DNA of 35,542 nucleotides from Candidatus Hermodarchaeota archaeon (GTDB lineage Archaea > Asgardarchaeota > Thorarchaeia > Thorarchaeales > Thorarchaeaceae): assembly GCA_048885865.1 (NCBI GenBank), contig JBHLLF010000026.1, positions 1-35,542 on the forward strand. Reading direction: 5' to 3'. The notes beneath the pieces were generated by a model, which worked only from the letters and a program-made list of their open reading frames with translations, did no database searches and had not been told where the DNA came from. A program made the translations under genes and the position numbers. This document shows positions 1 through 35,542 of this stretch, piece after piece. Numbering within the stretch: position 1 is the stretch's first letter; each line of letters begins with the position of its first letter.

Positions 1-201
1 CTATTTCATACGCTAGTCGTAGGTGGCGACCCGAATTTGGATGATTGGCTCGAAACTGGACATGCTTCATGTGCAGCGTATGAATACGCCAAGGATGGCT
101 GGACTCTAATCATGCCCCCCGACAATAGTTTCCTAATAGATGGAAGTACTGTACGAGATGCTTTGCCACATGAGGTAAAGGATGCACTTGGGATTCCATA
201 A
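1..201 (+). CDS. 3' end of a hypothetical protein (partial, runs off the left edge)
   Basis: Frame 1 is open from base 1 (LFHTLVVGGDPNLDDWLETG...EVKDALGIP) to TAA at 199-201 and converges on the 270 gene. Confidence 0.65.
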   Translation, partial: LFHTLVVGGDPNLDDWLETGHASCAAYEYAKDGWTLIMPPDNSFLIDGSTVRDALPHEVKDALGIP

Positions 202-212
202 TACATCAATGG

Positions 213-254
213 AAAAAGAAAAGCTCCCGGGCCAAGCGCTTTGCCTGACCCGAG
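213..254 (-). terminator. Hairpin plus U-tract terminator of the large surface-protein gene
   Basis: Minus strand reads CGGGTCAGGC-AAAGC-GCTTGGCCCG (10-bp stem with two G-U pairs), then GGAGCTTTTCTTTTT, starting about 15 nt after the stop at 270. Confidence 0.65.
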
Positions 255-269
255 ATTAGTGTTTTCTAA

Positions 270-3200
270 TTACCTGCGCCGTGCCATTACCAGAACTAGG
301 ACAAGCATTGCCACCATTGCTCCAACCATAATGTATAGCGGAGATATACCACCAGGCGGTAGAGGTGGTGGAGGTGTGGTGGAAGGTGGCGAAGTAGTCG
401 TTGTGCCATTGCCCTGCGTTGACAGGAATGCGCTAGAGTAAGACACGAACACTGGATCAACGATAAGGTCATGTCCTCCCCAGTTCTCATAGCCTGCTGT
501 CATGAAGAGCATTGAAGCCTGGATATTCCAGTTCGTGACACTCATACCTGAATCAGACTCAAACATCACACTGAACGCACCCAGAGGGGCTGTGGATGAA
601 CCAGAGTAATAGGTAGTCGAATAGCCATCCCCACCCCAAAGGTATGGAAGGCCACCCATTGAGACATTGGCAAAGGGGCTATCCTCAGAGCCAAACCGGT
701 AGTAGTCGGCACCTTGACTGTCCTGGTTCGTGTCAGTGACAGGTCTCTCACCAGCGGTGTAGCGGGTTGCAGTGCCAGTGGCCAGAATTCCAAAATAATT
801 CACGGCCAGGCTACGTCCAGCCAAGACACTATTCCCAAAGTCATGGAGTGTCCAGTTCCCAATTGTCTGGTCGATTTTGAACGAAACAGCGTGGTTCCAC
901 GTTTGCGGATCTTCTGCGTCATATTCGACCATATCAACACTGAATGTGACATCGAATGACATCACATCGATGGTTGCGGGAGTTATCCAGTAGTCAAAGC
1001 TGGTCCTATTTAGTCCAATTGCTCCGTCATATGACTCTCGAAAGGCCCATGGGCCTCGCAGCGAGTCCGAGTGCTCAACGCGAAGCGGATAAATTGTCAC
1101 ATCAACATCGCGAATGGTCACGCCAAAATCAATTACCGTGTCTGCCGTGACCCTGATATCGCCAGAGTCATCAATAGAACCAAACGGACGTCTCAGTTCA
1201 ATGCTTCCGATGTCATCTATTAAGACGACATGAGTCACCTCGTCTGTCTTCAATTGCCCGTTCTCAAATGAGAAGTCGGGAGCCGCAGGAGTGGGACCAA
1301 GTCCATCATTGAAGATGAGCAATCCAGCATACTCTGCTTGGAAGTGTGCTAGAGTCTTTTGGTTTTCAGTGATGCTGACCCAGAAGTTCTGAGTTGTACC
1401 CCAAGCAAACCAAGTTGTCTTCCAATGATTTTGTTCAAGTCCGGTGATGCTGCTAAGGTCCACGGTTCTGTTCAATGTCATCCAAGCTACGTAGAGGTAT
1501 CCAGGTTTCGCCTGTGTCATTGAATTGTCTGCCCATACGGTGTCCTGGATGTCAGCCATTTCAGCGGCATTCACAGGCGTCCAGTCATCTGCGTGGTACC
1601 AGTAGAAGGTTTCATTTGCTTCATACCAGAGATTCAGCTGAACAACGCCCATCCAGTTCTCTGACCAGAACTCATCGCCCATTCTACCAGGAGATGGATC
1701 GAAGCCAACACCGACCCACATGCCATCGATGCTCCAGTTGCCCCATTCTTTCCAATAAGCAGTCCTCTTGACGAAATACTGGTCATTGGTGGTGTAGACA
1801 TTCCCATCAATATCGATGGCGCCATCCTCAGTTATGGTCCAAATCTCAGGTTTGTAGACTGGAATGTCACCCAATATCAAGTGACGTGGACTCCAGAAAA
1901 CATCGGCTGAGATATCGACCTGATTATACACATCTGTCCAAGAATTGACGAGGTTGATGTATTGAGCTAAAGTGAGCTCGCCTCCAACCATCCACCATGG
2001 GTAGCCCCATGTACCATTGATGGCATCCCAGATTCTTAGATTGTCAATCACGCCAACCTGTACGCGAGCACTATCGATTATCATGTCGGGGGCTCCAATA
2101 GGCCATTCACCAGCAGCAAAACTGAATTGAACCTTCAGTGTAGTCAAAGATTCTCCAATCTCGATATCATAGCCACTGACAGCGACATGATCGGCTGGGA
2201 TAGGTATAGACCAGAGAAGGCCACCGCCACGCAGAAACATGTTCACCGTGTAGGTTGATTCTGTCGACACAAGGCCGGTCTTGAAGTCGATCTGCATGCT
2301 GTGGACTATATCTACTCTCCAATAATGGGTATCATTCCCATCCATTCCAGTTCCCATGACGTCGATAGTAAGGTCTGACAATTCGCGTGTCAAGTTGAAG
2401 TCTGCCGCTGGTTCACCTTGTTGAAAGATGAAGGAACCATTAATTTCTTCTTTGGGGGCATGGACAATCATGGTGAGGTTCAAGTTGTCACCTTGTTGTG
2501 CAACATCTGCAATTTGACCGGAATCATTGAACACAAATGCCTCAATGAAACCTTTCTGAAACGCTAGTTTCATAGTCTGTTTGTCTTTGACATCGGGTCT
2601 AGCTGTGATTGGCCGACCATTGATGTCAAGAACCATTGAAAGGCTGAGTTCAGGCTCAATTGTGCCTCCTTTGAAGAGGCCTTGATCAAGATCAACTAGG
2701 TCAGTGAAGTATCCACTCCACTGAAGTCTATGGCCACCATCATAAACGCCCATGTATGTGGAATTGGTCACGAAATAGTCTGCCAGGGAGATAGTGGAGT
2801 TCTCGACGCAGTTCAGTAGGGGGAACCATAGACCGACACCACCGCCCAGGTCTACCCAAGTCCAGTTGACATCAAGATACCCTGCGAGGGCATAGATATC
2901 CGTCGAGTTGTACTTGAGGAACATGAACGGATAGAGTTCTACTTCCTGCTTTACCCATGTGACATCCTTGTTAAAGAGCACACTGTCGCTGTCTTGAAGA
3001 CCCTCAGGGAAAGTCCAGTTTGCAGTTATCTTCAAGCTCTCATTGAAGGTGAGTTGAGTGAAGGGAATAAAGACCTCTCCGAACTGCGCAGGTGACATCA
3101 TTCTAATTGTAAATGTATCACCCACATCTACGAAATGTGTAACGGCACCTTGAGGATTGATGATGTCAGCATAGTAGTAGTTAGGAAGTTGGAAGTCTCT

Positions 3201-3881
3201 AGGATCTACAGGCGTGCCGAGGCCTATCGGAGGTGTGATAAATCCGCCACCTTCCAACGCAGATATCCAAGATGGTGAGGCAGGGCGGTTCATTGTATCA
3301 ATGGTCTGCATTCCAGTCCACATGATTGCTGGAACTATCATCAGCTCGTAGGTGATGGCAAAGACCACTCGATAGTGGTCAGTTTCTTCGGAGTACTCAC
3401 AGGAGAGTGAGTCAAGTGTGATGAAGTCTGCAGCTACTGGCTCCTCCGCTACACCTATGTACCGGAAAGCCATGCTGTTCCATCTATCAGAAGTCACATT
3501 GTATTCCAGGCCGAAGTATGGGGCTCGAGGACCTTCCTTTACACCCCAGAACTGGACAGCTTCCAATTCATTTCCTTCTCCTAGGAAGATTTTCGGGACA
3601 GTGATATTGATCAGCAGATCTGTCCCTAAATTAACCAGATAGCTATTATCAGCTATATGCGTGAGGTTGTCAGCGTAACCAACCCAGACTTTGGGTTGCG
3701 GGCCAAATATCCATTCTGAGTGTTCCGCAGAGTTGTCAAATTGCCTTACGTCATCTGCAACCTGCCATGCGACTCGAATAAATGGATCCGTGGGTGTCTG
3801 AGCAGCTACGAAGCCTGCTGTTGCAACAACACTCACAGCGAATACTGAAATAATAGCAAGTGTTGAAATTCGCTTTTTCAT
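270..3881 (-). CDS. Large secreted, C-terminally membrane-anchored cell-surface (S-layer-like) glycoprotein, about 1203 aa
   Basis: Start moved to ATG 3881, which is preceded by GGAAAGGTGA (SD). Signal peptide MKKRISTLAIISVFAVSVVATAGFVAA; acidic, beta-rich body with many NxS/T sequons; Thr/Pro linker (TTTTSPPSTTPPPPLPP), TM helix and RRR tail. Confidence 0.8.
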   Translation of the reverse strand: MKKRISTLAIISVFAVSVVATAGFVAAQTPTDPFIRVAWQVADDVRQFDNSAEHSEWIFGPQPKVWVGYADNLTHIADNSYLVNLGTDLLINITVPKIFLGEGNELEAVQFWGVKEGPRAPYFGLEYNVTSDRWNSMAFRYIGVAEEPVAADFITLDSLSCEYSEETDHYRVVFAITYELMIVPAIMWTGMQTIDTMNRPASPSWISALEGGGFITPPIGLGTPVDPRDFQLPNYYYADIINPQGAVTHFVDVGDTFTIRMMSPAQFGEVFIPFTQLTFNESLKITANWTFPEGLQDSDSVLFNKDVTWVKQEVELYPFMFLKYNSTDIYALAGYLDVNWTWVDLGGGVGLWFPLLNCVENSTISLADYFVTNSTYMGVYDGGHRLQWSGYFTDLVDLDQGLFKGGTIEPELSLSMVLDINGRPITARPDVKDKQTMKLAFQKGFIEAFVFNDSGQIADVAQQGDNLNLTMIVHAPKEEINGSFIFQQGEPAADFNLTRELSDLTIDVMGTGMDGNDTHYWRVDIVHSMQIDFKTGLVSTESTYTVNMFLRGGGLLWSIPIPADHVAVSGYDIEIGESLTTLKVQFSFAAGEWPIGAPDMIIDSARVQVGVIDNLRIWDAINGTWGYPWWMVGGELTLAQYINLVNSWTDVYNQVDISADVFWSPRHLILGDIPVYKPEIWTITEDGAIDIDGNVYTTNDQYFVKRTAYWKEWGNWSIDGMWVGVGFDPSPGRMGDEFWSENWMGVVQLNLWYEANETFYWYHADDWTPVNAAEMADIQDTVWADNSMTQAKPGYLYVAWMTLNRTVDLSSITGLEQNHWKTTWFAWGTTQNFWVSITENQKTLAHFQAEYAGLLIFNDGLGPTPAAPDFSFENGQLKTDEVTHVVLIDDIGSIELRRPFGSIDDSGDIRVTADTVIDFGVTIRDVDVTIYPLRVEHSDSLRGPWAFRESYDGAIGLNRTSFDYWITPATIDVMSFDVTFSVDMVEYDAEDPQTWNHAVSFKIDQTIGNWTLHDFGNSVLAGRSLAVNYFGILATGTATRYTAGERPVTDTNQDSQGADYYRFGSEDSPFANVSMGGLPYLWGGDGYSTTYYSGSSTAPLGAFSVMFESDSGMSVTNWNIQASMLFMTAGYENWGGHDLIVDPVFVSYSSAFLSTQGNGTTTTSPPSTTPPPPLPPGGISPLYIMVGAMVAMLVLVLVMARRR

Positions 3882-4071
3882 TATATTCACCTTTCCAAGA
3901 TCCACCGATTCCATCTCTTGTGACAAGCGGAAGATTCTGATGGCTTGTCATCTCGTCTTGGAAAAGAGATTGTAGGTGGTTTTCTCGTATATGGCGCATT
4001 CATAGAGGTACAATCCTATTGTCCTCTGATGGAAAAAATCGACAAACTGCATTACATCATCCCTCTTAGAG

Positions 4072-4079
4072 TATATTAA
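4072..4079 (-). promoter_or_regulatory. Candidate TATA box for the surface-protein gene
   Basis: TTAATATA on the minus strand in the AT-rich part of the 3882-4104 intergenic region. Confidence 0.4.
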
Positions 4080-4104
4080 GGTATATGGATGAATCATACA
4101 ATGG

Positions 4105-5064
4105 TCAATCGGATAAGACCGCTTCCACTATACCCTCGTTTTCTTCGATGATTGCCTCTCCCCTACTCTCAAGTATTCTCAGGAGGTCATATGTTTCCGC
4201 AAGAGCGAGCACCATTGAGTTTGTATCATAATCACCAAACTGTTTCCGCGATAAATAGTAGAGAGTTCGAGGCTGGGAAGAGAGGAAGCTCCTCATCTGG
4301 CTCAGTTTCATATCATATTCAGACTGCAACTCAGCAACTCTACTTGCGAGGTCTATAATAGGAGCACGATGTCCAGGGAGGGCTGTAAAGCCAGAGAGGG
4401 TTTCCATTCGTCTCAGGGATTTCATATATCTGACCATGGATATCTGTTCGCTGATATCGTAATCGAGACTTGGATTCGAGCTGATAGTGCCAAGGATATG
4501 ATCACCACTGAACACGACTCGAGAGGCTTCGCATACGAAGCAACAAGAGCCTAGTGAATGACCTGGAACCCAAATTGCTTTTAGAGCACCAATACTTGTC
4601 TTGATTGTACTACCTTCCTCCAACAGAAACACATCTGGAACAGACTCTCCGAATCTGAGGAAGTAGCTCTCAAGATATCCAACGGGCATCAACGGACGTT
4701 CATCAGTACGAACCCCTGCCATTTCGATAATGCGAGCATAAGATTGAACACGCTCCTTTATGAAGCCCTCATAGTCCACCACTCTGTTGCTATCTGCCTC
4801 ATGGATGCTTACTCCAGTGGCTGAGTCTCCCTTGTGAGCATTCTCTTGTACAATTGTTCTTGCGAGTCCGGTATGGTCCACATGACCATGGGTCAACAGA
4901 ATACGATCGATATCTTCTGTTGTATATCCAACTCGCAATAGACCTTTGCGAAGTGATGAAAGTGCTTCATCAGTCTTTGGCCCAGTGTCAATCAAGACAA
5001 CAGGATCGCCCTCTATCAGATAGGCGTTCATGGATCCTACAGCGAATGGAGTTGGAATTTCCAA
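4105..5064 (-). CDS. Metallo-beta-lactamase-fold hydrolase
   Basis: LIDTG, THGHVDH, PGHS, SGDH and PGH metal-binding motifs. The true start is probably upstream of 5064 (see findings). Confidence 0.9.
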   Translation of the reverse strand: MEIPTPFAVGSMNAYLIEGDPVVLIDTGPKTDEALSSLRKGLLRVGYTTEDIDRILLTHGHVDHTGLARTIVQENAHKGDSATGVSIHEADSNRVVDYEGFIKERVQSYARIIEMAGVRTDERPLMPVGYLESYFLRFGESVPDVFLLEEGSTIKTSIGALKAIWVPGHSLGSCCFVCEASRVVFSGDHILGTISSNPSLDYDISEQISMVRYMKSLRRMETLSGFTALPGHRAPIIDLASRVAELQSEYDMKLSQMRSFLSSQPRTLYYLSRKQFGDYDTNSMVLALAETYDLLRILESRGEAIIEENEGIVEAVLSD

Positions 5065-5118
5065 CCGATGAATCTCCCTTGGAATCTCTATTGTTATAAC
5101 CCTCCCGACGGCCTGTGT

Positions 5119-7125
5119 CTACAGCTCCTCAAAGTAGACTCGCAATAGTTCTGCCACGTTGCGTGCCCTTGACACACAACCACGATCTCGATGTGGGGAT
5201 GAACCATCAAATAAGCCTGACATGGTGCCTAACGCCCCTCGTCGCACTGCTCCTAGGACTGGTCTGAAGAACTCCTGTTGGACAAACGCGCGTGTGGATT
5301 TCTTTCTCCCCATTACGGTGAGATACGCCGAGATGTAAGGCCCAATCAGCCAAGGATGAACACTACCTTGATGAGTGGCATCTGCTCTGCTTCGAGGACC
5401 GCCTGTGCACGCACGTGCATACCTTGGGTCTTGTGTTGATAGAGTTCTCAATCCATATGGTGTTACGAGTTCATTTGTTACAACCTTAAGAACTGATCTT
5501 GCCATGTCACCTTTGAGCAATGGAAAAGGTAGGCTCAGGGCGAATATTTGATTTGGTCGAATTGACGCATCATTCTCTTCGTCATTGACAACATCATAGA
5601 GGTATCCCTTGTCATCATCATAAAACGTCTGCAGGAAAGCCTCTAGAATCCAAGAAGCGACTGCCTTGAACTCGTAAGGATCACGACCTATTAGCTCAGA
5701 CATGCTAGCCATTGCCATCAACGAGTTGTACCAAAGAGCATTGGTCTCAACACATTTGCCAACTCTTGGCGTTGCAACCCAGTTCCCAATCTTCTCATTC
5801 ATCCAAGACACTTCGATGCCTTCGATTCCTGAGAAGATGAGGCCATCATGATCTTCATGTATATTGTACTTGGTTCCTATTCGAAAAGCCGCAATAATTG
5901 ATTCCATTGTGTCCCAGATGATGCCACGTAGAAATTCAGTATCGTTGGTAGCCTGGATATACTTGTACACACCCATTATATACCAGAGCGACGCATCGAC
6001 GGAGTCATACTGGGGCTGGATTCCTTTGTCAGGGAAGTCATTAGCAACTAGACCATAACGGGAATACCTTGCATAAGTCGTTAGAATCGCCCTTGCATCC
6101 TGAAATCTTCCAATTGACATTGTAAGTCCAGGAAGCGAGATAAGAGCATCAAGACCAATATCAGCCAATTGATGATAGCCAGCAATCACTGACCTCATTC
6201 CGGTTGACGCCCTGTCAACTATGAATGAGTCAGCATTCAGAACAAGCCACTCTATGTCTTCATCGCGCTCCTTTGCTGACATTGAGTAAGCGCGGTCATT
6301 AAGCACTTTCCGCCTCCGTAGTTCTTCGAATCTTAGTTTTGCAAAATCCTTCCGCTCGGCATTTGCCAGGCTACCAAGTTCATCCATCAATTGCTTCCTT
6401 GTTGGGCTAACAGCAAAGAGGAATGACAGAAAATGCTCTCCAGGTTCCAGCACTGTGTGAAAGACACCAGGGATATACATTTGCTCTTGAAACGGCAAAC
6501 CCATGTCTTTCTCTCTTCGATAGACTTGTGTATCGGTTGTTCGTATTCCAGAGGCTACAAATTCCGCATCTGGTGTATACGAAAACATCCATGGGCTGCT
6601 TGGCCGGTCATCAAATGAGAAGAAGGAGTTCTCATTTACGGACTCTGCTTGAGGTGTAAAATCTAGATGAGGGGGCCTTGCATGAAAGTCTCTGCATGTT
6701 TGTATTGGAGTAACTGTAAACACCGTTTCCTCTTCATTCTTCACTTCGTAGTTCACAACAGTGAAGTTTCGTCTATACGCCATGAACATTGTCTTGTCTA
6801 TAGTCACACCATCAGTTGCATACTTCATCTCGGGAAGTGGATTCAACTCAAAACGTTTCAACATCCTGTAGCCTCGATGAACAACTCCATTGATTGTCTG
6901 TTCAGTGGCGAGATTGGCTTCACCTTCAGATGTTGCAACAACTTCGTCAAGACGAGAGAGCGTGAGCCATCTATCAACGGGAGGATTCAGAGAGGACACC
7001 AGAAGACCATGATAGCCCCTAGTATTGAGCCCCGCTATTGTGGAAGAAGCATAGCCACCTATGCCATTCGTATACAGCCATTCGAATGTGACAGCTCTAT
7101 TGAGCTTCAGATCAGATTCATCCAT
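5119..7125 (-). CDS. Archaeal-type glycogen debranching enzyme (amylo-alpha-1,6-glucosidase, GDE_N + GDE_C) homolog, possibly inactive
   Basis: EWLYTNGIGGYASST, TRGYHGLL, DASLWY, TPRVGKCVETNALWYN, IRPNQIFALSL and TPYGLRTLS motifs. ATG 7125 chosen as start. Confidence 0.88.
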   Translation of the reverse strand: MDESDLKLNRAVTFEWLYTNGIGGYASSTIAGLNTRGYHGLLVSSLNPPVDRWLTLSRLDEVVATSEGEANLATEQTINGVVHRGYRMLKRFELNPLPEMKYATDGVTIDKTMFMAYRRNFTVVNYEVKNEEETVFTVTPIQTCRDFHARPPHLDFTPQAESVNENSFFSFDDRPSSPWMFSYTPDAEFVASGIRTTDTQVYRREKDMGLPFQEQMYIPGVFHTVLEPGEHFLSFLFAVSPTRKQLMDELGSLANAERKDFAKLRFEELRRRKVLNDRAYSMSAKERDEDIEWLVLNADSFIVDRASTGMRSVIAGYHQLADIGLDALISLPGLTMSIGRFQDARAILTTYARYSRYGLVANDFPDKGIQPQYDSVDASLWYIMGVYKYIQATNDTEFLRGIIWDTMESIIAAFRIGTKYNIHEDHDGLIFSGIEGIEVSWMNEKIGNWVATPRVGKCVETNALWYNSLMAMASMSELIGRDPYEFKAVASWILEAFLQTFYDDDKGYLYDVVNDEENDASIRPNQIFALSLPFPLLKGDMARSVLKVVTNELVTPYGLRTLSTQDPRYARACTGGPRSRADATHQGSVHPWLIGPYISAYLTVMGRKKSTRAFVQQEFFRPVLGAVRRGALGTMSGLFDGSSPHRDRGCVSRARNVAELLRVYFEEL

Positions 7126-7280
7126 TATTATCAATAGCAGGGTCCTCAATTCAACTAGTTTCTATAGAGTCGAATCGACTAGGCACTATAAGGATTCTGT
7201 GATTATGTGTAAAACACTGCAACAGGTAGCATCATAAGGAACTCGTTGGCTCCTGAAATGCCATAAAGGGGTAGAGCTCA

Positions 7281-8555
7281 ATGCCAGACATTTCTAGTGA
7301 CATCTCGGCTAATGCCGAATCATTAGGAATCAACCAAGTCAGCTCGGACTTTCTTGGACTGAGTAAAAGTCTCTGGCGTCTAGCAATCGTGGTCGGTATC
7401 GCACAGTTTTCCGTTAGCATTTGGAATTGGGAGTTTAGCATCTTTCTCGAAAGATTTCTTGAACCCTGGCAAATGGGCTTGACCTTTTCAACAAGTACAC
7501 TGGCAAGTTTGATTGGTTATTTTCTATCTGGCACAATCGCTGATCGCATAGGTCGCCGCAAAACCATGATGTTAGCATTTTTGCCAGCGATATTTGGAGT
7601 CCTTTCACTGGCGAATTATCCTGTGTGGCCACTCATACCGCTAGAGTATGCTTCTTTCATGTTTGGGTGGAGCTTCATATTAATAATGAGTAGAGCAATA
7701 CCAGCCGATGAGATTGAGAGGACTGGGGGACATAATGCTGCGCGAAGATTTACAATGGTTCTTCTGCCTGCCTTTCTCGTCGATGGCATCAGTCCCGCGA
7801 TTGGAGCTACTTTGCTGAATTTGGGTCTTGTTCCCAGAGACCTTCACATAATGGCAGGCATAGGAGCAATGATTGCCTGCATTGCCACCTATTTCCTCAT
7901 TCAGGAATCCTTAGCAGGAGAGATAATTGAGAGGACAAAGAAAGGTCCACTCATCTCCTTCAGACAATTAGGTTCAAACTTCTGGAAACTAACTATAGGC
8001 ATGTTCGCATTCATCTTCTTCTTCAATTCTGCTCTAGCATACTATGGGAATATCATTGTGAGCGAGTGGGGACTCGATGAAACAACTTTTGGATATGCAT
8101 GGAGCGGGTTCTCCATAGCCATGGTCTTACTTATGCATACTATTAGTGGCTATGTTGACAGAGGCTTGAGGAAGTCCCTATTCGTCGCGGTCCTAGGAAA
8201 TGGGATAATTATCGCAGTTTTCTCATTTGGAAGTGGAGCGTGGACTCTTTTCCTTCTCAATTTCATCTGGGCTGTTCCTGTAGTGATGTGGATAGGTGCT
8301 GAGAGAACCCTAGTCGTTCATGATGTCGATGAGGAGAATAAGGGGAGGGCACTTGGCACGTATCAATTCATCGCGAGTTCTACGAATCTTGTTGCAGCAC
8401 CATTTGGCGCCTATATCTGGACCGTTACCGGAAGCCTTAGGACTCTCTGGATGATCTCAGGCATTGGTGGCATCTTTGCAGCTATGCTTCTTGGTGCAGC
8501 CTTGAAGTCTATGACGTCAGAGAGAAAGGCGAACATTATCGCTGACTCGGAATAG
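7281..8555 (+). CDS. MFS transporter (paralog 1)
   Basis: About 12 TM segments; MFS motif A GTIADRIGRRKT; C-terminal-half KGRALGTY. Confidence 0.9.
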   Translation: MPDISSDISANAESLGINQVSSDFLGLSKSLWRLAIVVGIAQFSVSIWNWEFSIFLERFLEPWQMGLTFSTSTLASLIGYFLSGTIADRIGRRKTMMLAFLPAIFGVLSLANYPVWPLIPLEYASFMFGWSFILIMSRAIPADEIERTGGHNAARRFTMVLLPAFLVDGISPAIGATLLNLGLVPRDLHIMAGIGAMIACIATYFLIQESLAGEIIERTKKGPLISFRQLGSNFWKLTIGMFAFIFFFNSALAYYGNIIVSEWGLDETTFGYAWSGFSIAMVLLMHTISGYVDRGLRKSLFVAVLGNGIIIAVFSFGSGAWTLFLLNFIWAVPVVMWIGAERTLVVHDVDEENKGRALGTYQFIASSTNLVAAPFGAYIWTVTGSLRTLWMISGIGGIFAAMLLGAALKSMTSERKANIIADSE

Positions 8556-8620
8556 CCGAGGAATCTTCTTATCTCGGTTCACTGCGAATAGAGAGCATAA
8601 GCAGGTAGCGGGGAACAGGT

Positions 8621-10537
8621 ATGGCAGAAGAAGGCTCACGAATTTCACGCAGGCTGAAGAGAACAGGTGAGCTTCTTCTGGGTGGAGCCAAACAACAGGT
8701 TACAGGCTATAAGAGTCGATTTGATAGTCTCAATGGAATCTATGATGAATTTCTCTCTGGATTTATCAATCAATATCCAGAGGGAAAAGCAGACCCATCA
8801 TTTGTGGACCGATTCTTTGGTAAGAGAGAACTATCCTTTGCAGGCATTGATGGTACAATATGCAAGTATGATGTCTTTGACCTCATCATCTTCTTCGCAG
8901 GAGCCTACTCTTCACATGGAATAGCCCGAGTTGATGACTCAGGGAATATTGAGCTTGAATATGAGGAACAGTTCCTCGAAAGAGGCATTGGTCTGTCGAG
9001 TGTTCTTCCTATCTATATCAACGAAGTGCCACTTGTAGACCAGACAATTCTTGCAAGGGCTGAAGATGGAAGCGTGGATCATACGGTAGCATACACTGAT
9101 TCTTGGATAATCGACAATTCTGCATTTGCAGATTACATGATGACATTATCCGAATTCTATCTCGCCTACCGACTAGTCAGCGGGGAGAATCCTGTCGATA
9201 TCCTTCTGATGGACAGGGTCTGCTCTTCTGAGATCTCGTCTTCCTATGCAGAAACTTCTGATTTCAGAATCGATATTGAGAAAGAATGTGGCCTTGTTGG
9301 ACAGGATGTGAATGGCCGACCCTTTAGTGCCACAGAATGGATTCAGGCGAGAAGGCTCCTTGGCAATCTGCGGCTTGGCACTCCTCCAGCCAGAGGCGAA
9401 TACCTGCTACCTAGAATCATGGCAGAGCTGAGCTCTGAAAGCTCCGGATTAACAAGAGAGGAGATCTCCGCACGACTGGGCATTGATTCGGAACCAAGAC
9501 GCGAACGACTTGACAAGGAGCTAGAATCAGCAATACGCGGAAAGGGGGCGTCCAAAGGAATTGTTGTACGAAAGGGTAAGCACTTCAGTCTTCGACCTGA
9601 ATACCGCGACCTCAGAAAGCGACTAGAGACTTTAGTTGTCGAAACTTGTGAACGCTTGTTCTCTGAGGATCCAACAGTCACATATGATGAGAGGTTCAAG
9701 GTGGATAAACGATGGCTGACAACAAATGATCTATCATTCCTTGCTTTGGCTTCCCTTTATCTTACTATCGAGAGATCCTGGCAGAATAAGACACTGCTAA
9801 TTGGAGTTGCCAAGGATACCTCTGCAAGGGACTTCAAAAGGCAAGTGATGCCAGTCCTGAATCATCTCGGCATATGTGACAAAGGATTCTTTGGAGAACA
9901 AGGAGACACCCCTGATACAGACAGGATGATCTTGCAGTGGGTTTCTCTTCAGGAGAGAGAGCGGTTGAAGACGCCATGGGCCACCATTGAGTATGATACA
10001 GCCTTCAAGACGATAGTGCCACACTTTGATAGAAAATCCGGACTGGTATCAGGAGCTAGAAGGAATCAAATCTCATTAGAGAAGACTTTCGTGAAGGCCT
10101 ATTTTCAGCTATGTGAAGCAAAGTCGAACCCGCGCTTGCGGAGCAATGTGCTCCTATATGATAGGCTGGTTCATCCCGAGTTTGACGATTCGGAATCCAC
10201 CTTGCTTGAGTTGAAACATGACTACGAGAGCAAGCCTGAATACCCTGAACCGATTGAAGCTGTGTTCTACTATGGTGCTGAGAATCCAATTCAATCATTC
10301 ACAATTGCACTGTTCAAAGCTATGACCAGTGCTAGCATTCCTGAGTTATTTGGTCATCTGAAGCCACTTTATGTTGCAGACAAGGTGGCCAAGTATAATT
10401 TCACTCACTTCAAGAACATGGTCGAGAGCGCTGGTAGTTGGCTCATTAATCGCCCTGAGTTGCGGGAGTTTCTATTCTATCTAACCACATTTCGAGAAAG
10501 GAGATCTGATGTTGAACAGTCACGAAGAGGTACCTAG
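8621..10537 (+). CDS. NurA-like (RNase H-fold) nuclease with internal winged-helix insertion
   Basis: FAGIDGT, ILLMDR, LIGVAKDTS and GHLKPLYVADKVAK resemble the NurA motifs (AxDGS, LLDG, GVxK, GYPxPLxxAH). Overlaps a HerA-like gene. Confidence 0.72.
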   Translation: MAEEGSRISRRLKRTGELLLGGAKQQVTGYKSRFDSLNGIYDEFLSGFINQYPEGKADPSFVDRFFGKRELSFAGIDGTICKYDVFDLIIFFAGAYSSHGIARVDDSGNIELEYEEQFLERGIGLSSVLPIYINEVPLVDQTILARAEDGSVDHTVAYTDSWIIDNSAFADYMMTLSEFYLAYRLVSGENPVDILLMDRVCSSEISSSYAETSDFRIDIEKECGLVGQDVNGRPFSATEWIQARRLLGNLRLGTPPARGEYLLPRIMAELSSESSGLTREEISARLGIDSEPRRERLDKELESAIRGKGASKGIVVRKGKHFSLRPEYRDLRKRLETLVVETCERLFSEDPTVTYDERFKVDKRWLTTNDLSFLALASLYLTIERSWQNKTLLIGVAKDTSARDFKRQVMPVLNHLGICDKGFFGEQGDTPDTDRMILQWVSLQERERLKTPWATIEYDTAFKTIVPHFDRKSGLVSGARRNQISLEKTFVKAYFQLCEAKSNPRLRSNVLLYDRLVHPEFDDSESTLLELKHDYESKPEYPEPIEAVFYYGAENPIQSFTIALFKAMTSASIPELFGHLKPLYVADKVAKYNFTHFKNMVESAGSWLINRPELREFLFYLTTFRERRSDVEQSRRGT

Positions 10538-12383
10538 TCACTTATTCACCGATTTTGATGGAACATTTGATGGAAGACTTGCCAGAGTCATTCCTGTAGC
10601 TGCAAACTATACTTCTGAATGGGCGGGTTCAGCCGCAAGGTATGACTGCAGAATCAAGATTCGGTATAACAAGGAGCTAATGGCACAACTTGAGGAGGGC
10701 ATGATGATAGCTGTCCGCAACTTCAAGGGGCAAGCCAAGTCCGCCAAAAGGAAAGGAGTCCAGCGCTATACAGTGATGGTCATTAGCAAGGTATGGCCGC
10801 TTCACTATGGACTCGGTGGGATTAGTGACAGTCATTATTATCCAATGCAGATGGAGATGATAGAACAGGCAGTTCCAGACTGGGATACTGATGACCAGTC
10901 AACAATGATGGTTCATCTCACAGCAATTCCGATTAACTACGATCTCATTGTGCCAGAGAAGGGAGAGATAGAATTCAAGAAAGGATTCTCGTATCCACTT
11001 ATTGGGGACAGAGTACATGTAATAAATCTGGAAACGATAGACTTCATCTATAATGGTAAAGTAAGAGAGGCTCTAGGGCTGAAGAAGAAGGCGACATCTT
11101 CAGACCCCAAGAAAGACCCGAGGGTTGGAATTCTCAGGATGTTCATGGACTCTGGGAAGGAGGTCCCCGTGCTCATAGACCTCCACAAGCTTCTCAGATA
11201 CCACTTCGGGGTATTCTCATTCACTGGAGGTGGAAAGAGCAACCTTCTCTCAAATCTCTTCAGAAGAATCCTCTATCATACTAAAGATACCAAACTCGTC
11301 ATCTTCGATGTTAGTTGCGAATACCCATTCCTCCTATCGGATGTGTTTTCGGACCCCAAGATTCAGGCCAGGGTAATTGTTGAGGAGGAACCAAGAACAG
11401 CTGAAGACTTCGCTAGGTCGATCGTCAAACCACGTGACTTCGAGGACGACTCACGAGCAAACATGGCGCTAAAATCCCTTTACGATATGGGCATGGTTAC
11501 CTTCTATAATCTCCCTCAATCTCAGATGCCTACATATCGATCTGTACTAGATGACATCAACGATCTGCAAAATGATAACTCATCAAAGCCAACCTATGTC
11601 CAAGCACTTGACCAAGTTAAGGCGGCTGTAACAGGGTGGATGGATGCTTGGGATAAGTCAGAAGGAGACCCTCTTGATGACAAGTTCGTTGAGATGCTGC
11701 AGAATGAAGCTGTCACAGCTGTAGAGGATTTCTCAGTATATTCCAAGTCTGGCGTTGCTGCATGGGCTTCGACCAGAGGGAAATTGAAAGATGCTATTGC
11801 AAGGTCGCGAAGCGGCAAGAAGAAAGGTGTAACCATCAAGGACATGCTGAAAATGATGAGTGGTCCTGAGCGAGTCATCTGCATATCGATTGCAGACCCA
11901 GACATTCTCAGAGAGATTGTGATTCGTATAACAGCTTCTGCTTTGAAGTATAGGAAGAGAAGCTTCGAGATAAAGCCACAGATACTATTTGTATTCGATG
12001 AGGCTCAGGAGTTCATACCTTCGAATGCTACTGGGCAAGTAGCGCGATGCAGTAGTGCGATAGAAAGGCTATTACGCCAAGGGAGGAAATATGGGCTCGG
12101 GGGGGCGATTGCTACACAGAGAATCGCATATCTAAATACAAACATCATGCAGCAACTGCATACCTTCTTTGTGGGAACACTGCCGAGACCATATGATCGC
12201 ACAGTCGTTAGCAGTTCATTCCAAATCGACCTTAGTATTCTTGACAAGACCCTCGAATTCCCTCCAGGATCATGGCTTCTATCAAGCTATATAGCAATGG
12301 GCATAGACAATGTGCCGGTGTTCGTAAGAGCTGATGACTCTGAGGATGCATTGCGGGACCATATTTCAGCCATAACTGATTAG
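10509..12383 (+). CDS. HerA/FtsK-superfamily ATPase (HerA-like DNA translocase)
   Basis: N-terminal HAS-barrel-like region; Walker A HFGVFSFTGGGKS; Walker B FVFDEAQEF; RQGRKYG arginine motif; ATQR motif. Confidence 0.9.
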   Translation: MLNSHEEVPSHLFTDFDGTFDGRLARVIPVAANYTSEWAGSAARYDCRIKIRYNKELMAQLEEGMMIAVRNFKGQAKSAKRKGVQRYTVMVISKVWPLHYGLGGISDSHYYPMQMEMIEQAVPDWDTDDQSTMMVHLTAIPINYDLIVPEKGEIEFKKGFSYPLIGDRVHVINLETIDFIYNGKVREALGLKKKATSSDPKKDPRVGILRMFMDSGKEVPVLIDLHKLLRYHFGVFSFTGGGKSNLLSNLFRRILYHTKDTKLVIFDVSCEYPFLLSDVFSDPKIQARVIVEEEPRTAEDFARSIVKPRDFEDDSRANMALKSLYDMGMVTFYNLPQSQMPTYRSVLDDINDLQNDNSSKPTYVQALDQVKAAVTGWMDAWDKSEGDPLDDKFVEMLQNEAVTAVEDFSVYSKSGVAAWASTRGKLKDAIARSRSGKKKGVTIKDMLKMMSGPERVICISIADPDILREIVIRITASALKYRKRSFEIKPQILFVFDEAQEFIPSNATGQVARCSSAIERLLRQGRKYGLGGAIATQRIAYLNTNIMQQLHTFFVGTLPRPYDRTVVSSSFQIDLSILDKTLEFPPGSWLLSSYIAMGIDNVPVFVRADDSEDALRDHISAITD

Positions 12384-12460
12384 AGACTTCAGCGAAGATT
12401 CCATCATCGACACTGACTTAAGCGCGAAGCATTTGCGAATTTCTCCAAGAGGACAACAAA

Positions 12461-13723
12461 ATGGCTGATGGACCTGAATTCACTGGATTTGGTGACAAAG
12501 GTCTAGAAAAGGATAAGTCACGAGAGATTCTTGGGCTTGGGGCCGATCTATGGCGAGTTGCTATTCTACTTGGACTAGCACAATTTTCCGTAGGCATTTG
12601 GAATTGGCAGTTCAGTGTCCATCTAGATACATTCCTTGAGCCTTGGCAAATTGGTCTCACCTACTCATCTCGGCCCGTCGCTATGCTTCTTGGAGGATAC
12701 CTCTCGGGTATGATGGCTGACTTCTTTGGAAGAAGAAAGACCATGGCATTTAGTCTTGTACCAATATCTTTTGGCCTACTTACCCTGTCCTTCTTTCCTG
12801 TCTGGCCAACAATCCCCATTCAGTTCGGTCTAGTGATGTTTGGGCTCAGTTCAGTCAGGCTTATGCAAAGGGCTATACCTGCAGATGTGGTTGAAGCCGA
12901 AAGGAGCCAAGATCCCGCACGCAAGTTCATGATGATTATGGTGCCCCTATGGGCTATTGATGGAATTAGTCCATTAATTGGAGCTTTTCTATTGAACATT
13001 GGACTATTACCTACGCATCTCTATCTGATTGCAGCCATTGGGGGGGTACTTGCCTGTATTGCCGTATTGATCGGCATCAAGGAGTCTTTGGGCGATGAAA
13101 TCATTGAGAAAGCGAAGCAAGGTCCCAGAGTCCCCATTCGAAGCCTTGGACGTAATTTCTGGATGTTTGCCGGGGGCATGTTGACGTATTTCTTCTTCTA
13201 TAGTTCAGCAATTTCATATTTGGGAGTACTCTGCGTTGATTTCTGGGGAGTTGACCTCACAGTATACGGAATCTCATGGAGTGTCTTCTCGTTTACCGGA
13301 GCAATTATCATGTACACGATGAGCGGTCTAGCAGATAGAAACCTGAAAGCCGCCCTCACTGCCGCAGTCTTTGGTAATGGGCTTACGTTTGTTGGATTTG
13401 GACTTGGCTCAGGTGAATTATGGCTCATCGTTCTCAACATAATCTGGGCATTCCCCTTCATGCTATGGCTTGGCGGTGTAAGGAGCATTGTAGCGAGTAC
13501 TGTTTCTGAAGAACTAAAGGGTCGTGCCTTCGGAACGTATGACATGGTCTTGGGTTTGACCGCTATGTTTGCAGCATCTTTTGGAGCGCTTCTATGGCAG
13601 ATTTCTGGGAGTCTGAGATTAGTTTGGATTCTTGCAGGTATCGGGATGATTCTTGTTACATTTGTGATTGCGTTCGTTCTACAACGAATTGATATCCATC
13701 GCAATCAATTGTCTGAGAATTAG
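12461..13723 (+). CDS. MFS transporter (paralog 2)
   Basis: About 12 TM segments; motif A GMMADFFGRRKT; collinear with 7281..8555 (AQFSVxIWNWxFS, FLEPWQxGLT, RAIPAD, DGISPxIGA, SGSLR). Confidence 0.9.
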   Translation: MADGPEFTGFGDKGLEKDKSREILGLGADLWRVAILLGLAQFSVGIWNWQFSVHLDTFLEPWQIGLTYSSRPVAMLLGGYLSGMMADFFGRRKTMAFSLVPISFGLLTLSFFPVWPTIPIQFGLVMFGLSSVRLMQRAIPADVVEAERSQDPARKFMMIMVPLWAIDGISPLIGAFLLNIGLLPTHLYLIAAIGGVLACIAVLIGIKESLGDEIIEKAKQGPRVPIRSLGRNFWMFAGGMLTYFFFYSSAISYLGVLCVDFWGVDLTVYGISWSVFSFTGAIIMYTMSGLADRNLKAALTAAVFGNGLTFVGFGLGSGELWLIVLNIIWAFPFMLWLGGVRSIVASTVSEELKGRAFGTYDMVLGLTAMFAASFGALLWQISGSLRLVWILAGIGMILVTFVIAFVLQRIDIHRNQLSEN

Positions 13724-13726
13724 CAG

Positions 13727-14440
13727 TCATTCCGCTTTTGGCATCTTGAGAATCTCATCAATCTCTCTAACTGAAGAAAGGTCTCCGAGTAGGTGTCCCG
13801 CTTTCTCAGCCTTGGTTCGCAAATAATCTGAACTATGTATTGTTGGTTCTGTAATCAGAGGCACCCTTTCTGTTATCTTAATGCCTACATCTGTCAGCTG
13901 TTGTATCTTTGATGGGTTGTTTGTAAGTAGCCGGATTGACTTCACACGAAGATTGTGTAAAATGTTAGCAGCAATGCGATATTCTCGCTCGTCCGGCTTG
14001 TGTCCCAAGTGAATATTCGCCTCAACCGTGTCAAAACCTTGGTCTTGGAGAGCATATGCTCGTATTTTCTCAGTAAGACCGATATTCCGCCCCTCCTGTC
14101 TCAAATACAACAAGATTCCCTCACCCTCGGTCTCAATCCGCTTCAATGCCTCAATCAACTGGTCTCTGCAGTCACACCTAAGACTCCCTATCGCATCGCC
14201 AGTGAGGCACTCAGAGTGAACTCTAGTAAGGACTCCTTCTTTATCAACAATATCTCCCTTGACAATGGCAGTATGTTCTTTTCCATCGCAAGGACTTTCG
14301 AAACCAGCAATCTGAAAATCACCAAATCGCGTGGGAAGGTTAGCTACAGCCATAAGCTGAACATTGCATACGTCGTATTCATTGGCTTGAGCTGCACTCT
14401 CTTCGATAAGAAGCCTGATTGTTTCTGCTGGAATTACCAA
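13727..14440 (-). CDS. ribA: GTP cyclohydrolase II
   Basis: LPTRFG, RVHSECLTGD..GSLRCDCRDQL (three Zn Cys), YLRQEGR, AYALQDQGFDTVEAN, LLTNNPSK, YLRTK..K.GH. Confidence 0.95.
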   Translation of the reverse strand: MVIPAETIRLLIEESAAQANEYDVCNVQLMAVANLPTRFGDFQIAGFESPCDGKEHTAIVKGDIVDKEGVLTRVHSECLTGDAIGSLRCDCRDQLIEALKRIETEGEGILLYLRQEGRNIGLTEKIRAYALQDQGFDTVEANIHLGHKPDEREYRIAANILHNLRVKSIRLLTNNPSKIQQLTDVGIKITERVPLITEPTIHSSDYLRTKAEKAGHLLGDLSSVREIDEILKMPKAE

Positions 14441-14523
14441 TGCTAATCCACCAACACCTCAGTATAACTCCCGCAGACTATGTCAGTAAGATATACCTTT
14501 CCGTCTAGCAGGACGAGGCGTAG

Positions 14524-14531
14524 CTATAAAT
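14524..14531 (+). promoter_or_regulatory. Candidate TATA box upstream of the FrhB-family gene
   Basis: CTATAAAT about 36 nt upstream of ATG 14567; GGAG SD-like motifs lie in between. Confidence 0.45.
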
Positions 14532-14566
14532 CGAGGCTTGCTCTGTGTCAACTTGGAGTTGGAGCA

Positions 14567-15634
14567 ATGACCGGCCCATTAGAAGAGATCTACACGAAGA
14601 TTCAGGATTGGCTGAAGGAGAACACCAAGAGATTTGCCTTCAAGAAATTGGAACGCGAGATTATTACAAGCGGGGTATGCGTGGAATGTGGAGCTTGTGT
14701 TGAAAACTGTCCTGTTGATGCCCTTACTGGAGATTACTCAACTGGAAAGTATGTCCCTATTTTGACTGGGAAATGCACAGCTTGTGGCATCTGTTATGCC
14801 AATTGTCCAAGGACATATTTCTATCGAAACACTCTGCTGGGAGATGTCAGAAGTGCATGGAAAGCTAGGGCGGTCAACCGAAGCGAATCTGCACAGGATG
14901 GGGGTGCTGTCACAGCTATTATCTCTAATATGTTGGACTCAGGACGAATTGACGCCGCTGTTGTAGTCCAAGGAGACCCAGACAAGCCATGGATGCCAAT
15001 TACGAAAATCGCAAGGACCGCAAAGGAGGTTGCTGAGTCCTCAGGTTCAATCTATATACATGCTCCAATCATTCAGGGTGTTGTACAAGCACTCAAAGAG
15101 GGCTCCAAGAAGATAGCAGTCGTGGGCACATCCTGCAATATAGATGCCGTCCATAATATGGAGTCTTCGCCTTCAGGACCAATAGGAGGAATAAAGGGAG
15201 CCGAGGCTATCCAATTTGGCCTGTTCTGCACAAAGTCATATGACTATCCTGGCCTGACCAAGTTCCTCAAAGATCAAGGTATAGCCATCAAAGATGTAAA
15301 GCGGTTCGCCATTGCGGGTGGGATGATGAAAGCTGAACACTCAAAGGGTGAAGCTGAGTGGAAAGTTGGTGAGCTAGAGGAATTTGCTTCAAGTTCTTGT
15401 GCATATTGCCAGGACATGAATGGCAGGAATGCAGACATCTCTTGCGGTAACGTTGGCTCTGATGAGGGATGGACTACTCTCTTGATCATGACTGAGCGCG
15501 GAGAGAAAGTCTTCAAGCAAGCTATCAAAGCAAAAGCAATTGAAGCTGAGCCTATTGATGAAACAGCAATTCGTGCAGTTGACAATCTTGCTCGGTTCAA
15601 GGCCGCACGTTGGTATAAGATGAAAGCCCATTGA
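14567..15634 (+). CDS. Coenzyme F420 hydrogenase/dehydrogenase beta-subunit (FrhB/FdhB family) protein with N-terminal 2x[4Fe-4S] ferredoxin domain
   Basis: CVECGACVENCP and CTACGICYANCP; QDGGAVTA, VVGTSC, GLFC, CAYCQD, ADISCGNVGS..GWT..I.TERG. Start moved to ATG 14567. Confidence 0.9.
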   Translation: MTGPLEEIYTKIQDWLKENTKRFAFKKLEREIITSGVCVECGACVENCPVDALTGDYSTGKYVPILTGKCTACGICYANCPRTYFYRNTLLGDVRSAWKARAVNRSESAQDGGAVTAIISNMLDSGRIDAAVVVQGDPDKPWMPITKIARTAKEVAESSGSIYIHAPIIQGVVQALKEGSKKIAVVGTSCNIDAVHNMESSPSGPIGGIKGAEAIQFGLFCTKSYDYPGLTKFLKDQGIAIKDVKRFAIAGGMMKAEHSKGEAEWKVGELEEFASSSCAYCQDMNGRNADISCGNVGSDEGWTTLLIMTERGEKVFKQAIKAKAIEAEPIDETAIRAVDNLARFKAARWYKMKAH

Positions 15635-15651
15635 CAGAGAGCGGGCAATCA

Positions 15652-16167
15652 ATGAGGAAGAATGTAGTCCTTACAGGAAGACCAGGCATTGGCAAGAGCA
15701 CCGTGGTAAAGAGGATTATTCATGGCCTCAAGCCGAATAGCGCAGATGGATTTTGGTCAGCTGAAATTCGTGAGAACAATAGGCGAGTTGGATTCTCTAT
15801 CAACACCTTGTCTGGAGAAACAGGTATTCTCGCTCATGTCGATCTTGAGAGAGGGCCTCGAGTGGGAAAATATCGTGTGAATTTACGTGACCTTGAATCG
15901 CTAGCCATACCAACTCTTGCTATTGCCAGGCAATCTGGCAAAATCATTGTGATAGATGAAATTGCCTCAATGGAGTTAAATGCACCTCAATTTGCACCTG
16001 AGGTAAGGAGATGCCTCAACACAGGAAAAGTATTAGCTACACTCCAGCAGCGCAGAGGAGGGTTCCAAGATGAGGTCAGGGCTCGAAACGACGTGGATCT
16101 AATAGAAATCACACTGGACAATAGAGATTCTCTTCCGGCAGAGATCCTCCAAAGACTCCAGGGATGA
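15652..16167 (+). CDS. Nucleoside triphosphatase, NTPase_1/THEP1 family
   Basis: LTGRPGIGKST, GF...EIRE..RRVGF, PRVGKYRV, IVIDEIASMEL, ITLDNRD. Confidence 0.9.
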   Translation: MRKNVVLTGRPGIGKSTVVKRIIHGLKPNSADGFWSAEIRENNRRVGFSINTLSGETGILAHVDLERGPRVGKYRVNLRDLESLAIPTLAIARQSGKIIVIDEIASMELNAPQFAPEVRRCLNTGKVLATLQQRRGGFQDEVRARNDVDLIEITLDNRDSLPAEILQRLQG

Positions 16168-16169
16168 AG

Positions 16170-17921
16170 CTATCTCCTTCGAGTCCTTAAGTACAAGGAC
16201 AATACTACGATTGTTGATAGACCGCCAAGAATCACAACAGCTATAGAAACTGCCAATGGCAGACCTGGGTGTATCAAGGGAGTGATTTCGTATTGCAGCC
16301 ATCCAGTATTGTAGACATTCCGCGCAGATGAGTTATCCACCGCTATGACCCTGTAGTGAACCACAATTCCATAACTGAATTGACCTAGATGGGCAGAGTA
16401 GAAATCATTTGCCTCATATATCATCTCTACGACTTCTGTTTGGGTTTCATCTCCAGTATGCCATTCAACTGTGATATTCCGAATTCGATTTAGGTCCCAC
16501 ACATAGGCTTGGATGGTGAGGTTATTTGCCCAGCTAGTTGAATAGGACTGAATAGCCTGAATCTCACTGATAAGAGGTTGGTGTGCATCGGGCGTAACAG
16601 TGAGAGTCACAACTGCAAAGGACGTCTGATTGAAGAAGTCATACAGAGTCAGGTTATAGACATATACGCCCACTTCAAAGCCATCTATTGAGATTGAGAT
16701 GTTCTCTCCTCTCCAAGTTCCGTTCAATAGGACTTGCCCATTCCTTGTTAGATTATAGGAACGAGGATTCGTTTCTTCTGCTGACCAATTTAAGGAATAT
16801 CCAGTGTATCCTTCTTCATACTCAAATTCGTTAATCGAGTCTATTATTGGGGCTCTGAGATCTTCGTAGACTGTGACATTGACTGTGTTGTTGACTGACC
16901 TATCAAAAACATCGAAGAGAAGTATCTGGAATGTATAATTACCAAGGAACAAATTGTCCAGATCATAGATAATCGGTCCTCCCTTTGGCTCCGTGAAGGT
17001 CCAGTTGGATGTAGATACATTCGTCGGGGCATGTAGTGGTTTGGTGAGATTTCCATAGAGCGTGTTATTGAAACGAATCCATACGGATATCGAATAGTTC
17101 TTCGGATTGCTATCGAAAGCCTCCCATCGTATCTCTTGGTCAACTGACCCAAACTCGAACTTGATTTCTCCGGGATCAGTAACTGTTGGAGCAGTTAGGT
17201 CCACGACAACCGTCACATTGACTGAGCTGGTGGAGTTGTATCCCAAAGTATCATTGACAAATAGGGTGTAGATATACCAGCGTGATGCATTGAGTCCATC
17301 AACATTGATGGTAATATTGTCTCCATCCCATTCATCACTTAATACTACTGTGTCGTTGCTGGTGGGCTCATTCGATTTCCTTGTGATGTTAAAGAAATCA
17401 GGGTTGGATTCAGTAATGTTCCATCTTATCTCGTGTCCAAAGCTACCTTCTTCATATGTTATGTTCTCAGGCTGTGCAATGATGGGCGCAGCCTCATCAG
17501 GAATAACATGGACTATCACGATATCCCAAACTGACTCGCCATCCTCGTTGAAAACTGTGCAATTAAATACGAAATCAGATGGCACTTCACTCGGTTCATC
17601 AAGAAGGTCTTCAACATACAAGTGGTTCAGAAAGACTGTGATATCACCACCAGTCCAAACTGTTTCTCGGTAGACATCACCATCTCTAGTGACGCTGTAA
17701 TTCTTGGGATTTGGCGCTTCCGGCGACCAAACAATAAGTTCATTCAACGAGCCGTTTTCAAAGGTGATATCGGGTGGGCTGTCAATGGATATTGAAGCAA
17801 CAAAATAGGTCTGAGATCTTGATACAGTCTCACTAACTAGGGTTCCGCCAATAGCAGGCTGAAGCACAAGCCAAGTTAGAACCAGCGCGACAATTATTCC
17901 TTGCTTATGTTTGGATACCAT
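16170..17921 (-). CDS. Secreted, membrane-anchored surface protein with tandem Ig-like repeats
   Basis: Signal peptide; four repeats of about 95-110 aa (P.I..P..I.YE.G...I.W...E.NP..Y.ITR.....W.G..I.I..DGL..G.Y.Y.L...D); a fifth beta domain; C-terminal TM and RTRRR. Confidence 0.82.
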   Translation of the reverse strand: MVSKHKQGIIVALVLTWLVLQPAIGGTLVSETVSRSQTYFVASISIDSPPDITFENGSLNELIVWSPEAPNPKNYSVTRDGDVYRETVWTGGDITVFLNHLYVEDLLDEPSEVPSDFVFNCTVFNEDGESVWDIVIVHVIPDEAAPIIAQPENITYEEGSFGHEIRWNITESNPDFFNITRKSNEPTSNDTVVLSDEWDGDNITINVDGLNASRWYIYTLFVNDTLGYNSTSSVNVTVVVDLTAPTVTDPGEIKFEFGSVDQEIRWEAFDSNPKNYSISVWIRFNNTLYGNLTKPLHAPTNVSTSNWTFTEPKGGPIIYDLDNLFLGNYTFQILLFDVFDRSVNNTVNVTVYEDLRAPIIDSINEFEYEEGYTGYSLNWSAEETNPRSYNLTRNGQVLLNGTWRGENISISIDGFEVGVYVYNLTLYDFFNQTSFAVVTLTVTPDAHQPLISEIQAIQSYSTSWANNLTIQAYVWDLNRIRNITVEWHTGDETQTEVVEMIYEANDFYSAHLGQFSYGIVVHYRVIAVDNSSARNVYNTGWLQYEITPLIHPGLPLAVSIAVVILGGLSTIVVLSLYLRTRRR

Positions 17922-18110
17922 TTGGTTGACTTCCTAAAGAGACCTAGTCTGTGCTCGGTGCCCGCTCGAACTTCGAGGCACGGTTTTATACTTTGCGACT
18001 AGGCGAACATTGCACTCATTTCTAGAGGGTCCATCAAGCGAACGCTGATAAGAGAGATTTGTACAGTAGACGCAGCGCCTACAGTGTTGTTTGATAGAGG
18101 ACTGCATAAT

Positions 18111-19043
18111 ATGCCCGAAGCCATATTCTCCATCTGGTGGGATGACACGCTCGGTCCTATGGTTGGTCGAAGCTTCCCTGAAGAAGACCCCCTCACTGGG
18201 GAAGAAGCTCTGAGCATCTTCATGGGACATGGTGTCAACCAAGAAGCCAAGATGGGCTATACTAAATTGAGAAGGGGGCTGATTATCTCTTACATGCAGG
18301 CTCCAAACTGTATAGCGGTCTTGCTCTCACCTGACGATGATTCGGGCGTTGTAGAGAGGAACTTGCTGAGACTGGTCAAGGATATTGACATGAATGCAGA
18401 TGATTGGGATGCGGAGCTAACCAACGCATTCAGCAATTTGCGGCTTCTGATAAAGGAGTTTTCAGGTCCAGATTTGCTTGACAATCCCGGCGTGTCAAAG
18501 ATGGTACAGGATATGCATGCAGGAAGAGTAGGACCTCTTGCTCCAAGACATATACTCGAAGGCATGGTCAAATATCCAAAAGCAGTAGACTACCTAGGTC
18601 AAGATCAAGAAGAAACAAGAATGATACTTACAGATCTGGTGGATGCAGGTATTCTGGTGCCTAAGACATACGGTCGCCGAGTTCAATGTAGGCAGTGCGG
18701 AGGAGAAGATGTAGAGATTACACTCCATTGCCCAAATTGCGGTTCCCAGAATCTGCATAAAGTATACACAGTGCATTGCCCTTGGTGCAGAGAGCAGACA
18801 CCTACAGTGATTGAAGATGAACGCACTGTAGTAAAGTGTGTACAATGCAAAGCAGACATGGAGGTTTCAGATCTCAATGTTCTTCACGTCGAGCCGCTTT
18901 GCCAAGATTGCGGAACCGCGTCCAATGAACCAAGGATTGCTTTTGCCTGTGCAACATGTGGCAAAAATCTAGATGCCGTTGACCTATTGGGCGGAACTGG
19001 TCTCGCGTACTACCATGCAAAACGAGCCGAAGAAGATGCCTAA
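18111..19043 (+). CDS. Longin/uDENN-like N-terminal domain fused to a TackOD1-like multi-zinc-ribbon domain
   Basis: N-terminus IFSIWWDDTLGP...FP (F/W-D-xxx-GP longin/uDENN strand motif); six CxxC pairs (CRQC, CPNC, CPWC, CVQC, CQDC, CATC). Start ATG 18111 follows GAGG. Confidence 0.65.
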   Translation: MPEAIFSIWWDDTLGPMVGRSFPEEDPLTGEEALSIFMGHGVNQEAKMGYTKLRRGLIISYMQAPNCIAVLLSPDDDSGVVERNLLRLVKDIDMNADDWDAELTNAFSNLRLLIKEFSGPDLLDNPGVSKMVQDMHAGRVGPLAPRHILEGMVKYPKAVDYLGQDQEETRMILTDLVDAGILVPKTYGRRVQCRQCGGEDVEITLHCPNCGSQNLHKVYTVHCPWCREQTPTVIEDERTVVKCVQCKADMEVSDLNVLHVEPLCQDCGTASNEPRIAFACATCGKNLDAVDLLGGTGLAYYHAKRAEEDA

Positions 19044-19126
19044 TTGTGATGCTGAAGCTCACCACAACAGTTATGTTCTAGTCAATATGGCGCTTCTCCG
19101 AATATTCACTTAATGGAAGGATATGA

Positions 19127-19993
19127 ATGGCAGGAGATGTCTTCAAGCTAGGTGTTGTGAAATTCGGATGCATCGGCGCGGCTCCCTTGCTCGACCTCTT
19201 ATTTGATGAAAGAGCTGACCGAAAAGATCTCGAAGTCAGGGTGTTTACGAGTGGAGCGAAGCTTGATCCGGATTCATGTGTCGGACCAACTCAAATGGTC
19301 ATTGATTACAAACCAGATCTGGTTTTGTCTGTGAGTCCTAATGCAGCTCTTAAAGGACCTACCAAGTCTAGAGAGATGTTGCATGAGGCAGGATTACCAA
19401 CAATTACAATCTCAGATGGTCCGTCTGAGAAGGGCTTCTACAAGAAGGATGAAGAGGGCAAGAAGAAGAAATCCGTACTCGATAAGCAAGGATTCTTCAT
19501 TCTATACGCGGATTCCATGATCGGAGCCAGAAGAGAATTCCTAGATCCGACTGAGATGACTCTCTTTAATGCAGATATGATCAAAGTTCTATCCAACACT
19601 GGAATTATGCGACTTCTTCAAGAGAAAATCTATGGAGTCATTGATGATCTGAAAGGTGGTAAGGATCCAAAGATGCCCGCGATGAAGGTCACAGCTGAGA
19701 AAGCAGTTGAAGCTGGAGGGTTCACCAATCCATATGGAGCTGCGAAAGCATATGCAGCCCTGAAGATTGCAGAAGCTGTGGCTGATGTCACTGTCAAGGG
19801 TTGCTTCGTAGAGCAGGAGATGGAGAAGTACATACCCCTAGTTGCAGCTGGACATGAGATGATGCGAGCTGCTGCAAGACTCTCAGATGAAGCGAGAGAA
19901 CTTGAGAAGAGTATGGATACACTACTTAGAACACCACACAACAAGAAAGGTGCACTTCAGAGGAAGACCAAACTCGGCGACAAGCCAGCATAG
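19127..19993 (+). CDS. mtd: F420-dependent methylene-tetrahydromethanopterin dehydrogenase
   Basis: K.G.IG....DLL.DERADR.D..VRV..SGAK, SPNAAL.GP, D.MIGARREFLDPTEM..FNAD, GFTNPY..AKA, YIPLVAA.HEMMR.AA.L.DEARE.EK..D...RTPH. Confidence 0.95.
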   Translation: MAGDVFKLGVVKFGCIGAAPLLDLLFDERADRKDLEVRVFTSGAKLDPDSCVGPTQMVIDYKPDLVLSVSPNAALKGPTKSREMLHEAGLPTITISDGPSEKGFYKKDEEGKKKKSVLDKQGFFILYADSMIGARREFLDPTEMTLFNADMIKVLSNTGIMRLLQEKIYGVIDDLKGGKDPKMPAMKVTAEKAVEAGGFTNPYGAAKAYAALKIAEAVADVTVKGCFVEQEMEKYIPLVAAGHEMMRAAARLSDEARELEKSMDTLLRTPHNKKGALQRKTKLGDKPA

Positions 19994-19995
19994 GT

Positions 19996-21612
19996 CTATC
20001 TCTTCGTGATTCTATTCACGGCTTCGCGAGCGTTAAGCAGAATGCGTTCAGCCTGCTTCTCGCTCATTCCTTTTATTTTCGAGGCTAGCCTCCTCGGCGT
20101 TTCACCAGCTAGTTGAGCTGCTGAATCATAGCCCGCCTTTCTGAGCTTCTGTTCTAATGCAGGACCTATGCCCTTGACTCTCTTGAGGGGCAGCATTTTC
20201 TTCAAATCCTTTCCTAGAAATTCATCGAACTCCTTGTCACTCATCTCCTGTGAGGCATCGATTACAGCCATCTGTGTTTTGATTGATTCAAAATCTTCGT
20301 CCTCAAGGTAGGCAGACACTGTCTTGTCGACCATTTTCTGGTCAAAGTCGAGTGCAAAATCCTCCATCTCTATTTCTCGCCCAAGAATCTCCGGAAGATG
20401 TGCATTCTGCCATAGAGCTAGCAGTGAGAAGAAGATTGCAAATGGTCCTCCGATATCTCCGACCCAATCAGGGGGATTGCCGAATGGAACTCCTAAAGCA
20501 GCAGCCCAAAAGAGAGCCATATAGCCAATGTAGAACCAAATTACAAGCGAAAGCCGAAGGCCCTTTCGGTTAGGTGAGCCAAGTTCAGACCAGATAAGCA
20601 GGAGACAGAGCCCTAGGATGTAGCCCTCTACGAAGCGCTCCCATCCAAGTAGCGGAAGGGCTAATACTTCGACTGAGGCGCTTGGTGTCCCTGGGGAAGC
20701 AACATAATAGAACGTTTGGCCGAAAATTGCCAATAATCCAAATGCAAGGACGGCCGTGCTGAATGCAGTCTTTCTACCTCGGAGGTCAGCAATCATCCCA
20801 GCGATGATTATGCCAGCAACAACAAAGAATAGCTGAAGGACGCCAAAGGAGGATATACCCCCTAATTCAATAGCAGCATCTTCAACAAGAGGGATGAAAG
20901 CTTCACCAACGAGATCGTACAGACTTCTGATCGCCATTTCTGTGGAGAAGTACCAAGTTATGTGTGAAGCAAGCAGGAAGAACATGGGCACGAAATATCT
21001 TAACGCATTGGCTTGAACGGCTAGAGGGTGAATTGACCATTTCCACGGCTTAAGTGCGAGACTCGCAAATACGCTTCCAATGACCAGGAATTCCATTAGT
21101 GGAAGACTCACTGATGTGATTGCTGTTCCGAAGAGCATAAACATCATTGATATCAGAAGACTCGCTGATAGAAAGGATGCTACAATTCTTCCTCTGAATT
21201 TGACGACAACACTCTGATTGAGTGAAACTCCCCAGCTGACTAATGCACTTACCAGCCCGCAGAATAATGCCAGAATAAAAGCTGTTTCAAGTGTAGGAGA
21301 GTTCTCTATTGGATACCCAAGAGTTGTGAACCAAAAACTCATCATCGTTGGAACCAAAGCTGAAATGCCGAGCAACAATTTCCCCCTGCGGGTCCTATCA
21401 ATAATCAGACCTATGGGAATGATGAGCAACGCTGCCATCCCCATACCCAGACCAAGAAGTAGTAAGTGGTCGATTCCGGGGTGTGTAAAGTAATCCCCAG
21501 CTAATAATCTGCCTATAATGTAAATGCAGTACGCTATGAATGGAGAATAAAGAAGATAGTAGACAGCAGTCTTCCCTGGGAAATTCCTGTATTCCAGCGT
21601 GTTTTCCACCAA
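19996..21612 (-). CDS. MFS-like polytopic membrane protein with C-terminal helix-hairpin-helix domain
   Basis: About 12 TMs; motif-A-like GLIIDRTRRGK and GMIADLRGRKT; acidic linker; then LKRVKGIGPALEQKLRKAGYDSAAQLA...IKGMSEKQAERIL (tandem HhH, like the RadA N-terminal domain). Confidence 0.75.
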   Translation of the reverse strand: MVENTLEYRNFPGKTAVYYLLYSPFIAYCIYIIGRLLAGDYFTHPGIDHLLLLGLGMGMAALLIIPIGLIIDRTRRGKLLLGISALVPTMMSFWFTTLGYPIENSPTLETAFILALFCGLVSALVSWGVSLNQSVVVKFRGRIVASFLSASLLISMMFMLFGTAITSVSLPLMEFLVIGSVFASLALKPWKWSIHPLAVQANALRYFVPMFFLLASHITWYFSTEMAIRSLYDLVGEAFIPLVEDAAIELGGISSFGVLQLFFVVAGIIIAGMIADLRGRKTAFSTAVLAFGLLAIFGQTFYYVASPGTPSASVEVLALPLLGWERFVEGYILGLCLLLIWSELGSPNRKGLRLSLVIWFYIGYMALFWAAALGVPFGNPPDWVGDIGGPFAIFFSLLALWQNAHLPEILGREIEMEDFALDFDQKMVDKTVSAYLEDEDFESIKTQMAVIDASQEMSDKEFDEFLGKDLKKMLPLKRVKGIGPALEQKLRKAGYDSAAQLAGETPRRLASKIKGMSEKQAERILLNAREAVNRITKR

Positions 21613-21736
21613 CTATGAATGGCCCGGAGAAGATAAGAATATGGACCTTTCGCGTACAATTGACACAATCAATTAAAGGCGATATCTTAAAGAGAACCCA
21701 GCATAGAGCCCAAGCAACCAAGGAGAGCTAAACCTA

Positions 21737-22642
21737 TTGTCAGGAAGACTCGGGCTTTATGAGTTCATGGTACTAACGGCGGGAGGTGTCCCCATATTTC
21801 ATTACTCCCCAGATGAATCTAGAAAATTGGATGAATTGCTATCCGGATTCCTGACTGCAATCACTTCCTTTGCTTCTGAGTTTGGTGAGAAGTCGGTCCA
21901 GAGCCTATCATTTGAAGGCTCGGAACTCCTGTACGAGCAGGCAGAAGCAGATATTCTCTGTATCTTTCTTACCGACACAAATGCACCCAAGAAGATTCTA
22001 AGAGCAGTTCTCAAAGACCTGAGTCGGAAATTCATCAACAAATATGCGCCCGACGTGGATTTCGACCTCGCAATTGAAGGTGCCTTCAAGGATTTCAAGG
22101 ACGATGTTGAACGGGCATTGAGCTACTACGACGGTGTCCTCATGATAACTTCAAGTTTGAGTTCTTTTGTTGTACCCACTCTCAAGAAGGATGCATATCA
22201 GCTAGCAGCTGACTCGCAGGGTCTTCTTGACCAGTTCCATAGGGATTTTGGAGGCACCGGGAATCGTATCCTAGAAGCAGTGAATGGAAATGATTCAATA
22301 TATGATATCAGCCAATCTCTTGGGATTGAAGAACAACAAGTCCAAGAAGTAATTGAATATCTAGCAATCTGGGGAGTAATGCAGATATCCAAAATCGCTC
22401 CAGAGGTAAAGGCTGAAGATGCCAGATTTGATGCATTTCTAGATCTCGTTGGTCTTCCACAAAAGGATTACCAACTGCTTAAGCGAGCGATGCCTCTTTG
22501 TAACGGTACAAAGGCCTTGGCTGAAATTAGCAGTAAACTTGGCGTTACATCGGAGCGTCTCTTTGAAGTCCTGAGTAAGCTGGGAGATGAGGTTGAGTGG
22601 AAGAAACTCAAAGTCACCGATCTTCCCAACCAGAAAAACTAG
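21737..22642 (+). CDS. Longin-domain protein with two C-terminal winged-helix repeats
   Basis: Longin signature VLTAGGVPIF...LLSGFLTAITSFASEFGE..VQSLSF; repeats ILEAVNGNDSIYDISQSLGI and AMPLCNGTKALAEISSKLGV. Confidence 0.75.
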   Translation: MSGRLGLYEFMVLTAGGVPIFHYSPDESRKLDELLSGFLTAITSFASEFGEKSVQSLSFEGSELLYEQAEADILCIFLTDTNAPKKILRAVLKDLSRKFINKYAPDVDFDLAIEGAFKDFKDDVERALSYYDGVLMITSSLSSFVVPTLKKDAYQLAADSQGLLDQFHRDFGGTGNRILEAVNGNDSIYDISQSLGIEEQQVQEVIEYLAIWGVMQISKIAPEVKAEDARFDAFLDLVGLPQKDYQLLKRAMPLCNGTKALAEISSKLGVTSERLFEVLSKLGDEVEWKKLKVTDLPNQKN

Positions 22643-22724
22643 GATTTCCCAAGAGATATTATAAGGCGCTGGATGCACTCTGGTCCTACATTAGTGATTG
22701 AAAATCTAAATCAAGTGGTTGATT

Positions 22725-23486
22725 ATGAGTCCAAAAATCGTCAGTATCCACAGTTTCAGAGGGGGTACGGGTAAATCAAACATTGCTGCGAATCTAGCTG
22801 CAGTTGCAGCTCTTGATGGAAAGCGCGTTGCCGTAATGGACACAGACATTGCTTCACCGGGAATCCATGTCATCTTCGGGCTTGGTCGTGAGAAGCTGAA
22901 GCGCACACTCAACGACTACCTAAGAGGAGAGTGCGATATTGCGGATGCATGCATGGACCTAACTAGACGGAAAGAGTATTCAAGTATAAAATCAGGCAAG
23001 CTATTCCTTATTCCTAGCTCGATGGTTGCCGATGATATCACTCGAATACTCCGCGAGGGCTATGAAGTGAGCGATCTCAGAAATGGATTCACAGAGGTCA
23101 TCCGTGCAAAGGACTTGGACTTGTTGATCATTGATACTCACCCCGGACTTGATAGAGAAACTCTGCTTTCAATGGTTACTGCCGATTACCTTTTTGTGGT
23201 GGCGAGGATTGACGAGCAAGACTTGTTGGGTACAGCAGCCACACTGGACGTCGCCCGCAGGCTTCAAGTTCCAGAGATTAGAATTGTCATCAATAAGAGG
23301 CCAAACATCTACGAAGATAAGGTAATCACAAGTGAGGTTGAGAAAAATTTCAAGTCGTCGGTGGTTACTATCATTCCAATGCTGCCCCTCCTAATTGATG
23401 CTGGCAGCCGTTATGTCGTGACAATGCGGTATCCAGATAGCGAATTCACGAAATGTATGGAAGAAATATACAAGGTAATCAAGTAG
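22725..23486 (+). CDS. MinD/ParA-family ATPase
   Basis: Deviant Walker A SFRGGTGKS, MDTDIASPG, LIIDTHPG, VINK. Start ATG 22725. Confidence 0.9.
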   Translation: MSPKIVSIHSFRGGTGKSNIAANLAAVAALDGKRVAVMDTDIASPGIHVIFGLGREKLKRTLNDYLRGECDIADACMDLTRRKEYSSIKSGKLFLIPSSMVADDITRILREGYEVSDLRNGFTEVIRAKDLDLLIIDTHPGLDRETLLSMVTADYLFVVARIDEQDLLGTAATLDVARRLQVPEIRIVINKRPNIYEDKVITSEVEKNFKSSVVTIIPMLPLLIDAGSRYVVTMRYPDSEFTKCMEEIYKVIK

Positions 23487-23496
23487 ATGAGATGCG

Positions 23497-23628
23497 CTAT
23501 CTGAACCAAAGAGGCACGTAGATAATCGCTACAGTCAGTAGAAGGATTATGAAGCAAATTGCCAGGATGAGGAGGAGAAGACTATCAGAGGTGCTTCGCG
23601 AGTCTATTGAGGGATTGAAGCTTTCCAT
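23497..23628 (-). CDS. Small single-pass membrane protein (43 aa), not in the ORF track
   Basis: Manual translation: MESFNPSIDSRSTSDSLLLLILAICFIILLLTVAIIYVPLWFR*. Confidence 0.55.
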   Translation of the reverse strand: MESFNPSIDSRSTSDSLLLLILAICFIILLLTVAIIYVPLWFR

Positions 23629-23752
23629 GATGGATTCATGCACTACTATGACATCTATTCATATGAAGATGCGCACAAACAATGCAATATTGTGTTACCA
23701 CAACATTTCTATCAGGTGATTTGGGATTTCGAGATTCGCGGTGAATTAGAAT

Positions 23753-24199
23753 ATGGATATACAGGTCAGACTCGCGTCAGCTCAAGACAAACCTTCGTTA
23801 GAGAAATTCTACAAGCGTGAAGGTCTTGACTTCCAAGAATTATCCCATCGTCCCGCTATATCTTCCAGCGGTTCAGTCAGAGAAACCATGTACATCATTG
23901 CAGTGACAGCAGACATGGTTGTAGCCGCCTTGAAGCTTGATGTCATTAGAAACTCTGAGCTGGGGGATATCGGTCACATATTCCATTTCGAAATTGAGGA
24001 TGCATTGGAAAGCACTGATCTAGGGCAAAGGATGCTCAATATGACTATTGAGCTCGCTCAAGAAAAGGGCTTGAGAGCTCTTGATGCTATGGTCCGTGAG
24101 GAAAGAGCAGACGTTATCTCACTCTTTTTAGAGAGAAAATTCAATGAGATGCGGAAAGAGGTCCATCTACGCCGGTATTTCAGAGAACGCATCTTTTAG
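23753..24199 (+). CDS. GNAT-family acetyltransferase-fold protein
   Basis: VRLAS..D, GHIFHFEIE...STDLGQRML..A.EKG..AL, ISLFLERKF. The acetyl-CoA motif A is divergent. Confidence 0.72.
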   Translation: MDIQVRLASAQDKPSLEKFYKREGLDFQELSHRPAISSSGSVRETMYIIAVTADMVVAALKLDVIRNSELGDIGHIFHFEIEDALESTDLGQRMLNMTIELAQEKGLRALDAMVREERADVISLFLERKFNEMRKEVHLRRYFRERIF

Positions 24200-26010
24200 A
24201 CTATTTCACCAAGTCCAAGTTTCTCCAAAGTTGCTGCTGTAGGCAGCCCATCTTCTTTTTCCCAACCCATTAGATCGTAATACCTGTCAAGACTAGCCTC
24301 GAAGTCCGCCTTGGTAATATATGCAGGAAGTCCTTCATTGGGACCACTTGCCTGTCCCTCCCAGAATCTCTGTGGTAGAATATCATCAGCTCTGGAAATC
24401 CCTTCTCTATGATTGAACATGCGAGTAAGCGTTTCCACACGTTGGCCAAAGAGATTGATACTGTCTTGGTTATACTTCAAGCCAGTAGCTCCGTTCAAAA
24501 GTCTAATCAGAGGCTCGAATCCAAGGGGAATATGCCAGACAAAATGACATACTACCAAAGAGTCGCGAAGAATCTTGATGTATCTGCTTTCTATCATAGA
24601 CTCAACCATGTCTATTGCTGATTCTCTTGGCGGGTCATTTGTAGCGGGCCAACCCCTTAGGTGACTAGCTCCTACATCTCCAGTTGCATAAGAAAGGCCC
24701 AATCCCTTTTTGCCTCGGGGGTCCCAAGCAGCAACTTCAAGTCCCTTTACATGTACAGCCAATGCTTCACTTCCCTTTCCTATCTTTGCAGCAGCTTCCT
24801 TTGCACCAAGTGCTAGAATCTCGCCGATGCCATCTCTCATAGCAATCATCCGGAGTATACGGATAGCCGCATCGCCATCGCCAAATCTGAGTGGAAACCC
24901 AATCTCATCCTCAGTGAGGATACCATTCTCAAAAGCTTCCATTGCAAAAGCAATCACTGATCCAGCACTTATGGTATCAAGTCCTAAATCGTCGGCGAGG
25001 TAACATAGCTTGAAAAGAGTCTGCGGGTCAGCAATTCCAAGGTCTCCAGCCATCATCCCCCAGGTTTCATACTCGGGAGTTGACAGAACCACTTCTCCAT
25101 CCACTTCGGTCTGATATGCATGAGTACAACGCATTATGCAATGGGGACAAGACATTTCGTTTCCGGCATACCATTCAGTCAATTTCTCTGGCCAAAGGGC
25201 TTCGTTTTCATCAAAATAGCCACTTTGCCAATTCCTGGTTGGAAATTGGCCTCGACTGTTTGATACTTCATTCAATGTGGATGTGCCATAATTCTTGAAT
25301 CCGTATTCAAGGCCCTTGTCATCCCATAGCTTTTGGGCTTCCTGTCTAACTGCTCTAAGAACGTCCCTGTCTGATGGTGTTATCTGCTTTGTCCCCTTTG
25401 CGACAACAGCCTTGAGATTCTTTGATCCCATAACTGCCCCGGCACCACCGCGGCCTGTCTGATGTGCAATCTCACAACATCCTGTGGAGATTAAACTCAT
25501 GTTCTCACCAGCAGGGCCAATCACATAGACAATAGCATCCTTTTGTTGAGACTTCTTCAAGACTCTTGTTGACTCATGGACGCCCTTTCCCCAGATATGT
25601 GATGCATCTTCAAACTTGATATTCTCGTCTTCAATGACAACAGTTGTTGGGTTCTTCGCTTTTCCCCGTATTCCAACTACATCATATCCGGAAGTCTTTA
25701 TCTCTCTTCCAAGCGCATCTCCACAATGTGTATCTAGATAGAGGCCGGTCAAGGGTGATTTTGTAACTAGGGTCCATCTCCCAACATTAGGTGCCGGAAG
25801 CCCCTGAAGAGGACCAGTCATGAACAGGAGTAGATTATCAGGACCCAATGGGTCTATACCAGCTTCAAGCTCACGATAGAGCAAGTATGCGCCAAGTCCC
25901 TTACCTCCTATAAACTTCTCATATATCTCAGGATCAAGGCGTTCCTCTCTTGTTTCCTGAGTGGTCATGTCAATCCATAGAATCTTCCCATTCCAACCTA
26001 ACAGAGTCAT
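24196..26010 (-). CDS. aor: Tungsten-dependent aldehyde:ferredoxin oxidoreductase family protein
   Basis: GWNGKILWID, KSPLTG, IGPAGEN, GRGGAGAVMGSKNLKA, CPHCIMRC, EYET, DDLGLDTIS, HVKGLE...DPRG, DSLVVC, YYDLMGW. Confidence 0.93.
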   Translation of the reverse strand: MTLLGWNGKILWIDMTTQETREERLDPEIYEKFIGGKGLGAYLLYRELEAGIDPLGPDNLLLFMTGPLQGLPAPNVGRWTLVTKSPLTGLYLDTHCGDALGREIKTSGYDVVGIRGKAKNPTTVVIEDENIKFEDASHIWGKGVHESTRVLKKSQQKDAIVYVIGPAGENMSLISTGCCEIAHQTGRGGAGAVMGSKNLKAVVAKGTKQITPSDRDVLRAVRQEAQKLWDDKGLEYGFKNYGTSTLNEVSNSRGQFPTRNWQSGYFDENEALWPEKLTEWYAGNEMSCPHCIMRCTHAYQTEVDGEVVLSTPEYETWGMMAGDLGIADPQTLFKLCYLADDLGLDTISAGSVIAFAMEAFENGILTEDEIGFPLRFGDGDAAIRILRMIAMRDGIGEILALGAKEAAAKIGKGSEALAVHVKGLEVAAWDPRGKKGLGLSYATGDVGASHLRGWPATNDPPRESAIDMVESMIESRYIKILRDSLVVCHFVWHIPLGFEPLIRLLNGATGLKYNQDSINLFGQRVETLTRMFNHREGISRADDILPQRFWEGQASGPNEGLPAYITKADFEASLDRYYDLMGWEKEDGLPTAATLEKLGLGEIV

Positions 26011-26050
26011 TCCTGTTCACTTCCCTATGCGGTGATTAGTTACTCATGCA

Positions 26051-26200
26051 TTACGATATCTCGATTTTAGAGATATCATTCAATTCAATGTCACGCAGAT
26101 TATTGAGGAGTGCAAGGACAACGTCGCGGAAGACATTCGCAACGAATTCATTCATGTGCACTTCTTCTCCATCAACAACGAGTTTCAGCTTCGATGCCAT
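26051..26200 (-). CDS. Small protein (49 aa) resembling the C-terminal extension of MobB-type proteins, not in the ORF track
   Basis: Manual translation MASKLKLVVDGEEVHMNEFVANVFRDVVLALLNNLRDIELNDISKIEIS*; SD GAGGT 7 nt upstream; co-oriented and 40 nt upstream of aor. Confidence 0.75.
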   Translation of the reverse strand: MASKLKLVVDGEEVHMNEFVANVFRDVVLALLNNLRDIELNDISKIEIS

Positions 26201-26374
26201 GAGTCCAACCTCTAGACCAGATGAATGCTGGGCACCTTTTAGATATTGCTAAGCATGAAAGAAAGCCTCTTGCATGCAATAAGCCCCCTACACTTCGCTG
26301 GCTCCGATAGACTTTTGTAGCTCACGCAATTGTAGCCGAAGCCAACGGTTGACCATCGTCAAGTGAGGAATTAG

Positions 26375-28519
26375 ATGATGCAGGCGTTCTCAGACCCAAC
26401 TTTGAATATGCTTTTCATGATTTTGATAGTGGGAGGTTCATTTGTCTGTTGCATGAGTCGTCAGCGACGCGGAAGGAGCAGTGCTCCTGCTACGCCTGAA
26501 TCAGCTCCTGCAGCTGATGATGCAATAGCCAAAATGGAAAGGGAGAAACCTCCAATACCTACTCGGATCATTGATGATCCGGGCGCATTACAGACGATAA
26601 TCACACAGAGAACACCTGAAGGAGAAGCAATCGAGCCTGTTGGTCGAATTAGTGGATTTGGCGCATTGCTGGGCATGCTAGCCGCAGCAATAGCCATGAT
26701 TATGACTACAGGATATTCCCTTTTGCCAATTCCAACAATTCCCATTGAAGCTTTCCAAACTGACGCGTATCAGCTTGGGTCGACTTTGTTTGTGGGATTA
26801 CTTGTAGCTAGCTTATTGCTGCAGGCATATGGCTCCCGCAAACTTAGACTGAGGCTTGCGTCCAACTTTCCATACCTACTCTATATCTGTGCAATTACTG
26901 GATTATTGATTATTCTCAGTTTACGCACAGGTGCCCTTGACGCGGGATCGTATGAGTCACGACAAATCAGTTTCATGAACGGATTCGCCCCTCAATTTGC
27001 GATATTTGCAGTATTGTGGCAGCTTATCTCAGTCATGTATACGGATACTAGCAAGACATGGTTTGGCTTTCTTGCCGGATTAATGAATGCCTTCTTTATT
27101 CCTCTGCTTGCACTGGGTCAGGTAGTGGGCGGAGGATTAGTCTATATAGCCTACGCCATCCTACTAATCGGTCAACTAAGTACATTCCTATATTGGTGGT
27201 CGCCATTGGGCAGCATACGGGAATTTGCGAGGTCTCCAAGCAAAGCGAAACTCGCCTTTGGTATGAGCGGTTTCTTGACATTCCTAATAGGAACCGCCGC
27301 CGTGTTCATGGGGCCTTTGACCAACATTGGGACTGTGAATATTTGGAGGCCATGGAGTACCCTTGACCCTGCACAGAACTATATGTTTGTCACAAATCCT
27401 GCGCTTGTATTTGCGCTTTGCTCAGCAATGATATACTGGGTCATGCTAGCACCACGTCTAGGGGCAAAAGAGCTACAATTGGCGCACATTGGAGAGGATA
27501 TTGTCAAGGGTGCAGTCAAGTGGCTTATGATGATACTTGCAGCTCTTGGTGTCGTGGCAGCGGCTGGTGCTGGAGTAATGGTAGCTGGTGCAGAAGGCTT
27601 TGGACTCTGGCTATCAGTAGCACCCGCGGCAGTCATCTTCCTTATGGGAGCACTCTATGCTGCCACAACCGACGTTATCACAGGAATCCCACTTGCGATC
27701 ACATCTATCCTCCTAATGGTTCATCCATTCATACTTTCAGATTTCATTATAATCGGATGGATTGCGATTATCATCACACAAGGCCTAATCATGATTGAAA
27801 CAATTATACGGGGATTCACGAGCTTCTCACAAGGAGCACTGTCTGTTATACTGAGTATCGTAGCATCCATACTGTTTACGATGTTCATGCTTGGAGCTTT
27901 TGGTGCGGGCCCCGCTGCGATTTGGCCAACTAATCAATGGTTCAATATTCGGCTCTTTCCGGGAATCCCTGAAGCAATCCAATCTCCATTAGTTGTGGTG
28001 CTCCCAGCACTTGCACTTCTCATGCGCAATGTGTCACTTGCGGGCTATTCACATGGAAGGGGTTATACGGGTGGGCAAATGTTGATGGGCGTAAGTGTAC
28101 TCTTCGCACTTGTAATTCCGTTGATTGCGTTCAACGAGGGTATTGCTCATGTGGCGAGTACTGCTGCAGCGGTCTTGCTTGCCCTCTATGGAGTCAGTTT
28201 CGTGTTGGTGCTTTCCCTTAACATGAACCTCGCGGCTGAGGTGGAAGACACGGGACACACCTTTGAAGGTCAATTCATCAGGGTGTCGACTGTGATAGGA
28301 CTTGTATTCGGCGCAATTGTAGCTATTATAGTAATGTCAGTATTTACTGCGGCGTTTATCTCTGCTCTTGAGCTTGCATTCGCCATTAGGCTCCTTGTAA
28401 CATTAGTTGTAGGATTAGAGATTCTCTGTATCATCTCATGGCTAGTTGCAGGTGTAAGGCTAGGTATGTTGAGTGAGGGGTTCAGTTTCACAAGAGTCGA
28501 ACATTCGCTTAGAGATTGA
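26375..28519 (+). CDS. Large polytopic membrane protein of unknown function
   Basis: 714 aa; SD GTGAGG; roughly 18-20 hydrophobic segments; no family recognised. Confidence 0.75.
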   Translation: MMQAFSDPTLNMLFMILIVGGSFVCCMSRQRRGRSSAPATPESAPAADDAIAKMEREKPPIPTRIIDDPGALQTIITQRTPEGEAIEPVGRISGFGALLGMLAAAIAMIMTTGYSLLPIPTIPIEAFQTDAYQLGSTLFVGLLVASLLLQAYGSRKLRLRLASNFPYLLYICAITGLLIILSLRTGALDAGSYESRQISFMNGFAPQFAIFAVLWQLISVMYTDTSKTWFGFLAGLMNAFFIPLLALGQVVGGGLVYIAYAILLIGQLSTFLYWWSPLGSIREFARSPSKAKLAFGMSGFLTFLIGTAAVFMGPLTNIGTVNIWRPWSTLDPAQNYMFVTNPALVFALCSAMIYWVMLAPRLGAKELQLAHIGEDIVKGAVKWLMMILAALGVVAAAGAGVMVAGAEGFGLWLSVAPAAVIFLMGALYAATTDVITGIPLAITSILLMVHPFILSDFIIIGWIAIIITQGLIMIETIIRGFTSFSQGALSVILSIVASILFTMFMLGAFGAGPAAIWPTNQWFNIRLFPGIPEAIQSPLVVVLPALALLMRNVSLAGYSHGRGYTGGQMLMGVSVLFALVIPLIAFNEGIAHVASTAAAVLLALYGVSFVLVLSLNMNLAAEVEDTGHTFEGQFIRVSTVIGLVFGAIVAIIVMSVFTAAFISALELAFAIRLLVTLVVGLEILCIISWLVAGVRLGMLSEGFSFTRVEHSLRD

Positions 28520-28554
28520 AAACAGAATTGTATAGCTGCTATGAATTGGAAACC

Positions 28555-29256
28555 TCAAGATCGCAACCAATTGTCAACGACACGAACCCCTACTTCAGGA
28601 AAGTCAGTGATTATCCCATTGACGCCCCATTCCAGAATACGAAGCATTTCAAGTTCATCATCAACGCCCCATACATTGACTTTCAGCCCTTCTTCATGAG
28701 CTTGAATCAAAAGGTCTCTAGTGACGTCGGGCAGTACTGGATGAATTGCATCTGCAGCTGCGTCTAACGTGTGCTTTACCATTTCTTCCATTCCAAGTTG
28801 AAAGATAGCTCCAGTTTGTGCATCTCTGTTCAGTTCCTTAACTATCCCAATTGAAACAAGAAAGAATGACGAAATGATTGTCGAGTCCAACATTCCTCTT
28901 TCAACTACCAAATCCAAGACTTGCTCCTCGACGCCAATAGATTTCAGGTCGATATTAATTCCGATATTGCCCTGAATCAAATCAAACACCTCGTCGAGGA
29001 GAGGTACTTCTTGACCCTCCCCTGCGTCTAATGATTTGATCTCTTCTAGAGTTAGGTCTTCTATCATTCCAACACCATTAGTTGTGGATGACACATCAGG
29101 GTCATGAATACACACTAGGTGGCCATCTGCTGAACCCCACACATCCACCTCAATCATATCAACTCCAGCTTGCATAGCTATTTCATATGACCTGAGGGTA
29201 TTTTCAGGTGCGGCTTTCGGGGACCCTCGGTGCCCCATTACAAGAATCTCCCTCAT
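28555..29256 (-). CDS. Glycerophosphodiester phosphodiesterase (GDPD family)
   Basis: GHRG...APENT, IEVDV..SADG..VCIHD, VPLLDE, VNVWGVD, GVNGIITDFP. Confidence 0.93.
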   Translation of the reverse strand: MREILVMGHRGSPKAAPENTLRSYEIAMQAGVDMIEVDVWGSADGHLVCIHDPDVSSTTNGVGMIEDLTLEEIKSLDAGEGQEVPLLDEVFDLIQGNIGINIDLKSIGVEEQVLDLVVERGMLDSTIISSFFLVSIGIVKELNRDAQTGAIFQLGMEEMVKHTLDAAADAIHPVLPDVTRDLLIQAHEEGLKVNVWGVDDELEMLRILEWGVNGIITDFPEVGVRVVDNWLRS

Positions 29257-29299
29257 GTTTTATTAGCCTCCATTGTTCATGATGTCGGTCCCTGAGGAT

Positions 29300-29596
29300 T
29301 TAGTCATCCCGACGGGCTAGTCCAGTACCACCACACCTTGGACAGATTTCTTCTTCATCTTCTGAGCCAATCTTTCCCTTTCCTCTGCAGTAATAGCAGT
29401 CGTCTCTCGGCATTTCAATGGAAGCATCAATCTCCTTTGCCAGAGCTGTCCCCATCCCAATTAGCACAACACCGATGAATAGACTAACAAGCGCAATGAA
29501 ATAGAGGTCAGCAAAGTATAGGAGCAACACTAATGAAACAGCAAATATCAGAATGCCAGTTACCGCAAGTAGTAGACCTCTCTTCTTTCGCTCCAT
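29300..29596 (-). CDS. Small two-TM membrane protein with a DnaJ-type zinc finger
   Basis: MERKKRG, two TMs, then CYYCRGKG and CPRCGGTG. Confidence 0.75.
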   Translation of the reverse strand: MERKKRGLLLAVTGILIFAVSLVLLLYFADLYFIALVSLFIGVVLIGMGTALAKEIDASIEMPRDDCYYCRGKGKIGSEDEEEICPRCGGTGLARRDD

Positions 29597-29733
29597 TTGA
29601 AACACCCAAGCTGATGTTGCAGGCCTCATAATGCGGGCGGTAGGTCCTCTTTATACATTGTGGCTTAATTCAGTAGGCATGGACAAGAGATAATAGCCCT
29701 GACGGAGTGTATTTCCAGCTAGCGTGATTTGGC

Positions 29734-30648
29734 ATGTCGAGAGCAGACCTATTTGCGAGATACACTCAGCTTTACCAAAAGACACGGGCCAGAGAGATAG
29801 TTCCGGAAGGCTCCTTTGTAAGACAGCTGAGTGATATAACACGCCAGGGCCTTGATATAGGCATCTTCTTCAAATCCACACGAAAGAAGCCAGTTCAGGT
29901 GTTTCTGGGAAATCCCATCCCATTCGAAGTTGCGAAAGAAGAGGGTTTCCTTGAAACAGAAGACGAGACCTTTCTATGCCGAACGATTCTAACAGACATT
30001 AGATCTCTCGAATACCTGAAGGTTGCCATTTCTGCTGGCTTTCTCCTAGATGCATATCAGGAGAGAGTGGACTTCCTAAAGAAGTGCCAACGAATAGTCG
30101 ATGTGCTAGTTCGAAAGGCAAGAAATGTAGTCCATATGGGCGACTTCACACCTTTCCAATTTGACAATAGAGTAAGCACACTCAATGACTTTCTCAAGAA
30201 GACACTCAAAATGGATGATGTATCTGTCGAAGCTGCATCAATCGCGTTTCATGTTGCAGATCCCCTTTATATCACTCTGACAGGGAATGACATTATTGTC
30301 ATGGGTGATGAGAGTGCAGTTCCTCATGGAGTATTCTATTTCGTTGGAGGGATAGGTTATACATTTGACAAAACACTCGGAGCTGTTAGTGAAGAACGAC
30401 TCTTCAGAACAACTGAAGACCTTTCATCATTCGGAATTGACAAAGCCTACATAGAGACTAAGATCTCACAAGTGACAGAGGACTTTCAGAACAATCTTCA
30501 CTCACTGATATTCTCAGACGTGTGGAAGAAGAGCCCTGCAAAACCACTGAGTGTAAACTTTGGCGGTGATATCCTCATCAGGGCAGAGCCTACAAGTGAG
30601 ATATGGATGGGCGTCTTTGAGGTCTATCTGAAATCGCCAAAGACATAG
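29734..30648 (+). CDS. Hypothetical soluble protein
   Basis: 304-aa ORF with normal composition; no recognisable motif. Confidence 0.7.
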   Translation: MSRADLFARYTQLYQKTRAREIVPEGSFVRQLSDITRQGLDIGIFFKSTRKKPVQVFLGNPIPFEVAKEEGFLETEDETFLCRTILTDIRSLEYLKVAISAGFLLDAYQERVDFLKKCQRIVDVLVRKARNVVHMGDFTPFQFDNRVSTLNDFLKKTLKMDDVSVEAASIAFHVADPLYITLTGNDIIVMGDESAVPHGVFYFVGGIGYTFDKTLGAVSEERLFRTTEDLSSFGIDKAYIETKISQVTEDFQNNLHSLIFSDVWKKSPAKPLSVNFGGDILIRAEPTSEIWMGVFEVYLKSPKT

Positions 30649-30861
30649 GAAAGGTGACTCCTAGTCGGGGAAGGATGAGGAGGCTAGGCCTAAGATTAGA
30701 ACTCCGTAGTTGGCTCATTCACTTCGAGATGTAATTGACGGTGATGCCTGAACTAGAGAGGACTGTTAGTGTCAAAAGAGAGAAGACTCAGGCGATCAAA
30801 ATGATGAATGCTGTCTTTGAGGGGTGATGAATTCCAAGAAGCGGCTATTTTCTTTGAGAGA

Positions 30862-30887
30862 AGCTTCGAAAACCTTATGTCGAAGCT
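30862..30887. promoter_or_regulatory. Palindromic operator candidate
   Basis: AGCTTCGA-N10-TCGAAGCT perfect inverted repeat; the spacer AAACCTTATG is BRE/TATA-like. Confidence 0.5.
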
Positions 30888-31020
30888 AAGGGGCTAGTTT
30901 AAGCTAACGTGTTGCCATATCAATGACACATCTTCATGATTCTCTCAGATGAGAGAGCGCAACGATTTCTTGGATTTCAGCACCTCTTTACGAGAGCAAA
31001 TGGAGTGCGATGTGAAAAAT

Positions 31021-31344
31021 ATGCCGTACATTGTTACACATTCATGGTACCCAACTCATAAGATACCTGAAGTAGTTAAGAGATATTTCGAGGTGATCGA
31101 GAAATTCCCACATGATGAAAAGCTGAGTGAACTAGTCGTACCTGTATCGGTCAAGGCCACTGAACGCGGAATCGCTTCAATAGGCATAGAACTGGCAAAA
31201 GATGGGAAACTGGAAGAAGCCTTTGCACGAAGGACACAAGCTATGATTATGTACCACGATATCGAAGGGTACGAGTATTCTGTAGAAATACAGAATACAG
31301 TAGGTGAAGCTCTAGCTCTTGTCGGAATGGGCAAACCAGATTGA
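31021..31344 (+). CDS. Small hypothetical protein, probable alpha/beta-sandwich fold
   Basis: MPYIVTHSWYP...GYEYSVEIQNTVGEALALVG; start moved to ATG 31021; followed by a terminator-like hairpin. Confidence 0.72.
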   Translation: MPYIVTHSWYPTHKIPEVVKRYFEVIEKFPHDEKLSELVVPVSVKATERGIASIGIELAKDGKLEEAFARRTQAMIMYHDIEGYEYSVEIQNTVGEALALVGMGKPD

Positions 31345-31347
31345 AAT

Positions 31348-31393
31348 AGCTCGAGGAGGAGTTACTTTCTCGTAGCTCTTCCCTTCCTTTTTC
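31348..31393 (+). terminator. Hairpin plus pyrimidine tract terminator
   Basis: AGCTCGAGGAG...CTTTCTCGTAGCT imperfect stem followed by CTTCCCTTCCTTTTT, directly after the stop at 31344. Confidence 0.5.
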
Positions 31394-31499
31394 GGATAAG
31401 TTTACACACCGACTCCAGTTTCTTCGAGATAGTAAGAATAGAACCAACAATCTCGGACTCTGTCGAACAATGATCAACTACTACCATGATTCCAATTTC

Positions 31500-33089
31500 T
31501 CAAATCATGATTGGATCGAATGAATCTATGGCAATAAACACAGCTCGGAATGCATAGACCCTGAATGTGTAAGTGACTCCAACCTGTGAGATTTCCTCAG
31601 TAGATGTCATTAGATTCTCTAAGGCGTTCGTGCCAAATGCCGCAAGTAGATGAGGAAGTGATTCAAAAGTCAAGGAGTTTACTCCATTTCCTTCAGCAAT
31701 AATCAAGTCTGAAGCTATGCTCTCTAGGGAGTTGTACACTTCGTTTCGTCTTGATTTAGTGTCAGACATATTACCAGCGACACCAAGCCGCATTGACCAA
31801 GCTGGCCCATATTGCGAAACCGTCCTAGAAAATGAGTGAGTCAGATATTCTCCAACATCGCCATTCATCTCGTATGAGAATCCTGATCGAGAACAGTCGA
31901 CTTGAACCTTATCCCATTGAGTGAGTGTCTGTACAGTCTGGCCACAAACCTTCATTGCTACAGTATCCGCGTCCTGCAAGTCATCAAGAATGAAAGATTC
32001 AACCAATACACCGGTGCTCAAGTCCAATGAATCAGATTCGCTTGCAAGGAGGGCGGCGCTCGTTTCCAATGCACTCGAATCGATTGAATCAATTGAGGAC
32101 CGAATGAGAGCTGAGAATCCAGGTAAATCAAGAGTCCTGGTTCGTGCCAAAAGAATCTGCCACTCTGGCGCTGACAAGGTCATATCGAAGTAGATGCAGT
32201 CGGGCATTTGGGTCATGTTGAGTGTTTCCAACTCAGAATCGACCTGTTGCAGTGAATTGAGGTGGCTTTGATATACTTCCTGAATCACAGATGTTGTGCC
32301 AAGAGAGTTTGGAACGCCATCAAAGAATGAAGCCCTGGGGGAAGTCATTGTCACAGTATACTGCACTGCCGAATCATTGAGCACGTTTAGCCAGTTTCTC
32401 AAACGATTCATTGATTCCGTATTGCCCTCTAGCAAGTGAAGATCCACTCCAACACCAAAAGAACTAAGATTCTGAACGAGAGAATCACTAGGCGATATAT
32501 CCATGTACCCAAAATCAAAATCAGCTAGAGGGACTTCAAGTTTTAGATTCATCTCGCCTACGGGTTCTATCAATGCAATAGGTGTTTGACCCAGTGCAAG
32601 CGTCGTTATGGGAAAACTCAATCCTATTATGTTGAGGATAATCATTGAGACGCAAGTCTTCCTTCCGATTTGCCGAATCTTGGTTTTAATACGAAAGCGG
32701 CCCATCACGAAGATGATGCACAAGGTTGCAGCATTCAGAATTAGGAAGATTACGAAACCATGAACCAGAAGCGAAAGCACTCCAAAGAATCCGGATGCAA
32801 TAAGCAGGATGATGAAATTAATGGCCGCAAATCTATCGCTATAATATGCTCTTACCATAAGTGGCAAAATAACCATTAGCGGTAGTATATAGAGAACAAT
32901 CGGCAAAGAGTCAAGGAATCCGATACCAGCCATGGTCATGCGAATCGTCACTGATAGCATAGTATAGAGAATCAAAGAGATATTGAGGACTAGAACTCCC
33001 GTCGCATAGAGATGCAGCCAAAAATCCAGCTTCTCATTCGATTTGATATTTGCTCTTAATGCCCTTCGTCTACTAATGAATCCGCTCAT
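31500..33089 (-). CDS. Membrane protein with about 5 N-terminal TMs and a large soluble domain
   Basis: The first ~165 aa are hydrophobic, followed by an acidic alpha/beta domain; SD GAGG upstream. Confidence 0.72.
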   Translation of the reverse strand: MSGFISRRRALRANIKSNEKLDFWLHLYATGVLVLNISLILYTMLSVTIRMTMAGIGFLDSLPIVLYILPLMVILPLMVRAYYSDRFAAINFIILLIASGFFGVLSLLVHGFVIFLILNAATLCIIFVMGRFRIKTKIRQIGRKTCVSMIILNIIGLSFPITTLALGQTPIALIEPVGEMNLKLEVPLADFDFGYMDISPSDSLVQNLSSFGVGVDLHLLEGNTESMNRLRNWLNVLNDSAVQYTVTMTSPRASFFDGVPNSLGTTSVIQEVYQSHLNSLQQVDSELETLNMTQMPDCIYFDMTLSAPEWQILLARTRTLDLPGFSALIRSSIDSIDSSALETSAALLASESDSLDLSTGVLVESFILDDLQDADTVAMKVCGQTVQTLTQWDKVQVDCSRSGFSYEMNGDVGEYLTHSFSRTVSQYGPAWSMRLGVAGNMSDTKSRRNEVYNSLESIASDLIIAEGNGVNSLTFESLPHLLAAFGTNALENLMTSTEEISQVGVTYTFRVYAFRAVFIAIDSFDPIMI

Positions 33090-33188
33090 TAATCGTCCTC
33101 TGTGGATGCGTCATCAGGCACATAAACCTTCATGCTGAAGCGCAAGGCAAAATAGGCTGCTAGATGCCGAACTATCTAGGTTTCTGAT

Positions 33189-34385
33189 GTGTATGATGTA
33201 GCAGTGATAGGAGCTGGCCCTGGCGGATCAACAACGGGCAGATATCTTGCGAAGCAGGGGTTTGATGTTTGTCTAATTGATAAGGACAGGTTTCCGAGAG
33301 ACAAACCTTGTGGAGGAGGTTTCTCGACTCACCTGATTAGTGAATTCCCCTATCTCAAGAAAAGGCAAAAAGAATTCCTCAAAGGAGTCTGTCATGTGGG
33401 TGTGCTACACTCTCCTAACCGGACGAGAGTTATGCGCGGCTGTATTGATATGGCAGTTGCTCTTAGAACTGATTTTGATAGCGCTTTGCTAGAGTCTGCC
33501 CTAGATGCTGGTGCTTCTTCCATAATAGGACATAGAGCAAAGTCGATTAGCGTTTCAAACAACTCTGCTACAGTTTCGCTTGACAATGGAAGAGATATCT
33601 CTACAAAGGTGATAGTAGGCGCAGACGGCGTTACCAGCATGGTTGCAAGATCAACCGGATTAAACACCAAGTGGTCATCAAAGGATGTAACGGCCTGCAG
33701 GGTTGCAGAGGTACCGGTCGATCCAGATACTGTAGAAGAGTTATACACTGCAGACAGGGAATACCACTTCTTTGCAAATTTGGGGGGATTGCCGGGATAC
33801 GGCTGGATTTTCCCCAAATTTGAAACCATAAATGTCGGTCTGGGGATTGTTGCAGATCATGCCAAGGGGCTTCCCGGGCAGTTTCATTCTTTCACCAAAT
33901 TCCTAATGAAAAAGGGATATCTGAATGAAGATGCTGACTTGAGAAATGCGAAAGGCGCTCTGCTTCCCACTGGGGGGACCATTTCGAAGTCTTATGCGAA
34001 GAGATGCCTGCTTGTTGGTGACTCTGCAGGTATGGTGAACCCAATCACTGGAGGGGGAATAGAATATGCCATGAAAGCGGGAAAGCTCGCAGCGGTTGTC
34101 TTGGGGAAGTGTCTTAATGATGACATGGCTGATGAAGCCAGTCTGAGCACCTACCAAAAGATGTGGATGCAACTCTTTGGGAATGAGATAAAATCGCAGC
34201 TTCTTGTGCAAAGGATTTTCACAGGCTCCTTTGCCAATGTCCTGTTCGAGATTGGTTCTCGAGATATCGTCCTACAAGAAACTGTTTCCGAATTGATGTC
34301 TGAGGCATCGCAAGGAAGAAATGATGTCACCAAGCTTTTTGGACGCTTCCTCTATGTTTGCTTAAAAGAGGCTCTATCACGTTGA
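33189..34385 (+). CDS. Geranylgeranyl reductase family FAD-dependent oxidoreductase
   Basis: GAGPGGS, FPRDKPCGGG, R..FD..L, VGADG, PGYGWIFPK, LVGDSAGMVNPITGGGI. Confidence 0.92.
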   Translation: MYDVAVIGAGPGGSTTGRYLAKQGFDVCLIDKDRFPRDKPCGGGFSTHLISEFPYLKKRQKEFLKGVCHVGVLHSPNRTRVMRGCIDMAVALRTDFDSALLESALDAGASSIIGHRAKSISVSNNSATVSLDNGRDISTKVIVGADGVTSMVARSTGLNTKWSSKDVTACRVAEVPVDPDTVEELYTADREYHFFANLGGLPGYGWIFPKFETINVGLGIVADHAKGLPGQFHSFTKFLMKKGYLNEDADLRNAKGALLPTGGTISKSYAKRCLLVGDSAGMVNPITGGGIEYAMKAGKLAAVVLGKCLNDDMADEASLSTYQKMWMQLFGNEIKSQLLVQRIFTGSFANVLFEIGSRDIVLQETVSELMSEASQGRNDVTKLFGRFLYVCLKEALSR

Positions 34386-34420
34386 CTAACAGGGATTTAG
34401 CTTGGTGGATTTTACCGCAG

Positions 34421-34452
34421 ATTGCCGCATCCGTGAGGACATTTGCGGCAAT
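34421..34452. terminator. Stem-loop between convergent genes (possible bidirectional terminator)
   Basis: ATTGCCGCA-TCCGTGAGGACATT-TGCGGCAAT: perfect 9-bp outer stem with an inner TCC-GTGA-GGA hairpin. Confidence 0.55.
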
Positions 34453-34459
34453 AGCTCTC

Positions 34460-35002
34460 TCAGTCAATCTCGAGGTTCTCAATAAGAGACTGGACTTCAG
34501 GACGACCAAGAAGTTTTCTCCTGGTTTCTGATAAATTATTGATTACGCATACTATGCCTACCACTGTTGCACCCAGTTTCTCTATTGCCTTCTTTACAGC
34601 TAGAACAGTAGTCCCATGTATCAGCCAGTCATCAACGATGGCTATTCTATCCCCTTGGTCGATAGAATCCGACACAAGAGCGAGTCGACCATCTGTGAAT
34701 CTGGTTGTTGGCAAAAGCTCCAAGGGACGTTTGTAATCATCTGGCAAATAGGCTATTGATCTTACAGGGACGATGCCGCAACCTAAGTAGTATGCAATCG
34801 CACTTCCCAGGGCAAGCCCTCTTAGGTCTATGCCAATGACCTTGTTTGGCTTAACCTCTGTCAGGGGTCTTGCGAGTCTGTCTACAGCCTCGTTAAAGAT
34901 TGTTGGATTCTCAAGCAGTCTACTGATATCAATGACAGCTTGTCCCTCGTTAGGCCAGTCTTTAATGACATCTACGTAGTCGCGAAAGTCCACATCTGTC
35001 AT
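34460..35002 (-). CDS. Divergent adenine phosphoribosyltransferase-like (type I PRTase) protein
   Basis: KDWPNEG...DISRLL, GIDLRG, AIVDDWLIHGTT PRPP-loop variant; SD GAGGTG. Confidence 0.8.
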   Translation of the reverse strand: MTDVDFRDYVDVIKDWPNEGQAVIDISRLLENPTIFNEAVDRLARPLTEVKPNKVIGIDLRGLALGSAIAYYLGCGIVPVRSIAYLPDDYKRPLELLPTTRFTDGRLALVSDSIDQGDRIAIVDDWLIHGTTVLAVKKAIEKLGATVVGIVCVINNLSETRRKLLGRPEVQSLIENLEID

Positions 35003-35123
35003 CCTGACACCTCAAGGCAATCACATTCCAAGGTAGTCATAATTCTTTCTGTATCAAGAACATGTGATTGCGTAGATTGCTTCATTGGTAGACCTTTAAA
35101 TAAGACTCTCCTCTGCATAGTCC

Positions 35124-35276
35124 ATGGATTATCCTTCCGACGAAACCGTCACATCACTGACAGACCTCATTGTTCAACAGATTAGGCAGATGGCTGAGAA
35201 GTCCAGTGAAGAAGAGAAAAAGAACATGAGGAGAAACTTGGGTTTGGAATGCCAGTGTGATAGGAAAAAGGCATGA
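35124..35276 (+). CDS. Small helical protein (50 aa), not in the ORF track
   Basis: Manual translation MDYPSDETVTSLTDLIVQQIRQMAEKSSEEEKKNMRRNLGLECQCDRKKA*; TTTAAATA at 35095-35102. Confidence 0.55.
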   Translation: MDYPSDETVTSLTDLIVQQIRQMAEKSSEEEKKNMRRNLGLECQCDRKKA

Positions 35277-35357
35277 TTCTATCACAAAGTCGGAGAAACA
35301 GTTAAGAAACAAATCTGGCAGTCGAATCACATCCGGCTGTTTGGAGTGTAAGAGTAG

Positions 35358-35542
35358 CTGATAGTACCAGGAACTACCATTGGCGTGTCGCTTATTCCAG
35401 GCTATATTGAGATAAGAGACAAAGGTGTTGTCAAAAAGAAGATACCAACAAAGCATAGATCATTTGAGAGCGTGCTTGAAGAGGTTGAAATGTTCTTCCG
35501 CGTGCGAAGGAAGATTCTAGCACCTGGAATCCTGCGTGATGT
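35358..35542 (+). CDS. 5' part of a hypothetical protein (runs off the right edge; start uncertain)
   Basis: Open frame after TAG 35355-35357 through to the window end (...VSLIPGYIEIRDKGVVKKKIPTKHRSFESVLEEVEMFFRV...). Start is either CTG 35358 or GTG 35385. Confidence 0.45.
   Translation, partial: MIVPGTTIGVSLIPGYIEIRDKGVVKKKIPTKHRSFESVLEEVEMFFRVRRKILAPGILRD

Follow-up and report, generated by a model that had tools for sequence, protein, structure and literature searches.

A long NurA-HerA-type gene pair of Asgard archaea and Bathyarchaeia, encoded apart from the canonical end-resection genes

A long NurA-type gene overlaps a HerA-type gene

The window analyzed here, i.e., the whole stretch of 35,542 nucleotides, is contig JBHLLF010000026.1 of a Candidatus Hermodarchaeota archaeon of the Thorarchaeia (assembly GCA_048885865.1), whose genome (G000) is 87% complete. 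Two long open reading frames lie next to each other on its forward strand, as do all features described below. The first (8621-10537) encodes a NurA-type nuclease of 638 amino acids, NurA-L, assigned on the basis of its AF2 model, VIA and Foldseek comparisons and its orthologues. The second (10509-12383) encodes a HerA-type ATPase/translocase of 624 amino acids, HerA-L, assigned using Pfam DUF87, PADLOC, AF2 and Foldseek. The two genes share the last 29 nt of nurA-L, just as the original prediction had described. Direct reading of the sequence places a GGAG at 10500-10503, 5 nt upstream of the HerA-L ATG (10509), and both this element and the HerA-L start fall inside the end of nurA-L (coupling region, 10500-10537). 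An overlap of 25-45 nt is present in most related loci, and adjacent, translationally coupled genes are a feature that the long pair has in common with archaeal HerA-NurA.

Among the 29 ORFs of the window that were scanned, no Metallophos/Mre11 or SMC/Rad50 domain was found, which agrees with the earlier statement that mre11 and rad50 are missing from the window. According to a Pfam scan, the pair is surrounded by genes for MFS, GDE, RibA and FrhB proteins. The deviating motifs that had been reported for the two proteins, together with the retained catalytic, Walker and GRK residues, were all found in the translations.

NurA-L combines a NurA fold with a winged-helix insert

The AF2 model of NurA-L (pLDDT 87) aligned to Saccharolobus (S.) solfataricus NurA (2ygk_B) with a VIA Z of 20.8, covering 311 of the 319 residues of 2ygk_B, and the top 10 Foldseek matches were NurA throughout (E 2e-9 to 3e-6). 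At the sequence level, the Pfam NurA family (PF09376) matched at E 0.03 and 14.2 bits, below its gathering score of 21, and NurA-L scored 10.8 bits when its own genome was scanned with this family. NurA-L showed no Pfam match at gathering score and no NCBIfam, PADLOC or PDB sequence match. The identity of NurA-L as a NurA fold is marginal by sequence and firm by its predicted structure, and the call of an RNase H/NurA fold for this reading frame stands. Across Thorarchaeia, the orthologues are about 639 amino acids long and 52-92% identical.

NurA motif I has been defined as (I/V)(V/A)x(V/I)DG, motif II as (I/V)(L/V)(L/M)DG, and motif III, which carries the catalytic His, as LxxAHxxx(A/V)(R/H/K) (PMC13748450). 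Motif I of NurA-L reads FAGIDGT; family and 3tai alignments place its aspartate D77 (codon at 8849-8851) at the aspartate of AVDGS in Pyrococcus (P.) furiosus NurA. D77 is invariant in 62 family members, and G78 is conserved in at least 90%. The stretch from E178 to D198 (9152-9214) comprises the glutamate helix (SEFYLAY) and motif II (ILLMDR) and aligns to YLAY...ILMDG of 3tai. E178 and D198 are both invariant in the family, whereas the glycine of motif II is replaced by R199, which is itself invariant within Thorarchaeia. K398-D399 of the motif GVAKDTS (9812-9817) are likewise invariant and align to GIVKDS of the canonical NurA of the same genome. In motif III (LYVADKVAK), D587 (codon at 10379-10381) occupies the position of the catalytic His, where 3tai has the first His of LAHH; NurA-L has AD instead of AH and does not match the standard motif III. 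At least 90% of the family share D587, and a fourth acidic residue at this position would be consistent with a DEDD site of the RNase H-like type.

Between motif II and the KD motif, the NurA core harbors a winged-helix domain (approximately residues 256-332; 9386-9616), recognized by VIA and by the family profile, which matches MarR/Lrp HTH chains at this position. Comparison with the winged helices of MarR, SmtB, Z-alpha, Rpa2 and Hel308 gave VIA Z values of 8-9 with an rmsd of 1.3-2.3 Å over about 60 residues. Both the insert and the extra length of NurA-L are conserved, its total length is constant, and its key residues are invariant across phyla.

HerA-L is a HerA-type ATPase

HerA-L matched Pfam DUF87 (PF01935) at 4.8e-14 and 53.4 bits (cut-off 23.2). 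Its AF2 model (pLDDT 85) contains a beta-rich N-terminal domain (residues 22-172), partly of low confidence, and no membrane segment; the Pfam HAS-barrel family did not match. Walker A (GGGKS, residues G240-S244 with K243, within FSFTGGGKS; 11226-11240) is invariant in 15 partner HerAs. The same holds among the partner HerAs for Walker B (D497-E498, FVFDEAQ; 11997-12002) and for G525-R526-K527 (RQGRKYG; 12081-12089). By analogy with HerA structures, R526 is a putative arginine finger.

Foldseek aligned HerA-L to Thermococcus (T.) kodakarensis HerA at 8e-21 and to S. solfataricus HerA at 1e-20, and matches to SIR2-HerA and DUF4297-HerA followed at E 1e-17 to 1e-19; the fold search did not distinguish repair HerAs from defence HerAs. 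Profile scores were low for either class: 45 and 39 bits against the NCBIfam HerA equivalogs NF040819 and NF040937 (cut-offs 970 and 800), and 46.3 and 49.5 bits against the HerA_antiphage models NF042943 and NF042944 (cut-offs 800 and 850). Like SIR2-HerA and DUF4297-HerA, the long pair joins a HerA hexamer-type ATPase to a single effector gene, but its effector is a NurA nuclease.

The long pair coexists with canonical HerA, NurA, Mre11 and Rad50 genes

NurA enzymes form toroidal dimers and act as Mn-dependent 5'-3' exonucleases and as endonucleases. In archaea, the minimal machine for end resection is HerA-NurA. The long pair shares with its structurally characterized representatives (S. 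solfataricus 2YGK/4D2I, P. furiosus 3TAI and T. kodakarensis 9X1L-9X1P) the RNase H-like NurA fold and the HerA fold, as well as the IDG of motif I, the motif II aspartate, GxxKD, Walker A/B and GRK. It differs from them in that NurA-L is about twice as long, contains the winged-helix insert and falls under the Pfam cut-off.

Canonical genes are present elsewhere in the source genome, where the original prediction had proposed to look for them. Contig C12 carries a canonical pair made up of NurA (385 aa) and HerA (504 aa, with a HAS-barrel), and contig C29 a HerA-Mre11-Rad50 operon. A 435-aa gene upstream of the latter was considered as a further NurA, a reading that profile comparison did not support. 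The window pair is not the only nurA/herA of this genome, and in the HerA phylogeny HerA-L lies outside the canonical repair clade, set apart from both canonical HerAs by very long branches (>6). Since the canonical NurA-HerA pair and the HerA-Mre11-Rad50 operon are found on other contigs, the long pair is a third, separate machine; the separate nuclease-translocase machine that had been postulated is borne out by these loci, by the HerA branches and by the fold of NurA-L. All three systems occur together in five relatives, and three non-Thorarchaeia carriers encode a Pfam-grade NurA elsewhere in their genomes.

Its divergence was compared with that of the canonical genes in the relatives G046, G010, G003, G005 and G001. 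NurA-L of the source genome is 67, 63, 60, 54 and 33% identical to its respective counterparts and HerA-L 70, 69, 67, 61 and 48%; the corresponding values are 73, 66, 69, 59 and 35% for canonical NurA and 75, 73, 72, 70 and 53% for canonical HerA. The rate of divergence of the long pair equals that of the canonical repair paralogues.

Since the two pairs agree in fold and in the type of their catalytic and ATPase residues, the long pair could be a redundant back-up which does the identical job with Mre11-Rad50. We consider this improbable. The long pair is extremely divergent from the canonical one: when the NurA-L family profile was compared by hhalign with both canonical-type NurA candidates of the genome, only short motif matches emerged, and a single one for the canonical pair. 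The conserved insert and extra length, the constant length and the residues invariant across phyla likewise argue against a mere duplicate, as does the persistence of two other HerA systems alongside. Furthermore, the long pair never adjoined mre11 or rad50 in the loci examined.

The pair behaves as chromosomally fixed and dispensable

Of 74 species-level loci that could be assessed, 72 combine NurA-L with HerA-L, the genes being immediate neighbors in 70, and the two were found together in all 13 Asgard loci examined. Among genomes of at least 85% completeness, the pair is present in 57 of 268 from Asgard archaea and 124 of 301 from Bathyarchaeia, such that about 40% of the sampled Bathyarchaeia genomes encode a long NurA. 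It is a single-copy pair throughout. Relatives of HerA-L occur in 419 species genomes.

Thorarchaeia genera show the order GDE-MFS-[pair]-ribA-FrhB-NTPase, and in Bathyarchaeia the pair adjoins the pyruvate:ferredoxin oxidoreductase operon. In the HerA-L tree the Thorarchaeia are monophyletic (support 100) and the Bathyarchaeia nearly so (99). HerA-L identity between the two groups is approximately 50%, a high value for a comparison between phyla that could stem from an old transfer. Whole Thorarchaeia genera lack the pair, in four genomes the MFS gene and ribA border a cleanly empty site, and several carriers contain in-frame stops or splits. Such dispensability, patchiness and decay would also fit an accessory or defence gene.

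These loci also bear on the MFS genes. In the window, the upstream and downstream MFS genes run in the same direction as the pair, at gaps of 65 and 77 nt, and the upstream one keeps its place in most loci of Thorarchaeia. HerA-like ATPases take part in DNA import by the archaeal Ced system, and HerA-L gave a weak match to NCBIfam CedD (33 bits). The four genes MFS-nurA-herA-MFS might on these grounds form one cassette for DNA or nucleotide uptake or export. We regard this as very improbable, and the reading is largely refuted by the empty-site loci, which retain the upstream MFS gene where the pair is absent. In addition, the downstream MFS gene is limited to the genus of the window, loci of Bathyarchaeia and of other Asgard archaea have no MFS neighbor, and a membrane segment is missing from the HerA-L model.

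A distant sister clade is linked to modification genes

CRISPR type III-associated HerA/NurA of Thermoproteales and others were reportedly described by Vestergaard in 2014, and the best match of HerA-L is to a HerA model of this type. PADLOC PDLC01055, a model without a curated cut-off, matched HerA-L at 1.2e-44 and 151 bits; HerA-L and its partners from other phyla scored 120-152 bits over their full length, and canonical HerAs 47-60. HerA/NurA of this 'Type III coevolved' kind are clusters 57/58 of Shah et al. (2018) (PMC6546367). The window itself contains neither tandem nor CRISPR repeats, and no cas families were found among its ORFs. The genome, at its 87% completeness, gave no match to RAMP (PF03787), and no PADLOC model was matched by NurA-L.

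TdpAB (PDB 8WET/8WFD), which consists of HerA-like TdpA and NurA-like TdpB, carries out restriction in the tdpABC phosphorothioate system. Like the long pair, it is a HerA/NurA-type machine of two genes encoded away from the repair operon, and TdpB ranks second among the structural matches of NurA-L (Z 11.8). However, this match is far weaker than that to S. solfataricus NurA, and the long pair is flanked by MFS and metabolic genes with no modification gene adjacent.

The gene in the window belongs to clade B of the NurA-L family, which comprises Thorarchaeia and Bathyarchaeia. Clade C, a distant sister clade, has operons with DpdA (5.8e-77), HNH, DpdC-like/DUF6884 and QueT, SIR2 and methylase (Dam-like) genes. 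An N-terminally extended relative that lies outside the tree is located among type I R-M, OLD-like and UvrD-nuclease genes. In the source genome, at the completeness given above, we found no match to DpdA or DUF6884, and tblastn with the clade C accessory proteins returned nothing.

This evidence bears on whether the window pair is an innate nuclease against viruses and plasmids that has become chromosomally fixed. By analogy with TdpAB and CRISPR-associated HerA-NurA, HerA-L would load on foreign DNA ends and NurA-L would degrade the DNA, self DNA being spared via the winged-helix domain or via a modification or sensor encoded elsewhere. The HerA model, the TdpB similarity, the clade C operons, the extended relative and the patchy distribution with clean loss and occasional decay all point in this direction. 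For clade B, on the other hand, the sites are syntenic and fixed beside core metabolism in two phyla, sequence divergence keeps step with that of housekeeping repair paralogues, and the gene is single-copy. Searches of viral-contig and plasmid collections yielded no copies of the pair. Moreover, a scan of 125 flanking proteins from 41 loci, as a raw tally without matched background, gave scattered single PADLOC matches and mostly metabolic Pfam families, i.e., no enrichment in defence genes. The antiviral role originally suggested is not supported by these observations for the clade of the window, and we consider the defence reading possible but rather doubtful. We keep it in consideration because clade C is linked to DpdA/DpdC-like modification genes.

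A broader and still more speculative version would treat the whole long-NurA/HerA family as an archaeal nuclease-motor immune effector. Clade C would then supply the restriction component of 7-deazaguanine (Dpd-like) and other modification systems, and clade B its chromosomally fixed version, telling self from foreign via the winged-helix insert or an unlinked mark. We think this unlikely.

A proposed DNA-processing machine

The pair very probably represents a working machine of the NurA-HerA type. The behavior of the genes in Thorarchaeia and Bathyarchaeia, which are fixed, vertically inherited and dispensable, makes specialised processing of chromosomal DNA ends or DNA structures the most likely role, rather than that of a mobile anti-virus cassette. 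With middling confidence, we propose that the pair is a chromosomally fixed, vertically inherited and dispensable DNA-processing module, a variant of the HerA-NurA machine that is separate from the canonical genes. We see about an even chance that it serves DNA maintenance rather than defence.

In the mechanism we propose, the two genes would give rise to one ATP-driven DNA translocase-nuclease machine, a paralogue of the canonical end-resection genes that works apart from them. A ring of HerA-L, built from the beta-rich N-terminal barrel and a RecA-like core (K243, D497/E498, R526), would pump duplex DNA. NurA-L would be seated on this ring and cut the strands with its DEDD-type RNase H-like site (D77, E178, D198, D587), and the winged-helix insert may contact a partner protein or the DNA as it enters.

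A review has flagged the Asgard NurA homologues as wholly uncharacterized (PMC13748450), and in the literature that we searched on NurA/HerA, TdpAB and DUF6884 we found no description or study of the long-NurA family. A second NurA-HerA machine of more elaborate structure is retained by numerous Asgard archaea and Bathyarchaeia and by some archaea outside these groups. With its DEDD site, winged-helix insert and constant architecture, it is clearly worth targeting by biochemistry and cryo-EM, and the split between a core-like and a modification-linked clade provides a test case for the exchange of roles between repair-type machines and immune nucleases. In some Bathyarchaeia loci, small ORFs precede NurA-L, and a scan of these for winged-helix arrays revealed only one clear HTH_24 protein (L117), which does not establish a link to such arrays at these loci.

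Gene Pair in the Window and Its Predicted Products

The long NurA-type nuclease NurA-L (P0001, 638 aa; 8621-10537, plus strand) and the HerA-type ATPase HerA-L (P0002, 624 aa; 10509-12383, plus strand) are encoded by open reading frames (ORFs) that overlap by 29 nt. A GGAG is located at 10500-10503, 5 nt ahead of the HerA-L ATG, and its position together with the ORF overlap is compatible with translational coupling of nurA-L and herA-L. A domain scan of 29 window ORFs found neither Mre11 nor Rad50. Four large ORFs in the window, at 270-3926 (minus strand), 16170-17921 (minus), 26375-28519 (plus), and 31500-33089 (minus), have no Pfam family at E ≤ 1e-4; they encode 1218, 583, 714, and 529 aa, respectively.

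NurA-L scores 14.2 bits on the Pfam NurA model versus a cut-off of 21 and has no NCBIfam, PADLOC, or PDB sequence match, so that it could not be named from sequence alone. The AlphaFold model (pLDDT 87, pTM 0.88) clearly predicts a NurA fold: the ten best Foldseek matches, at E 2e-9 to 3e-6, are without exception NurA chains, and VIA aligned 311 of 319 residues of Sulfolobus solfataricus NurA to it with Z 20.8, followed by TdpB (Z 11.8) and T. kodakarensis NurA (Z 11.7). A family profile built from 62 long-NurA members aligned to P. furiosus NurA at the three places defined as motifs I, II, and III in a 2026 review of NurA (PMC13748450). Motif I, IDG (D77), falls onto AVDGS, motif II, YLAY...LLMD(R) (D198), onto YLAY...ILMDG, and motif III, PLxxADK (D587), onto PLQLAHH, with Arg replacing Gly in motif II and Asp replacing His in motif III. 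No member of the long-NurA family deviates at D77, E178, D198, K398, D399, D434, D459, or R515, and D587 is conserved in at least 90% of it. K398 and D399 lie in the GVAKD motif, whose aligned counterpart in the canonical NurA encoded in the same genome is GIVKDS. The invariant acidic residues and the GVAKD/GIVKDS match suggest that the predicted active site has been preserved, although as a DEDD-type site, and we infer that E178 is the motif glutamate. Residues ~256-332 form a winged-helix domain inserted after motif II and ahead of the KD motif, as indicated by VIA Z values of 8-9 to many such domains and by family profile matches to MarR/Lrp chains. The insert is variable in sequence, yet NurA-L length is nearly constant across the family.

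HerA-L matches Pfam DUF87 (4.8e-14) and several PADLOC HerA models, and its PDB sequence matches are HerA chains. Its AlphaFold model (pLDDT 85) matched T. kodakarensis and S. solfataricus HerA with Foldseek E values of ~1e-20. In 15 partner HerAs from several phyla, there is no variation in Walker A (FSFTGGGKS, with K243), in Walker B (D497/E498), or in RQGRKYG (with R526). ORFs, motifs, folds, and domain scan thus bear out every detail of the original prediction of overlapping NurA-like and HerA genes with deviant motifs and no mre11 or rad50 in the window. Taken together, the two genes very probably encode a coupled machine in which the ring ATPase is of the HerA type and the nuclease of the NurA type, the latter having an intact though modified (DEDD) site and an extra winged helix.

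Relation to the Canonical HerA Systems

The source genome (G000), a MAG of 3.58 Mb that is 87% complete and belongs to Thorarchaeota as judged from how its homologues are named, encodes two further HerA systems. On contig C12 (L010:7708-10383), a canonical NurA (385 aa, Pfam 5.9e-22) adjoins a HAS-barrel HerA (504 aa). Contig C29 (L011:2878-9350, minus strand) carries, in order, a 435-aa gene, HerA (584 aa), Mre11 (463 aa), and Rad50 (692 aa); the 435-aa gene product belongs to no Pfam family and shows a weak LFLDG-type likeness to NurA motif II. All three systems occur in five related genomes, and a separate Pfam-grade NurA was found in three further carriers (two Bathyarchaeia, one Nitrososphaeraceae). 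In the HerA tree, the branches between the HerA-L clade and either canonical HerA of G000 exceed six substitutions per site. The pair is therefore a third HerA system; as had been proposed, it is distinct from the repair pair, and it is improbable that it merely duplicates the canonical NurA-HerA pair as a redundant copy.

Distribution and Operon Integrity

About 155 close NurA-L homologues (52-92% identity, ~639 aa) derive almost exclusively from Thorarchaeota. Clustering at 50% gave 279 representatives, the full-length ones being 21-40% identical. These wider homologues belong to other Asgard lineages, Bathyarchaeia, Culexarchaeia, Thermoplasmataceae, Nitrososphaerota, and Thermoprotei; nearly all bear the annotation "hypothetical". 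HerA-L relatives occur in 419 species-level genomes. Among genomes at least 85% complete, NurA-L is present in 57 of 268 from Asgard archaea, including 37 of the 57 other members of the family to which the window belongs; for the sampled Bathyarchaeia, the count is 124 of 301. There is one locus per genome, at times in pieces.

Among the best 80 loci of HerA-L relatives, 74 had enough upstream sequence to be assessed. NurA-L is present at 72 of these and directly upstream of HerA-L, mostly overlapping, at 70; one to three small genes separate the two at L116 and L117, and NurA-L was not seen at L076 and L081. In the Bathyarchaeia loci L116 (3736-8526) and L117 (3023-8881), one of the small intervening genes encodes a 162-aa winged-helix (HTH_24) protein. 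At a Culexarchaeia locus (L027:4671-10905), herA-L and nurA-L are divergent rather than tandem, each followed by a ~355-aa radical-SAM gene. In another genome (G545:C10:20833-22656), the NurA-L match lies within a 1256-aa open frame holding one TAA, which could reflect nurA-L/herA-L read-through, a fusion, or an assembly error.

Fixed Site, Divergence, and Loss

Several Thorarchaeia genera share the gene order GDE (minus strand), MFS (plus), NurA-L, HerA-L, ribA/GTP cyclohydrolase II (minus), FrhB, NTPase, a 583-aa gene, TackOD1 protein, and MTD. The 583-aa gene, in the window the Pfam-less ORF at 16170-17921, keeps its synteny across Thorarchaeia loci. In many Bathyarchaeia, the pair adjoins a four-gene pyruvate:ferredoxin oxidoreductase operon. 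Identities of the G000 proteins to those of G046, G010, G003, G005, and G001 are 67, 63, 60, 54, and 33% for NurA-L; 70, 69, 67, 61, and 48% for HerA-L; 73, 66, 69, 59, and 35% for canonical NurA; 75, 73, 72, 70, and 53% for canonical HerA; and 78, 75, 67, 57, and 45% for the C29 HerA, i.e., all five follow the same gradient. In the HerA-L tree, Thorarchaeia are monophyletic (100) with a same-order genome as sister, and Bathyarchaeia are nearly monophyletic (99). No relative was found among IMG/VR viral contigs or PLSDB plasmids.

The pair is dispensable. It is absent from the Thorarchaeia genera g15 (0/3), g16 (0/4), and g9 (0/4; genomes at least 85% complete). Four pair-less Thorarchaeia genomes (95-99% complete; L123, L124, L125, and L126) show the order GDE, MFS, ribA, FrhB, with no remnant of nurA-L or herA-L in MFS-to-ribA gaps of ~70-700 bp; at L123 (G053:C2:157000-163200), the gap is just 67 bp. 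Several carriers, e.g., G024, G061, G380, and G553, have in-frame stops or splits, part of which may stem from assembly errors. MFS genes flank the pair in the window, and it might accordingly be read as an MFS-linked transport unit. We regard this as very improbable: the upstream MFS (7281-8555) is kept at empty sites and is thus part of the site, not of the cassette, and its downstream paralogue (12461-13723) is confined to the window's genus, herA-L running directly into ribA in other Thorarchaeia.

Links to Defense Systems

The best PADLOC model for HerA-L and for its counterparts at L024 (Culexarchaeia) and L025 (a metagenome locus without taxon assignment) is PDLC01055 ("HerA, Type III coevolved"), with 120-152 bits over most or all of the model; on it, the two canonical HerAs encoded in G000 score no more than 47-60 bits. 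This model derives from HerA/NurA pairs that are linked to cas genes in Thermoproteales and other groups (PMC3973734, PMC6546367). The window contains no CRISPR array and G000 (87% complete) no RAMP match. Among 125 immediate flanking proteins from 41 diverse loci, a scan that is indicative only as it has no matched background, PADLOC matches were scattered singles (one methylase, DpdJ, BrxH, SngC, AbiEi/Eii) apart from mad2, found twice, and Pfam families were mainly metabolic.

The long-NurA family tree comprises three clades. Clade A contains Culexarchaeia, Thermoprotei, and others; clade B, which includes the window's gene, contains Thorarchaeia, other Asgard lineages, Bathyarchaeia, and Nitrososphaeraceae. 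In clade C, all three sampled loci have DNA-modification neighbors. L120 (7001-14019) encodes NurA-L, HerA-L, HNH, two unnamed genes, and DpdA (PADLOC 5.8e-77), with MazG and a second TGT gene nearby; L121 (215-6298) NurA-L, HerA-L, a DUF6884/DpdC-like protein, and QueT; and L122 (3475-12939) a SIR2-ORC/Cdc6-like protein, NurA-L, HerA-L, a YaaA/DUF6884 protein, and a Dam-like methylase. In such a setting, NurA-HerA has the appearance of an undescribed restriction arm serving 7-deazaguanine (Dpd-like) systems. In G000 we found no match to DpdA or DUF6884 and no homologue of the clade C accessory proteins.

For the clade B pair, the patchy presence, the clean loss, the affinity of HerA-L for the type III model, and the clade C contexts would agree with a fixed immune nuclease. 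We nevertheless consider this less likely, as the fixed position, divergence rate, single copy, and absence from viral and plasmid collections speak against it and match a vertically inherited chromosomal function. On these grounds we favor a specialized role in processing DNA ends or DNA structures, to which we give about an even chance. Of the original prediction of a separate nuclease-translocase machine, possibly antiviral, the separate system stands, with the C12 and C29 genes located elsewhere, but the antiviral role is less favored.

We found no paper describing the long-NurA/HerA family; the 2026 review lists Asgard NurA homologues as uncharacterized, with often extended termini (PMC13748450). 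Our analysis contributes the empty sites, the rate comparison with canonical paralogues, the prevalence in Bathyarchaeia, and the three clades with Dpd-like linkage only in clade C. Outside the family tree, an 897-aa long-NurA (P0221) from an ENA contig carries ~300 extra N-terminal residues and is followed by HerA; it is surrounded by type I R-M (HsdM, HsdS), OLD-like AAA_15/21, UvrD-PD-(D/E)xK, and ParE genes.
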